Notes under the pieces: generated by a model | Seen by the model: only the letters and a program-made list of their open reading frames with translations | Told to the model about the DNA's origin: nothing | The model's database searches: none | Program-made: the position numbers and the translations under genes | From: an uncultured delta proteobacterium | GTDB lineage: Bacteria > Desulfobacterota > BSN033 > UBA1163 | Length of the DNA: 64,000 bases | Reading direction: 5' to 3' | Assembly (NCBI GenBank): GCA_963708295.1 | Contig: CAVPSJ010000011.1 | Span: 96,001-160,000 of the forward strand | Shown: one piece after another, positions 1 to 64,000 of the stretch | Numbering within the stretch: the stretch's first letter is position 1 | How the letters are laid out: each line of letters begins with the position of its first letter

Positions 1-432
1 ATTTCTGAAAAATTACTCCTTCCTATCCTCCTTGAGTTGTCTGCGGAAGAGTCATATATCCTCGAATCATCCCAGGAGGTATTGAAGGAGATTGGATTTG
101 AAATCGAGGCTGTTGGCGAAAAGCTCTTTGCCATTCGATCCCTCCCGTCCTTTATTGATCAACGGGACCCAAAAGAATTCGTCAGAGAGGTATTGGATGA
201 ACTTTCTTTTTTAGAGAAAGGGGGCAAGGGCGACGAGGCACTCCATAGGCTTTTGGTCACGTTGGCTTGCCATTCTGCCGTGCGAGCGAATTTTCTATTG
301 AAAAGGGAGGAGATCGATCGGTTGGTGGAAGATCTCATTCCCTTCCCTCCTTCAACCACCTGTCCTCATGGACGGCCTGTGTTCTTCATTCTCCCCGTTG
401 ATGAATTAGGAAAACAGTTCAAAAGAAAGTGA
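1..432 (+). CDS. mutL: DNA mismatch repair protein MutL, C-terminal part (cut by window edge)
   Basis: Frame open from base 1; MutL C-terminal motifs ACHSAV and TCPHGRP. Confidence 0.93.
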   Translation: MSEKLLLPILLELSAEESYILESSQEVLKEIGFEIEAVGEKLFAIRSLPSFIDQRDPKEFVREVLDELSFLEKGGKGDEALHRLLVTLACHSAVRANFLLKREEIDRLVEDLIPFPPSTTCPHGRPVFFILPVDELGKQFKRK

Positions 433-484
433 CCAGGACCTAATCGGGATCTTGAATTTAGGGAACAATTGCGCCCGCTGGCAT

Positions 485-1885
485 TCAGGCTAGATCCGAA
501 TCCGATCCGTGATTCAATCCGTATTTTTCCAAACGATAACGCATGGATCGGAAATTGATATGCAAAAGCTCTGCTGCCTTCTTTTTTATCCCCTTGGTTC
601 TATCCAACGCTTTCAGAAGGAGCGTCCTTTCAAGGTCCTCCACCATCCTTTCCAGATCAATTCCCTCGCTCGGGATTTCGATGTCAATCGCTCCTTTCTT
701 TTGAAGAGGTTGCTCACTTAAGTACGAACTCAGGTTGTGTGCGGTGAGATCTGAACTACTCTCTAGAGCGACCGCCCTTTCAATTATATTTTGGAGCTCT
801 CTCACGTTCCCTGGATATTCGTAATTCATCAGGATTTGGATTGCCTCCGGAGAGATCTTCGAAATGTTCTTGCTCAACTCCTGAGAATACTTTTTCAAGA
901 AATGGTTAGCCAGAGTCTGAATATCTTCTCTTCGGTCTCTGAGGGGTGGGAGTTTGATCTGAATGACATTGAGGCGGTAAAATAAATCCTCACGAAAGTG
1001 CTTTTCCTTTACGGCCTCTTCGAGTTCTTTATTCGTGGCCGCGATGATTCGAACATCCACCCGGATGTCTTCCGTGCCTCCCACTCTTTTGAATTCTTTA
1101 TCTTGCAGCACCCTTAATAATTTCACCTGCATGAGGAGGGGAAGTTCGCTGATTTCGTCTAAAAAAATCGTTCCCTCATCCGCCACTTCAAACAATCCCT
1201 TCTTGGTGGCGATGGCATCGGTAAACGCCCCTTTCATGTGACCAAAGAGTTCACTTTCAATCAGGGATTCGGGAATGGCGCCACAATTCAATGTGACGAA
1301 GGGTTTGTCCTTACGGGGACTATTATAATGGATTGCCTTTGCTACGAGTTCTTTACCCGTTCCGCTTTCTCCGGTTATCAAAATATTTGTCTTGGTGGGA
1401 GAGACTTTTTCCAAGAGGTCGTACAGCGTCACCATTTTTGGGCTTTGCCCGATGATATTTCCAAAATGGAAACGGTCTCTGACCGCCTGCTTCAAAAGTG
1501 TGTTCTCTTTTTGAAGATTCTTCTTTTCCAGCGCGTTTTTGATAATCAACTTGATCTCTTCTACTTTGAAGGGCTTCGTGATATAGTCATAGGCCCCTTC
1601 CTTCATGGCTTTGATGGCCGTATCCGCAGAAGCATAAGCCGTGATCATGATAACGATGGTTTCTGGAGCGTTCACCTTAATTTTTTTTAATGAGGAGATA
1701 CCATCCAGCTTGGGCATGCGGATATCGAGAAGAACCAGGTCAAAAACATCACTTTCAACCAGTTTGACAACTTCTTCTCCGTTCGACGCGAGTGAAACCT
1801 TATACCCCTCTTTTTTCAGCATGATGTCTAGAAATTCCCTCATGCTTTGCTCGTCATCAGCCACCAAGATTTTGTCTTTGATCAT
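485..1885 (-). CDS. pilR: Sigma54-dependent response regulator (REC-AAA+-HTH), PilR
   Basis: Receiver domain, Walker [15 protein letters not shown] loop, C-terminal HTH (INFRSMRYRLEK); directly downstream of pilC-pilS. Confidence 0.88.
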   Translation of the reverse strand: MIKDKILVADDEQSMREFLDIMLKKEGYKVSLASNGEEVVKLVESDVFDLVLLDIRMPKLDGISSLKKIKVNAPETIVIMITAYASADTAIKAMKEGAYDYITKPFKVEEIKLIIKNALEKKNLQKENTLLKQAVRDRFHFGNIIGQSPKMVTLYDLLEKVSPTKTNILITGESGTGKELVAKAIHYNSPRKDKPFVTLNCGAIPESLIESELFGHMKGAFTDAIATKKGLFEVADEGTIFLDEISELPLLMQVKLLRVLQDKEFKRVGGTEDIRVDVRIIAATNKELEEAVKEKHFREDLFYRLNVIQIKLPPLRDRREDIQTLANHFLKKYSQELSKNISKISPEAIQILMNYEYPGNVRELQNIIERAVALESSSDLTAHNLSSYLSEQPLQKKGAIDIEIPSEGIDLERMVEDLERTLLLKALDRTKGIKKKAAELLHINFRSMRYRLEKYGLNHGSDSDLA

Positions 1886-1899
1886 TCCGGTTTCCTTTT

Positions 1900-3600
1900 C
1901 TATTCAGCTGGAAGATAGATGATAAAGCTGGACCCTTTGCCCAACTCGCTTTCCACCCTGATCAAGCCGTTGTGATTTTCGATGATTCTGTGGACGATTG
2001 AAAGGCCCAATCCGGTTCCATTTTCTTTCGTCGTAAAAAAGGGTTCAAAAATCTTCTCCTTGTCTTCTTGAGCCATGCCGTGTCCAGAATCGATGATTGA
2101 AATTCTTGTCCATTCCTTCCCCCCCAACGGATAGGAGAGAGGAAGGCTGGTGACGCCCCCTTTCCCCAGCTGAACTTGAATTTCTCCCGGATCGGACATC
2201 GACTGGGCCGCGTTAAGCAAAAGGTTCCAGAACACTTGCTTCATTTGATCGGGGTCTACCGAGGCGTATACATCTTCCCCGTTGCTTGGCAGGCGAATAT
2301 GAATCCCCTCGTGATAGGAAGGAGAATGGACGAACAGATCCAGAGTGTCTTCGAGAATGCCCCTCATGGGGCACTTCATCTTGCGCGTTTGAGGAGGTTG
2401 CGCGAAAAGTAGAAAGTCTGTGATTAAGGCATTGAGCCTCTCTGATTCCCTCAGGGTGATTTGCATGAGACGTTCTTGGTGGTTATCTAAGGTGAGATCG
2501 CTTTTTAACATTTGAATCGACCCGCTGAGGGAAGCCAGCGGGTTTCTGATCTCATGGGCCATCCCGGCAGCTAAGACTCCGACGGCCGCCATCTTGTCCA
2601 CTCGCTTCATTTCTTCTTCCATCTCTTTAAATCTTGTGATGTCTTGAAAAATAAGCGTATGGCCGATTAATGATCCCTCCGGATCGGTCAGTGGAGAGAT
2701 CGAAAACCCGAGATAAATTCTTCCCCCGTCTTGATTGAACAAAAGAGTTTCATAACGTTGATAGTCGGAGGAGGGCGCCGAAATCTTTTCTCTTGCTTCC
2801 TCGATCGTCTGATTGATATTTGGAAACAGGGGATAGATAGAAGTATTTTTCAGGCTTTCTTCAGTCCGGTTTAGTATTTTCTCGCCTGTTCGATTTAGAA
2901 ATTTAACGTTTCCACAAAGGTCAAGCGTCAGTAAGCCGCTGTCCAAACTCTGAATGATATTCCGATTGAATATCTCTAATTGGTTGTAATCTACCTGTTT
3001 CTGGATCAGTTCTTTTCCTTTTTTCCTCAACTCTTCTGATATCGCGCTGCTGAGAAAGGCGACAATGTAAAAAGTAGCCATATAAATAATCAACGTATGA
3101 AAGACTTGGCTGGCGTCATAAAGAGCAGGTTCGCCCAGGGGATTGATCCAGTGATAAAGTTGGAACAACAAAAGGAGGCCAAAGAGCAGCGATGAGAGGG
3201 ATGCCGAAAAGAGCGCCCCCCGCCTATAAAAAATCATGCTGCTTGCTATAATCGAAAAGATATAGGCGATAGGGAAAAAGCTTTCTTTTCCGCCAGTAAA
3301 AAAAATCAAACCGGTGATAAAAAGCAGATCGATGATAATTTGGGAAAATGTGAATCGGTAGAGGTTTTTGATCTTCCGCAAAAAAAACGCATAAACGATC
3401 GTTACCAGGTAAAAAAAGCCGATAAAATAGTAGAATTTGTTAGTCAAAGGGATGAAAAAGTATTTCTTCTCAGAAAGTTGGAAAAACAAGGTAATGGTAA
3501 GGAGAAGGGTAAGGATGATGACACGACCCAACATCAACCCCTTGACATTTCTTGACATCTTTGAGGGTGTATCAAGTGAAAGGGTTAAATTTGTGTCCAT
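1900..3600 (-). CDS. pilS: Membrane sensor histidine kinase PilS
   Basis: Several N-terminal TM helices, PAS-like region, H-box AHEIRNPL, G-box GTGLGL; lies between pilC and pilR. Confidence 0.88.
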   Translation of the reverse strand: MDTNLTLSLDTPSKMSRNVKGLMLGRVIILTLLLTITLFFQLSEKKYFFIPLTNKFYYFIGFFYLVTIVYAFFLRKIKNLYRFTFSQIIIDLLFITGLIFFTGGKESFFPIAYIFSIIASSMIFYRRGALFSASLSSLLFGLLLLFQLYHWINPLGEPALYDASQVFHTLIIYMATFYIVAFLSSAISEELRKKGKELIQKQVDYNQLEIFNRNIIQSLDSGLLTLDLCGNVKFLNRTGEKILNRTEESLKNTSIYPLFPNINQTIEEAREKISAPSSDYQRYETLLFNQDGGRIYLGFSISPLTDPEGSLIGHTLIFQDITRFKEMEEEMKRVDKMAAVGVLAAGMAHEIRNPLASLSGSIQMLKSDLTLDNHQERLMQITLRESERLNALITDFLLFAQPPQTRKMKCPMRGILEDTLDLFVHSPSYHEGIHIRLPSNGEDVYASVDPDQMKQVFWNLLLNAAQSMSDPGEIQVQLGKGGVTSLPLSYPLGGKEWTRISIIDSGHGMAQEDKEKIFEPFFTTKENGTGLGLSIVHRIIENHNGLIRVESELGKGSSFIIYLPAE

Positions 3601-3640
3601 TCCATCCCACTATTTAACAGGATATCGAACAAGAAGAACG

Positions 3641-4846
3641 CTAACCCACTGCAGAGGCCATGTTGAAAATGGGAAGATACATGGCAATCACGACGCCTCC
3701 GATGACGATTCCCAGGAAGATCATGAGAAGCGGTTCGAGCAGGGCGGTCAAATTGGACACCGCCACATCCACTTCATCCTCATAAAATTCTGCAATTTTC
3801 GACAACATGGAGTCCAAGGCTCCTGTAGATTCTCCGACTGCGATCATCTGGATAACCATGGGCGGAAAAAGAGAACTTCGGCCCAAGGGCTCTGCAATGG
3901 TTTCACCTTCCCGAATGCTGGCTCTCGCATTCATAATGGCCGTTTCGATCGCTCTGTTTCCTGAAGTTCGAGAAACAATACTCAATCCGTCTAAGATGGG
4001 AACCCCGCTGCTGACAAGGGTTCCTAATGTCCGTGAGAACCGCGCCACAGCAATCTTTCTAAATAACGGTCCAAAAACGGGCAACCTTAAAAGGAGGCGG
4101 TCAACGACCGCCCTTCCGCTGTCTGTCTTGTAATATCTCTTAAACAGAATAACCAAGAGAATGAGGGCAGGGATGATGAAAATGATATATTTCTTAACCA
4201 TTCTACTCATTCCAAGAACGATCACCGTCGGGAGAGGTAACGATTGGCCCGCCCCTGAAAACATCGTTTCAAAGACAGGGATCACGAAGATCATCAAGAT
4301 AATGACCACAGCGACAGCCACGGTCACAATCGTCGCCGGGTAGATGAGTGCTGATTTAACCTTCTTTTTCAGAGCCTCTGCCTTTTCTATGTAGGTTGCC
4401 AGGCGGCCTAAAATCGTGTCTAAAATTCCTCCCTCCTCACCTGCGACGACCAGGTTCGTATACAATTCATTGAAGGTTACGGGATGTTTTTTAAGGGCTC
4501 CCGCAAAGGTGGAGCCTCCCTCCACATCTTCTCTGATTTCTCTAATAATATTCTTAAAAAGTGTGGTTTCTTGTTGTTGAGACAGAACTTCCAGGGATTG
4601 GACTAAGGGTAATCCGGCATCGATCATTGTAGCCAGCTGTCGGGTAAAAACAGCGACCGCTCGTTGCTGTACTTTCTTCTTATACAGCAACGGAATGGTG
4701 ATCTCTTTTGCCTTGGAACTAATACCGGTCGGGATGATATTCTGTTGTCGAAGATGAATTCGGATCGCCGCCTCACTGGGAGCTTCCATCTCTCCCTTTT
4801 TAACAACTCCTTTTGCTGTCTTCCCTTCCCATTTATAAATTGGCAT
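3641..4846 (-). CDS. pilC: Type IV pilus platform protein PilC (GspF family)
   Basis: FTRQLATMIDAGLPL, GEEGGILD and AMYLPIF motifs. Confidence 0.96.
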   Translation of the reverse strand: MPIYKWEGKTAKGVVKKGEMEAPSEAAIRIHLRQQNIIPTGISSKAKEITIPLLYKKKVQQRAVAVFTRQLATMIDAGLPLVQSLEVLSQQQETTLFKNIIREIREDVEGGSTFAGALKKHPVTFNELYTNLVVAGEEGGILDTILGRLATYIEKAEALKKKVKSALIYPATIVTVAVAVVIILMIFVIPVFETMFSGAGQSLPLPTVIVLGMSRMVKKYIIFIIPALILLVILFKRYYKTDSGRAVVDRLLLRLPVFGPLFRKIAVARFSRTLGTLVSSGVPILDGLSIVSRTSGNRAIETAIMNARASIREGETIAEPLGRSSLFPPMVIQMIAVGESTGALDSMLSKIAEFYEDEVDVAVSNLTALLEPLLMIFLGIVIGGVVIAMYLPIFNMASAVG

Positions 4847-4869
4847 ATTCTATTCCTTTCCTGATCAGC

Positions 4870-5976
4870 TTATGCGGTTCGCATCGGTCTTTCCTTCTTT
4901 GCCATCCCGGAGCCAGAAGTGGAAAGCATCTGTCGAAATTCATCCAGATTATGACTTCGTTCCATGGCATCCTCTAAAGAGATTAGATGACGTTCTACGA
5001 GTGAAAGAAGAGCCTGGTTCATCGTTTGCATTCCGAATTTTGCCTGCCCAACCTGCATCTGAGAGTAGATTTGTTGAATTTTATCCTCCCGAATAAGGTT
5101 TCGAATTGCCGGGTTTGGAAACATCACCTCCATGGCTAAAGCACGCCCTTTTCCTCCTACTCTTGGAATGAGCTGTTGGGCTAGCACTCCTTCCAAGACA
5201 AAGGAAAGCTGCGTCCGAATTTGGGTTTGCTGATGGGAAGGAAAGACATCGATGATCCGATTGATCGTTTCCACGCAGGAATTCGTGTGTAAGGTGGCAA
5301 ATGTCAAATGGCCTGTTTCTGCGCAAATAAGGGCTGCCTCAATCGTTTCCAGATCCCTCATCTCTCCGATGAGAATGATGTCCGGGTCCTGACGGAGGAT
5401 GTGGCGAAGGGCTGCCGTGAAACTTTTTGTGTCTTGGTTCACCTCTCTTTGATTAACGATACAGCTTTTGTGGCGGTGAAGATATTCGATCGGATCTTCC
5501 ACGGTCACGATATGAGCGCTTTTTTCAGTATTGATCTTGTCAATCATGGCAGCTAAGGTCGTGGATTTCCCGGTTCCCGTCGGTCCTGTTACGAGTACGA
5601 GACCCTTGGGCTTCTTGAGCAAATCAGTGGCCGCAGGAGGAACTCCCAATTCAGAAAAATTAAGGATCTCGAAGGGAATGGCTCGGAAGGCCCCTGCAAC
5701 GGCACCCCGTTGCATAAACATATTCCCTCTGAATCGGCTTAATCCTTTAATTCCAAAGGAGAAATCAAATTCCCAATCTTCCTCAAACTTGTGCCGCTGA
5801 GCATCGGTCAATACGCTGTAACAGAGTCTTTTTGTATCGGTTGCTGACAAGACGGTATCATCTAAGCCGACCAGCTTTCCGTCAATCCGAAATTGAGGAG
5901 TTGCCCCAGTGGTAATGTGTAAATCGGAGGCTTTTTTCTCAATAACGATCTCAAGTAATTTCTGCAGTTCTAACAT
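4870..5976 (-). CDS. pilT: Pilus retraction ATPase PilT
   Basis: Walker A GPTGTGKST, GEMRD, TLHT and the PilT-type AIRNLIRE motif. Confidence 0.96.
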   Translation of the reverse strand: MLELQKLLEIVIEKKASDLHITTGATPQFRIDGKLVGLDDTVLSATDTKRLCYSVLTDAQRHKFEEDWEFDFSFGIKGLSRFRGNMFMQRGAVAGAFRAIPFEILNFSELGVPPAATDLLKKPKGLVLVTGPTGTGKSTTLAAMIDKINTEKSAHIVTVEDPIEYLHRHKSCIVNQREVNQDTKSFTAALRHILRQDPDIILIGEMRDLETIEAALICAETGHLTFATLHTNSCVETINRIIDVFPSHQQTQIRTQLSFVLEGVLAQQLIPRVGGKGRALAMEVMFPNPAIRNLIREDKIQQIYSQMQVGQAKFGMQTMNQALLSLVERHLISLEDAMERSHNLDEFRQMLSTSGSGMAKKERPMRTA

Positions 5977-6008
5977 ATTTCCATTCCTCCCATTATTCCT
6001 TTAGTAAA

Positions 6009-7808
6009 TCATCGATCTTCCATGGTTGACCGAAGGACCTCCTCAATGGTCGTCATCCCTTCCTTAATCTTGGAGATTCCACTTTGTCGCAATGTTTTCA
6101 TTCCTAAACGGATAGCTTCTTTCTTAACTTCAGAGGTGGAGGCCCGGGACAAGACAAGCTCTTTAACCTCTTCTTTCATGGGCATGACTTCATACAGCCC
6201 GACCCTGCCCTTGTATCCGGTATTGTTGCAAAGGGAGCATCCCTTCCCCTTGTAAACCTGGAAGGACTTGACTTCGTCGGGTGGAATTCCCAAATCGATT
6301 AGAAGTTGAGGATGGACTTTGATGGGCTCCTTGCATTCCGGGCAAACCTTACGGATTAACCTTTGGGCAAGTATTAAGACGATGGCTGAGGAGATTAAGA
6401 AGGGCTCGATTCCCATGTCAATGAGTCTTGAAATCGTCCCAGGCGCGTCGTTGGTGTGAACGGTGCTGAGGACAAGGTGTCCGGTAAGAGCCGCCTGGAC
6501 CGCGATCTGAGCTGTTTCAAAATCACGAATCTCACCGACCATGATGATGTCAGGGTCCTGCCGAAGGAAGGACCGGAGAGCAGAAGCAAAAGTTAGCCCA
6601 ATCTCTTCGTGCATTTGGACCTGATTGATCCCCATAAAGTTATATTCAATCGGGTCTTCAGCCGTAATAATATTCTCAGATTCTTTATTCAGCTCGGATA
6701 AAGCAGAATAGAGAGTGGTCGTCTTTCCACTTCCGGTGGGACCGGTCACCAGAATCATCCCAACAGGCTTGTGAATGGCCGCCTTGAGATCAGCCAGGGA
6801 AGATTCTTCAAATCCCAGCTTTGTCATATCCAGTTGTAGGGCAGATTTATCCAATAGGCGAAGGACAACTTTCTCACCATAAAGGACAGGGATGCTAGAG
6901 ACCCGAAAGTCCATTTCCCGTCCTTTTCCCATTCGTAACTTGATTCTTCCATCCTGGGGAAGTCGCTTTTCAGCAATATCGAGTTTCGCCATAATCTTTA
7001 GGCGTGAAGTCATTGCATTTTTGATCTGAATAGGGAGTGCCATATCCCGCTTCAACACGCCGTCAAGTCGGTATCTGACCCGAAAAGTCCTTTCGTAAGG
7101 TTCAAAATGAATATCGCTTGCTCCCAATTTTATCGCCTTGATCAGGATTCCGTTGACGATCTTGATGATCGGACCCTGCATATCGATCGTCTCATCTGAA
7201 TTTTGCTCAGCTTCGACGACTTCCACATTATCCACGGCCCCGTGGACCAGCTTGTCAAAATCATCCACATCGACGATATCGTCGTCAAGCATGATGCCAT
7301 CTCCGGAGGCGTTGTTTTTTCCATCCTCCAAGTCAAAATCACTGGACTGAAAGGAGATCGTTCCCAATCCGGCAACGCTTCCGCCCCCGCCGTAATATTT
7401 TTTGACTGCATCAATAATCTCCGTTTCTGAAGCCACTACGGGTTCTACATTGAAGCCGGTCATGAATTTGATTTCATCGATCACGACAATATTACTGGGG
7501 TCAACCATCGCCACCGTCAATTTAGGACCCGTCCGGTTGATGGGGATGATAAAATACTTCTTCGAAATGCTGGGTGGAACCAATTTGATCACACTGGGAT
7601 TGATCTCCATCTTCGAAATCTTTACGGATGGAACCCTATATTGCGCACTGAGAAAGGACAGTAATTCGTCCTCCTTGATATATCCTAGCCTGACCAGATT
7701 TGATTCTAAACGCCCTCCCTTTAACTTTTGTTCGTCTATGGCCTTCTTGAGTTGCTCCGGAGTGATGAAATTTCTTTTTATGAGAAGTTCACCTAATCGT
7801 TCTGCCAA
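6009..7808 (-). CDS. pilB: Pilus extension ATPase PilB
   Basis: N-terminal MshEN-like RLGELL, Walker A GPTGSGKT, LRQDPD, tetra-Cys zinc motif; TTG start with GGAGGGAG SD. Confidence 0.96.
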   Translation of the reverse strand: MAERLGELLIKRNFITPEQLKKAIDEQKLKGGRLESNLVRLGYIKEDELLSFLSAQYRVPSVKISKMEINPSVIKLVPPSISKKYFIIPINRTGPKLTVAMVDPSNIVVIDEIKFMTGFNVEPVVASETEIIDAVKKYYGGGGSVAGLGTISFQSSDFDLEDGKNNASGDGIMLDDDIVDVDDFDKLVHGAVDNVEVVEAEQNSDETIDMQGPIIKIVNGILIKAIKLGASDIHFEPYERTFRVRYRLDGVLKRDMALPIQIKNAMTSRLKIMAKLDIAEKRLPQDGRIKLRMGKGREMDFRVSSIPVLYGEKVVLRLLDKSALQLDMTKLGFEESSLADLKAAIHKPVGMILVTGPTGSGKTTTLYSALSELNKESENIITAEDPIEYNFMGINQVQMHEEIGLTFASALRSFLRQDPDIIMVGEIRDFETAQIAVQAALTGHLVLSTVHTNDAPGTISRLIDMGIEPFLISSAIVLILAQRLIRKVCPECKEPIKVHPQLLIDLGIPPDEVKSFQVYKGKGCSLCNNTGYKGRVGLYEVMPMKEEVKELVLSRASTSEVKKEAIRLGMKTLRQSGISKIKEGMTTIEEVLRSTMEDR

Positions 7809-7887
7809 ATCTTGCTCCCTCCTAACTTTTCGGAATAACTTAGAATATTAAAGCAGATAATTTCTTGTCAAGAGTAAAATAGTGTGT

Positions 7888-7903
7888 AGCAAAATGAGTG
7901 CCA
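7888..7903 (-). promoter_or_regulatory. Sigma54 -24/-12 promoter of the pilBTCSR operon
   Basis: Minus strand reads TGGCAC-TCATT-TTGCT (GG-N10-GC consensus), ~80 nt upstream of pilB. Confidence 0.8.
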
Positions 7904-8023
7904 ATTTTTGCCTACGTTCAATTCATTGAATTTTATAAGATTTAATTTTACCCAGGATGTCTGACTTACAAAATAGTGCATAAAAAAGGCGAAGGTGGGT
8001 AATAATTAGCCAATTTCAAGTCA

Positions 8024-9472
8024 TCACTCAGTGGGAAGAGAGGGCAATCTAACGATGAAAGAACTTCCTTTTCCTAATTCGCTTTCCACTTTAAGCTCAC
8101 CTTGGTGAGCTTCGACAATCCAATGACAGATACTGAGGCCGAGGCCGCTCCCGCCTTGCTCCCGTGAACGGGCTTTATCTACTCGGAAGAATCGGTTAAA
8201 AACTTTTTCCTGGTCCTCTTTGGAAATTCCAATTCCTGTATCGGTTACAAGGATTTTCACGAATCTTTCCCTCTCTTTGTCCATTGTCACCGGAGTTGAA
8301 AATTCCTTTTGTACGCTGATATGGATAGAACCTCCCTCTTCAGTATATTTAATCCCATTCTCGATCAAATTTATAAATAGCTCTCGAATTCGCAAAGCAT
8401 CTCCGAAAACGTGGACCTCCTCATGATGATTCGACATTGAAAGGTCGAGTCTCTTGGACCTCGCTAACATATCCATTTGAGCGACAACCTCCGTGAGTAT
8501 CTCGGTCAAATTAATATCTCCCTTATTTAACTTTATCTGCCCTGTATCGGCTCTTGAAAGAAGTAAGAGATCTTCAACGATTTGTGACATGCGGTTAATT
8601 TCTTCCAAGTTGCTTTTCAGAGTTTGTTGATATTCTTGCCGGGTCCGCTCCTTTCGGAGCATGACTTCTACCTCTCCTTTCAGAATGGTTAAGGGAGTTT
8701 TCAATTCATGGGAAGCATCCGAACTGAATTGCTTAATCTGCCGGAAAGATTGATCAAGCCGGGAAATCATCCCATTGAAGGTTTCGATCAGCCGTGATAT
8801 CTCATCTTTTACTTTGGGAGGGACAATCCTTTGGTTCAAATTTTGGGAGGTGATCATCCTTGCCGTGTGAGTAATGTCATCAACAGGTTTTAATGCTTTA
8901 TGTGCAAGAAATTGTCCTCCCAGACTAGCCACCATCAAAGCTAAGGGAACGGTGATGATTAAAATGATGAACAAGGTGTTGAGGGCATCCTCGACCTCTT
9001 CCAAGGACGAGGCAATTTGAATAATTCTTGTAGCATGATTATTTTCGACAACCGGGAAGGTGATGATTCTTAGGGGCGTATTTCCAATAGAACGATTCGT
9101 TTCAAAGGTAATCAACCCTTTAGAGGCATTTTTCAATGCGTTTAAACTGATCGGCAGCTGAACATTCTTCAAGTTCTCAGATTTCCGGCCGATGTTACCC
9201 GATTCGTCCAAGACCTGGATGAATTTCCCTATGGGCTTCAGATTCATGGAGGTTTCAAGAGTCTGGTCAATATTTCCGAAGCCAAATTTGGATAAGGGAG
9301 ACGAAGATTCTGATGAGACGAGCTCGGCGAGAGACCGTAACTTATTGTCCACATCTCGATGAAGGCTGTTTGAGAGTGTAAAATACAAAAAGGTGCTGAA
9401 GGAGATTAATAAGACTCCGAGTATTAAAACATACCACAGGGTGAGTTTAAATCGGAGGCTTCTGAAATTCAT
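8024..9472 (-). CDS. HAMP-domain sensor histidine kinase (heavy-metal-sensor/OmpR-partner type)
   Basis: Two TM helices, HAMP, H-box ASHELKTPL, GSGLGL. Confidence 0.9.
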   Translation of the reverse strand: MNFRSLRFKLTLWYVLILGVLLISFSTFLYFTLSNSLHRDVDNKLRSLAELVSSESSSPLSKFGFGNIDQTLETSMNLKPIGKFIQVLDESGNIGRKSENLKNVQLPISLNALKNASKGLITFETNRSIGNTPLRIITFPVVENNHATRIIQIASSLEEVEDALNTLFIILIITVPLALMVASLGGQFLAHKALKPVDDITHTARMITSQNLNQRIVPPKVKDEISRLIETFNGMISRLDQSFRQIKQFSSDASHELKTPLTILKGEVEVMLRKERTRQEYQQTLKSNLEEINRMSQIVEDLLLLSRADTGQIKLNKGDINLTEILTEVVAQMDMLARSKRLDLSMSNHHEEVHVFGDALRIRELFINLIENGIKYTEEGGSIHISVQKEFSTPVTMDKERERFVKILVTDTGIGISKEDQEKVFNRFFRVDKARSREQGGSGLGLSICHWIVEAHQGELKVESELGKGSSFIVRLPSLPTE

Positions 9473-10165
9473 TCAAGCCCTTTTCATCTCCTGCCGGGTG
9501 GCAGACAAGAGATACCCGACCCCTCGAATCGTATGGATCAGTTTGAGTTCAAACCCTTTATCAATTTTCTTACGAAGATAATTTACGTAGACATCGACCA
9601 AATTGGTCATCGAGTCAAAATGGTAATCCCAGACATGTTCGGAAATCATCGTCCGGGTCAGGATCTTATCCGGATTTCTCATGAAATATTCTAACAGTGA
9701 GTATTCCTTGGCTGTGAGCTCAATTTCTTTCCCTCCTCGCATCACTTTATGGGTGACCAAAGATAAAGTCAAATCGTTAATCCCTAGAATGGGCTCTTTG
9801 TCTACTTTCTCCCTACGCAGAAGAGCACGGACTCTGGCTAAGAATACCAAGAATTCAAATGGTTTCGTCAAATAATCATCACAACCGGCATCTAAACCCC
9901 TCACGATATCCTCGACGCTGTCCTTGGCGGTCAGCACCAGTATCGGAACATTGTTTCGATTTCCCCTCACTCTTCTCAGGACCTCTAATCCGTCAATTTT
10001 GGGGATCATCAGATCGAGAACAATCAGGTCGTATTCATTCACTTCTGCCATATAAAGACCTGATTCTCCGTCATAAGCATTGTCCACCGCATAATGCTCT
10101 TCTTCCAGCCCCTTCTTGATGAAATTAGCGACTTTTTTCTCGTCCTCGACAACTAAGATTCTCAT
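9473..10165 (-). CDS. OmpR-family response regulator (CusR/CzcR-like)
   Basis: Receiver domain plus winged helix (VDVYVNYLRKKID...IHTIRGVGY); abuts the kinase gene. Confidence 0.92.
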   Translation of the reverse strand: MRILVVEDEKKVANFIKKGLEEEHYAVDNAYDGESGLYMAEVNEYDLIVLDLMIPKIDGLEVLRRVRGNRNNVPILVLTAKDSVEDIVRGLDAGCDDYLTKPFEFLVFLARVRALLRREKVDKEPILGINDLTLSLVTHKVMRGGKEIELTAKEYSLLEYFMRNPDKILTRTMISEHVWDYHFDSMTNLVDVYVNYLRKKIDKGFELKLIHTIRGVGYLLSATRQEMKRA

Positions 10166-10291
10166 CCCTGTCCTTCGTCAGGCTGGAATGGGTAGACTGA
10201 TGAGAGAGCCCACCCAATACTCCAACCTTTTCTAATATGTTATCATTATAAGGACAATCAAAAAAAATTCAATAGCAAATACAATGACATC

Positions 10292-10320
10292 TTGACACTT
10301 CATCTTTAGTCTGTTAGCAT
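10292..10320 (+). promoter_or_regulatory. Sigma70-type promoter for the nitrilase-lepB genes
   Basis: TTGACA-N17-TAGCAT with an extended -10 TG. Confidence 0.55.
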
Positions 10321-10357
10321 TTTCGAAATTTTCAGTACCCATAGGAGAAGTCAAACA

Positions 10358-11200
10358 TTGATCAAATTGGCTGGTATTCAAGTGTCCTGTTCTGAAGAGA
10401 AAGAACGAAATATTGAGAAGGCAGTGAGATTTGCGAAAATCGCAATAGAGAAGGGCGCTCAAATTATCTGTTTCCAGGAGTTGTTCACGACCCATTGGTT
10501 TCCAAGGGAAATGAACAAGCGCTATTTCTCCCTTGCAGAAAAAGTCGATGGCTATACCATTAGGACGATGCAGGGGTTGGCAGAAGAATATGGAGTTGTT
10601 TTCATCTGCCCTATTTTTGAAGTCGAAGGAGATTCCTTTTATAATTCAGCGATCGTCATCGATGCAGGTGGAGAGATTTTGGGAAGTTATAGAAAGATTC
10701 ATGTCCCTCAAATTCCTCTCTGGGAGGAGAAATATTACTTTTCTTCCGGAGACCATGGATTTCCTGTTTTTGAGACCAAATTTGCGCCGATTGGTATTCA
10801 GATCTGTTGGGACAACTTCTTCCCGGAGGGATCAAGGATATTGGCATTGAAAGGAGCCAAGATTCTTTTTTCGCCCACCGCAGCTGCGTTTGCTTCACAA
10901 AGAAAGTGGGAAACAGTGATCTCAAGCAATGCGATTGCCAATGGAGTTTTCACTTTTAGAGTCAATCGAGTCGGAAGCGAAGAGAAACAGGATTTTTACG
11001 GAAAGTCTTTTTGTATCTCTCCAGAAGGAGAATTGCTGGATAGACCCACAGGAATGAAAGATAGCATTGCCCTAATCGAAATTGATTTAGGAAATATTGA
11101 TAAGACGAGGAAGGAATGGCCTTTTCTCAAGGACAGAAGGCCCGATAGCTATCGAGAGATACTCCATCGTTGGGAATGTGGCGCGGACCGCATTGAGTGA
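10358..11200 (+). CDS. Carbon-nitrogen hydrolase (nitrilase superfamily; N-carbamoylputrescine amidase/ureidopropionase-like)
   Basis: Catalytic triad motifs QELF, YRKIH, ICWD. Confidence 0.88.
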   Translation: MIKLAGIQVSCSEEKERNIEKAVRFAKIAIEKGAQIICFQELFTTHWFPREMNKRYFSLAEKVDGYTIRTMQGLAEEYGVVFICPIFEVEGDSFYNSAIVIDAGGEILGSYRKIHVPQIPLWEEKYYFSSGDHGFPVFETKFAPIGIQICWDNFFPEGSRILALKGAKILFSPTAAAFASQRKWETVISSNAIANGVFTFRVNRVGSEEKQDFYGKSFCISPEGELLDRPTGMKDSIALIEIDLGNIDKTRKEWPFLKDRRPDSYREILHRWECGADRIE

Positions 11201-11320
11201 AGGATTTGAAGGATGGAATCCTTCATGGCAAGTTATTTGCTTTCGAGCCATGAAAACAGCCCATTCTGCCTACCCGAGCTACGGGGAACAGCCGCTTTGC
11301 CTTGAAAGAAAGAGGAAATC

Positions 11321-11941
11321 ATGGGGAAGAACAAGTTCTTTAAAGATTACGTAGAACCCATTATCATCGCTGTACTGATCGCCCTCTTCATTCGGGCTGT
11401 TATTGTCCAAGCCTTTAAAATTCCGTCGAGTTCAATGGAAGATACGTTACAGGTAGGGGATTACATTCTTGTCAATAAATTCATTTATGGAGTTAGAATT
11501 CCTTATTCAGATAAAATCTTTGGCGAAAGCAAAAAGTTTTTTGAATGGAAGAAACCACAGCGAGGGGATGTGATCGTGTTTATATTTCCAAAGGACAGAA
11601 CGAAGGATTTTATCAAAAGAGTGATCGGGACGGAAGGAGAAAAAATTCAAATCATCCACAACAAAATTTACATCAGTGACAAGATGGTCGATGACCCATG
11701 GGGCCAGTTTAAGATGCCAAGGTCCTCAATCGAAGATTACGGTCCGATCAAAGTCCCTGAAGGTTCTTTATTTGTCATGGGAGACAACCGTGACAATAGT
11801 CAGGATAGCCGTTTTTGGGGGTTTGTCAAGATCAACGAAGTCAAGGGCAAGGCTTTTATTATTTACTTTTCTTGGGATGGGTTTGCTCAGAATCTCTTGA
11901 ATAAGATCAGGTGGTCCCGGTTGGGGAAGTTGATTCGTTAA
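11321..11941 (+). CDS. lepB: Signal peptidase I
   Basis: IPSSSM (catalytic Ser), FIKRVIG (catalytic Lys), GDNRDNSQDSR. Confidence 0.95.
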   Translation: MGKNKFFKDYVEPIIIAVLIALFIRAVIVQAFKIPSSSMEDTLQVGDYILVNKFIYGVRIPYSDKIFGESKKFFEWKKPQRGDVIVFIFPKDRTKDFIKRVIGTEGEKIQIIHNKIYISDKMVDDPWGQFKMPRSSIEDYGPIKVPEGSLFVMGDNRDNSQDSRFWGFVKINEVKGKAFIIYFSWDGFAQNLLNKIRWSRLGKLIR

Positions 11942-12900
11942 TTAGGATGGCATCCATTCTCGAAATACATTTTCTTGTGCCCACTGAATATCTTTTTTAA
12001 TCTGTTCGATGAGCAGAGAGGAAGTTTCAAACCGGACCTCATCCCGGATTCTTCTTTTAAAATTGACTTGTATTTCCTCGCCATAGATGTTCCGGTTAAA
12101 ATTCAAGATATGGACTTCTAAAGAGACCGGCTTGCCTTTCTCCTCCTGTTCAGAGTGGAAAGTGGGATTCGATCCCACATTAGCAACACCATAAAGACGC
12201 TGTCCGCCGCCATTCTACTTCCACAGCATAGACCCCCGGTTTTGGGTAAAGTTCATCCGAGATTTCTAAATTCGCCGTCGGAAAACCTAGAGTGTTTCCT
12301 CTTTTTGCCCCTTCTACCACTTTGCCGACAATAGGATAATCCCTTCCTAATAGTCTTGAGGCCCGTTCAACCTCTCCTTTTTGGATGAGATCTCTGATTT
12401 TTGAACTGCTGACGACAGTTTGTCCAATTCTGAATGGTTCCACAACCTCGACTTCGAAACCGAAAACCTCCCCTGCCTCTTTGAGGGTTTGGACATCACC
12501 TTTTTGCCCTTTACCAAAGCGATAATTATATCCAATGATGACCTTCTTCACGTTAATTTTTTCCACCAATATACTTTTAATAAATTTAGAGGGAGAGATC
12601 TGTGAAAATTCTGAGGAAAACTCAATGCAGAGCACAGTTTTAATTCCCGATTTCTCAATCAACATCATTTTTTTTCTAAAGGGAGTAAGCAGAGGCAAAA
12701 ACTTTTCAGGGGAAAGCACTTTGAGTGGATGTGGCTCGAAGGTAATGACTACCCCCTCTCCACGAATCTTCGATGCTTCTTCCTTTACCCTATTGAAGAT
12801 ATCTTGGTGTCCTAAATGGACCCCATCAAAATTCCCTAATGTCACAACAGGATTCCGGAAAGATCTATTTAAGCTCGTCAATTCCCTTGATGATTTCCAC
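11942..12900 (-). CDS. ribF: Bifunctional riboflavin kinase/FAD synthetase; two apparent frameshifts (near 12865 and 12190)
   Basis: GNFDGVHLGHQ, LGFPTANL, NPTF...LEVHIL motifs spread over adjacent frames; GTG start MEIIKGIDELK. Confidence 0.92.
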
Positions 12901-12976
12901 AATAGATTCTAACCTTGACTTTTTACAGGAAAATATAAAATAATAAGGTATTATTTTCAATCGATTTAAAGAAAAT

Positions 12977-13063
12977 GCCGAAGTGGCGGAATTGGTAGAC
13001 GCGCTAGATTCAGGGTCTAGTGGGGTCACACCTGTAGGGGTTCGAGTCCCCTCTTCGGCACCA
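12977..13063 (+). tRNA. tRNA-Leu(CAG)
   Basis: GCCGAAG/CTTCGGC acceptor stem plus ACCA, anticodon arm CTAGA-TTCAGGG-TCTAG, long variable arm, GGTTCGAGTCC T arm. Confidence 0.97.
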
Positions 13064-13147
13064 AATCCCTTCAGGCGAGGATCTAAATTCTTTCCTATCC
13101 ATACCCTGCTTTTGTAGTGCCTTCTGTTAGCGATCGTTAACAGGGAT

Positions 13148-15205
13148 TTACTTCGGTTTTGTCGAAAGATCGAAATCCGACTTGAAGAAATCTGTTGAGG
13201 TCTTGAGCGAAGAAGGCGAGATTTGCGTAGGTTCTGTTCCCTCCTTAAAGCATTCGAGGATACCTTCCTTTCCCAAACTAACCTGACCGGTCTTGGGATC
13301 TATTCTTATAAATTCTATTCCTTCCTCTGGGATGGGAAAGTCTTTTGTAGGCTTGTCTTTCAAAATCTTTGACATGAAGGTAACCCAAATGGGGGAGGCT
13401 GCCCGTGCTCCTGTTTCATTTTCGCCAAGAGACCTCTCCTCATCAAAACCTACCCATACCCCGGTGATCAATTCCGGGGTATAACCAATAAACCAGGCAT
13501 CCATGAACTGATCCGTTGTTCCTGTTTTGGCGGCGACAGGTCTACCCAGAGACCTGGCTCTCCAGCCCGTTCCATGTTGGACAACACCTTCTAATAAGAT
13601 AGGTCATCAAAAAGGCGGTCTGCGGGGTAATGATTTGTTCTTGCTTGGGGGATTCTTCAAAATAGAGAAGAGGAAGGTTTTCTTCCAGAAGGTTTCCATT
13701 CCTGTCCAAGATCTTTTTGATAAAAATAGGTTTGAAGAGATTCCCTGATTGGCAAATACGGAATAAGCCTTTGTTAATTCATAAAGGGATATACTGGAAG
13801 AGCCAAGAGCCATGGAAAGGGTGTTATGAAGAGGGGAGGAAATTCCCAGCTTTTGAGCATAATCCCTGATGTAATTAACGCCGACCTCTTGTGCAATCTT
13901 GACTGTCACAATATTGACGGAGTGTGCAAGGGCATTCCTGAGGGTGGTGGGTCCAGAGAATTTCCCTTCATAATTCTTGGGCTTCCACTTGTTGTCACCC
14001 CATTCAAAGACGACTGGGGAATCCACAATGATGGACGCAGGGGTAAAACCTTTGTCAAGGGCAGAGGCATAAACGATGGGCTTAAAAGCGGATCCGGTTT
14101 GCCTCCTGGCTTGGGTGACCCGATTGAATTGACTTTTTCTAAAATCCCGTCCTCCTACCATCGCCTTGACATATCCCGTTTCCAAATCAAAGCAAATGAG
14201 CGCGCCTTCTGGAATCAAAGGCATGTCACCGGGTCGATATTTCTCTCGTTTTTCTATCTCCTTTAATCCAGCCTCCACTGCCTCTTGAGCCGTTTCCTGA
14301 TAATGAAGATCGACGGCAGAAAAGACCTGAAGCCCATCTTTGTAAAGCGCATCTTTCCCATATTTTTCTTCAACATAACGTCTCATATATTCTACGAAAT
14401 GAAGTGCCCTTTCTAACGAAGGTTTTTCTTTAGTTCGGATGGTATAGGGGGTTTGAGCAGCCTTCGACGCATCACTCGGTGGAATAAAACCTTCTTCGAC
14501 CATTCGATTAAGAATATAGATCTGTCTCTTTTTTGCCTGTTGGGGATGCTGATAAGGAGAGTATTTACTAGGCGCTTGGGGAAGCCCGGCCAGAACGGCA
14601 GATTCTGCCAGGCTTAAGTCCTCAATGGCCTTCGCAAAATAACTCTCTGCCGCTGCCGCTACCCCGTATGCTCCGTGGCCCAAGTAGATTTGGTTTAAAT
14701 ATAAGAAAAGAATTTCCTCTTTGGTGAGATGTTTTTCGATCCGATAGGCTAATATGGCCTCTCGGATCTTTCTTGCAAAGCTCCTTTCGGGAGAGAGCAA
14801 AAGGGACTTTACCACCTGCTGGGTAATGGTGCTCCCTCCTTGAACGATCTCCCCAGAAAAAGTATTTCTGACAAAAGCCCTAAAGATGGCGACATAATCT
14901 AAGCCCTTGTGCTGGAAGAATCGCGCATCCTCTCCTGCGACGAAGGCTTGAATTAAATGATTAGGAATTCTGTCCAGAGAGACCACCTCTCTTTTTTCAT
15001 AGAAAAACTCTCCGATGATTTCCCCCTCTTCAGAGAATATTCTTGTAACAGTGGAAGGCTTGTAATTCCTTAAAGTTTCGATACTCGGGAGATCATGGGT
15101 GAAATAGAAATAAGAAACCACTCCAAATACCGTAAGAATGGTAATGAGGATCATAATAACCGCAATAGAAATCTTTGTTACTTTTTCAAATGACTTCAAT
15201 TTCAT
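13148..15205 (-). CDS. Class A penicillin-binding protein (PBP1A family); one apparent frameshift near 13740
   Basis: Transglycosylase EDARFFQH and GGSTITQQ; transpeptidase SAFK, SVN, KTG, DAWFIGY. Confidence 0.92.
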
Positions 15206-15543
15206 CCTTCACCAAGAAAAATGGTCCATCGGCTAGGGTTAGGAAGCCGGTCTCGTGCAGGAATGGCGGGGGTGAGCCGAAGAATTTAGACCCAGAGACA
15301 TCACCGATCAACAAAACCACCTTCTTACCTTTCCATGAAAACCTTACTATCTATCTCTAAATAATAACCTGTGCCCGGAATTAGTCTTGAAGGAAGAAAA
15401 TTCAAGTAGTTATGGATACCCGGCACCGACACTGTCACGTTTTTTGCATCTGAATCCTTGACTTCTCTTTTGCAAGGATATAATAATAAGGCAAATTTTT
15501 CAACAAACGCAATAATTAAATAGTAAAGAGAGGGGCAATATCT

Positions 15544-16500
15544 ATGAGAGGTAAGTCAGAAGAAACCGTTTCGGTTCTCATTCCTGTCTATAATGAAGAG
15601 GGAAATCTCTCTCTATTGTATGATAAGCTTAATTCAGCATTGAAAAAAACGGGAAGGGCTTATGAAATAATCTTTGTCGATGATGGAAGCTCTGACGGAT
15701 CACTGGAAATATTGCTCGATCTCAGAGAAAAAAATCCCAACATAAAGATCATCAGTTTTTCACGGAATTTCGGGCAAACGGCCGCATTGAGTGCAGGGAT
15801 TGACTCTTCTAAGGGAGATATTATTATCCCAATGGACGGTGACCTTCAAAATGACCCGGAAGACATTCTTTCTCTTCTTCAGAAGATTGAAGAAGGAAAT
15901 GACGTGGTCAGCGGATGGAGAAAAGGTCGTAAAGATCCCCTTCTAACCCGTCGATTACCCTCTATCATCGCCAACAGACTCATCTCATGGATTGGAGGCG
16001 TTCACCTTCACGACTACGGATGCACACTTAAGGCCTACCGTAGAGACATCTTGAAAAATATTCGACTTTACGGGGAAATGCATCGGTTCATCCCGATCTA
16101 TGCCCAGTGGATTGGAGCCCGCGTGTCAGAAATTCCCGTTCGCCATTTCCCGAGGGGATCCGGAAAATCGAAGTATGGGATGAACAGAGTCTTTAAAGTT
16201 ATTTTGGATCTAATGGTAGTGAAATTTCTTGTTTCTTATTCTCAAAAACCCATTTATGTTTTTGGGGGCATGGGGCTTTTAATGATCTTAGGAGCATTTC
16301 TAGCTGGGTTTAGCGCCATCTATCTGAAATATTTTGAGGGGACTTCGTTCATTTTGACTCCGCTCCCGTTGCTGTGCGTCTTTCTCCTGCTGTCGGGATT
16401 TTTGTCAATTCTCATGGGCTTTTTGGCTGAAATCCTAACTCGAACCTATTATGAATCGCAGGGGAAACCTACCTATCAAATCAAGGAGACGATCCCTTAG
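15544..16500 (+). CDS. GT2 glycosyltransferase, DPM1/ArnC-like polyprenol-phosphate-sugar synthase
   Basis: IPVYNE, VDDGS, MDGDLQNDP, two C-terminal TM helices. Confidence 0.88.
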   Translation: MRGKSEETVSVLIPVYNEEGNLSLLYDKLNSALKKTGRAYEIIFVDDGSSDGSLEILLDLREKNPNIKIISFSRNFGQTAALSAGIDSSKGDIIIPMDGDLQNDPEDILSLLQKIEEGNDVVSGWRKGRKDPLLTRRLPSIIANRLISWIGGVHLHDYGCTLKAYRRDILKNIRLYGEMHRFIPIYAQWIGARVSEIPVRHFPRGSGKSKYGMNRVFKVILDLMVVKFLVSYSQKPIYVFGGMGLLMILGAFLAGFSAIYLKYFEGTSFILTPLPLLCVFLLLSGFLSILMGFLAEILTRTYYESQGKPTYQIKETIP

Positions 16501-16506
16501 CCTTCT

Positions 16507-18420
16507 ATGTGCGGCATTGTTGGTTTCCTCACCCCAAAAGCCTCTGGTATTCCGGAACGTGAAGTCCTACGAAGGATGCGGGACGTTCTCATTCATCGAG
16601 GGCCTGACGACATGGGAGAGTTCATTCGTCCCATGGATGAAAAAGGCCCTTTTGTCTTCTTGGGACATCGTCGACTAAGCATTATCGATCTGGGGACGGG
16701 ACACCAGCCTCTGTCTAATGAGGACGAAAAGGTATGGGTCGTTTTTAATGGTGAAATTTACAATTTTAGAGAGTTAAGAGAAGAATTAAGGAAGAGGGGG
16801 CATCAGTTCCGTACTGAGTCAGATACAGAGGTCATCGCTCATGCGTATGAGGAGTACAAGGAAAATTGTTTTAGGCACTTCAATGGCATGTTCGCTATTG
16901 GAATCTGGGATGAAAAAGAAAATCGATTGATTCTTGCAAGAGATCGTTTAGGCAAGAAACCACTCTATTACAGTCTCATCAATGAAACCTTTGTTTTTGC
17001 TTCTGAGTTAAAGGCGATCATGGCTTATCCTTCCTTTTCCAGGAGGGTTGATCCTGTTTCTTTCATGAAGTATCTCTTTTTTGAATTTATCCCCTGTCCT
17101 CATACTATTTTTAACGACGCCAAGAAAATTCCAGCCGCCTCCTATCTTATCTGGGATAAAAAAGGGAGTGAGGTCAAACAGTACTGGTCGCCTTTTGATT
17201 CCAAGAGAAGTGAAGAGAATCTTTCGGAAGCCGAAGCAGAACTGAGAATAATGGAACTTCTCAAAGAGTCCGTGAAGCGACGCCTTATCAGTGATGTCCC
17301 GTTGGGAGTGTTTCTGAGCGGCGGAATCGACTCAAGTACCGTCGCAGCCCTGGCCCAAAAAGAAGTACCGGGGAAGATAAAAACATTTTCTATTGGCTTC
17401 GAGGACCCTTCTTTTGATGAATCAAAATACGCCTCAATGGCATCCAAATATATCGGCACCGAGCATCATGAACAAACGATGACACCCGCTGATTTACTCA
17501 ATATCGTCCCCAGCCTCCCTGAGATTTTAGATGAACCGATGGCAGATGCATCTATTTTGCCAACTTACCTACTTTCAAAATTCACTCGCGGTCATGTAAC
17601 CGTTGCTCTGGGTGGGGATGGGGGCGATGAGTTATTTGCAGGGTACCCTACCTATCTCGCTCATAAATTTGCGACGCAGTATGAGCGATACTTAGGGCTT
17701 TTGCACCCGGCAATCCATTTTTTTGGAAATTTACTGCCTGTATCAGACGATAATATTAGCTTTGATTTTAAACTGAAGAAATTTCTTTCCGGGATCGGTT
17801 ATCCCGCTGGTATAAGGAATTCGGTTTGGCTGGGGTCTTTTCCATTTTTCGAAAATCAAAAGGTATTATCACCGGAGGTAACCTCGCAATTCAGCCAAGA
17901 CCGATTATCTGAGGACATTTATTTTCATGAAAGAGAATATCCTTACGACGATCAGATAACAAAGCTCCAGTATCTCGACCTGAAGCTGTATTTCCAAGAA
18001 TCCATTCTGGTTAAAGTGGATCGAGCCAGTATGGCGTGTTCGCTTGAAGTCAGGGCTCCCTTCCTTGACCACGAGCTGGTAGAATTTGTAATGGGACTTC
18101 CCTCAAAATGGAAGTTAAGAAGATGTACTTCGAAATACATCCTAAAAAAAGCAGTGGGAAATTGGCTCCCTGAAGAGGTGATTAAGAGGCCGAAAAAAGG
18201 GTTTGGCGTTCCTATCGCTAAATGGGTGAAGGGTCCATTAAACCCATTGTTCAAAGAGTTACTAGAATTTGATCGCATACGGAGAGAAGGATTTCTCAAC
18301 CCGAAATATGTTGCCCAACTTTTGCAGGACCACCTTCTCAACAAGAGCGATAACAGAAAGCAATTATGGACCCTTCTCGTATGGGAACTCTGGATGAACC
18401 ATTATCATCCTTCACTTTAA
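16507..18420 (+). CDS. asnB: Asparagine synthase-type glutamine amidotransferase (polysaccharide-locus AsnB paralogue)
   Basis: N-terminal MCGI, HRGPD, NGEIYN, LSGGIDSS, KKGF. Confidence 0.92.
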   Translation: MCGIVGFLTPKASGIPEREVLRRMRDVLIHRGPDDMGEFIRPMDEKGPFVFLGHRRLSIIDLGTGHQPLSNEDEKVWVVFNGEIYNFRELREELRKRGHQFRTESDTEVIAHAYEEYKENCFRHFNGMFAIGIWDEKENRLILARDRLGKKPLYYSLINETFVFASELKAIMAYPSFSRRVDPVSFMKYLFFEFIPCPHTIFNDAKKIPAASYLIWDKKGSEVKQYWSPFDSKRSEENLSEAEAELRIMELLKESVKRRLISDVPLGVFLSGGIDSSTVAALAQKEVPGKIKTFSIGFEDPSFDESKYASMASKYIGTEHHEQTMTPADLLNIVPSLPEILDEPMADASILPTYLLSKFTRGHVTVALGGDGGDELFAGYPTYLAHKFATQYERYLGLLHPAIHFFGNLLPVSDDNISFDFKLKKFLSGIGYPAGIRNSVWLGSFPFFENQKVLSPEVTSQFSQDRLSEDIYFHEREYPYDDQITKLQYLDLKLYFQESILVKVDRASMACSLEVRAPFLDHELVEFVMGLPSKWKLRRCTSKYILKKAVGNWLPEEVIKRPKKGFGVPIAKWVKGPLNPLFKELLEFDRIRREGFLNPKYVAQLLQDHLLNKSDNRKQLWTLLVWELWMNHYHPSL

Positions 18421-18475
18421 GTCGTCACTTTTTTCGGAGCACCGCCTGTTCTAAATAATCTCAACCAGGAAAGCC

Positions 18476-20687
18476 TTGGCCAAATCGATGAGTCTTCTAT
18501 TGGAATTCGCTTGTATCCTTGGTTTCGGAGCAGCCTGCTGGGCTGGAGGAGATCTTTTACGTAAGCTCTTTTTCAGCGAACCGTTGCCAATCATAGCCCG
18601 ACATGCTCTTGCCTTCACCGCAGGGAATGTAGCCTTTTCCTATTTTCTCACAGCTTTAGGATTCTTAGGGTTATATATGCCGTGGGTGCTCAAGACGGTG
18701 TTTTTTGCCGGAATCGGTCTAGCTTTTTGGAATATTTTCATGGCACAAAGGGCATTTTTTCCGAAATTGGCGAAGAGGTTGTTGCCTCACCGAAAAGGAG
18801 TTTTGGCCTCGACCGACATTCAGATAGTAGAGAACGATCCTGAAAGAAGAATCTGCTTATCATATGAGAATGAAGTCCCACGAGATAAAAGGGATGGGGC
18901 GATAGCCTTTTTTGTTATGGCTGCCATGGTCATGCTTTTTCTCATTCCTGCGATTCTTCAAGCAGGAGCTCCACCGTATGTCCGGGACTCTCTGGTCTAT
19001 CACCTGCTATGCCCAAAAGAATATTTGAAAGCAGAGCGCCTCGTGCATATCCAGGGAAACATTTTCTCGGCATTTCCCAAAGGACACGAAGTCCTGATGA
19101 CCCTTCTTTTATCCAATGCAGGCGACCGTGCGGCTCAAGGGTTCTCGGTCCTCCAACAGGTTGCTGCGATTGGTGAATCTTTACAGCTTGACTTATCTGA
19201 TCGCTGGACCCTGGCCGGCCGCACTGTGCACGCTTGGATACGCTACCGTTCCCCCTGTCATGTACTTCACTGGGTGCGGTTATGTCGAGCCAGCGCTTCT
19301 CATGACCCTTGGAGGCTGCCTATTGGTCCTCGTCCTTTCCACTCGATCCGGAAGGGAAACGAACATGGCTGGAAGCATGAGATTCGGACCTATTTCGTTG
19401 ATTGGGTTCCTGGCGGGTTGGATGGCTGCGCTCAAATATAGTGGATTGATTTACCTCGGGTTGATCGGACTGATCCTCTTATGGAGCCAGAGAAAGAGCA
19501 CTTCTAATGAAAGCACTAAGCATGATCGGAGTGTTCAGCCTTTCAGCAGTGCCTGGTCTTTGCTGGATGGGATGGAACTGGATCATCTTGGGCAATCCAG
19601 TGTATCCCATGGCTTGGTTTCTCTTTGGTGGAAAAGGTTGGGATGAAACCAGGTCAGCTCGCAATGTCCCAGTATTTTGATATTTATGGAATGGGAAGGA
19701 ATCTGCTGGACTATCTTTTGCTGCCGTGGAGGCTGGCCTTCTCGGGAAGATTTGACACGATCCGTTTCGACGGCGCCATAGGACCATTCCTAATTCTTGC
19801 TGTCATTCTGGCCATGGTTTCGGCCATACTTATGGTTCGTCGCCGATTGACGGGGAGTATGCTGAAGGGAATAGGATTGATGTTTATAGTCTCCGCTGCA
19901 TTTTTTCTGTTTCGGAACCCAGCAGGTCAGGTTTTGGTTACCTTCTCAAATGCTGGCTTGTGCTTTTGCCGCTCCTTCGGTAGGGCTTCTCGTAAACTGG
20001 GCAGGAAGGAAACATGCCGTAAAGATGGTACTTTTCCTGGTTCTCATTGGCTCCCTTACTTGGAACATATGGTTCCTTGGTCAGCAGTTTCTTAAGATTG
20101 GATTCTACAGGCCGGTCCTGGGCATGGAGCAGGAGAAGGATTTTCTGATTCGAAAAGTTCCGGGTTACCCAGCCCTGGAGTTTATCAATCAAAACCTACC
20201 CCCACGTTCTTACTTGCTTTGCGTGTGGACAGGAGCATATGGGTATTACTTAAACCGCAAGTACTATTCCGATACTTTCATAGAAGACATCACTCTAAAG
20301 GAATTCATTCACGCATCGGTCAACGGAGAAGAACTGTCCAAAAGGTTGACCCAAGCTGGATTTACTCACCTTTTCTTGAATCTCTCCATATTGGAAAAAA
20401 ACATGGAGCAAAGCGAACGAGTTATCTTTGGTTACTTTTTGAAGAAAGAAACCCGTGAGCTTTTTCGGGACCAGAATTATCGGGTGCTCGAGATCCGTCG
20501 GCAATATAACCGATTACAGGTCTTTTCGTCTTATCTTCGGAATTCATTTCCATCTCTGGCCTTTTGTCAAACAAAGATCCCTCATCCGTTCAACTTCATT
20601 AATCGGCATGTCAATTCCCTTCTCATCCGGGGGATTGAGGATCCCAAAGAAAAAGATACATGGAAGCATCTGTCGGAAATTTGTTGA
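18476..20687 (+). CDS. Multi-TM membrane protein, probable GT-C-fold glycosyltransferase; split by ~3 apparent frameshifts, true 3' end uncertain
   Basis: Contiguous ORF pieces with many TM helices; loop motif RDSLVYHL, ALKYSG, LGNPVYP; inside the glycosylation island. Confidence 0.6.
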
Positions 20688-22167
20688 AATTAAGAAAACT
20701 TCCATCGAAGTATCCCTTCAAAACACATGGAGAATTCCCTTTGATCTTGCTTCGCGGTTCTTTTCCCTCCAATAATCCATAACGGCCTCCGTCAGCAAGA
20801 TACTGAGTGCAACAGGTTTTGGAATAATAGATCGTATATCGTTTTATTCTTATAAACAAAAGATTTCCTGAATTCAATCTCATTTTCTGAAACCTTATAA
20901 TAAGGAATCTCATAGTGCCGTTTCTCCGGATAAACCCCAAAATAATGAAGTATGCCTGGGGTATAGGCCATGTCGCTATCGAAAAGTTTGTCTCCTTCTC
21001 GGAGTTGGCCTTTTAAATAATTGACTAAGCCTCTGAAATCTTCCTTCTCAGCGCGGTAATAAAGTGGAAGGATCACGAGATTAGATGCGATAAAAAGGAT
21101 GACAAAGAGGAGTCTCAATCGTACGAATCTTCTTTAATTTTTCAAATCTATTTTCAATGGCACTAAGTGACAGGTACAGAGTAATAAAAAAAAGAGGTAA
21201 GAAACTAATAAAATACCTGGAGGTGATGAAATGAGAAATATTAAATAACCTACAATACAGGTATAGTCCACCAATCGGTAGGATGAAAACGCTCAGGAGA
21301 ATAAGGGCATTCGTCCGAGATTTTGAAAAGAAAAACAAAAAAATTAAAAGGATCACCGAAACAATCGTGAGAGGTGCATAAGGTGCCCAATCATTTAAAA
21401 TACCAGATAAAATATCCCAAAAGGAGAGACAAGACTTTGAGTTCATAAGGATGCGGCATAGTGGCTGGCCACGGTAGTTTAGTGCCAGAAAAAGTATCCA
21501 GGGAAGACAGAGGAAAAAGAAGGATACCATTTAAGATTAAGAAGGAATAAAGACTCGGTCTTTTATTATCCTCATTTACTCGATAGAACCATAAGATCTG
21601 GGATAGGGCAATAAATGGGATGGAGCTGTAACTCGTGTAAAATAACGTCGCAAACGAAAAGGAGGTCAATACCAAATATCGCTTTTCTGAATGTCTTCAG
21701 GTACTTCATAAAAAAATAAAGACTCAACATTCCTAAAAACATCAGTGAGTGAATAGGCTCGTCCATCCTGAGAGAGGCTGATGTGGTAGGCCATGAAGGT
21801 TAAAGAGAAAGTGCAAGGGAGGGCAATGCGCGGAGAAAATTGTCTCGCAAGAAGATAGATCATGGGGATGGAAAGGGTTCCAAAGATCAAGGGAATGATA
21901 CGGAGGTCTCTTTCCGGCTTTGTAAAATGGATAGAACTGGTGGGTGAGGATGAAGAAAAGAGGAGGGTGAAGGTATGAGGGATTCTCCTTGTAAAAATTT
22001 AATTGACCTCTGATATCATCCCTCGAATCATTGAAGGTATGGATTTCATCTATCCAGAGGGATTTTCGATCAAAGGTGTAGAATCGTAGGGCAAAGCCTA
22101 TGAGAAGACAAAAAATGACGACAAGAATTTCTTTTCGTTTTACATAGCTCATAACAGAAAATCTCAA
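20544..22167 (-). CDS. GT39/ArnT-like (GT-C) membrane glycosyltransferase, copy A; several apparent frameshifts
   Basis: ALRFYTFDRKSLWIDEIHT and LHPPLFFIL motifs, SQDGRAYS, C-terminal KGYFDGSF...FPTDASMYLFLWDP. Confidence 0.72.
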
Positions 22168-22182
22168 TTGTTATATCTTTCT

Positions 22183-22246
22183 ACTCAATCCTGGTGTTAG
22201 CACTTAGTCCTTATTACCCAGTACTCAGTCCCTTTCACTCAATCCT
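22183..22246. repeat. Cluster of short degenerate direct repeats ACT(C/T)A(A/G)TCC(T/C)
   Basis: Copies at 22183, 22202, 22223 and 22237 in the spacer between GT-C copies B and A. Confidence 0.6.
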
Positions 22247-22248
22247 CC

Positions 22249-23848
22249 TTAATCAATCGGCATGTCAATCCCCTTTTCTCCGGGCGATTGGGGATCCCAG
22301 AGAAAAAGGTACATGGAGGCATCGCTTGGAAATCGTCTGAAGTTGGCAAAACTTCCATCAAAATACCCCTTCAAAACACAGGGGAAATTGTTCTTGATCT
22401 CCTTCGCGGCCTCTTTCCCGGTAAGGATCCATAAGTCGGTTTCCATCTGCAACATATTGGGCGTAGGGGATATTGGAATGGATATATCGTAAAGACTCTG
22501 TCCTTGGGAAATCAGAGATACTCTAAATTCAAACTCCTTTCCAGGAGTTCTTCCATGACAAAGGGGATTTCGTAATGGCGGTTTTGTGGATACACTCTAA
22601 AATAATGAAGTATTCCCGGAATATACGTTAAGGTATTGACAAAAATCTTATCCCCATCTCTGAGTTGGCTATTTAGATAATTCACCAAACCTCTGAAGTC
22701 TTGTTTCTCGGAGCGATAGTAGAGGGGTAACATCACCAGATTGGATGCGATAAAAAGAATTACGAAGAGGAGGTTTAGATCGGATAAGTTTTCTTAATTT
22801 TCCAAACCTCGCTTCAATAGCATCGAGTGATAAGAATAAAGCAATAAAGAAAAGAGGGAAGAAAATTGATAAAATACCTCGATGTGATGAACTGGGTAAC
22901 ATTTAATAATTTACAATATAAATAAAGTCCACCAATCGGAAGAACGAAAACGCCCAAAAGAATGATAGCATTGCTTCTATTTTTTGAAAAAAAAGGAAAA
23001 AGGATTAGGAAGATGATAGAAATGACCATCAAAGGTAAATGCGGCACCCAGTCATTTAAGATTCCATATACCATTGCGGAAAAGGAACCAAGGTCTTGGA
23101 GACGCGAAGGGATCCATGACAGGTTGACCGTGGTAATTCAAACCAAGAAAAAGAAGCCAGGGAAGACAGAGGAAGAGAATGATGCCGTTGAAGATTAGAA
23201 AGGAGGAGAAAGCGTGGTTTCCTATTATCTTCCCTCAATCGGTAGAACCAGAGAATCTGGGATAGGACAATAAATAGAATAGAGCTGTAACTCGTATAAA
23301 ATAAAGTGGCGAAAAAGAATGCAGCAGGAATCAGGTATCGTCTTTCTGAAGTTTGCAGATGCCTCATAAAAAAATAGAGACCTGCCATTCCAATGAACAT
23401 GATCAATGAATAAGGACGGCCATTCTGGGAAAGATAGATATGATAGGTCATGAAAGTCAAAGAAACGGTACAAGGGATTGCGATATTCGGGGAGAACTGC
23501 CTTGAAAGTAGATAAATCATCGGTATTGACAGATATTCCGAAAATTAAAGGGATGATACGAAGATCTCGTTCTGGTTTTGTAAACGGATAGAATGAATGG
23601 GTGAGAACAAAAAAAAGAGGAGGGTGAAGGTAGGTTGGGTTTTCTTTGTAATACTTTAGCTGGTTTTGGATGCCATCTCTCGAATCATTGAAAGTATGGA
23701 TTTCATCAATCCAGAGGGATTTTTGATCGAAGGTGTAAAATCTTAAGGCGAAAGCTATGAGAACGCAAAGACAAAGAATAAGAATTTCCTTCTTTTTGAT
23801 CTTATCCAAAGATTGAAGTTTGATTTCCATAATGGAAGAGATCTCCAC
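22249..23848 (-). CDS. GT39/ArnT-like (GT-C) membrane glycosyltransferase, copy B; several apparent frameshifts
   Basis: ALRFYTFDQKSLWIDEIHT, LHPPLFFVL, C-terminus FPSDASMYLFLWDPQSPGEKGIDMPID; collinear paralogue of copy A. Confidence 0.72.
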
Positions 23849-23977
23849 TCCGAATACTTAATCGCCCTTTTTGAAGGGGGTTTGCGCAACTATGGTCGAT
23901 TTCCCATCGACTTTTATTCAATAGCACGTGTCCTGTTCTCACAGTATTGCAGGGGTTTGCCACCTCCTAAATGTCAC

Positions 23978-24490
23978 TCAATCGGGCATACCAATTCCAT
24001 TTTCCCCTGCCGATTGGGGATCCCAAAGAAAAAGCTATATAGAAGCATCAGTTGGAAACCGGTTAAAATTGAGGAAGGCTTCCATCAAAATATCCTTGAG
24101 GGTCAAGGAAAGGGTACATGGCAGAGCGATACGACGAGAAAGTAATCTTGAAAGAAAATAAATCATGCGTATTGAGAGGATACCAAAGATCATAGGAAGG
24201 ATGCGGAGGTCCCTTTCTGGTTTTGTAAATGGAAAGAGGAAATGGGGAAGAGCAAACAATAGAGGAGGATGGAGATGATAGGGTTTTTCTTCATAAAATG
24301 TTAATTGTTCTTTGAGCCCATACTTTGCTTCATTAAGCGTATAGATTTCGTCCAGCCGAAGGGATTTTTCCTCGAAGGTGTAGCAGCGAAGAGCAAAGCC
24401 CATGAGTAAACAAAGGATGAGGATAATTATTTCCTTTCGGCTTGCCCTATTTTCAACGGAATGACTGAAATCCATTGGGTCCAATCTCAT
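23978..24490 (-). pseudogene. GT-C glycosyltransferase copy C with a ~1.1 kb internal deletion
   Basis: N-terminal ~130 codons (KSLRLDEIYT, LHPPLL...IALPCTLSLT) joined near 24100 directly to the family C-terminal segment (FPTDAS...GIGMP). Confidence 0.7.
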
Positions 24491-25281
24491 TTCTTAGCAA
24501 GACAGTAAATAGATACGCCAAAAGGGAATGAAAAATATTTAAGTAAATAAGGTTCGAGTGAAAAAATTGTTTTTAGAAACAAATTGATTAAAGGAAAATT
24601 TATCTTATTTTCTGACTCAATTTTCGATCCGAGGAGTTGAATCAGGCGTCTGGCAAGCAAGATAGGGAAGAAGAGAAAGAAATTGAAATAGGAGGACTTC
24701 ATTATCTTAAACCCTTCCTGCCGCAATTTGTTCACAATTTCTGGCCTTGAATATCTTCTCTTATGAGCGGTAACTTCATCCTGAATTCCCCAGAGAAACT
24801 TGAAGGCCGGGACAGTTAAGATGAGCATTCCTCCTTTACTTAGTATCCGATAAAGTTCACTAATGCCCTTTGCGTCGTCATCCAAATGCTCAAGAATATC
24901 CATTGCAATAATAAGACCAATCGAGTTTGACTGTATGGGTAATTTATTTAAATCACCATTTAATAGAGGGACGTTAAATTTTTTCGAGATCAGGGATAGA
25001 ACGTAGATTGATCGATCTAATCCAATGGCATTTATTTCCGCTGAAAGCAATAATTTTAGATTTGAACCAGCTCCACAACCTATGTCGAGTGTCAAGGAAT
25101 TTATGGGAACATTTATAGATGATAAGATAGATTTTAGTAATCCCCTCCTTCCAACAAACCACCAGTGGAAGCTTTCCACCTCACTTTCGACATCATAAGG
25201 GGTTAGATTTGTTCCTATTTTGGATTTATTCATTAGATGGGTTTTTAGCATAAGTGATCGACAATGGTCAAATAGTACCAT
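24487..25281 (-). CDS. Class I SAM-dependent methyltransferase
   Basis: LDIGCGAG motif I, DILEHL, HWWFVGRR, HKRRYS. Confidence 0.88.
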   Translation of the reverse strand: MVLFDHCRSLMLKTHLMNKSKIGTNLTPYDVESEVESFHWWFVGRRGLLKSILSSINVPINSLTLDIGCGAGSNLKLLLSAEINAIGLDRSIYVLSLISKKFNVPLLNGDLNKLPIQSNSIGLIIAMDILEHLDDDAKGISELYRILSKGGMLILTVPAFKFLWGIQDEVTAHKRRYSRPEIVNKLRQEGFKIMKSSYFNFFLFFPILLARRLIQLLGSKIESENKINFPLINLFLKTIFSLEPYLLKYFSFPFGVSIYCLAKK

Positions 25282-25722
25282 GGTTTCTCCTCTTTCAACT
25301 CAAAGAATCTGGCGCGCGCGAGGATTTCTAGCGGAGAGGAGGTACGAATACACAATTCCCTCATGGGAGGGGAGAGGAAAATATAATTTAAGGGAATGAA
25401 AAATTATAACATAATGATATTAAAGACTTAAGAATAGGAGGGCAATGCCAGTCGGAGTTGAATACTGTAGAAGGATCGATCTATAAAGGGCTTTGGAGGG
25501 CAACGGTTTAGGTATTGTGACAGCGAAAGGGATCATGGCTCGGTCTAAGATCTGAATAGCAAGAATTGTCATCCTGACAGACAAAAAGTGTAAATTTATG
25601 TTGACGTTTTATTCGGTACCAAGGAAATGAGCTTAATCGATCAGATTCTAAAGAAATATTAATATGCAATAATATCAGACTAGTTAGACCGTTCAATAGA
25701 TTTTCCGAATGACTTTAAGAAT

Positions 25723-25738
25723 TGGCACAAATTATGCT
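25723..25738 (+). promoter_or_regulatory. Sigma54 promoter of the pilin cluster
   Basis: TGGCAC-AAATT-ATGCT (GG-N10-GC), ~140 nt upstream of the pilin ATG. Confidence 0.8.
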
Positions 25739-25874
25739 ATTTAAGAATTTCAAAATTACAATAAAGAAAAAGGAGGTGAAAGCTAAAAGGCAAATGTCCT
25801 GAACCGTTTTTGAGAGAATTCGATAATCTAAGCAGGCTTAGATTAGCCTAATAAACAAAAAGGAGGTTTAAATT

Positions 25875-26308
25875 ATGTTACGGAGAGAAAAAGGTTTTAC
25901 ATTGATTGAGTTGTTAATCGTTATCGCCATCATCGGTATTCTGGCAGCCATTGCCATTCCGATGTATAAGACACAAACGATCAAAGCGAAGACTGACCGA
26001 AGTCACAAATGGCATGAGTAATGTTGCAAGTGCTGTAGCAGCATACATGCAGGAAACAGGTGGTTGGCCTACTGCCACGGACTAAAGCATTAATTCAAAG
26101 CAGTTTGGGCGTTTCAACAGGTGCCCTTGGTAGAGTTTCTCTTATGGGTGTGAACAATGGAGTAATCACTGCGACAGTAACAGCCATTGATGCTACTGTT
26201 GATAACAAAGATTTAGTAATGCAGCCAACTTCAAATACGGATGGATCTATCACTTGGAATTGGACTACCAGCAACGGTATGCCACCGGCGTATATCCCCA
26301 AACGATAA
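25875..26308 (+). CDS. pilA: Type IVa major pilin (PilA); two apparent frameshifts near 25990 and 26082; N-terminus missing from the ORF track
   Basis: MLRREKG|[24 protein letters not shown] class III signal, AAGGAGG SD, sigma54 promoter; continues [15 protein letters not shown]... to PPAYIPKR. Confidence 0.88.
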
Positions 26309-26323
26309 TCTAAGATCTCTGAT

Positions 26324-26380
26324 AATAATGTTGGTGCCTGAGGAATTGTTTAAGCGATATCTTTGGGCACCAACATTATT
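26324..26380 (+). terminator. Long stem-loop after pilA (terminator or mRNA-stabilising hairpin)
   Basis: AATAATGTTGGTGCC ... GGCACCAACATTATT perfect 15-bp inverted repeat followed by TGATTTT. Confidence 0.7.
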
Positions 26381-26428
26381 TGATTTTGGAAGACAGAACC
26401 CTTTGTTTTGAGAAAGTAAGGGTTTTAA

Positions 26429-26871
26429 ATGAAAAAGAATAAATCAGGTTTCACACTGATCGAGATGTTGGTAGTGATCGCAATCATCGGCATTTTGGCT
26501 GCGGTTGCCCTTCCTCTTTATAAGGGTTATACAATAATGTCTAAATTATCTGAAGTGGAGAACGCGATGTCCACTGTTGCAAGTGGCGTTACAGGATATT
26601 ACGAAACTCAAAACTCTTGGCCTGATTGTCCTACGATACCTGCGGTTGGAAACAGCTTAGGAGTGGCATTGGGAGCTATCGGAAGGATTAATACACTATC
26701 GGTTTCAGGTGCAGATGGCAGATCACTGCGCAGGTACAAAATATTCATCCAATGGTGGATGGCAAGACATTGACATTGACACCCAGTACGGATACTGATA
26801 GTTCAATGACATGGACTTGGGGATGGTCCCCGGATTTTCCTCCCCAGTTTAGGCCTAAGGATGGTAGATGA
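26429..26871 (+). CDS. Second PilA-like pilin, paralogue of the upstream pilin; one apparent frameshift near 26720
   Basis: G|[24 protein letters not shown]; corrected C-terminus [21 protein letters not shown]...FRPKDGR is collinear with pilA. Confidence 0.85.
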
Positions 26872-27282
26872 AAATGTTTCCGATGAAATCCAATAGAGGA
26901 TTTACACTTATTGAATTATTGATCGTGGTAGCAATTATAGGAATACTTGCGGCAATTGCAATCCCCATGTATACAAATTACATGGTAAGGGCACGACGGG
27001 CCGATGCCAAAACGGCCTTGGAACAATTAAGAGCTGCTCAGGAGATGTGAAGGGCGGAGCAGGGAGTTATTCGACTAGTTTAGCACAACTTCAAACCACA
27101 TATGGGGTTCCAATTGTAGCTGGCCCCCCTGGGAGTACGGATTATGCTATCTTGTTGAACTCTGCGACTGCAAAGCTTTTTGGCGCAAGCGAATCCCACA
27201 TCATCAAGGCAGATTAGTGATGGAAGTTTATTTATTGACCAATAATGGTGTCAAAACCCCAGCCGTAAATGGGCCAAAGTAG
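26868..27282 (+). CDS. PilE-like minor pilin; in-frame TGA at 27048-27050 and further apparent frameshifts
   Basis: G|[40 protein letters not shown] (PilE-type RRxDA); pilin-like sequence continues past the stop. Confidence 0.72.
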
Positions 27283-27414
27283 ATTTCAGATGATCGGAAA
27301 CTGTATAAAGCATAAGCGTCAAGTGAAAGAGAAAGCAAGATAATTCTATTTATCTTGCTTTTTTTGTTTAATCATTATAGTAAAGCTGCGAAAGGAGTTT
27401 TTACGGCTTTAAAA

Positions 27415-28358
27415 ATGGACCTTTCAATTGTTATTCCAATGTTTAATGAGGCTGAGAATGCAGAATCTACCCTGAACCGGGTTGAGGAGGCATTGGCTTC
27501 TTTCCATGGGACATATGAGATTATCGCAGTCAATGACGGAAGTCTCGATAATACCCTTGACATTTTGAATAGATTAGCGGAACAAGATGGGAAATTGAAA
27601 GTTGTTTCTTACTCGAAGAATGTCGGCCGTGGAATGGCATTAAAGAAAGGTTTTAAGGAATCGAGCGGAGAGATCATCGTTTCCATCGATGCTGATCTGA
27701 GTTACCATCCTCAATTACATAATCGATTTTGTTGAAACATTAAGAACAGAACAAGATATCGATTTTGTTCTTGCGTCTCCCTACATGCCAGGGGGAGGTG
27801 TCGAAAATGTACCATTTCTTCGCCTATGGATCAGCAAATTCGGGAACAAGATACTTCAGATTTGCCATGCCCAACCGGATTTATACTTCTACTGGAATCT
27901 TCCGCGCCTACCGGAAAAAGGTTCTTGATTCTCTTGAGCTTGAATCTGATGGGAAAGAGATCCATCTTGAAATTCTTTCTAAGGCATTAGCCCTTGGATA
28001 TCGTGTTAAAGAGAGCCCTGCGATATCTAACCAGTCGGAAAGAGAGGTAAATCCAAATTCAAATTTAGGAAAACGGCTATCTCCCATCTGGTTTTTTCTG
28101 TTTTTGAAAAACCCGATGATCATATTTGGTTTTATTGGTCTCTTAACTCTCGCGATTGGCTTCTTGATTGGCATATATATTGCCTATTTAAGATTTTCAG
28201 GAGACTTAACTCCTGGAAGACCATTAATCACATTTGCCATCTTATTGATTTTAGGAGGAATTCAGATACTTTCATTTGGATTTATTGCGATACAAATTGT
28301 TTCACTTCGTAGAGAGATTCTCCGTATTCAAAAGGAAAATCTGGAATTAAGAAAATGA
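27415..28358 (+). CDS. GT2 glycosyltransferase, DPM1-like with C-terminal TM helices; frameshifted
   Basis: IPMFNE, VNDGS, IDADLSY; TM pair at the C-terminus. Confidence 0.82.
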
Positions 28359-28363
28359 TCTCC

Positions 28364-28902
28364 TAAGGAAGCCATGAAGGCAGGAAAGGTTTAGAACATA
28401 AGACTTGACCGATAAAATAATTGGTTGTGCTATTGAGGTTCACAAGAAATTGGGACCTGGTTTCTTGGAATCGATTTACGAAAATGCGTTTATTCTCGAA
28501 CTGAGAAGCACAAAAGTTACAAGTTGCAAGCGGCAACAAGAAGTCATCGTCAAATATGATGGTATTGAAGTCGGAAGGCACAGACTCGATCTCATTGTAA
28601 ACGATACTATCGTCGTTGAGTTGAAGGCAGTCAAAAATATTGAAGATGTCATTTCGCGATTGTGAAGTCTTATCTTAAAGCCCTGGGAAAGGAACATGGT
28701 TTAATCATAAATTTCTCCAAACCTGTTTTGGAGGTAAAAAGGGTTATTCATAAATAAATTCCTGTATTCCTGGCTTCCTTATTATAAGGAATGCAGGAAG
28801 GCATGAAAAAAGCATATTATTCCCGTAATTCTGGCCTTTATTTAAGTCCATGAAGCAAAATGACTTCGTTGTTCTGAATTCTCCTGTATTCATGACTTCT
28901 TA
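28364..28902. repeat. Array of ~23-bp inverted repeats (TAAG-GAAGCCAG-GAA(G/T)(G/A)CAG-GAA) enclosing and following the GxxExxY gene
   Basis: Forward copies 28364-28386 and 28785-28807; reverse copies 28759-28781, 28820-28840 (degenerate), 28881-28902. Confidence 0.8.
28374..28757 (+). CDS. GxxExxY protein (PD-(D/E)XK nuclease-like family); frameshifted
   Basis: IIGCAIEVHKKLGPGFLESIYENA (GxxExxY), RLDLIV...VELK, IINF near the C-terminus. Confidence 0.88.
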
Positions 28903-30066
28903 TGAGATTTTATTCCTTACTAATGCTTATCCTGATTTTGAATCCTCCTATCGGGGCATTTTTATAAAAAAAATGGCTTCGAACTGCTACGAGATGAGGA
29001 TATGAAATCTCTGTTGTTACTCCAAAGATTTATAAAGAGAGCCATTATTTTGAAGAACAGAATGGGATAAAGGTCTATCGTTTCCCCTTTTTTGCAAGAA
29101 ACAAACTCTTAATTGAATATAAAAAGATTCCATATTTGAGAATGATTCTTTATTACACTACTGGATTCTTCTTAACAATTTATGCAGTGCTCAAAAACAG
29201 ATGCAATCTGATTCATATTCATTGGGCAATTCCAACAGGACTTATCGGTGTTTGGGTTGGCACCCTTCTAAGAAAACCTCTTGTTGTTACGATTCACGGG
29301 TCTGATCTCAGGATGGCTCTTGAAAGATCCAGATTTGTTAGAAGGCTTTTTATTTATGTTTGCAAGAAGGCAGACCATCTCAATTGTGTTTCAGAGGTGC
29401 AGAAAAAAGAATTAGAACGATTGGGTGTCCCAAGTGAAAAAATCTCGACAATTCCAATGGGTATTGATGCAGCATTTTTAGACACCGGGAAGAATAGGGG
29501 AGTGGAATCGAGGAACAGACCTATCACAATTCTCAGCAATCGAAACCTTCTTCCGATCTATAATGTTTCTTTGTTGATTCGGGCCATTCCAATTGTCCTG
29601 AAAGAAGAGCCAGAAACAAAGTTTCTGATCGCTGGGGATGGAACTGAGAGAAAAGCTTTGGAAAGAGAAGTAGAGAGTTTGAATATCAATTCATCCGTAA
29701 AATTCTTGGGGCGGGTGCCCCACGAGGAGATGCCAAACCTTTTATCTCAAGCAGATATTTATGTATCGACCTCTCTCCACGATGGGACATCAGTTTCATT
29801 GCTTGAGGCAATGGGATCAGGAGCTTTTCCGGTGGTTACAGATATTCCAGCCAACAGGGAGTGGATTACTAATGGAGAAAACGGATTTCTTAGTTCCTGC
29901 AGATGAAGCAGAATCCTTAGCAAGTAAGATTATCGATGCTATTCGTAACCGTGAATTGTTAGAGAAAAGCCGAGAAAGAAATCGCTTAATTGTCGAGCAA
30001 AAGGCTCTCTGGCCCGAGTATATCAAAAGAGTTAAGAATATCTATGCAAATATTTTGAATTCATAA
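28902..30066 (+). CDS. GT4 glycosyltransferase; apparent frameshifts
   Basis: N-terminal LFLTNAYP, HIHWAIP, TIHGSD, SVSLLEAMGSG. Confidence 0.82.
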
Positions 30067-30075
30067 AGTTGGAAG

Positions 30076-30091
30076 TGGTATAGAAATTGCT
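30076..30091 (+). promoter_or_regulatory. Sigma54-type promoter inside the glycosylation island
   Basis: TGGTAT-AGAAA-TTGCT (GG-N10-GC) at the start of a 420-nt intergenic region. Confidence 0.6.
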
Positions 30092-30284
30092 TATTTCTTT
30101 TCAATAATTACCAATTCAAACCTCGTGAGGAATCAATGTTTGGAGATTTTTTTTAATAATTTCAGATGCTTAAGATAATTATTATATTTTTTTCATTTTT
30201 GTGTTCAAGCGATGAACGGATTACAAAAATAGTCCTTTGATTTACAAAAGTTGCCAAACATATAGGTCAAGAGTCGATAGGTCA

Positions 30285-30411
30285 GGGTAAGGATGCCGGT
30301 TTGGTTAAAGGGCTATGTTGTTGGGCTTTAAGACCTTTTACATAACCATTTAACTATAGACCAAACTGGCTTCGTAGCCTTTACCCAAAACCATTTCCCG
30401 GTTCAATGGTT
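30285..30411 (+). other. Long imperfect hairpin plus a small hairpin in the leader of the MarR-type regulator
   Basis: GGGTAAGG/CCTTTACCC, GCCGGTTTGGT/ACCAAACTGGC, TAAAGGGCTATGT/ACATAACCATTTA nested arms; then AACCATT-N9-AATGGTT. Confidence 0.6.
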
Positions 30412-30485
30412 AAGAAGACTTAACGATCAGTCGCCAAAATGGAAAAACAGGTAGAAAGCCCAAACATATTTAAACCATCGGACAG

Positions 30486-31067
30486 ATGAGGGATCTCCGA
30501 CTTCTTGAAGAGTTGGAGAAAAATCCTATCGTTTCCCAACGCGAGCTGAGTCACAAATTCGGCATCGCTTTAGGGGTAACGAATGCCTGCCTCAAAAGGA
30601 TGGCTCGGAAGGGGTTGATTCGAATCCGAGGTTTGAACCATCGGAAAATCGGATACTATTTAACTCCAAAAGGTTTTGCAGAGAAGGCGAAACTTACTCT
30701 TCATCTCATTTCTTATATCGTTCAACATTATTCAGAATTGAAGAAAATCATTAGTCAGAGACTCTTAGAGATGCAAGGCGATGGGTTGCAGCGGATTGTT
30801 TTTTACGGGGTGAGCGATGAGATGGAGGTTGCCTACGTTACTCTTCAGGGAGTGAATCTGAAGTTAGTTGGAATTGTTGAAGATGATGAGAAAATGACAC
30901 CTCAAATTATCTTTGGCTATGAAATAGAACCTGTGAGCCGTGTTCAGGAACTCAAACCCGACGGCATATTGATCACTTCTTTAACGGAGAACGAACAGAA
31001 AAGAGAGAGACTCAAAGGTATCTTCAAGCAAAATTCGATTTGTATAAAAGATATTTGCGTTCCATAA
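30486..31067 (+). CDS. Winged-helix (MarR-like, EPS-locus type) transcriptional regulator with C-terminal Rossmann-like domain; start may be 30439
   Basis: SQRELSHKFGIALGVTNACLKRM, YYLTPKGFAEK. Confidence 0.82.
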   Translation: MRDLRLLEELEKNPIVSQRELSHKFGIALGVTNACLKRMARKGLIRIRGLNHRKIGYYLTPKGFAEKAKLTLHLISYIVQHYSELKKIISQRLLEMQGDGLQRIVFYGVSDEMEVAYVTLQGVNLKLVGIVEDDEKMTPQIIFGYEIEPVSRVQELKPDGILITSLTENEQKRERLKGIFKQNSICIKDICVP

Positions 31068-31193
31068 GGAAGCCAGGAAATGATGAATGGAAAGTTTTGA
31101 TTAAGGAGATTATCTTTCACGATGGATGTCTTACCTAAGTAGATTTTGGACACGAGACACAGACACGGTCACGTTATTTTCCGGATTGATGAA

Positions 31194-32372
31194 ATGAAGG
31201 TCATGACAGCCATGTATACGATTAGAAGAGGGGGGGCTTACGACAGGTTCATTATGATGCTTGAGGCCTTTCTGGATAGAAATTGTGAAACGCATTGTCT
31301 CTCGCTTACGCCTATCCCGATCACCAATTCTTATTTTCATAATCATGTCATGTATCTTCCACTTAAATCGGTACATGGATTAATTGCTAAATTGGCTGTA
31401 GTATTTGTATTCCCTCTATGGTCTTTCTGGGTCGCCTGGAGAGAGAAGATTGATCTTATTATCGCCTTCGGATCTCTCTATGCCTTTCTGCAAGGTTTTT
31501 CTAAGTGGATATTGAAAAAACCAATGGTGACATTGATCAGGGGAAGCTCCTACTTTGGCTTAACAACTCAAAGCTCACCCCGATACCTTCTTCATCTCAT
31601 TAAGATAGTTGAATATTTCGGGCTTCTACTTTCTGACCGGATCATCACTAATAATATGGCCACAAGAAATGAGATGTTAAAGAGGTTAGGCAAGAGGAAG
31701 AACATCGACGTCCAGATCTTGTATAACAATATCCCTCCAATGAACATTCGTGAACCAGAAGATATTTCCAATACGAGAGACAAATATGGCATTCCTGGAG
31801 ATGCAAAGGTTCTAGTGACCGCTGGCATTCTAAACCGGGGTAAGAACATTGAAACTCTTATAGAAAGTCCCTTTCGAAGATTCGAAATGAAAAACGTTTA
31901 TCTCATAATCGTTGGAGATGGCTCAACAGAGGCCGATTTAGGCTATAAAGATTCGCTGCAAGGATTCGCGAAGACAATTAGGGGTTGATAAAAAGGTTAT
32001 TTTTACAGGGTGGCTTGAAAAGGAAGACTTGTGGAAGATTTATCTTGCATCCGATCTCTTTGTATTGCCTTCATTGAGTGAAGGGATGCCCAATGCCATG
32101 TTAGAAGCACTGGGACTTGATTTGCCTTGTCTCGGAAGCAATATTCCCGGAATCAAGGATATTCTCCAATATGATGAACTTCTTTTTGATCCTTTTGATG
32201 TAGAATCATTTTCTTCAGAATTCAAAGGATATTTTCTCATGCCAATGATTTCGATGCGGTGAGACAATTGTGTCAGGAAAGAAAGAGCAAATTCATTTTT
32301 GATTGGAAGGAAAGGTTTTATGGGTTAAGTTGTGCATTTTCATCCAAAACATGTTCTTGGGAAAGTGGGTAA
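31194..32372 (+). CDS. GT4 glycosyltransferase; frameshifted, end approximate
   Basis: GKNIETLI, DLFVLPSLSEGMPNAMLEA. Confidence 0.8.
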
Positions 32373-32388
32373 CGTGAAGCAGGATTTA

Positions 32389-33186
32389 ATGAACCTGGAC
32401 AGGGCTGGAAAATCATACTGGGACCATAGGTGGGAGAATACTTTTTTACCTGAAGTGATTAATCCATATCGGTCCAGGTCCAGATCATTATTTGGATCGG
32501 AAGTTTCATGATTTTTTCCGAGGGGTGTTTTCAGACAGGGAAACGGAGAATAAGACGTTACTAGAAATTGGCTGCGCAAGATCGATATGGCTTGCCCTAT
32601 TTTGCAAAGGAATTTGGGTTTAAAGTTTATGGCATTGATTACTCTGAAATAGGGTTGTCAGCAAGCAATGCAAATATTATCAAACGAAGGAGTAAAAGGT
32701 GACATTGTTTGTGCGGATTTCTTTTCGCCTCCTGAGTCTATGATTGAGGAATTCGATGTAGTGATTTCGTTCGGGGTCCTCGAACATTTCGAGGACACCG
32801 AAGGCTGCATTTTAGCTTTTTCACAATTTCTCAAGCCGAAGGGAATTTTGATAACAAACATTCCAAACCTTATTGGTTTGGTAGGATTAATTCAAAAGCT
32901 GATCAATCGAAATGTACTTGATATTCACGTTCCTCTATCTCCCGAGGAGATTTTGAAGGCGCATCAGAAGAAACATGCTTGAGCCGGTCTCATGTGACTA
33001 TTTCCTTGTCTGCAAACTTTGGAGTGTGTGAATTTTGAAAATTTGAGAGGCAGCTTCATTTATACATGGATTCTTCAGTCATTCTGCTGGTTGAACAGAA
33101 TAATCTGGTTCATTGAAAAGCTAATTCCAGTGAAACCAAATCGTTGGAGTTCGCCTTATATCAACTGTGTTGCGATTAAACGCTGA
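32389..33186 (+). CDS. Class I SAM-dependent methyltransferase; several apparent frameshifts
   Basis: LLEIGC, GIDYS, FDVVISFGVLEHF, LKPKG across frames. Confidence 0.75.
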
Positions 33187-33262
33187 AATCGATGTTGTGA
33201 ACCTTGGGAAAGAACAGTTCTTGAGTACGTTATCTTTAAAAGAGTAGTATGAAATAGTTGTT

Positions 33263-34700
33263 ATGGGCATAATCAAGAAAGTATTCGGAGCTTCAGCAAT
33301 AATTATATTTGCAAATGGTTTAAATCGGTTATTTGCTATTTTGGCAGCTCCCGTTCTTACCCGGGTGTTGGGCCCTGCACCATATGGAATCATGGCATTG
33401 GTAGGGACTGTTACCAGTTTGGCATCTACGTTGAGTCTTCTTGGAATTGATATGTCCTATGCAAGGTTTTATTTTTCGAAAACAAATACAACCAGTCAAG
33501 CGGTGGAAAAATTTTGTTGGCGTTATGCTATTCTTTCTTCAATAGCCGTTGGTATTCTATCTATTTTTGTGTGGCAGTTACTGTTAGGAAAACCCTATAA
33601 TAGCTTCCTCATCGCTCTTATGGTGGGTCTTACGATAATATTATTTGTGACCAATACGATGTCCCAGACCGGCGCACGTTTGAGGGAGAAGTATCGTCGC
33701 ATGGGATTGGCAATCATTGCTTCGGGGATCTCCGCAACCTTAACAACGATTCGGTTAGCAACGCTTTGGCGTACAGATGAATGGCCGCTTTTGATAGGAT
33801 TTACTCTCGGAATACTGATGAGTGTCGTCGATCACGGGTATCCCCAAGGGTAATTCGTTAGCAAGAGCATCTGGATTAACGGTCAAGGAGAAATGGTCTA
33901 TCGTTAAGCTGGGGTTACCAGGCTTGGTTACAGGAACTATGTATTGGGTACTGAGTTCTTCCGATCGCTGGTTTCTTAAACATTTTTTGGGGGAACAGGT
34001 CGTAGGAATCTACTCCTTTGCATATAATGTAGCAATCATCGGAATAATTGTAAATACTGCCATGGTATTGACATGGTTTCCGGAATCAATAAAAGCTTAC
34101 GAAAAAGATGGCGTAGGAGCTTCCGCAGTTCTTGGGGAGGTTTGGGGGGGGTTGGCTCTCCTTTTGTGCTTAGTCTGGTTGATGGTTGCTTCGATCGGTG
34201 GCGACACTATTCGATTTTTGGCAGACTCGCGATTTCATAGAGGCGCTGCATATGTTCCATGGATCGCTGGAGGTGTTTATTTTTACGGTATGGCCCAATT
34301 AGCTAATACTGGATTGCTAATCTCAAAGAACATGAAGCCTGCTGCAAGTCTGTGGTTCATCGGAGGTGTTCTTAAACATTATTTTAAACTATTTTATGAT
34401 TCAAGTATGGGGAGCTTACGGTGCAGCAGTAACAAATTGTTTGAGCTTCGGTTTATTTATTTTGGAGTAATGTGGAAATCAATAAAGCTTTTTAAATTGA
34501 ATTTGGCGTGGGAAAAACTTCTGGGGGGAGGAATAGTTGTTCTGATATGTGGTGTGGTAATGAGCCCACCGTGGCACTCTTATCCGCTGGTAAGCATTTG
34601 CCTGAAGCTTCCAATATATTTTGGGATTTCACTATGTTTGATCTGGTTGACTGTACCAAGTTGGGTGCGTCAGTTTAAGGCCCAGTTGAAAAGGTGTTGA
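33263..34700 (+). CDS. wzx: Wzx-type oligosaccharide flippase (MOP superfamily); frameshifted
   Basis: PVLTRVLGPAPYGI, SDRWFLKHFLGEQVVGIYS, many TM helices. Confidence 0.8.
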
Positions 34701-34716
34701 TGAGAGGAATATCATA

Positions 34717-35913
34717 ATGAAAATACTCTCAATCCTTCCGTTTAGTCCCCCTTCAAGGTTATGTGGCGGCGCAGAGACCCAGATGCACTCTATACACAAA
34801 GGGCTCTTGTCGCAAGGCATTGATATCCAAGTACTAGCAAGCATTTCAGAGGTAGGTTCATCATATCAAGAGTATGAGAAGGTTCCGATTTGGGGGATCA
34901 ACTTTCCACTGTTGACCTGCAGTATATTACATCCATTGAATATCATATCTTGGTTAAATTGGAAGAGGATGCTTAAGTTTGTCGACGAGAAGATTCAAGG
35001 AATCAATCTGATCCAGGTAACCCCATTTCGGGAACCCGCCTTTTGGGGGCATTGGCTTTCCAGACATCTTAATGTGCCCTGGTTGGCAAGAATGGCTGGT
35101 AGTGGATCAAACGGCGATTTCAGGTACATGTCGAATTTTATTTCGAGAAATTTTCTAATGAGACGTTCACTTCCGGCACTGCGCGCGAGTTGTTCTTCCA
35201 TTATTGCCCTTGATGATGAAACTCAGAAAGAAGCAGTTGCAAACGGATTCCCAAAAGAAAAAGTCGTAGTGATTTCGAACAGCTTTGTGCTAAACGAGAT
35301 GCCAGCCCTGGAAGTTGCCCAGGAGGTTCCGACGAAGGGTATATGCCTTTTCTTGGGCAGGATAGTAAGCGGAAAAAGAGTTAAGGATTTGATTAGGGCA
35401 TATTCTATTTGCACGAGAGGGCAGCTTGAGATACCTACCCTGTGGGTAGTAGGGGGCGGAGATACCGATTCCGTCCACGTAATGGTGGATAGTTTGAACC
35501 TTCAGGACACAGTGACGGTTTGCGGCCACCAAAAGGAGGTCGAGAAGTTTTTGCAAAAGGCCATTTTCATGGTAAACCCTTCCGAAAGCGAAGGTTTCCC
35601 GAATTCTATCCTAGAGGGATGCGCGTTCGGTGTACCAGCAATTTTGTCAGACATCCCGGTCCACAGAAGGATTGCGAAGGGGACGGGTATGGAGGATTTT
35701 TTGTTTCCAGTAGGTGACGAAAGACTCTTGGCGGAAAAAGTTGTCCGTTTTCTTTCATTAAAGCAGAAAGACGTAATTGATAAACGAATTCGATCCTTTC
35801 AATATGCGCAAGGTTTTAGTCAAAAAAAGAGAAACGAAGCTTATCTTACTTTATACGATAGGGTTATTAGGTGCCATGGCGTGAAAAATGAACCATCGAC
35901 GAAAGGCAATTAA
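34717..35913 (+). CDS. GT4 glycosyltransferase
   Basis: GGAE N-terminal loop, GKRV, SESEGFPNSILE; intact ORF. Confidence 0.87.
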   Translation: MKILSILPFSPPSRLCGGAETQMHSIHKGLLSQGIDIQVLASISEVGSSYQEYEKVPIWGINFPLLTCSILHPLNIISWLNWKRMLKFVDEKIQGINLIQVTPFREPAFWGHWLSRHLNVPWLARMAGSGSNGDFRYMSNFISRNFLMRRSLPALRASCSSIIALDDETQKEAVANGFPKEKVVVISNSFVLNEMPALEVAQEVPTKGICLFLGRIVSGKRVKDLIRAYSICTRGQLEIPTLWVVGGGDTDSVHVMVDSLNLQDTVTVCGHQKEVEKFLQKAIFMVNPSESEGFPNSILEGCAFGVPAILSDIPVHRRIAKGTGMEDFLFPVGDERLLAEKVVRFLSLKQKDVIDKRIRSFQYAQGFSQKKRNEAYLTLYDRVIRCHGVKNEPSTKGN

Positions 35914-36011
35914 AACTAAGGAATCAGGCAAGGGATCTCGGTGTGATATTGCACCAAAAGTAACTTATTCAGATTATCAATTTTCAAACGTTGATTAGGG
36001 AATTGTAAAGA

Positions 36012-36866
36012 ATGAACCGTTCGACAAATCACCATAAAAAAAGGGTAACCCAAGAGAATCGATTTGAGTTTGGAATGAACTGGATGCGATTTCTTTCAAT
36101 GTTAGATGAAAATCGATTATTACAAGCCGAGAACTCGCTGAAGCAAATGCTGGAGATCGATGATTTAAACGGAAAATCCTTTCTTGATATCGGGTCGGGA
36201 AGTGGTTTGTTTTCTCTTGCTGCCAGAGAATTAGGCGCGGAAGTCCATTCACTTGATTATGACCCGCAGTCGGTGGCGAGCACCTTGGAACTAAAACGAC
36301 GTTATTTCGCGGATGATGCAAACTGGACAATTGAACAAGGCGATGTTCTGGATACGGACTATCTCCATGCTCTTGGACAATTTGACGTGGTCTACTCCTG
36401 GGGGGTTCTTCATCACACAGGGGCGATGTGGCAAGCGTTAGCGAATGTCGTTCCGCTTGTTGTTCAGGAAGGGAAACTTGCTATTTCAATCTATAATGAC
36501 CAAGGGATAACGAGTCTGCGCTGGGCCAAATTGAAGAAGTTCTATAACCAATCTTCCAGACCTGTTCGGATGTCCATTGTGCTAACGGTGGGAGCCTTTC
36601 GTCTTTTCAGTCTGGCATTGAATCGACTCACCAAGTTCCAGAATCCCCTTCCTTTTAAGGAATGGGCCGAAAGCAAGAAAGAGAGAGGGATGTCTGTTTG
36701 GCATGATCTTGTCGACTGGGTGGGCGGCTATCCTTTTGAGGTTGCAAAACCTGAAGAGATTTTTGATTTCTACCGAGAAAAAGGGCTTCATCTTGTTAAG
36801 CTAAAGACATCCTGGGGTGGTTGTAATGAGTTCGTGTTTCTTCGAGAAAATAAGAGGAAAACATGA
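36012..36866 (+). CDS. Class I SAM-dependent methyltransferase
   Basis: FLDIGSGSG, FDVVYSWGVLHHTG, DWVGGYPFE; intact ORF. Confidence 0.88.
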   Translation: MNRSTNHHKKRVTQENRFEFGMNWMRFLSMLDENRLLQAENSLKQMLEIDDLNGKSFLDIGSGSGLFSLAARELGAEVHSLDYDPQSVASTLELKRRYFADDANWTIEQGDVLDTDYLHALGQFDVVYSWGVLHHTGAMWQALANVVPLVVQEGKLAISIYNDQGITSLRWAKLKKFYNQSSRPVRMSIVLTVGAFRLFSLALNRLTKFQNPLPFKEWAESKKERGMSVWHDLVDWVGGYPFEVAKPEEIFDFYREKGLHLVKLKTSWGGCNEFVFLRENKRKT

Positions 36867-38043
36867 AGGTTTTAATGGTCATTTCACAGTTTCATCCAAT
36901 AATTGGTGGCGCCGAGAAACAGGCAAAACTGCTTGCAAAGAAATTGATTGAGAAAGGGATTAACGTAACGATAGTGACAGGATGGTGGAAGTTTGGAACG
37001 CCTCGATAGAGAAATGCTGGATGGGATAATGGTTTTCAGGAATTTTTCATGTTGGGGGATGTTTGGAATTAGGGGAATTCGGACCTTGGGAGCGCTTATC
37101 TATATGTTCACTCTTGCTCTTTATCTTCTCGCCCACCGGCGAGAATACGACATCATTCACGTTCATCAGGCCTTGTACCCCGCTTTTGTTGCTGTGGTTA
37201 CTGGCAAAGAAGTTCTTGGAAAGCCAGTCATTGTTAAGACGGCGAGCTCGGGCATGACAAGCGATATTAAGCAACTGAAGGGATACCTATTAGGAAACAT
37301 GCAACTAAGATATCTTATTAAAAAGATGCGTTGTCTGGTTGCAAATAGTAAAGTCGGAGGAGATGAATTCAAGGCAATAGGTTTTCCAGAGTCGAAAATT
37401 GTTCTTATCCCGAACGGGGTTGAGATTCCAAAAGAGAGAAAAATCCTTTTCGGTGAAGTGAAAATCGTAACTGCTGTCGCAAGACTAAGCCTGGAGAAAG
37501 GAATCGATGTTCTGCTAAAGGCATGGGCGGAGGTAGCGGCATTGCACCCGACGCTAAAACTGATAATTGTTGGTCAAGGTCCTTTAGAGTCGTCACTGAA
37601 AACACTACGTAAGGATTTAAGATTGGCTGACTGTGTGGAGTTCGTTGGGGCAATTCTTAATGTGAATGAACGGTTGATCGATTCTGACCTTTTTGTGCTT
37701 CCATCGAGGACCGAAGGGCTATCGAATGCACTATTAGAGGCCATGAGTCACGGGTTGCCGTGTATTGCGACAAATGTTGGAGGTAATTTTGAAATTATTG
37801 GAGAAGATGAAGAGGTAAAGATTAATCCGGGGCAATTTGCCACCGGGAGGAACGGTTTACTCGTCAACCCCGACGATGTTGAGGGGATGTTCTGAGGCAA
37901 TGCTCTACTTAATTCGAAATGAAATGGAGAGGCAAAACATCGGTAACAGAGGAAGGTTATATATCCAGGAGAATTATTCTATCGATCTGATAACCGATAA
38001 ATATATCGAATTGTATCAACGTACGGTAGGTAGGAAATCCTGA
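36863..38043 (+). CDS. GT4 glycosyltransferase; two apparent frameshifts
   Basis: FHPIIGGAEKQ, EKGIDVLL, PSRTEGLSNALLEAM. Confidence 0.85.
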
Positions 38044-40031
38044 TGTGCGGAATCTGTGGAGAGATAGACTTTAATAGAGGCGTGAAGGCTGAGCCCATTC
38101 AAAGGATGTGTAGAGTATTAGATTATCGAGGGCCTGATGATGAAGGCATGGTCTTCATCAAAGGCAATGAATGCTTTGAAATGAAGGGTCCTTCACAATC
38201 CTCTCTTGGAACAAGCCGGCTTTCAGGTCGGTTTAGGTCATCGGCGCCTTTCCATCATCGATCTTTCGGAGGCTGCTCATCAACCCATGTACGAATGAGG
38301 ACGGAACGATCTGGATCGTCTTCAACGGAGAGATTTATAACTTCCAGGAGATACGAGAGGGGTTGGAAAAAAAGGGACATTTCTTTAAATCGAAATCGGA
38401 TACGGAAGTCATCCTGCATGCCTATGAAGAATGGGGTGTTGAGTGCCTGAACCGTTTGCGTGGCATGTTTGCGTTTGCGATATGGGATTCAACACTGCAG
38501 CGTTTATTCATGGCCCGGGACCGACTTGGGAAGAAACCTTTGGTTTATTTTAATCAAAACGGGCAGTTTGTCTTTGCTTCGGAAATTAAGGCCCTTCTTC
38601 AAGTTCCAGGGGTCGAAAAGAAGGTAAATGGGAATGCTATCCATCATTATTTAACTTATCAATATGTCCCTTCTCCGGATACCATCTTCGAAGGTATCAA
38701 AAAACTTCCTCCTGCCCATTACCTCCTTTATGACCGGGATGGAAGTCTAAGAATAGAGCGCTACTGGAGGCTCCATTTTAATTCGAGCCATCATACTGAC
38801 ATCGACCTGCAAGAGCTAAGTGATCGAATACGAGACAGAACTCGAAGAATCTGTGAAGCTCAGGTTGATCAGCGATGTTCCCCTGGGCGCTTTTCTGAGT
38901 GGAGGTAGTGGATTCGAGTCTAATCGTTGGAATGATGGCAAAGCTGAGCGGAGCACCCTGTCAAGACCTTTTCGATCGGATTTGAAGAAAAGGATTTTGA
39001 TGAGCTTTCCTATGCGCGAGATCGGTTTCAAACCATTTTTCAACAGACCATCATGAATTTATCGTCAAGCCCGATGCCATTGAAATTCTTCCGAAACTTG
39101 TGTGGCATTATAATGAACCGTTTGCCGATTCTTCTGCGATTCCGACTTATTATGTCGCTAAGATGACGAGGGACTATGTGAAGGTCGTGCTCACGGGAGA
39201 TGCGGGGGATGAAAATTTTGCCGGTTACCCAAGGTATCTGCGGAGTAAGTGGTTAGTTCTTTTTTCCAAGACTGCCGAGACGATGAAACGGGATATTCTC
39301 CCCCCTTTGTTGAGAATGACTGCTCAATTTCACTGGAGGGAAAAGACCTTGAATCGCCTGGCCGCTTTCATCGAATCTATCTCCTCCAATCAGGTGAGGA
39401 ACTATGCAGAGCAGGTGAAAATCTTCAATGCGGAAGAGAAGGGAAATCTCTATTCTCCTCAATTCATACAGGAGGTGAGGGAGAGCGATTCGGTCGAGTA
39501 TCTCCTCGGCAAGTTTGAGGAAGCCGGGACAAACGATCTGATTGACCAGCTATTATATCTCGACATTAACACCTATCTACCTGAGGACCTCCTTGTCAAA
39601 ATGGATATCGCCACCATGGCCAACTCTCTGGAGGCAAGGGTTCCCTTTCTGGATCATCAATTTATGGAATTCATTGCAACCATCCCCTCTCATTTAAAAT
39701 TGAAGCGAACGGTCACTAAGTACATTCTCAAACAAGCCTTTTCTGATTTTCTCCCTCAAGGCTATTCTGACACGAGGGAAAATGGGGTTTGGAGTTCCAG
39801 TTTCAAGATGGTTTAGAAACGAATTAAAGGATTATGTCTATGAAATTCTATTGGACCCAAGGACTCTAAATCGGGGATATTTCAGCGAGAGATGGCATTG
39901 AGCGCCTGCTCAATGATCATATAGCAGCCCGTTACGATCATTCCTCGAAGATCTGGGCTTTACTCTTTTTGGAGATTTGGTTCAGGGTTTTTATCGATAA
40001 AGAAGGAGATTCTTTTTTACATGGAGTTTAG
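38043..40031 (+). CDS. asnB: Second AsnB-type glutamine amidotransferase; several apparent frameshifts
   Basis: MCGICG, RGPDD, ARDRLGKKPL, EPFADSS, GDAGDE, LEARVPFLD across frames. Confidence 0.85.
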
Positions 40032-41932
40032 ATACGAATGGAGTACGACCAATTCGGTGCCGTTGAACTTGAGGGCGGCAGCAAACCCGTCAAGCTAATC
40101 GGGCTCTGTCTTCCTTATCTCGGTATTTGTTGCAATACTCTACTTCAATTCTTTAGGGAATCAGTTTACAAATTGGGATGATGGAATGATCTATCAAAAT
40201 CCTCCAAGTCCGAAATTTGAATTGGGATCGGGATTAAAAAAATATTTACGCTTCGAACCAGGGAATACTTACCAGCCCATCCGGATGCTCAGTTATGCCA
40301 TTGATTACAAAATCTGGGGACTGAACCCCCTAGGATATCACATCACCAACATTCTTTTTTATATATTAACCTGCATTATGGTCTTCTTCACCCTCCGTCT
40401 CCTCTCTGCTGAATTAAGAGAAGGAAGCCTCTCCGGACTCTCATGGACGGGTTGCCATTTTTGGAGCACTTCTTTTTGCCGCCCACCCCGTGCACGTCGA
40501 AGCTGTCACTTGGCTTGCGGCCAGAAAAGAAGTCCTTCAAGGATTCTTCTTCTTCCTTGGATTCTATCTCTACCTCAAGGCAAACAAGGAGACCGGACGA
40601 AGAGCCTTTTACTTTTACCTAAGTCTAGTGGTCCTTTCCATTCTTTTGGCCACTCTTTCAAAACCTTCTGCAGTTATCTTCCCAGGGGTTATTGCTGTGT
40701 ATGAGATTTCTAAAAGAAAAAAGGAGGTCGTTGCTTATTTCAAACGTCACTGGGTCTTCCTTATCTCCCTTCTAATCCTATCGGCCATCTTCACATTCAT
40801 TTTAATAAAAGTGATGTTGGAAGCAGGAGGCATTAAACAATATAAGGGGGATAGCTTCGCAAGTAACTTTCTGGTTTGCGTCTACGTGTTTCTGCAAAAC
40901 ATTAAACTTCTTCTCTTCACGGTGAATTACTCGGCAGCTTATTCTTTTTTTGTGAATATGCCGGTTTTTTGTCTGACGAATGTGATCTTACTCCTCATCA
41001 CGATCGGTCTTTTTGCCGTCAGTGTCCTATCTCTTCGGCGGACCAAGATCATCTTTTTCTCCTTCTTTTTCTTCTTTATTGCGCTTCTTCCTTACTTGAA
41101 TATTATTCCCATCAGTACGCTCAAGGCGGACCGCTATGTATTCATAGCGTCTTTTTCCTACATTCTTCTGCTGGGAGTTGCCTTTGACTATCTATATGCT
41201 TATCAGCACAAAAGGTTTTCTCAAGGATTCTTCAAATTACTGTCGGTAACACTCTTTTTGTTTCTCTTAACAGGCTATTCATTTATGACCATCCGACAAA
41301 ACACCCTATGGCAAAACAGCTACACTTTATGGGCTGACGCAGTTGAAAAACACCCTGAAAGCAACACGGCGAACGCATTGATGGGTGTCGTTTACATGGA
41401 TTTGAGAATGGATCAAGATGCAATAAAACATCTCGAAAAGGCCGTTCAGCTAGTTCCATACGATTACCAATCCCGGAATAATCTTGGCATTGTTTATGGC
41501 AGATCGGGTGAGCCTGAGAAAGCATTGAAGGAGTTCTCAGCCGCGATGCAGTTGATGCCCGATGATGATACTATCAAAATCAATCTATCTGTTTTTTATC
41601 AGAGGCATAAAGAGTATAAAAAAGCCGAAGAGGTTCTCCAATATTTGTTATCGAAGAATCCTCAAAATGCCAATCTTCACTACCGATTAGGCCTTATCTA
41701 TAGAGATGCGGGTCGCTATCAAGAGGCTGTTTCAGAATTCCTAAGATCCGTAGAATTAGCTCCGCACATCATCAGTGGTTATGAGGAACTCGGAAATATA
41801 TATGCGACACGGATTGGCGATTTGGAAAAGGCGAAATATTATTATGGGAAGGGCATTGAAGCGGCACCCAAAGCAAAAGCCAGAATTGAAGATCTGAGGT
41901 GGATGGTGCAAGATTTGGAAAGCCACAAGTAG
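40021..41932 (+). CDS. TMTC-like membrane glycosyltransferase (GT-C) with C-terminal TPR repeats; frameshifted N-terminus
   Basis: NQFTNWDD, YQPIRMLSY, GYHITN, HVEAVTWLAARKE, ADRYVF, WQNSYTLW, then TPR repeats. Confidence 0.78.
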
Positions 41933-41969
41933 AGTAGGGTATGGCGGATCGCACAGAGAGAGGATTTGA

Positions 41970-42731
41970 ATGCTGAGTGTTGTTTCGATTATATTCGGGG
42001 CACTGATCGGTAGCTTTTTGAACGTCTGCATCTTTAGACTGCCCAAAGAAGAATCTATTGTCTGGCCAGGATCCCACTGTCCGCATTGTAAGAATCCGAT
42101 TAAGTATTACGACAATATCCCTCTGATCAGTTACCTTTTGCTAGGGGGGAGATGCCGCCATTGCCGTGGCACGATTTCCTTTCAGTATCCGCTCGTTGAG
42201 GGAATCACAGCCCTCAGCTCACTGATTTTGTTCATGAAATTCGGACCCTCCTTAAGTTATCTCTTTTATTTTATTTTCGTTGCCGCCCTCATTGTCGTCA
42301 CCGTCATCGATCTCTATCATCAGATTATCCCGGATGTGATCAGCCTTCCAGGGATAGGAGTAGGTTTACTGGCTTCTCTGATGATTCCCCAAGTCACTTT
42401 CTTAAGTTCCCTGGGGGGCGCCCTATTGGGAGGTGGGGGCTTATTTTTGGTCGCAACCCTGTATCAATGGCTCTTTAAAAGAGAAGGTATGGGAGGAGGA
42501 GATGTTAAATTGCTGGCGATGATTGGCGCTTTCCTGGGGTGGAAAGCCGTCATCCTTACTATTCTTTTAGGCTCACTTATTGGTTCTATTATTGGTATAG
42601 GCCTTATGATCTTGAAGGGAAAGGATTTTAAGTACGCCATACCCTTTGGACCATTTCTTTCCATGGGTGCCGTCATCGCTCTTTTTTATCAAGATGGAAT
42701 CATAGCGTGGTACCTGCAGTACAAAGGATGA
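41970..42731 (+). CDS. pilD: Prepilin peptidase/N-methyltransferase
   Basis: GSFLNVCIFRLP, two CxxC pairs, GMGGGDVKL, PFGPFL. Confidence 0.96.
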   Translation: MLSVVSIIFGALIGSFLNVCIFRLPKEESIVWPGSHCPHCKNPIKYYDNIPLISYLLLGGRCRHCRGTISFQYPLVEGITALSSLILFMKFGPSLSYLFYFIFVAALIVVTVIDLYHQIIPDVISLPGIGVGLLASLMIPQVTFLSSLGGALLGGGGLFLVATLYQWLFKREGMGGGDVKLLAMIGAFLGWKAVILTILLGSLIGSIIGIGLMILKGKDFKYAIPFGPFLSMGAVIALFYQDGIIAWYLQYKG

Positions 42732-42732
42732 C

Positions 42733-44409
42733 ATGAAAAAAAGCTTGTGGATGTTTAGAAAAATTGATCTAAGCCTCAGGACGGAGGTCATTATTAACAT
42801 CTCCTTTCTCATGTTGGCAGCCATCCTTTTAATCGGCTTCACAATCTCCAACATCAACGAGAGGAATATCGTCCAAGAAAAGACCCGAAGTGGCAAAAGA
42901 ATGATCCAGGATTTTCAAATGATCATAGATTTTATCTCAAAAGACGAAAAAGAGTTTCCATTAAGTCGTCCCCGGATCACAAAAGAGATTCAAGATTTCG
43001 CGCATCTCTATTCAGGAGAGAAGGGGTTTTATGAGTTATTGGTCGTAGATCATCAATTCAATATTATCACCAGCAAGAAATCGGAGTGGATCAATCGGCG
43101 ATCTACCGATCCTTTATTGGAAAAGGCTGTCCGAACAGGGGAATTGAGCGCGGAAATCGAAAAATCAGGAAGCTTTCTTTCACCAACTTATAAGAGAATG
43201 AAACTCCATTCGCCCTTATGGCATCAAGGAAAGATTGTGGGCGGGATTCAAATGGAAGTTCCTATTTTGGATTTGGTAACGAATTTATTAGAATCAAAGA
43301 AAATCATCTTGATCACCATCATTTCCGATGCTCTTGTCCTAATTTTCTTCGGGAGCTTTTTGCTCTCTCGTGTCCTAGTGAACCCGATGAAAGACCTCGT
43401 TCGATTGACAAAAAGAATCAGCGCCGGCGACTTCAGCGAAACGATCGAAGTGACTAACAAGAACGAAATTGGACAACTTCAAGAATCCTTCAATCGAATG
43501 ATTGAGAAGCTGAAAACAAATCAAGAAAGCTTAGGAAATTATCTGGAATCCCTTGAATCGACGAACAAACAACTGAAGCAAGCCCAGGAAGAACTGATCC
43601 GGTCAGAAAAACTTGCGTCCGTTGGAAGGTTCGCCGCGGGCGTAGCCCACGAAGTGGGAAACCCCCTGGGGGCCATTCTGGGGTATACAAGTATTCTGAG
43701 AAAAGAAGGAGTGGAGCGTGAAGAATCCGAAGACTACATGAAGAGGATCGAAAACGAAATAGAACGGATTAACACAATCGTCCGAGGACTTTTGGATTTT
43801 GCTAGGCCATCTAAATTCGAAATACGGGAAGTCGAGATCAATAAAATCATCCAAAGCACCCTTTCTTTATTGGCCTATCAAACAAATTTCAAAAACATCC
43901 AGACTCAGTTGAATCTACAATCTGACCTTCCCTTGATCAAAGGGGACGAGTCTCAGCTTTCTCAAGTGTTTATTAACATCATTTTGAATGCCATCGATGC
44001 CATGCCGAATGGAGGCGTTTTGGAAATTCAAACGAAAGATCATGTCATCGAGTATTTAGATGACGATCGGTCTCAGGAGATATATGCTCCGAGACGTAGA
44101 AGTGATCCCACCGAATTCGATTACTCCCGTTTGCGGAAACTCCCTCCGTATCCACCCGGGTTTACAAAATTCTCAAGAGGGGACCGGCTGGTTAAAGTCG
44201 GAATCACAGATACAGGGATCGGGATTAAGAAAGACGATTTAGAAAATGTTTTTGACCCATTTTTCACAACGAAGGCTCCGAATAAGGGAACCGGACTGGG
44301 TCTATCGATTTCATTAAAGATTGTTGAATCGTTGGGAGGAGAAATCAGAGTGGAGAGTGAACTCGGTAAGGGAACAAGATTTGAAGTGTACTTTCCCGCT
44401 GCTGCTTAA
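42733..44409 (+). CDS. HAMP sensor histidine kinase (PilS2-like position)
   Basis: Two TM helices, HAMP, AHEVGNPL, KGTGLGL; follows pilD. Confidence 0.88.
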   Translation: MKKSLWMFRKIDLSLRTEVIINISFLMLAAILLIGFTISNINERNIVQEKTRSGKRMIQDFQMIIDFISKDEKEFPLSRPRITKEIQDFAHLYSGEKGFYELLVVDHQFNIITSKKSEWINRRSTDPLLEKAVRTGELSAEIEKSGSFLSPTYKRMKLHSPLWHQGKIVGGIQMEVPILDLVTNLLESKKIILITIISDALVLIFFGSFLLSRVLVNPMKDLVRLTKRISAGDFSETIEVTNKNEIGQLQESFNRMIEKLKTNQESLGNYLESLESTNKQLKQAQEELIRSEKLASVGRFAAGVAHEVGNPLGAILGYTSILRKEGVEREESEDYMKRIENEIERINTIVRGLLDFARPSKFEIREVEINKIIQSTLSLLAYQTNFKNIQTQLNLQSDLPLIKGDESQLSQVFINIILNAIDAMPNGGVLEIQTKDHVIEYLDDDRSQEIYAPRRRSDPTEFDYSRLRKLPPYPPGFTKFSRGDRLVKVGITDTGIGIKKDDLENVFDPFFTTKAPNKGTGLGLSISLKIVESLGGEIRVESELGKGTRFEVYFPAAA

Positions 44410-44423
44410 GGAGGAGAGAACAA

Positions 44424-45803
44424 ATGGTTTCTAAACGCATTCTCATTGTCGACGATGAAGAGAGTTTTAGACACATGCTATCCGTGATCTTGGTCAAGGA
44501 GGGCTATGAGGTGGAAACTTCTGCCAACGCAGAGGAGGGACTACGGAAGGCGGCTGCATCGGTCTTTGATCAAATCCTTTGTGATATCCGTATGCCCGGT
44601 ATGGATGGGTTGTCATTTTTACGAGAGATCAAAAAGACCGAAATCGAAGCGACCATCATCGTCATGTCGGCTTACGGAACGGCGGATATTGCCATTGAAG
44701 CGATGAAGCTCGGAGCCTACGATTACATCTCAAAACCCTTTAAGCCGGATGAAATTATTCTGACCTTGAGAAAAGCTGAAGAAAGGGAACAACTCAGGAG
44801 AGAAAATCAGCTTTTGAGAAAGGAGGTGGCGAGGGAGTACAGTTTTGAAAATATCGTCAGCAAAAATGAAAAGATGCAAAAAATATTCGACGTCATCAAG
44901 AAAGTGTCGCAGTATAAATCCACGGTACTCATCACGGGAGAAAGCGGGACGGGAAAAGAATTGGTGGCGAGAGCCCTGCACTATAATAGCGGTCGTTCCC
45001 AAAATCCTTTTATCGCGGTCAATTGCGGAGCGATTCCCGAGAATCTATTGGAGAGTGAACTTTTCGGCCATGCCAAGGGAGCGTTTACCGATGCGATTCG
45101 GACGAAGAAAGGCCTGTTCGAAGAGGCGGATGGAGGAACGCTCTTTTTGGACGAGATTGGAGAATTACCCGGTCCGCTTCAGGTAAAACTCCTCCGTGTG
45201 CTCCAGGATGGAGAGATCAGGAGGGTAGGAGAAGGCAAACCCATTCAGATTGATGTGAGAATCGTGGCTGCCACGGTCAAGGATCTGCAAAAAGAGGTGA
45301 ATGAAGGACGCTTCAGGGAGGACCTATTTTATCGGCTCAACGTTCTCCCTCTTCATATCCCTCCCCTTCGAGAGAGGAAAGAGGATATCCCTTTGCTCAT
45401 CCGTCATTTTATCGCGAAATATAACCAAACGATGAATAAGAACGTAACGAGTGTTGATCACAAGGCGCTGGAAATGCTGATGAGCTATAAGTGGTTTGGG
45501 AATGTAAGGGAACTTGAAAATACGATCGAAAGAGCGATCGTACTTTCCGAGAAGAATAACATTGAGTCGGAAAATTTGCCCGGCGAGATTTCAGATTTTA
45601 AGGAGGAATTAAAGATCGAGACTTTGCCCGATGAAGAATACTCAATCAAGAAAGCCTCTAAATCTTTGGAGATCAATTTAATCAAAAAAGCCCTGAAAAA
45701 GACAAAGGGAAACCATACTCATGCGGCAAGGCTGCTTGAAATTAGCCACCGCGCCCTGCTTTACAAAATTAAGGAATACGAAATTGTCGAAAATGGACTG
45801 TAG
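44424..45803 (+). CDS. Sigma54-dependent response regulator (PilR2-like position)
   Basis: [20 protein letters not shown] ([12 protein letters not shown]). Confidence 0.9.
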
Positions 45804-46021
45804 ATTATCGGCAACAAAACACACAGATCTGCTGAGTTTTTCATTCAAATTTCCCTTAAAGCTATGCAATATTTTCCTAATTAATTTAAACTTTTCATAA
45901 GCAATAGGAAACACAATTACAGGAGATTATTTCCTAAATGCTTAATCTTTGCCACCAACCCCTTTAATCTATTCAATAATTCTATACGACAGTTTTTCCC
46001 TTCCCAGAACCTGAAATCCAT

Positions 46022-46037
46022 TGGTACAGGTTTTGCA
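46022..46037 (+). promoter_or_regulatory. Sigma54 promoter of minor-pilin set 1
   Basis: TGGTAC-AGGTT-TTGCA (GG-N10-GC) after an AT-rich tract, ~40 nt before the pilV start. Confidence 0.72.
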
Positions 46038-46074
46038 ACCCCTTAGCTCAAAATCAATTCCCGGAGGCGAGACT

Positions 46075-46467
46075 TTGAGCCGCTTTAAGAAATCAAAAGG
46101 ATTCTCACTTATTGAGGTGCTTATCGCATTAGTTATTTTATCTGTCTCATTATTAGCCCTCGCGGGTTTGATGGTGACGACAACGAGGAGCAATTCGTTT
46201 GGAGGCCACCTGACCGAGGCTGTCACATTCGCCCAACAAAGACTCGAAGCGTTAAGAGTCGCTCCTTATAACACGATCGTAACTCCGGGAGGCCCAGTGA
46301 CCCAAACGGGTGTTCCGTCTGGAATTGATTACGCGATTAATTGGGTCGTGACCCCCAATGGGGATAATTCTTTAAGAAGAGTCACGATGACGGTCAATTG
46401 GAATGATGGAGTCACTCATTCATTCAGCATTGTAACCGTGATAAAGAATCCTGGCAGCGGGATATGA
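46075..46467 (+). CDS. pilV: Minor pilin PilV (set 1)
   Basis: G|FSLIEVLIALVIL; TTG start at 46075 with GGAGG SD (the ORF-track start lies inside the promoter). Confidence 0.85.
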   Translation: MSRFKKSKGFSLIEVLIALVILSVSLLALAGLMVTTTRSNSFGGHLTEAVTFAQQRLEALRVAPYNTIVTPGGPVTQTGVPSGIDYAINWVVTPNGDNSLRRVTMTVNWNDGVTHSFSIVTVIKNPGSGI

Positions 46468-47162
46468 CAAGCGCAAATAGCGGAGAAAGGCGTAACCCTA
46501 TGCTGTTGAAATCAGTCCTGGATAGAAAAGGTATTACCCTGATTGAATTGATGGTGGCACTGGTGATTTCTGGAATAGTGATTGGTGCGGTTTACCGTCT
46601 CTTCATCGTTCAAACAAGGGCTTATAGCGTTCAGGATCAAGTTGTAGAGATTCAGCAGAATGTCCGAAGTGCGATGGAAGTTTTGTTGCGGGATCTCCGT
46701 ATGGCAGGGTGCGACGATGATAACACGGTTGGAAAGCCATCGCTTGTTCCAATGGTCACTCCTGTCGCCGACAATGCCATTACTGTAAGCTACAGATATT
46801 ATGACCAAAACAACGCATTGAATCGGATAACAGCCGCTTACACTCTGGTTGGGACGGATTTACAAAGGCAGCTGACTCTTAATGGGGTAGGTAATCCAGC
46901 AGAGGTCATCTTGCCAAATGTGAATTCATTCATCTTGACTTACGGTATTGACGCAGACGGAAACCGAATCGTGGATGATCAGAACGGAAACGGCATTGTC
47001 GATACGGGTGATTATGTCCTTGCCGGCGCCGTAGGAGCAAGTAGGGTCATTAGTGTCCGCGTACAGTTATCGGCAAATCCTTCACCAAGTAATCCGGATG
47101 CGGTAGCCCAAGTTTCTCCAAGAAGGTTAGATTCCGTCGTCACACTGAGGAACCTTCTCTAA
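46464..47162 (+). CDS. pilW: Minor pilin PilW (set 1)
   Basis: G|ITLIELMVAL, QQNVRSAM...DLRMAG, YGIDADGN, VTLRN end. Confidence 0.85.
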   Translation: MTSANSGERRNPMLLKSVLDRKGITLIELMVALVISGIVIGAVYRLFIVQTRAYSVQDQVVEIQQNVRSAMEVLLRDLRMAGCDDDNTVGKPSLVPMVTPVADNAITVSYRYYDQNNALNRITAAYTLVGTDLQRQLTLNGVGNPAEVILPNVNSFILTYGIDADGNRIVDDQNGNGIVDTGDYVLAGAVGASRVISVRVQLSANPSPSNPDAVAQVSPRRLDSVVTLRNLL

Positions 47163-47193
47163 GAGGGAAAGTTTTGACTGAGAGGATGCATCG

Positions 47194-47727
47194 ATGATGA
47201 CAAAAAGAATCGGTATTAAATTGAATAATCAATCGGGCGCCGCTCTCGTGATCGCCCTGATCATGATGATTGTCCTAACGCTGATCGGTCTTGCTTCGAC
47301 CTTTAGTTCAACATTTGAGAGCAAGCTTTCAGGGAATAAAAGGGAGTCGACAGGCGCTTTCTTTACAGCCGATTCGGGTCTCGAGGCCGCTAAGTCTACC
47401 AGAACAAATTTTGATACCACCACAGGCGATTATGTGACCCCCGGCGCAGTTCCGGCCAACCTCGCCGATGAGGCAATCGATTTGGTGCGAACAGGAACTA
47501 ACCTCAATTTACCAGGCGGTTTAACTTTTACAATCCCCCCAGCAGTTACCATTTACCATTTGAGAGCAGGAGGGGAAGGTATCCGGTCCTATCGATCGGA
47601 TCGCTACATTATCGATTCAACCGGGCGGGACCAGCTCGCGGGTCTTGCCTTATTAGGGTCCAGATGCGAGATCAGGGAGAAACGGTTGTTACGGAGCCTT
47701 GGTCCGTTCAGTGAAATGGAAAACTAA
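47194..47727 (+). CDS. pilX: Minor pilin PilX (set 1)
   Basis: G|AALVIALIMMIVLTLIG lacking Glu5, SGN...AFFTADSG. Confidence 0.85.
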   Translation: MMTKRIGIKLNNQSGAALVIALIMMIVLTLIGLASTFSSTFESKLSGNKRESTGAFFTADSGLEAAKSTRTNFDTTTGDYVTPGAVPANLADEAIDLVRTGTNLNLPGGLTFTIPPAVTIYHLRAGGEGIRSYRSDRYIIDSTGRDQLAGLALLGSRCEIREKRLLRSLGPFSEMEN

Positions 47728-47739
47728 GAGGAGAATACT

Positions 47740-50700
47740 ATGAAGGTGCTGAAAACCTTAACGATTTCTTTCTTATTCATGGTTTTATTGAATCATTCAT
47801 CTTTCGCCCATGACACGGACCTTTATATCGCAGAGGGGCAGGGAGTCGAACCCAATATCCTGATTCTGTTTGATAACTCGGGCAGCATGGGTGAATACGT
47901 AATGACCCGTTATTATCAAGATGGTATCAGACTATGGCGCTACCCCCCCGACGGCGGACCGAGACACGGTCTATAGGAAGCAGGGGAGCACTTTTAGTTT
48001 CTTTGCAGCCGACATTTCCAATGTTGCATGCAATCACGCAAGAACTTCACTAAGAAATACCGGTCACTATACGGGCGGTACAAATTCAAGTTGCGGAGGG
48101 AGCTCGCGGACGCTCTGGACCGGAAACTACAGAAATTATATTGCCTCCGGTGGAGACATTTCGGAGAAAAAGATAGATATTGCTAAGAGGGTGATGACAG
48201 ACTTTTTGACTGCGATTAACGGCGTACGAATCGGCGCATTCGTCTTTAATACCGATGAAGGAGGCCGGGTTCAGACCACCGTTAAGAGTCTTACGGATAC
48301 GGAGCGGGCACAATTAATTACCGACTTTAATGCCATCAATCCTGAAACATGGACCCCTCTTGCAGAGACGCTTTATGAAATTGGACTCTATTTTAAGGGG
48401 GGTCGAAGTTATTTCAATTCTGGAGTGAATTATATAAGCCCGATTCAATATTCTTGCCAGAAGAATTACGTCATCATCATTACGGACGGAAACTCCACTC
48501 AAGACCGAAGCTCGGTACTGGCTAATGGTGCGACTGTAAGCGGTGTTGTTTATCCGGCCATCGGAGACCGGGATGGGGACCAGAAAGAGCCGATCGGTGC
48601 AACCCATGATCCACACTATGCCGATGATGGATCCGATTATCTCGACGACGTTGCTAAATATCTCTATGATACGGATCTTCGATCTGACCTGACCGGTGTA
48701 CAAAATATTGTCACTTACACCATCGGTTTTACGGCCGGCTCAAACGTTGACCTTCTCGAGAGGACTGCGATCAATGGACACGGAAGATATTACTATTCCC
48801 AGGATGCCCAAACATTATCATTTGCCTTTCAAAACATCATTGATGAAATTTTGGAGGAGACCTCTTCCTTCGTTGCGCCCGTTGTTCCCGTGGACCGAAT
48901 GGAGCGAACCCAGTCCGGTCATTATATCTATATCGCTTTATTCAAACCCAAGAATCACAAAATGTGGAGCGGAAATATAAAAAAGTTTCAACTCGCTGAT
49001 AATGGAGATATCCTGGACGCAAACGGCACCCTTGCCATCGACCCGAGCACGCATCAATTTTATCCGGCGATCCATTCTTTTTGGACGAGCGGAACTCTTT
49101 TAGATGGGGGAGATGCAGAAAGAGGCGGGGTCGGGGAGGTGCTTATGAACCGGAATTTCGCATCCAAGTCCCAGAAAAATATACACTTACAATACCGATG
49201 TGGGAAATAGTGTTTTAACGCACACCTCCAATGCTTTTACCAAGACAAACGCCTTTATTACGCCCGCGCGGTTAGGCGTGGGCACCGATACGACAGAGCG
49301 TGACAAACTGGTCGACTTTGTTTATGGGTACGATGCCTACGACGAAGACGGAAATGGGATCACCAATGAGAAAAGGGATTGGATTTTAGGCTCGTTTCTT
49401 CATTCGAAACCCTTCATCGTTCACTACGATTCCATGGATGTGGTTTTTGCCGGGGCCAATGATGGGATGCTTCATGCCTTTAAGGATAGCGACGGCGAGG
49501 AACTCTGGGGGTTTATTCCTCCTGATCTTTTGAACAGGCTGAAGGCGCTCCATGCCGATGTCCTGGAGATGTTTGTGGACGGCTCCCCCAAAGCCTACAT
49601 TTCTCGGAATAGTGATGGCACGATTCAACGAGTCATTCTTATCTTTGGATTGAGGAGAGGTGGAAATCACTACTACGCCCTTGATGTCACCGATCCGGTG
49701 GCCCCTCAGTATCTGTGGGAAATTGATCCCGACGCTGCGGGGTCTCCTTACGCACTCATGGGGCAATCCTGGTCAGCACCGACCCTGGGACAGGTTGCCT
49801 GCCTCACGGGAACCCCGAATTGTCCCGCAACGGGGAGAAGGTGGGTGGCTTTTATCGGCGGCGGGTTTGACACGGATCAAGACCTCGACGTTCCACCTGC
49901 TTCCGACCACCTGGGAACGGCTGTTTATGCTGTCAATATATTCGACGGTTCGCTTGTGGCGGGATTTACTCCTGCTACCTATACGGGGATGACCCATGCC
50001 ATTCCCAGCGATATTGTAAAAGTGGACACGGATTATGACGGAATCGTGGAGCGGCTTTATGTCGGAGACCTCGGGGGCCAAATGTGGCGGTTTAATGTCA
50101 GTGATACGGATCCGAATAATTGGTCCGCGAGCGTTCTTTTCACCTCTGCGTCCGGCACAAAGATATTTTATCCACCCGATGTGACTTTAGAATGGAATTC
50201 TGCGACAAGGCGAGGGTATGAGATGGTGTTTTTTGGAACTGGAGATCGGGAGCATCCAAAAGAGACTGCCGTCGTCAACCGACTCTATGCCGTAAAAGAC
50301 ACGAGCAGTGGGACAACATTAACAGAAAGCGATCTTTACGATGTTACCTCCGATGAGTTGCAACAGGCCGGAACGACTGACCAAAGAAAAACTGAAATAT
50401 TAGCTGCCTTGAATACGGCGGCCGGATGGTATATCCAATTTGAGTCAGGCGAAAAAGCTCTTTCGGCTGCAGTCGTATTTAATCAGAACGTTAATTTTAC
50501 CACCTATACACCCCCTCCGGAGAGTGGGGGTGACCCTTGTTATGTTGGGGAGGGGCAAGGCAGAGTATACAAAGTAAATTATTTGACAGCCTGTGCCGTA
50601 TTGGATTTTGACCATTCAGGACAGTTAACAGCGAGAGATCGATACGATTATGCGGGCCACGGGATTCCGTCTGGCGTTGTGATCGCCATCCTGCCTAATA

Positions 50701-50801
50701 CGATCATGGAATATACGGGAATAGGAGGAGGAATCTATTACAGGCAACCAGGGGGTTCACCGGGCACGAACGTTAGGGAATATTGGAAGATTGTTTTTTG
50801 A
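47740..50801 (+). CDS. pilY1: PilY1 tip adhesin (vWA plus beta-propeller); apparent frameshifts near 47925 and 49170-49200
   Basis: Signal peptide, MIDAS DNSGS, TPLAETL, ITDG, GANDGMLHAF, YVGDLGGQMWRF, FGTGD. Confidence 0.9.
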
Positions 50802-50815
50802 GAGGAGGAGGAATT

Positions 50816-51175
50816 GTGAAAAAGCGTGACTTGATTAAAAGGATGATGATCTTTGTTTTGTCGTCTGTGGTTATCTTTTCGACTCTAAGTGTTGCGTCTG
50901 GACAGGCTGTATATAAGAATCAAGGGTCAATTTTGCAAATAGATCATAAAAATAATACGATGATTGTTAACGAGAGACATCTTGTTTGGAATCAAAACAC
51001 AGCTTTTTACGATAGCAAGGGTTCTCTCACAGATCTAGGAGGATTCAAGCTTAAATCATGGGTATATATTGAGGGGACGACAAACAGGAACAATATCATC
51101 TTAATCGAAAAGATTTACTTACTCCCTAAATATGTTGGAAAGAAAGAGAAAAACCGTTATCCCTTTATGGAATAA
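50816..51175 (+). CDS. Small exported hypothetical protein
   Basis: GTG start with GGAGGAGG SD, signal peptide, beta-rich ~100 aa domain. Confidence 0.6.
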   Translation: MKKRDLIKRMMIFVLSSVVIFSTLSVASGQAVYKNQGSILQIDHKNNTMIVNERHLVWNQNTAFYDSKGSLTDLGGFKLKSWVYIEGTTNRNNIILIEKIYLLPKYVGKKEKNRYPFME

Positions 51176-51197
51176 GGGGGGGCAGCGCTGCCGACCG

Positions 51198-52121
51198 ATG
51201 ATTCTTGATCGAGCCATAGCCCTCATTCCTATTTTACTTATTCTTTGGGGAAGTTTATCCTGCGGTAGGCAAGAGATCACCGAGCCTAAGAGGCCGGGGA
51301 ATGCCCCGCCTCTTATTACCTCGGTCAGAATTCTACCGGAGCATCCGACGAAAGTGAGTATATTAAGCTTGGTCATCCAAAGCAAGGACCCAGGCGGCAA
51401 GCCCGTCGTTTACCGTTGCCAATGGCTGAGGAATAATGAGGAAATGACTGGGGAAGATAAAGAGACACTAAAATGTGATGGTCTCAACAAGGGCGATCTC
51501 ATCCAGGTTAGAGTGATTCCATCGGATGGAACAGCGAATGGAGAGCCATTTCTATCTGCTTCTGCTAAGATCCTCAACTCTCTACCGGTGATTCAAGAAG
51601 TGCGAATTGAACCCAGGTTGGCCGGCAATGAAGATCTAAAGGTCTTCGCAAAAGGCTTTGACGCCGATGGAGACCCCGTTCATTATACCTATCAATGGGA
51701 AAAGAGCGGGGTGATTTTAAGTGAAGAAAAGACTGAAATCTTAGAGAGGGGAAAATTTAGAAAAGGGGATTCCATCGCTGTGATCGTGACGCCGGGTGAT
51801 GGTGAATCGACGGGCATGCCCAAAAAATCAGGACCCACTCTTATTCCCAATAGCTCCCCGATCATCGTTTCTTCTCCTTCTAATACAATAAGTGGAAGTG
51901 TTTACACGTATCAGGTCAAGGCGGATGATCCCGACCATGACCCGATCACTTTCAGCTTGAAAACCGGGCCTAAAGGAATGGAGATTGACAAGGAGACTGG
52001 CTTAATCCGCTGGCAGATCGTGAAGGGGGATCGTGGAACACAAACCGTAGAGATCGAAGCCTCCGATACGGAAGGGGCGAAGAGCCTCCAAAGATACACA
52101 TTGGCCATCGAGTTCAGATAA
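51198..52121 (+). CDS. Lipoprotein with tandem Ig-like beta-sandwich repeats
   Basis: Lipobox LSC; three repeats starting N(A/S)xPxI, with DxDxDP and YxYQ motifs. Confidence 0.7.
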   Translation: MILDRAIALIPILLILWGSLSCGRQEITEPKRPGNAPPLITSVRILPEHPTKVSILSLVIQSKDPGGKPVVYRCQWLRNNEEMTGEDKETLKCDGLNKGDLIQVRVIPSDGTANGEPFLSASAKILNSLPVIQEVRIEPRLAGNEDLKVFAKGFDADGDPVHYTYQWEKSGVILSEEKTEILERGKFRKGDSIAVIVTPGDGESTGMPKKSGPTLIPNSSPIIVSSPSNTISGSVYTYQVKADDPDHDPITFSLKTGPKGMEIDKETGLIRWQIVKGDRGTQTVEIEASDTEGAKSLQRYTLAIEFR

Positions 52122-52145
52122 GATGAGACACCTATGGAGTGAAAA

Positions 52146-52589
52146 ATGAATAAAAGAGGGGTAACATTAGTTGAATTGATTGTTGTCCTTGTTATCATTG
52201 CTATCGGAGCCACATTAATGGTCCCGGGATTTACTCGATGGATGCCTAAATATCGCTTAAGAAGTGCGACCAGAGAAATTGTCTCCACGATGAGGGCTGC
52301 CCAGTTGAGAGCAGTAGCAAATAGTTTTGATTATCAGGTAATATTCACGCCTGCTGGCCCGGGTCTCGGAACCTACATCCTTCAGCGTAACTCAGGAGGA
52401 TTGAGTACCAATGACGGAATCGCCCAAACCGTTCCGGAGGGAATAACCTTTGCGACAACCTTTCCTGGTAATACAGTCGTCTTCAACTCCAATTCAACGG
52501 CGACACCCGGCAGTGTTACTGTATCAAACCCCCAAGATCAAAGGACGATAAGGGTCTTATCTTCCAACGGAAGAGTCTCGGCTCAATGA
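52146..52589 (+). CDS. FimT/FimU-like minor pilin (set 1)
   Basis: G|VTLVELIVVL, YRLRSATREIVSTMRAAQLRAV, GRV end. Confidence 0.85.
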   Translation: MNKRGVTLVELIVVLVIIAIGATLMVPGFTRWMPKYRLRSATREIVSTMRAAQLRAVANSFDYQVIFTPAGPGLGTYILQRNSGGLSTNDGIAQTVPEGITFATTFPGNTVVFNSNSTATPGSVTVSNPQDQRTIRVLSSNGRVSAQ

Positions 52590-52712
52590 ATCGACCCACC
52601 GGCCAAAATCAAGAATCTCCTCTCTAAATTCCTTCACGTTTTGATCTGACCCCGCCTCCATTCCCCTTAGACGATGCATGGGTTCCACAAGCGAATCATC
52701 CAAGAAATATTA

Positions 52713-52740
52713 TTGACAAATGTCTTGAATTCAATACAAT
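52713..52740 (+). promoter_or_regulatory. Sigma70-type promoter of minor-pilin set 2
   Basis: TTGACA-N16-TACAAT just upstream of the second fimT-like gene. Confidence 0.6.
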
Positions 52741-52755
52741 GAAGCAGATAGAGGA

Positions 52756-53226
52756 TTGAACCTACCGAACCCGATGAATCAACGAGGTTTCACATTAATT
52801 GAATTGGTCGTGGTCACGGTCATTATTGCGGTCGGCGCTTTATGGCTAGTTCCTAACCTCGGCGCCTGGTTGCCGAATTACCGTTTGAGAAGTGCATCGA
52901 GAGATATTGTATCAACGATGAGGGCGGCTCAAATGAAAGCCGTTTCTAATAACGCTCAATACCGTGTCAATTTAGACGATGCCGAAATCGGAGTTGCAGG
53001 CAGTTATATCCTTCAGCGCAACTCCGGAGGGGGGTGGGTGAATGACGGAGCACTCCAAACACTTCCCACCGGGATTACGATCAACACCGGCCAATTGCCT
53101 GCGGGCAGGGTTATCTTTAACCCTAATTCCACATCCTCGGCTGGAAGTGTAACATTACAAAATAAGAGAGGAATGCTGCGAAAGATTACAATTACACCTG
53201 CGACGGGAAGGATAAGAATTGAATAA
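52756..53226 (+). CDS. FimT/FimU-like minor pilin (set 2)
   Basis: G|FTLIELVVV, YRLRSASRDIVSTMRAAQMKAV; close paralogue of 52146..52589. Confidence 0.85.
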   Translation: MNLPNPMNQRGFTLIELVVVTVIIAVGALWLVPNLGAWLPNYRLRSASRDIVSTMRAAQMKAVSNNAQYRVNLDDAEIGVAGSYILQRNSGGGWVNDGALQTLPTGITINTGQLPAGRVIFNPNSTSSAGSVTLQNKRGMLRKITITPATGRIRIE

Positions 53227-53596
53227 GGAGCTTGAAAAACCCAACGGGTTCACCCTAATCGAAGTGGCGGCCTGCTTGATCATTTTGGCTGTAGGTCTTC
53301 TCGCAATTGCGGCGATGCAAATCACTTCGACAAAGGGTGGCACCTTCAGTAGTCACCTCACCCAGGCCACCTTTATTGCTCAAGACAAACTGGAATATTT
53401 AAAGAATCTGTCTTACAGCGATTCCAATTTAAGCAACGGAGAACACAACGAAGGCATTCTACCCGGGACGATCTTTTCAAGGCAACATCATATTGTGGAG
53501 GATGCTGGAAATTCAATGAAGACGATTACCGTAACTGTTTTGTGGACAGATCGAGGGAATCACAGCGTCTCTCTTTCAACGATGAGGGCGAAATAA
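53219..53596 (+). CDS. pilV: Minor pilin PilV (set 2)
   Basis: G|FTLIEVAACLIILAVGLLAIAAMQ, AQDKLE. Confidence 0.82.
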   Translation: MNKELEKPNGFTLIEVAACLIILAVGLLAIAAMQITSTKGGTFSSHLTQATFIAQDKLEYLKNLSYSDSNLSNGEHNEGILPGTIFSRQHHIVEDAGNSMKTITVTVLWTDRGNHSVSLSTMRAK

Positions 53597-54393
53597 TGCA
53601 TCTGATAATTTTTGAAAAGAAGAATGGGGTGACGCTGATAGAGTTACTTCTTGCCTTGATGTTGAGCGGTATTCTAATTTCTGCCCTGTATCGAACCTTC
53701 ATAACTCAACAAAAAACCTACACGGTTCAGGATCAAGTGGCAGAGATGCAGCAAAATGCAAGAATCGCGATAGATCAGATGACCAAAGAGATCAGAATGG
53801 CTGGGTACGGGGGCGATATGTTGTCTATTTTCGCTGATATCAATGGATTTACCGACATTATCACCCCTGCGAGCGACACAATTACGGTCATCTTAGCGGA
53901 TCAGGTTGGAGTCTTAAAAGAAAACACGCCAAAAGGGGCTCGTCAGCTGAAGGTGACGAATGCGGCGATATTTAACGGGGATAAAAAGAAATATTTGTGT
54001 CTGAATGGGCTCAATAATTATTTGGTTGAAAGTGTAACAGGGGATACCCTGACGCTGAGCGCTCCTTTAAGAGAAGGGCATCCAGCCAACCGACCCGTAT
54101 ATCTGGTTAAAGCAATCAGTTATTATCTTGGAGTAAGCGGTGGCAAAACCGTCCTTCGAAGAAATGAGAATACGGGTGGCGGTGGACAACCTTTGGCCGA
54201 CAATATTGAAAGCATTGAGTTCACCTATTTTGGCGCCGATGGAAATGTAACTTCGAACCCACCGGATATTCGAATGGTTGAGGTGGCGGTTACTGCGAAA
54301 ACAAATATGTTGGACCCCCAACTTAAAGCGGGAGATGGATATCGGAGAAGAACGTTGTCTTCTAATATTAGAGTGCGAAATGCTGGATTATAA
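53596..54393 (+). CDS. pilW: Minor pilin PilW (set 2)
   Basis: G|VTLIELLLAL, EMQQNARIA...EIRMAGY, IRVRN end; ATG overlaps the pilV stop. Confidence 0.85.
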   Translation: MHLIIFEKKNGVTLIELLLALMLSGILISALYRTFITQQKTYTVQDQVAEMQQNARIAIDQMTKEIRMAGYGGDMLSIFADINGFTDIITPASDTITVILADQVGVLKENTPKGARQLKVTNAAIFNGDKKKYLCLNGLNNYLVESVTGDTLTLSAPLREGHPANRPVYLVKAISYYLGVSGGKTVLRRNENTGGGGQPLADNIESIEFTYFGADGNVTSNPPDIRMVEVAVTAKTNMLDPQLKAGDGYRRRTLSSNIRVRNAGL

Positions 54394-54417
54394 GCGATCC
54401 GTCGATGGTGGTGAGAA

Positions 54418-55602
54418 TTGAAAACGAAGCAATTGGGAGAAGAAAGGGGGATGGTCGTAGTACTCGGGATGCTCTTGCTTTTGGTAGCAACGGTCATTGG
54501 GATCAGTTCGTTAAATACCAGCACCTACGACATCCGTATTTCCGGCAACCAACGGGCATCCGTGCAGGCCTTTTACGTTGCGGAGGCGGGAATAAACGAA
54601 TTTATGGGCAGGGTTAGGCCCGGTGCAACAAATCAAATATCTGACAGCGACCCTTTCAATCCCGCCTGGAAAATTCTCCTTGCCAAAGATCCCGGGAAGG
54701 GGGCAGGTCAAGTAGGTTATGTTTCCGGTGCCCCGAATTCTATCTCGAGTTTGCAGAATGAGATGGATTTTGGAGTGGAAATAAAACACAAAACGGACGA
54801 GACCAACCAAGTGACTACCTATGGCGGTGCCCCAGTCTATATACTAAAAAGCCACGGGTTTACAGCGGATGGGGGGTATAAAGTGCTGGAAGTCGAGTTG
54901 ATACGAAGCCCTAATTATGATCCTCCTTCTGCTGTTTATTCGGAGAAGCCTGTTCATATTCGTGGGAGTTCAACTTACATAAACGGAGATGATCTTTGTG
55001 GTACGACGAAAAAGCCAGGCGTTGCAACAACGACAGCGACAATCCCACCGATTATTAAATCGGGGAACCCTTCCATCAATGGTTCACCACCGGAGGTCAC
55101 CCAATCAAGCACCCCGCCTCCTGCGGAGCTGCAACTAAAAGAGATGCTAGATTACTTAAAAGGCGCTGCAGACTTCAAGTATGATTTTAATGAGAATCAA
55201 ACATTGACCGGATATTCTGAGCGCTGGGGAACACCGACCAGTAGCGACAGGACTGTCCCAATCACATACACAGGACCGATGAGTATTGTTTATTTCAATT
55301 TGCAGGGAACTCAAACATTGAAACTAACAGATTCCCATGGAGCAGGTATTCTTCTCGTTGAAGGAAATCTTGAAATTAACGGGGGATTTACCTGGTACGG
55401 AGTCATCCTGGCAACGGGAGCAGTGGGGTATACAGGCGGCGGGCAAAAGAATGTGACCGGAGGGATCATGGCAGCGGGAAGTGCCGCGATGGGGATAGAT
55501 ATTGATGAAAATACGGGTATTTTGTATTGCAGTACTGTATCAAATAGACTAAAAGAAGTCGTCCCGCCCTTCAGAATAACCCGATGGCGGGAAATATTCT
55601 AG
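54418..55602 (+). CDS. pilX: Extended PilX-like minor pilin (set 2) with a large C-terminal domain
   Basis: G|MVVVLGMLLLL lacking Glu5, SGNQR...AFYVAEAG, C-terminal GAGILLVEGNLEINGGFTWYGVI. Confidence 0.78.
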   Translation: MKTKQLGEERGMVVVLGMLLLLVATVIGISSLNTSTYDIRISGNQRASVQAFYVAEAGINEFMGRVRPGATNQISDSDPFNPAWKILLAKDPGKGAGQVGYVSGAPNSISSLQNEMDFGVEIKHKTDETNQVTTYGGAPVYILKSHGFTADGGYKVLEVELIRSPNYDPPSAVYSEKPVHIRGSSTYINGDDLCGTTKKPGVATTTATIPPIIKSGNPSINGSPPEVTQSSTPPPAELQLKEMLDYLKGAADFKYDFNENQTLTGYSERWGTPTSSDRTVPITYTGPMSIVYFNLQGTQTLKLTDSHGAGILLVEGNLEINGGFTWYGVILATGAVGYTGGGQKNVTGGIMAAGSAAMGIDIDENTGILYCSTVSNRLKEVVPPFRITRWREIF

Positions 55603-55652
55603 CCTGCCTGCTGACCGGAGGAATTATTTTCCTCGCTTCATCTTTTTCCTAT

Positions 55653-56609
55653 TCATTTTCTGAGCGGCTGGAGTTTACCGATCTTTTCCCTAGCTTCCGA
55701 AAAGGAATGATCCAATTTCAGTACGAAGTTGAAAGTATCGATGGCCGAAGAAACCATCCCGCTTGCCTCATAGGCCAAGCCAAGATTGAAGTGGAGGCGG
55801 GCCAATTTTTCATTAGATAATCCTGGTATCTTGGAGCATGTTTTATAGTATTCGATCGACTTGTTATAGTCTCCCTTCTCCGAATAGCAATTTCCCAGCA
55901 TGATATAACAATCAAATTTCATGGAGGGGGTGGATGAAGCCAATTCAAATTCCGAGATGGCATAGTCGAAGAGTTCCATCTCCTTATATGCGATGCCAAG
56001 GTGATAGTGAGTCTCTGATTCCTTGTCAAGGGTTGAGGCTCCAGATTGGGAAGACAATACGGGAGGTTCTGTGGCATATGAAGAGGCAAGGCCCGGGAGC
56101 TCAGGCGCTGGCTTTTTCCCAGAGGGAGGATATCTCGAAGGCAGGGATTCCGCTGCAGCCGGGGGCGGGATCGGCTTCTCCTTTGGTTGTTGAGGGCTCT
56201 CTATATTCTTAAGACCCTTTATGGCTTCTGAGTCACGGGGGTTGATCTGCAGGATACTCTGGTAATAATTCTTTGCGTTTCCCGCAAGACCCTCCTTTAG
56301 ATATAGTATCGCTATCTTATGGAGGGCATCCGTAAATTTTGGATTAATCGAAAGGATCTTTTTGTAAATGGAGATAGCTCGAAAATTCAAATCCTCTTCC
56401 GCGTAGAGGGTGGCTACCTTCACATAGGCCTGTATCGCTTTATCCTCTTCTCCGTTTTTTAAATAAAGATCTCCTAATTTAAGGTGCAGCCGTTTGTCTT
56501 GAGGATCAGCCTCGACTAATCTCAAATACTCAGTAATCGCTTTTTTGAGTTGCCCTTTGAGAATGTACTTCTGTGCAGTGTCGAGTACGTTTTCTTTATC
56601 GATACCCAA
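55653..56609 (-). CDS. Cytoplasmic TPR protein, compact SgmX-like
   Basis: N-terminal TPR cluster (DKENVLDTAQKY...AITEY), Pro/Ser-rich linker, C-terminal TPRs starting ETHYHLGIAYKEM. Confidence 0.65.
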   Translation of the reverse strand: MGIDKENVLDTAQKYILKGQLKKAITEYLRLVEADPQDKRLHLKLGDLYLKNGEEDKAIQAYVKVATLYAEEDLNFRAISIYKKILSINPKFTDALHKIAILYLKEGLAGNAKNYYQSILQINPRDSEAIKGLKNIESPQQPKEKPIPPPAAAESLPSRYPPSGKKPAPELPGLASSYATEPPVLSSQSGASTLDKESETHYHLGIAYKEMELFDYAISEFELASSTPSMKFDCYIMLGNCYSEKGDYNKSIEYYKTCSKIPGLSNEKLARLHFNLGLAYEASGMVSSAIDTFNFVLKLDHSFSEAREKIGKLQPLRK

Positions 56610-56856
56610 ATTTTCCCTCGAGAAAAATTTTAATTAAAAATTAGCCAATTAACTTGAAAAAGTCAAGTTTTTAAAAACGTTGAATCAGAATGAGATACCG
56701 ACCAAAAAGCAAAAATGCCGGGTTTTGACAGCTGTAACATAATGACGACTGAAGGCCGCTAACCCATAACCCTCCATATCTTCCTAAATTAAAATCCGGA
56801 TCTCCTGAGTCATTCACAGAAGAAATTGATAGAATTGTTTTATCAGTGGTTAAATA

Positions 56857-56885
56857 TTGACCATCGCCTTTATTTTTGTTATGAT
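56857..56885 (+). promoter_or_regulatory. Sigma70-type promoter upstream of the mgl operon
   Basis: TTGACC-N17-TATGAT with TG extension. Confidence 0.55.
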
Positions 56886-56958
56886 GCGTGAAAATCTAAG
56901 ATTATATTAAGTAGCTGAAATGACTAATTATTATCTTAATCGATTATTTAACAAAAAT

Positions 56959-56974
56959 TGGTATTCATTTTGCT
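56959..56974 (+). promoter_or_regulatory. Sigma54 promoter upstream of the mgl operon
   Basis: TGGTAT-TCATT-TTGCT (GG-N10-GC), ~50 nt before the ATG at 57023. Confidence 0.7.
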
Positions 56975-57022
56975 TATACTATCCAAAAGTCCCTAATAAT
57001 TGTGGCCAAAAGTGTAAGGAAC

Positions 57023-57712
57023 ATGCTGAAAGATTCAAAGAGAGTCTTAATCGTGGATGACGAAGAAACTTTGACATGGAGCATGGCAAGAAGCCTTTCC
57101 AAGGACAAGGATAATTATGAGGTGATGATCGCGAACAATGGGAAAGAGGCTTTGAACTTGCTAAAAAAAAATAAGATCGATTTGGTCATCTCCGATATCA
57201 GAATGCCAGACATCAATGGATTGGACCTTCTTGTAACGATTAAGAAAGAATATCCCCAAACGAAAGTCATCATTATGACTGCCTACGGATCAACCGATGT
57301 TCAGAAAGAGGCCAATTTGAGAGGGTCCCTCTACTATGTCGAAAAGCCTTTTGAGATATCTGATTTAAGGAGAATTATTATCGATTTGATCGGCAACAAG
57401 AAGGGATTTCGTGGAAAAGTTTTTGGTCTTCAACTTACGGATATTATTCAAATGAATTGTCTAAGCCGGTTAACCACCGCACTGATTATCACACGAGACG
57501 GAGAAAAGGGAGTGATCTATCTGAACGAAGGAGAGATCATTCACGCCGAATGTGGTGAACAGAAAGGAACAGATGCCTTTTACAAAATCTTGAGTTGGCA
57601 AGAAGGTGAGTTTCTTTCCGATAACAGCGCCAATCCTCCCATTCAGACCATCTATCAGAATTGGGAGCATCTGCTGGTCGAGGCCATGCGGCGGAATGAT
57701 GACAAATCGTAA
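57023..57712 (+). CDS. Response regulator, REC plus DUF4388 (PatA-N/PATAN-like) domain
   Basis: REC (LIVDD, SDIRMPD, KPF) followed by GFRG...LTDIIQM...GVIYLNEGEIIHAE...GTDAFYKILSWQEGEF. Confidence 0.82.
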   Translation: MLKDSKRVLIVDDEETLTWSMARSLSKDKDNYEVMIANNGKEALNLLKKNKIDLVISDIRMPDINGLDLLVTIKKEYPQTKVIIMTAYGSTDVQKEANLRGSLYYVEKPFEISDLRRIIIDLIGNKKGFRGKVFGLQLTDIIQMNCLSRLTTALIITRDGEKGVIYLNEGEIIHAECGEQKGTDAFYKILSWQEGEFLSDNSANPPIQTIYQNWEHLLVEAMRRNDDKS

Positions 57713-57754
57713 GCGACTCTATCAAGCGGGCTGGGTTGTAGAAAATCAACTGAT

Positions 57755-58192
57755 ATGAACATCGTCATTACAGAAAAGGATATAAAAAAGATAACGTATT
57801 GCCTAAATAAAATGGTGTCTTCATCGATGGCTCATTCTGTGCTGCTCATCGATCGATCGGGCCAGCTGATCGCCCATGAGGGGAATACTCCCGAGATCGA
57901 TATTATATCCCTCTCGGCCTTAACAGCGGCCAACTTCGGGGCTACTGCGGAAATCGCCCGAATGTTGGGAGAAGAAGAGTTCACTCTCTTATTTCATAAA
58001 GGACGATGCGAAAATGTTTATTTTTCCGCCATTGGTGAGCATGTCATTATGGTGACCCTTTTTGATGACAAGACCTCCCTGGGGCTGATCCGGTTACAAA
58101 TTAACAAGATTATTGACGAGCTCTCAAAAATTCTTTCATCCATCTTTGAAAAAGAAAGATCGAAATCGAGTGAATCGGCACGATCTTCTTAA
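57755..58192 (+). CDS. mglB: Roadblock/LC7 protein MglB (GAP of MglA)
   Basis: LLIDRSGQLI, SLSALTAANFGAT, EEEFTLLFHKG; directly upstream of mglA. Confidence 0.88.
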   Translation: MNIVITEKDIKKITYCLNKMVSSSMAHSVLLIDRSGQLIAHEGNTPEIDIISLSALTAANFGATAEIARMLGEEEFTLLFHKGRCENVYFSAIGEHVIMVTLFDDKTSLGLIRLQINKIIDELSKILSSIFEKERSKSSESARSS

Positions 58193-58210
58193 AGAGGGGA
58201 AGAAACTTTA

Positions 58211-58837
58211 ATGCCTTTCATTAATTTTAGTAAAGATGAGATTCAGTGCAAAATTGTCTATTATGGAGCAGGATTTTGTGGAAAGACCACGAACCTGCAA
58301 TATATCTACGGCCAAACCATCGAGGACATCAAAGGCAAGATGGTATCGATTGATACCAAGGGTGATCGAACACTCTTCTTCGATTTCTTGTCTTTGAGTT
58401 TGGGGAAAATCAGGGGATTTGATATACGGGTTCAACTTTATACGGTCCCTGGGCAAGTCCATTATGACGCGACGAGAAAACTGGTTTTAAAGGGGGTGGA
58501 TGGAGTCGTCTTTGTAGCCGATTCATTGAAAGTGCAAAGGAAAAAGAACATCGAAAGTCTCATCAATCTGGCAAAAAATTTGGCGGAGAAGGGAGTCAGT
58601 ATTAGGAGTGTTCCGCTCGTCATTCAATACAACAAACGCGATTTAGACGGGACAGATTCGGAAATTCTTCCTGTTGATATTCTGGAAAAGGATCTCAATT
58701 CGATGTTGAAGGTGCCGTCCTATTCAGCCAGCGCTTTGAAAGGGGTCGGCGTTTTTGAAACCCTTAGAGAAATCAGCAAGTTGGTGGTAAAAGAGGTTAG
58801 CCGAAAGGTGATGTTGCTGGATAAGCAATCACAGTAA
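58211..58837 (+). CDS. mglA: Small Ras-like GTPase MglA
   Basis: KIVYYGAGFCGKTTNL, DRTLFFDF, LYTVPGQV, NKRD. Confidence 0.93.
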   Translation: MPFINFSKDEIQCKIVYYGAGFCGKTTNLQYIYGQTIEDIKGKMVSIDTKGDRTLFFDFLSLSLGKIRGFDIRVQLYTVPGQVHYDATRKLVLKGVDGVVFVADSLKVQRKKNIESLINLAKNLAEKGVSIRSVPLVIQYNKRDLDGTDSEILPVDILEKDLNSMLKVPSYSASALKGVGVFETLREISKLVVKEVSRKVMLLDKQSQ

Positions 58838-58857
58838 GGAAAAAGGGAAAATAGAAG

Positions 58858-60246
58858 ATGGACAAGGTAATGGAAGAAGAGGATTTCAAAGGTCTGGATG
58901 AAGAGATTGATGATGCCGTAGACCGCCTGTTTATAGACAACAAAAATAAGAGAAGCGCAGGGAAAAGCTTCTCTGCGGCCCCCCCGGTCCCGAAGACTCC
59001 TTTGAAACCCATCATCGAGGAGCCTTCCATGAAGTCTCCCGCTTTAGAGCCCTCCCTGGAGTCTCTCCCCTTGGAGCCTTCTATGGAATCTCCTATTCCG
59101 GAGCCCTTCGCGAAACCTTCTGCTGCAGAACCCTCCATGAAGCCTTCTTTCTTGGAACCTTCTTACGAATTCGAATTAGAGAAGAATGTTTTTGAATTAG
59201 AGAAGAACGTTGCCCTGGAGCCAACGCCCCCGCCGCCTCCTCCTCCCGCTCCCGTCCAATTCTTAAAATCCATTGAGAGTATGGAGGCTCAACTTCTCTC
59301 CCTCGAATGGGAGATCACGGAGGAAAAACTTAAAAAGACAAAGGAGGAGGTCCTTGCTCTGCGGGAATTGTTGAAACAGAAGCCCGAGCTTGCTTTAATC
59401 TTAACCGGCATGGAAAAAGTCCTAAACCACATGCTTAAGAATGAAGAGGACATCCGGCCTTCATGGATCAAAATCTTGCTGGATTCAAAGGAAACGATAA
59501 AGCTCCTCACGAGAATAGAAACAGAGCGCGAAATTAACGTTTATAAACAGCTGGCTTATCTTGGGATCGAATCGAGATTCTCCTCCCTGGACGGGTTGAC
59601 CGAGTCCAAGGTCGTTCCACCTTCTCCCGGCAAAGCAGAAGGGATTGAAAGGATTGCCCTCTCTCCTCCCGGAGAGAAGAAGATGGAAGACATGTCGAAC
59701 AAAATGAATTTATTTATGGCAAACGCAGAGGAACTTTTCAGAACGATGAAACAACAAATATCCAGCCTTGAGGAGGCGACTCGAAAAACTCAGGCGCCGC
59801 CCGTAGAGATTAGGCCCAAACCCCTGAACGTTGCGTCGCCCGTAGAAGTCAGGCTCAAACCCTTGAATGTAACGATTATCAGAGTAGATAAGAAATTATT
59901 TGGAGTACAAAGTGAAGCAGTTTTCAAATTATTCAAAGCCCCCAACACGTTTCAAAAAAGATATTCAAACCAAGAAAAAATACGCTTAAGAGATTTTGAA
60001 ATCAAGTTGGTCAACCTAAAGAAAATTCTAGCCATCCCAGGGGGTGAGCCAAAAGGGGAGATAAACATCCTTGCGGTAAAGGACAAAGGAGAATACAAGG
60101 GGTTCCTGGTGGATCAAGTCATTAAGAAAGTGTCGGCCCCCTCCGAAAAGGAGGGTGAAGTCGGCGAATACTTCTCGGGGGTTATTCATTTCACATACCA
60201 AGAGCAGTCCGTGGAGATCCCTATTCTTGATTTAAGAAAGTTTTAA
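58858..60246 (+). CDS. Hypothetical protein: acidic N-terminal helix, Pro-rich repeats, helical core, C-terminal CheW-like domain
   Basis: EEIDDAVDRLF; EPS repeats; C-terminus ...KLVNLKKIL...KGFLVDQV...FSGVI...IPILDL resembles a CheW fold. Confidence 0.6.
   Translation: MDKVMEEEDFKGLDEEIDDAVDRLFIDNKNKRSAGKSFSAAPPVPKTPLKPIIEEPSMKSPALEPSLESLPLEPSMESPIPEPFAKPSAAEPSMKPSFLEPSYEFELEKNVFELEKNVALEPTPPPPPPPAPVQFLKSIESMEAQLLSLEWEITEEKLKKTKEEVLALRELLKQKPELALILTGMEKVLNHMLKNEEDIRPSWIKILLDSKETIKLLTRIETEREINVYKQLAYLGIESRFSSLDGLTESKVVPPSPGKAEGIERIALSPPGEKKMEDMSNKMNLFMANAEELFRTMKQQISSLEEATRKTQAPPVEIRPKPLNVASPVEVRLKPLNVTIIRVDKKLFGVQSEAVFKLFKAPNTFQKRYSNQEKIRLRDFEIKLVNLKKILAIPGGEPKGEINILAVKDKGEYKGFLVDQVIKKVSAPSEKEGEVGEYFSGVIHFTYQEQSVEIPILDLRKF
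59020..59211 (+). repeat. In-frame tandem repeats: six 27-bp units, then two 21-bp units
   Basis: GA(G/A)CC at 59020, 59047, 59074, 59101, 59128, 59155; FELEKNV twice at 59170-59211. Confidence 0.85.
59794..59871 (+). repeat. In-frame 39-bp tandem duplication
   Basis: APPVEIRPKPLNV / ASPVEVRLKPLNV. Confidence 0.85.
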
Positions 60247-60249
60247 GGC

Positions 60250-61422
60250 TTGAGTTCTTTTATGAACCAGACTCATACAACCACTGAAATTGAAGAAAAG
60301 ATTGCAAAAAAAGATGAAGCCATCCAACACCTGACTCGGAGACTGGAGGATGTAAAAAACTTCACGGAGAGTATCATCCAGAGCATCGGGAGCGGAATCA
60401 TCATCACCGAGATGAACGACACGATAACTTACATCAATAAGGCGGGCGAACGCATCCTGGGATACCGCAAAGAGGAGTTGATCGGTAGGCCTTTCAGCAT
60501 TTTCAGTTTGAAAGAGAAGCAGAGTGCCATTCCTTCATTTCTCAATAATCCGGATGACATGGATACCCGGAAAGAAGGATGGATGAAGAAGAAGGATCAT
60601 GCCGAATTTCCTGTAGGATTTACGATCAATAACCATTTAAGTGTCCGGGGTGAAAAAATAGGAAAAATTGTCGTGTTCCGAGATTTGACGAATGTTTATA
60701 AAATTCAGGAAGAAATACTGAGAATGGATCGACTCGTATCATTGGGAAAACTGGCCTCAGGCATTGCGCATGAATTGCGAAATCCACTCGCCGGGATTAA
60801 GACGACCGCCCAAGCCCTTGGCGAGGAGATGGCCGGAGACGATTCGAGAAGAGAATATTTGCATCGAATCACTAAAGAAATTGATCGTCTCAATGACCTC
60901 CTCAAGACATTTTTTTCTTTTGCCAAACCACAGAACCTGAATCTCGTTCATTGCTATATCAAAGATATTATCAATGAGATCATCCCATTTCTTATTAAAG
61001 AGATCGCCGATAAAGGAATTCGTTTCACTGAAACGTACCATCCCCAACTTCCCAAGATCAAAGTGGACAAGACTCAAATCCATCAAGTCTTTCTCAACTT
61101 GTTTTTAAACGCGATTCAGGCCATGCCCAACGGAGGCGAACTCAAAATCGAGGCCAGCCCAATGACCGCAGACCCTCTGAAGGGATCTAAACAAAATTCT
61201 GTCAGGGTCGTTATCTCGGATACCGGTAGAGGCATTCCCGCTCAAATTGTCCACAAAATCTTCGATCCTTTTTTTACCACAAAGCCTAAAGGGATCGGGT
61301 TGGGCCTTTCCATTACTTATCAGATCATTAAGAAACACGGGGGGACGATCAAGGTGGATAGCGAATGGGAGAGGGGAACTTCTTTCATTATTAATTTACC
61401 GGAGACGTTGGAAACCACATGA
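60250..61422 (+). CDS. Cytoplasmic PAS-domain histidine kinase
   Basis: No TM helix; PAS (IIQSIGSGIIIT...INKAGERILGY), AHELRNPL, GIGLGL. Confidence 0.9.
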   Translation: MSSFMNQTHTTTEIEEKIAKKDEAIQHLTRRLEDVKNFTESIIQSIGSGIIITEMNDTITYINKAGERILGYRKEELIGRPFSIFSLKEKQSAIPSFLNNPDDMDTRKEGWMKKKDHAEFPVGFTINNHLSVRGEKIGKIVVFRDLTNVYKIQEEILRMDRLVSLGKLASGIAHELRNPLAGIKTTAQALGEEMAGDDSRREYLHRITKEIDRLNDLLKTFFSFAKPQNLNLVHCYIKDIINEIIPFLIKEIADKGIRFTETYHPQLPKIKVDKTQIHQVFLNLFLNAIQAMPNGGELKIEASPMTADPLKGSKQNSVRVVISDTGRGIPAQIVHKIFDPFFTTKPKGIGLGLSITYQIIKKHGGTIKVDSEWERGTSFIINLPETLETT

Positions 61423-62792
61423 GACCATCTATTCTCATCGTTGACGATGATGGAGTGATGCAGGAAACTCTCTCGGGCGTCTTAAAGAAGAGAGGGTATG
61501 AAATGTTCTCAGTCGGCTCCGGGAACGAAGCGCTTTCAACGATCAAGAAGAATGTCATTGACCTCATTCTCCTGGACATAAAACTTCCCGACATAGACGG
61601 TCTGGAGGTCCTGAAAAAAATAAAGGAATTTGATACTGAGATTTTAGTCATTATGATGACCGCGTTTTCTGACGTGCAAACGGCAGTTTCTGCTATGAAA
61701 TCTGGAGCTTACGATTACATCAACAAACCCTTTGAATTAGACGAGCTAAAATTGCTCATTGAAAAAGGGCTAGAGACAAAAAGCCTAATCAATGAAGTGA
61801 GGAGACTCCACCGACAGCAAAAAGAGAACTATCAAAATAGCCATATTTATGGGGTCAGTCCCCAAATTCATTACGTTAAAGAATTGATTGGAATGATTAG
61901 CAAAACTCACAAAACGTCAGTCTTGATCCAGGGCGAAAGCGGCACCGGGAAAGAGTTGGCCGCGAATGCCATTCACTACAACAGCCTTCGGAGCGACAAG
62001 CCTCTGATGAAAATCAATTGCAGCGCGATACCGGACTCTCTCTTAGAATCGGAGCTTTTCGGATATGAGAAGGGCGCTTTCACAGATGCCAAGAACACCA
62101 AGAAAGGTCTTTTTGAATTGGCGGACGGAGGGACTGTTTTTTTGGATGAAATTGGGGATATGAACCCGTTCTTGCAATCCAAGATCTTGAGAGTCCTTGA
62201 AGGGCAATCCTTTATGAGAGTAGGAGGAGAGAGAGAAATCAAGGTCGAGGTTCGCATCATCGCTGCAACCAATAAGAATTTGGAAGCCATGGTGAAGGAA
62301 GGGTTGTTCCGAAAGGACTTATATTACCGGCTGAAGGTAATGGTCGTCGAGATGCCCCCCCTGCGTGATAGACTGGAAGATATCTTGCTGCTTTCAAATT
62401 TATTCATCGAAGAGAACAATAAGGAATATAACAAGGGTATTCGGGGCTTTTCAGAAGAGGCGAAGAAGTTGATGGTTCAGTATTCCTGGCCGGGCAACGT
62501 GAGGGAATTAAGAAATGTTATTGAAAGGGCAATGATTTTAACGGACCAAGAGGTCATCACCCCGAAGCATCTCCCCTTTGAATTGAAACAGACTGAAGAA
62601 ATCCGTGGAGATGCAGAGCGTGATCTAGCCGAAGTTACTTCCGATATGTCTTTGGAAAATATGGAAAAAATGCATCTCTCTAAGGTATTGAAAAAATTGG
62701 AATGGAACAAATCAAAGGCTTCGAAAACATTAGGCATTTCCAGGGCCACCCTGAGGGCTAAAATTAAGAAGTATAATCTCAGGGAAAATTAA
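61419..62792 (+). CDS. Sigma54-dependent (NtrC/AtoC-like) response regulator
   Basis: [28 protein letters not shown]; ATGA overlap with the kinase. Confidence 0.92.
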   Translation: MRPSILIVDDDGVMQETLSGVLKKRGYEMFSVGSGNEALSTIKKNVIDLILLDIKLPDIDGLEVLKKIKEFDTEILVIMMTAFSDVQTAVSAMKSGAYDYINKPFELDELKLLIEKGLETKSLINEVRRLHRQQKENYQNSHIYGVSPQIHYVKELIGMISKTHKTSVLIQGESGTGKELAANAIHYNSLRSDKPLMKINCSAIPDSLLESELFGYEKGAFTDAKNTKKGLFELADGGTVFLDEIGDMNPFLQSKILRVLEGQSFMRVGGEREIKVEVRIIAATNKNLEAMVKEGLFRKDLYYRLKVMVVEMPPLRDRLEDILLLSNLFIEENNKEYNKGIRGFSEEAKKLMVQYSWPGNVRELRNVIERAMILTDQEVITPKHLPFELKQTEEIRGDAERDLAEVTSDMSLENMEKMHLSKVLKKLEWNKSKASKTLGISRATLRAKIKKYNLREN

Positions 62793-62970
62793 TATGTAAT
62801 ATTAGGATGTTATTAAATGATTGTGAAATGGTTTATTAGATTTGGGAGGATACTTATTAGAATTTTATAAAATACTGAAATATTTTCCTTGACTTTTTTG
62901 AAAATTTGTTAATAATTTTGTTAATAATTTATCTCGGTCCATTTCATTGAAAAATGAGGGGGAAAAATAA

Positions 62971-64000
62971 ATGTGGGGCAAAAAGAAAGACGTCATTGGC
63001 CTTGATATTGGATGCAGTTCAATCAAGCTGGTGGAGCTAAAAGAGGATCGGAGTGGGTACAAGCTACAGAATTTGGCGATTTCGCCTCTGCCGCCAGAAG
63101 CGATCGTTGACGGAGCCCTAATGGATTCGGTTACGATTATCGATACCATACGGGATGCGATCGCCGCTTCCAAAACAAAGACAAAAGATGCTGTGACTTC
63201 AGTTTCCGGGCATTCCGTCATCGTTAAGAAAATTTCCCTGCCTTTTATGACAGAAGCCGAGTTGGAAGAATCTATCCAGTGGGAAGCGGAGAGATATATT
63301 CCATTTGATGTCAATGATGTCAACATTGATTTCCAAATATTCGGGGCGGCACCGGAAAATCCGGAAGCCATGGATGTCGTTTTAGTGGCGGCGAAGAAGG
63401 ACATTATCAATGACTACATCTCCGTCCTCATGGAATCCGGATTAAACCCCGTCATTATCGATACGGACTCTTTCGCTTTGGAAAATATGTTAGCGCTTAG
63501 CTATGATATAGGAAAAGAAGAAACCGTTGCAATCGCTAATGTTGGAGCAAGTGTCACCAATATTAATATCATTAAGAACAATATCTCAGCCTTTACCAGG
63601 GATGTTTTCAAAGGGGGGAATCAAATCACAGAAGAAATTCAGAGGCAACTCCATGTCGACCACGACGAGGCTGAAAAGATCAAAGTGGGCGCCAAGGCCG
63701 ACCTCAGCTCGCAGCCGGTTGTCCAAAACGTATTGAAAACAGCCTCTGAATCATTAGCCGTGGAGATAGGGAACTCCTTGGATTTCTTCCAATCCACCAA
63801 CGCTTCCGAGAAAATCGCCAGATTATACTTGAGCGGTGGAGGGTCCAAAATCAAGGGTTTTGATATCATTCTGCAACAACAGGTCGCAATACCGGTGGAA
63901 GTCGTTAATCCATTCAAGAAAATAGACTATCGGGGTAAAGATTTTGATCTTGAGTATTTAAGAGAAATTGGGCCGATCATGGGAGTGGCAGTAGGTCTTG
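62971..64000 (+). CDS. pilM: Type IV pilus assembly protein PilM (runs off the window; not in the ORF track)
   Basis: My translation from ATG 62971: MWGKKKDVIGLDIGCSSIKLVEL...PEAIVDG...SGHSVIVKKI...WEAERYIPF; actin-like PilM motifs. Confidence 0.95.
   Translation, partial: MWGKKKDVIGLDIGCSSIKLVELKEDRSGYKLQNLAISPLPPEAIVDGALMDSVTIIDTIRDAIAASKTKTKDAVTSVSGHSVIVKKISLPFMTEAELEESIQWEAERYIPFDVNDVNIDFQIFGAAPENPEAMDVVLVAAKKDIINDYISVLMESGLNPVIIDTDSFALENMLALSYDIGKEETVAIANVGASVTNINIIKNNISAFTRDVFKGGNQITEEIQRQLHVDHDEAEKIKVGAKADLSSQPVVQNVLKTASESLAVEIGNSLDFFQSTNASEKIARLYLSGGGSKIKGFDIILQQQVAIPVEVVNPFKKIDYRGKDFDLEYLREIGPIMGVAVGL

Follow-up and report, generated by a model that had tools for sequence, protein, structure and literature searches.

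A short gene of the GxxExxY family, lodged between two glycosyltransferase genes of an uncultured delta proteobacterium, looks like one copy of a widespread family of selfish mini-cassettes that ride in bacterial operons. In the 64,000-nt stretch of DNA analysed here (the window), the gene is flanked by inverted arms built of 8-nt units. The same gene-plus-arms unit, together with many gene-less copies of such arms, recurs across bacterial phyla. We put the probability that this is a mobile cassette family with the arms as its cis sites at roughly 0.6. The cassette looks like an undescribed kind of selfish DNA; the literature surveyed on GxxExxY/PDDEXK_3 proteins, four-helix-bundle/S23p proteins, STRR and REPIN/RAYT systems contains no description of this design.

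Anatomy of the locus

The initial annotation had described a series of forward and reverse repeats around the GxxExxY gene. Their coordinates and sequences were confirmed throughout, including the 23-nt inverse with 20/23 agreement, the 3-nt spacer and the forward copy that follows it (Table 1). The left arm begins 5 bases past the GT2 stop codon (TGA, 28356-28358), and the last reverse arm does end at the ATG of the next gene, as had been proposed. The build of the arms from 8-nt units stood up as well. The unit pattern GGAANNCAKGAANNCAKGAA, allowing ≤2 mismatches, matched five times in the window against 0.36 expected, a count reached by 0/100 shuffles, and TRF called period 8 at 28758-28783. 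A 15-mer searched at ≤3 mismatches was a weaker control, with 7 matches against 2.95 expected and 3/100 shuffles equal.

Table 1 Coordinates of the cassette, its arms and the neighbouring genes in the window
Feature	Position	Strand	Remarks
Upstream GT2 glycosyltransferase	27355..28358	+	Split in the assembly: 27355-27735 and 27765-28358; ORFs, NCBIfam GT2-type matches
Left arm TAAGGAAGCCATGAAGGCAGGAA	28364-28386	+	TAAGGAA plus 8-nt units; contains AAGGA (SD-like) and ATG 28374-28376
GxxExxY / PDDEXK_3 nuclease-fold gene	28374..28757	+	Stop TAA 28755-28757; five indels relative to orthologues
Right arm, inverse of left arm	28759-28781	-	20/23 complementary (87%), 23 nt; directly after the gene's stop
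Second forward arm	28785-28807	+	3-nt spacer TTA after the right arm
Degenerate reverse arm, end of first gene-less unit	28820-28840	-	72% identity to the first reverse copy
Degenerate forward arm, start of second gene-less unit	28843-28863	+	Weak; identified by resemblance to gene-less units that are intact in L005 and L067
Last reverse arm	28880-28902	-	89% identity to the first reverse copy; the A of the GT4 ATG is its final base
Downstream GT4 glycosyltransferase	28902..30066	+	Start ATG 28902-28904 by homology
Solo forward arm (fifth copy)	31065-31087	+	On the stop of ORF 30486-31067 (the next-but-one ORF), at a second junction of the same operon

The first reverse arm and the second forward arm (28759-28781 and 28785-28807) form a tight hairpin with the loop TTA, whose DNA fold has an energy of -11.4 kcal/mol (z -3.7) on the plus strand and -10.8 kcal/mol (z -4.4) on the minus strand. 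The reverse copies begin at 28760, 28821 and 28882, a spacing of 61 nt. The two gene-less units that follow the gene are decayed, and their single-strand folds are no better than those of shuffles (z +0.81 and -1.05; the first unit is 28783-28842). The initial annotation had called these units empty cassettes; arm pairs are indeed present, but they would be better read as decayed 61-66-nt tandem duplications of the arm junction. Two other tandem arrays in the window (23153-23176 and 31149-31167) have no convincing inverted partner.

A chance origin of the arms was rejected by the unit shuffles in the window, by the flank scores of homologues and by the pattern count in a genome collection (see below). 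Membership of a known RNA family was also rejected, as Rfam gave no match at E<=1 in 27000-32000 beyond two sub-threshold chance matches; no rRNA was matched in this interval either. The hairpin lacks a T tract, and a terminator scan of the plus strand of the locus found no terminator.

The enclosed gene and its predicted product

The gene matches TIGR04256 in two pieces: 28405-28662 scores 92.1 bits (cut-off 35; E 3e-26), and 28650-28754 is a tail piece of 27.1 bits covering profile positions 86-116 (E 4e-6). The intact orthologue in L006 scores 128 bits against PF13366. Alignment with four orthologues places five indels in the window gene, whose ATG at 28374 is out of frame with the body. 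In a public-metagenome contig of 99% identity, an additional T after 28648 brings the gene back into frame, and at least one of the five indels is probably an assembly error. GT2 orthologues are unbroken (319-371 aa), and the split of the GT4 frame is due to one G missing after ATGAG. Since frames are split in GT2, GT4 and further genes of the window as well, assembly error is the likelier, though not proven, cause of the broken GxxExxY gene. The left arm had been proposed to provide both the Shine-Dalgarno (SD) sequence and the start codon of the gene. This holds in intact orthologues, such as L006, in which the left arm contains the GT2 stop, the SD and a cassette ATG in frame with the gene, but not for the out-of-frame ATG of the window copy.

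The assignment of GxxExxY proteins to the PD-(D/E)XK fold was borne out by profile and model alike. In an alignment of 48 homologues, G19, E22, Y25 and K73 never vary, and conservation of D61 and E71 is at least 90%. The AF2 model (pLDDT 95.4) has a minimal PD-(D/E)XK core, and its best Foldseek matches are Cas4 SSO0001 (E 4.7e-4, TMq 0.64), lambda exonuclease and MGME1. By this predicted fold and its conserved residues, the protein is a member of the PD-(D/E)XK nuclease superfamily, and D61, E71 and K73 together with the fold model make it look active. A sequence search returned no solved structure (best E 0.28). The 2012 superfamily survey enters PDDEXK_3 as 'Unknown' (PMC3424549).

Two more specific assignments were rejected. 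Among the Foldseek matches the Holliday-junction resolvase Hjc ranks only 42nd, so a reading of the protein as a cruciform resolvase gains no special support. PADLOC gave only a weak Cas4b match (E 0.008) for GxxExxY, arguing against membership of a defence system, and returned nothing for the four-helix-bundle and GIY-YIG proteins described below.

One junction, several cassettes

To follow the site in relatives, the GT2 C-terminus was searched in 61 related genomes, with 17 matches, and the GT2/GT4 junction was read in 18 loci. The presence or absence of a cassette was taken from the junction sequences and from family scans. The junction is empty (46-59 nt) in L074, L075 and L081, which provide empty-site alleles; it contains a short filler of 84-131 nt in L070, L077 and L080, and measures 284 nt in L078. 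A GxxExxY cassette with GGAA arms occupies it in the window, L067, L068 (the same locus as L007), L079 (the same locus as L006) and L004, and also in L005. A four-helix-bundle gene takes its place in L071, with GCATAGRG-type arms, and in L069, L072, L073 and L076, with GGTAAAGGTTAAG-type arms. These four-helix-bundle genes belong to TIGR02436/PF05635, the '23S rRNA intervening-sequence protein' family. The GGAA-type right arm before the GT4 ATG is kept in L069, L072 and L076, and a GIY-YIG gene (PF01541) interrupts the four-helix-bundle gene of L069. A single genus shows five junction states. That the gene and its arms are one unit coming and going at a gene boundary, as first suggested from the window, is what these empty or otherwise filled junctions in congeners indicate.

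The tree of the flanking GT2 and GT4 genes is a near-polytomy, with 10/13 inner branches open, and gives no order of gain and loss. Its only supported sister pair, L067 and L069 (90/94), carries different cassettes, and thus cassette content changes faster than the flanking genes diverge. The close protein homologues in L004-L007 all lie at the orthologous junction, which suggests that the window copy is an old one passed on by vertical descent.

In loci with the GGAA right arm, the GT4 protein begins with MRILFLTNAY and its ATG lies at the arm's end; elsewhere the protein begins with MSKSILFLT. The orthologues in L006, L067 and L007 read CTTCCTT-ATG-A(G/A)GATTTT at the border of arm and GT4. 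Filled alleles of this junction have the cassette in place of the tail of GT2 and the first codons of GT4, so that comparison with empty alleles reveals no evident target-site duplication.

After the gene, L006 and L007 have no gene-less unit, L067 has one, the window two and L005 three; L004 has two right arms in tandem in place of gene-less units. The variable number (0-3) would fit local tandem duplication with a 61-66-nt period. Such variation at the junction needs no transposition. At the second junction, the site of the solo arm in the window, L100 and L099 have gene-less pairs, one of the GGAA type and one of the GGTAAGG type, and L101 has nothing. Three public DNA runs contain joints that skip from 28340, 28346 or 28356 to 28906 or 28910, with sides of 32-64 nt and unread letters between them; these joints do no more than hint at alleles that lack the cassette or carry a different one.

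Arm type follows the protein clade

GxxExxY homologues were found at 62 loci. At the 51 of them that could be used, the 160 nt before the gene were aligned with the 160 nt after it in reverse complement. Over these 51 loci the median flank score was 35, compared with 16 when flanks were shuffled and 17 when they were paired across loci; 23/51 loci lay above the cross-locus 95th percentile and 10 above the 99th. By a second scoring (>=30), arms were present at 36/51 homologues, and at 10/51 loci they were absent within 160 nt. The arms are arrays of ~8-nt units whose cores differ between loci (GGAA, CGAA(A), CGGA(T), AGGAT, GGGAT and CTGAAG). The purine-rich arm is upstream in 27 of the 36, and the orientation is reversed in 8. 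At the 27 loci with the forward arm upstream, a co-directional ORF ends at the left arm in 22 cases, and a same-strand ORF starts just after the right arm in 20.

With arm labels assigned by eye, the 51-protein tree required 15 label changes, compared with a mean of 24.1 for shuffled labels; 0/200 shuffles were as low. Each arm type spans a mixture of host phyla, and Planctomycetota and Verrucomicrobiota each have several arm types. Arm type tracks the GxxExxY protein clade, not the host phylum. These flanks agree with the initial proposal that the protein and its repeats belong together.

Gene-less arms are abundant in other genomes

The exact pattern TAAGGAANNCAGGAANNCAGGAA of the 23-nt arm was found in at least 126 stretches of the species collection, against ~4 expected by chance, and most of these loci have no gene between the arms. 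Eighty arm loci were fetched and contained 98 arm instances. Of these, 50/98 instances have a partner arm within 150 nt, corresponding to ~42 distinct gene-less pairs after removal of palindromic double counts. A further 15/98 have a partner 151-750 nt away, and 31/98 have none at ≤4 mismatches. A GxxExxY gene lies inside 5/5 of the pairs spaced 388-503 nt, and no recognised gene was found in pairs spaced 156-280 or 609-667 nt.

Arm copies number 101, 105, 78, 18 and 28 in five genomes, which give 4, 9, 3, 4 and 11 GxxExxY matches, respectively; forward and reverse arm counts are about equal, and a reversed-pattern control gave 0. In one genome (G063), the variable NN letters of the arm copies are nearly uniform, and the hairpin is the core of a ~200-nt dispersed repeat with conserved flanks and near-identical gene-less copies.

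To relate gene and arms, 151 genomes of one phylum were evenly drawn. The arm was present in 12/151 genomes, and GxxExxY in 12/12 of these (Fisher p 1.7e-4, or 3.3e-4 without the seed genome), p-values that overstate the association since kin genomes are not independent. GxxExxY is anyway present in half of the sampled genomes (76/151). Gene-less arms are abundant outside the genome of the window, and in this sample they occur only in genomes that have the gene.

Other cassettes in the same genome

The genome of the window presents a different distribution. At ≤1 mismatch, GGAA arms matched five times genome-wide, four times at the window locus and once in a chance-like fashion; contrary to the dispersal foreseen in the initial annotation, all good copies of the arm lie in the window locus. 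The genome nevertheless contains 15 cassettes, 13 with four-helix-bundle genes and 2 with GxxExxY genes, all between co-directional genes, and the unit sequence is different in each of them. For 12/13 four-helix-bundle genes, the flanking inverted arrays beat 50/50 shuffles. The second GxxExxY gene has CGAAT-type arms, unlike its paralogue in the window.

Glycan or EPS loci contain 6/15 of these cassettes. The remaining 9/15 lie in other operons, including those of metF, acyl-CoA dehydrogenase, thiamine, a two-component system, a liv ABC transporter, xanthine dehydrogenase and queH, among others, which leaves the suggested role in the reshuffling of glycan genes without support.

A model for the cassette and its alternatives

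We then propose a model in which the cassette consists of a promoterless gene for a ~125-aa PD-(D/E)XK (GxxExxY) protein, enclosed by two inverted arms, each of them a short array of 8-nt units with the consensus TAAGGAA-NNCAGGAA-NNCAGGAA. The unit is placed in sense, exactly between two co-transcribed genes. The left arm supplies the SD and the cassette ATG in this lineage, and the upstream stop codon too in some orthologues, while the right arm ends on the downstream ATG, so that the host operon stays translatable. At the DNA level the arms may act as cis sites, either as tandem binding sites or as hairpin or cruciform formers. The nuclease may cut at or beside the arms, and repair or copying after the cut could then spread both gene-bearing and gene-less forms.

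The role of the protein in this model is held more tentatively than that of the arms, and that GxxExxY itself is the mobilising enzyme is possible, with the odds somewhat against it. Unrelated proteins, including a four-helix bundle without a nuclease fold, occur within the same kind of arms, and the enclosed protein may therefore be cargo and not the engine. For the gene-bearing form, the analysis met with neither an excision product nor a target-site duplication, nor with any identical copy recently transposed. A bolder speculation would have GxxExxY drive a new class of bacterial mobile DNA, recognising hairpins or tandem sites made of clade-specific 8-nt units and copying itself and gene-less hairpins into co-transcribed junctions. 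Together with four-helix-bundle (S23p), GIY-YIG and DUF559-like proteins it would form a single 'operon-riding mini-cassette' mobilome, and the ORF-bearing rRNA intervening sequences (IVS) would be a special case that landed in rRNA. We regard this wider proposal as doubtful.

The arms might instead belong to an RNA device of the IVS kind. They would pair in the transcript and either be cut by RNase III or loop the insert out, which would keep the cistrons coupled; the arms would then be kept as making the insertion harmless to the host RNA, not as mobility sites. In line with this, the outermost arms, the first forward and the last reverse one, are paired in the predicted RNA fold of 28355-28910 (MFE -162 kcal/mol, z -5.3), and 0/100 shuffles are as good. 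Each of the genome's 15 cassettes lies inside an operon and runs in its direction, the arms share bases with stop, SD and start signals, and sister genomes have PF05635, the rRNA IVS protein family, at the GT2/GT4 junction. In Coxiella, RNase III cuts the 28-bp terminal stem of the IVS (PMC4990558). An exact 58-nt copy of the hairpin also occurs in RNA-library contigs, in other contexts; in the word sampling of public runs, the best run held 0.16 of the sampled words, and uncovered parts are uninformative.

Among 153 arm mismatches at 36 loci, 34 are wobble pairs in the sense strand, 42 are wobble pairs in the antisense strand and 77 are of other kinds (p 0.42), which shows no G.U bias in the sense strand. 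The hairpin folds equally well on both DNA strands, no Rfam family is matched, and an RNA device leaves unexplained both the ~100 gene-less copies per genome and their restriction to GxxExxY genomes. We consider such a device unlikely as the reason for the arms, although it is compatible with the mobile-cassette model. Because there is no sense G.U excess and the hairpin is equally stable on both DNA strands, we lean towards arms that work at the DNA level, with RNA processing as a likely side effect.

Alternatively, the hairpins may serve the host as intercistronic mRNA stabilisers or attenuators of the REP/BIME kind that grow by slippage, with the small genes as passengers in pre-existing loops. 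The genome does contain many gene-less heptamer or octamer hairpins, with 48 neighbouring array pairs above the null's 99.9th percentile, 28/48 of them ≤150 nt apart; the tandem units suggest slippage, and gene-bearing forms are far outnumbered by gene-less ones. Host-serving hairpins are nonetheless hard to reconcile with an arm type that follows the protein clade and not the host phylum, or with a unit sequence of its own in each of the 15 cassettes of one genome. The junction is moreover empty in congeners, and the hairpin is thus not a conserved host feature. We find this explanation improbable.

Purely local repeat expansion by unequal recombination or slippage, with no element or mobility and with loci converging on SD-like GGA-rich sequence, would account for the 61-nt period of the reverse copies, for the variable unit number at the orthologous site and for the resemblance of TAAGGA to a stop codon plus SD, but it is largely refuted, and very improbable, given the 23-nt pattern at 126 or more loci against ~4 expected, the same architecture with non-SD units (CGAAA, CGGAT) in other clades and the conserved dispersed ~200-nt element around the hairpin in one genome.

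Significance

GxxExxY/PDDEXK_3 proteins and four-helix-bundle/IVS proteins are large multi-copy families with no known function. The joint travel of gene and arms, the turnover at the junction and the gene-less hairpins give the GxxExxY family a concrete and testable candidate substrate, namely its own arms. Should the nuclease be specific, by sequence or by structure, for programmable 8-nt arrays, it would attract interest as a tool. In genome annotation, the arms account for unusual N- and C-terminal extensions of adjacent genes and for many spurious small ORFs. The locus itself contributes a multi-state junction, a tree test, a strand-bias test and a test of gene-versus-arm co-occurrence.

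Comparison with known systems

The rRNA intervening sequences share much with the cassette. They combine a small ORF with terminal inverted repeats in a long stem and sense insertion, have been called selfish and are patchy in distribution (PMC4990558). ORF-bearing 23S rRNA IVS occur in Coxiella and Leptospira, with S23p/PF05635 as the ORF. The IVS protein family fills the GT2/GT4 junction in sister genomes, and a stem of the IVS kind is found here, since the 23-nt arms are 87% complementary and the RNA MFE structure pairs the outer arms (z -5.3). In contrast to IVS, the host RNA of the cassette is an mRNA operon, between GT2 and GT4, and not rRNA helix 25 or 45. The cassette ORF encodes a PD-(D/E)XK protein, the arms are tandem 8-nt arrays, and there are large gene-less populations.

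An analogy with REPIN/RAYT systems had been drawn from the window alone, and it stands for the design at the family level. Those systems too have a repeat-flanked gene, gene-less hairpin pairs at tens to ~100 per genome, mostly vertical inheritance, and repeats only where the gene is present, as was found here in the sample tested. The analogy does not extend to the protein. RAYT is an HUH tyrosine transposase (Y1, IS200/IS605-type), whereas the cassette protein is Cas4/lambda-exonuclease-like with a predicted PD-(D/E)XK fold and matches only PDDEXK_3 and GxxExxY in Pfam/NCBIfam, and its membership of RAYT was rejected. Nor does it extend to dispersal in the genome of the window, where the arms are confined to one locus; elsewhere 18-105 arm copies accompany 3-11 GxxExxY matches. 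REP super-families carry the end tags GTAG or CGTC (PMC3733652), and the cassette arms are tandem octamers without these tags. The cassette gene further differs in being multi-copy, in lying inside operons and in moving between phyla with its arms.

Other repeats and cassettes are more distant. Integron cassettes resemble the present ones in their promoterless sense ORFs, imperfect palindromes and variable content at a fixed site. Integron attC sites have cores of the GTTRRRY type, but here arms lie on both sides of the ORF, no attC-like cores were seen by eye, and the sites are ordinary operon junctions. Free-standing homing endonuclease genes and MITEs resemble the cassettes in the small nuclease genes between genes (including the nested GIY-YIG gene) and in gene-less derivatives that share the ends of the element, although the tandem-unit arms are unlike ordinary terminal inverted repeats. 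Cyanobacterial STRR are intergenic arrays of ~7-nt tandem units that can form inverted pairs; the cassette differs from them in its 8-nt unit, its non-cyanobacterial hosts and its link to a defined protein family. The design of the cassette thus connects rRNA intervening sequences, REP-like hairpins and short tandem intergenic repeats.

Inverted arrays around four-helix-bundle genes

Thirteen genes of the four-helix-bundle family (TIGR02436/PF05635, the “23S rRNA IVS protein” family) are present in the genome that contains the window (GCA_963708295.1), and inverted arrays of tandem units surround 12 of them. The unit sequences are not uniform and vary from the arrays of one gene to those of another. 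Five of the 13 genes lie within ~10 kb of an exosortase/EPS locus.

Gene-less hairpins

The same genome contains gene-less hairpins in multi-copy families, which are made from tandem heptamers or octamers with units including CTAAACT, ATGGAGTG, CAAATGT and AAATTCG. The unit AGTGATCAG is common to such hairpins and a four-helix-bundle cassette (C4:260883).

At a second junction of the same operon in the window, a single GGAA arm was found. The equivalent junction in related genomes carries a gene-less GGAA pair at locus L100, a gene-less GGTAAGG-type pair at locus L099 and nothing at locus L101.

GGAA hairpins were also found elsewhere. A 10-Mb Planctomycetia genome (G063; loci L230-L249) harbors a dispersed ~200-nt repeat with a GGAA hairpin at its centre, conserved flanks and near-uniform arm letters in ~40 pairs. 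The R-TTA-L hairpin of the window, in which a TTA loop separates a reverse arm from a forward arm, has an exact 58-nt copy in contigs of a sediment metatranscriptome (run X18), where the surrounding sequence is unrelated. Thus, this hairpin is present at other loci or in other organisms and finds its way into RNA libraries. The X18 contigs also contain gene-less units whose spacers differ.

Positions of the features described
Feature	Sequence	Position	Strand	Remark
Solo forward GGAA arm	window	31065-31087	+	overlaps stop codon of ORF 30486-31067
R-TTA-L hairpin with X18 copy	window	28757-28814
Frameshift-split genes (examples)	window	27355/27765; 28902/29136; 26868/27047		region 24000-33000
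Prepilin-like ORFs	window	25875-27217
Four-helix-bundle genes (examples)	same genome	C15:871; C12:43953; C4:260943; C7:63605; C15:197991-207330
Gene-less hairpins (examples)	same genome	C1:58831; C14:10736; C12:28303; C15:183642; C8:145197
GIY-YIG nesting	L069	2082-2800
GIY-YIG nesting	same genome	C15:199304-200061		by-eye reading
133-aa ORF with arrays	same genome	C14:41702-42397

Assembly quality

Frameshift-split genes are numerous around the cassette, GT2, GT4 and pilin-like ORFs among them, and the GxxExxY gene itself shows five indels. Taken as a whole, these defects point to an assembly prone to indels and not to pseudogenes being widespread. Prepilin-type N-terminal motifs, as judged from translations alone, mark a series of short ORFs in this region, some of which are split.

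Nested and possible additional nuclease genes

In a related genome, the four-helix-bundle gene at the orthologous GT2/GT4 junction (L069) is split by a small GIY-YIG gene (PF01541), and CCCCGGAGGG-type palindromic motifs lie on both sides of the insert. The same nesting was read by eye in the window’s own genome. A further ORF of this genome, enclosed by inverted heptamer arrays, encodes 133 residues and presumably resembles a DUF559/Vsr-type endonuclease; it may represent a fourth protein family with the cassette design.
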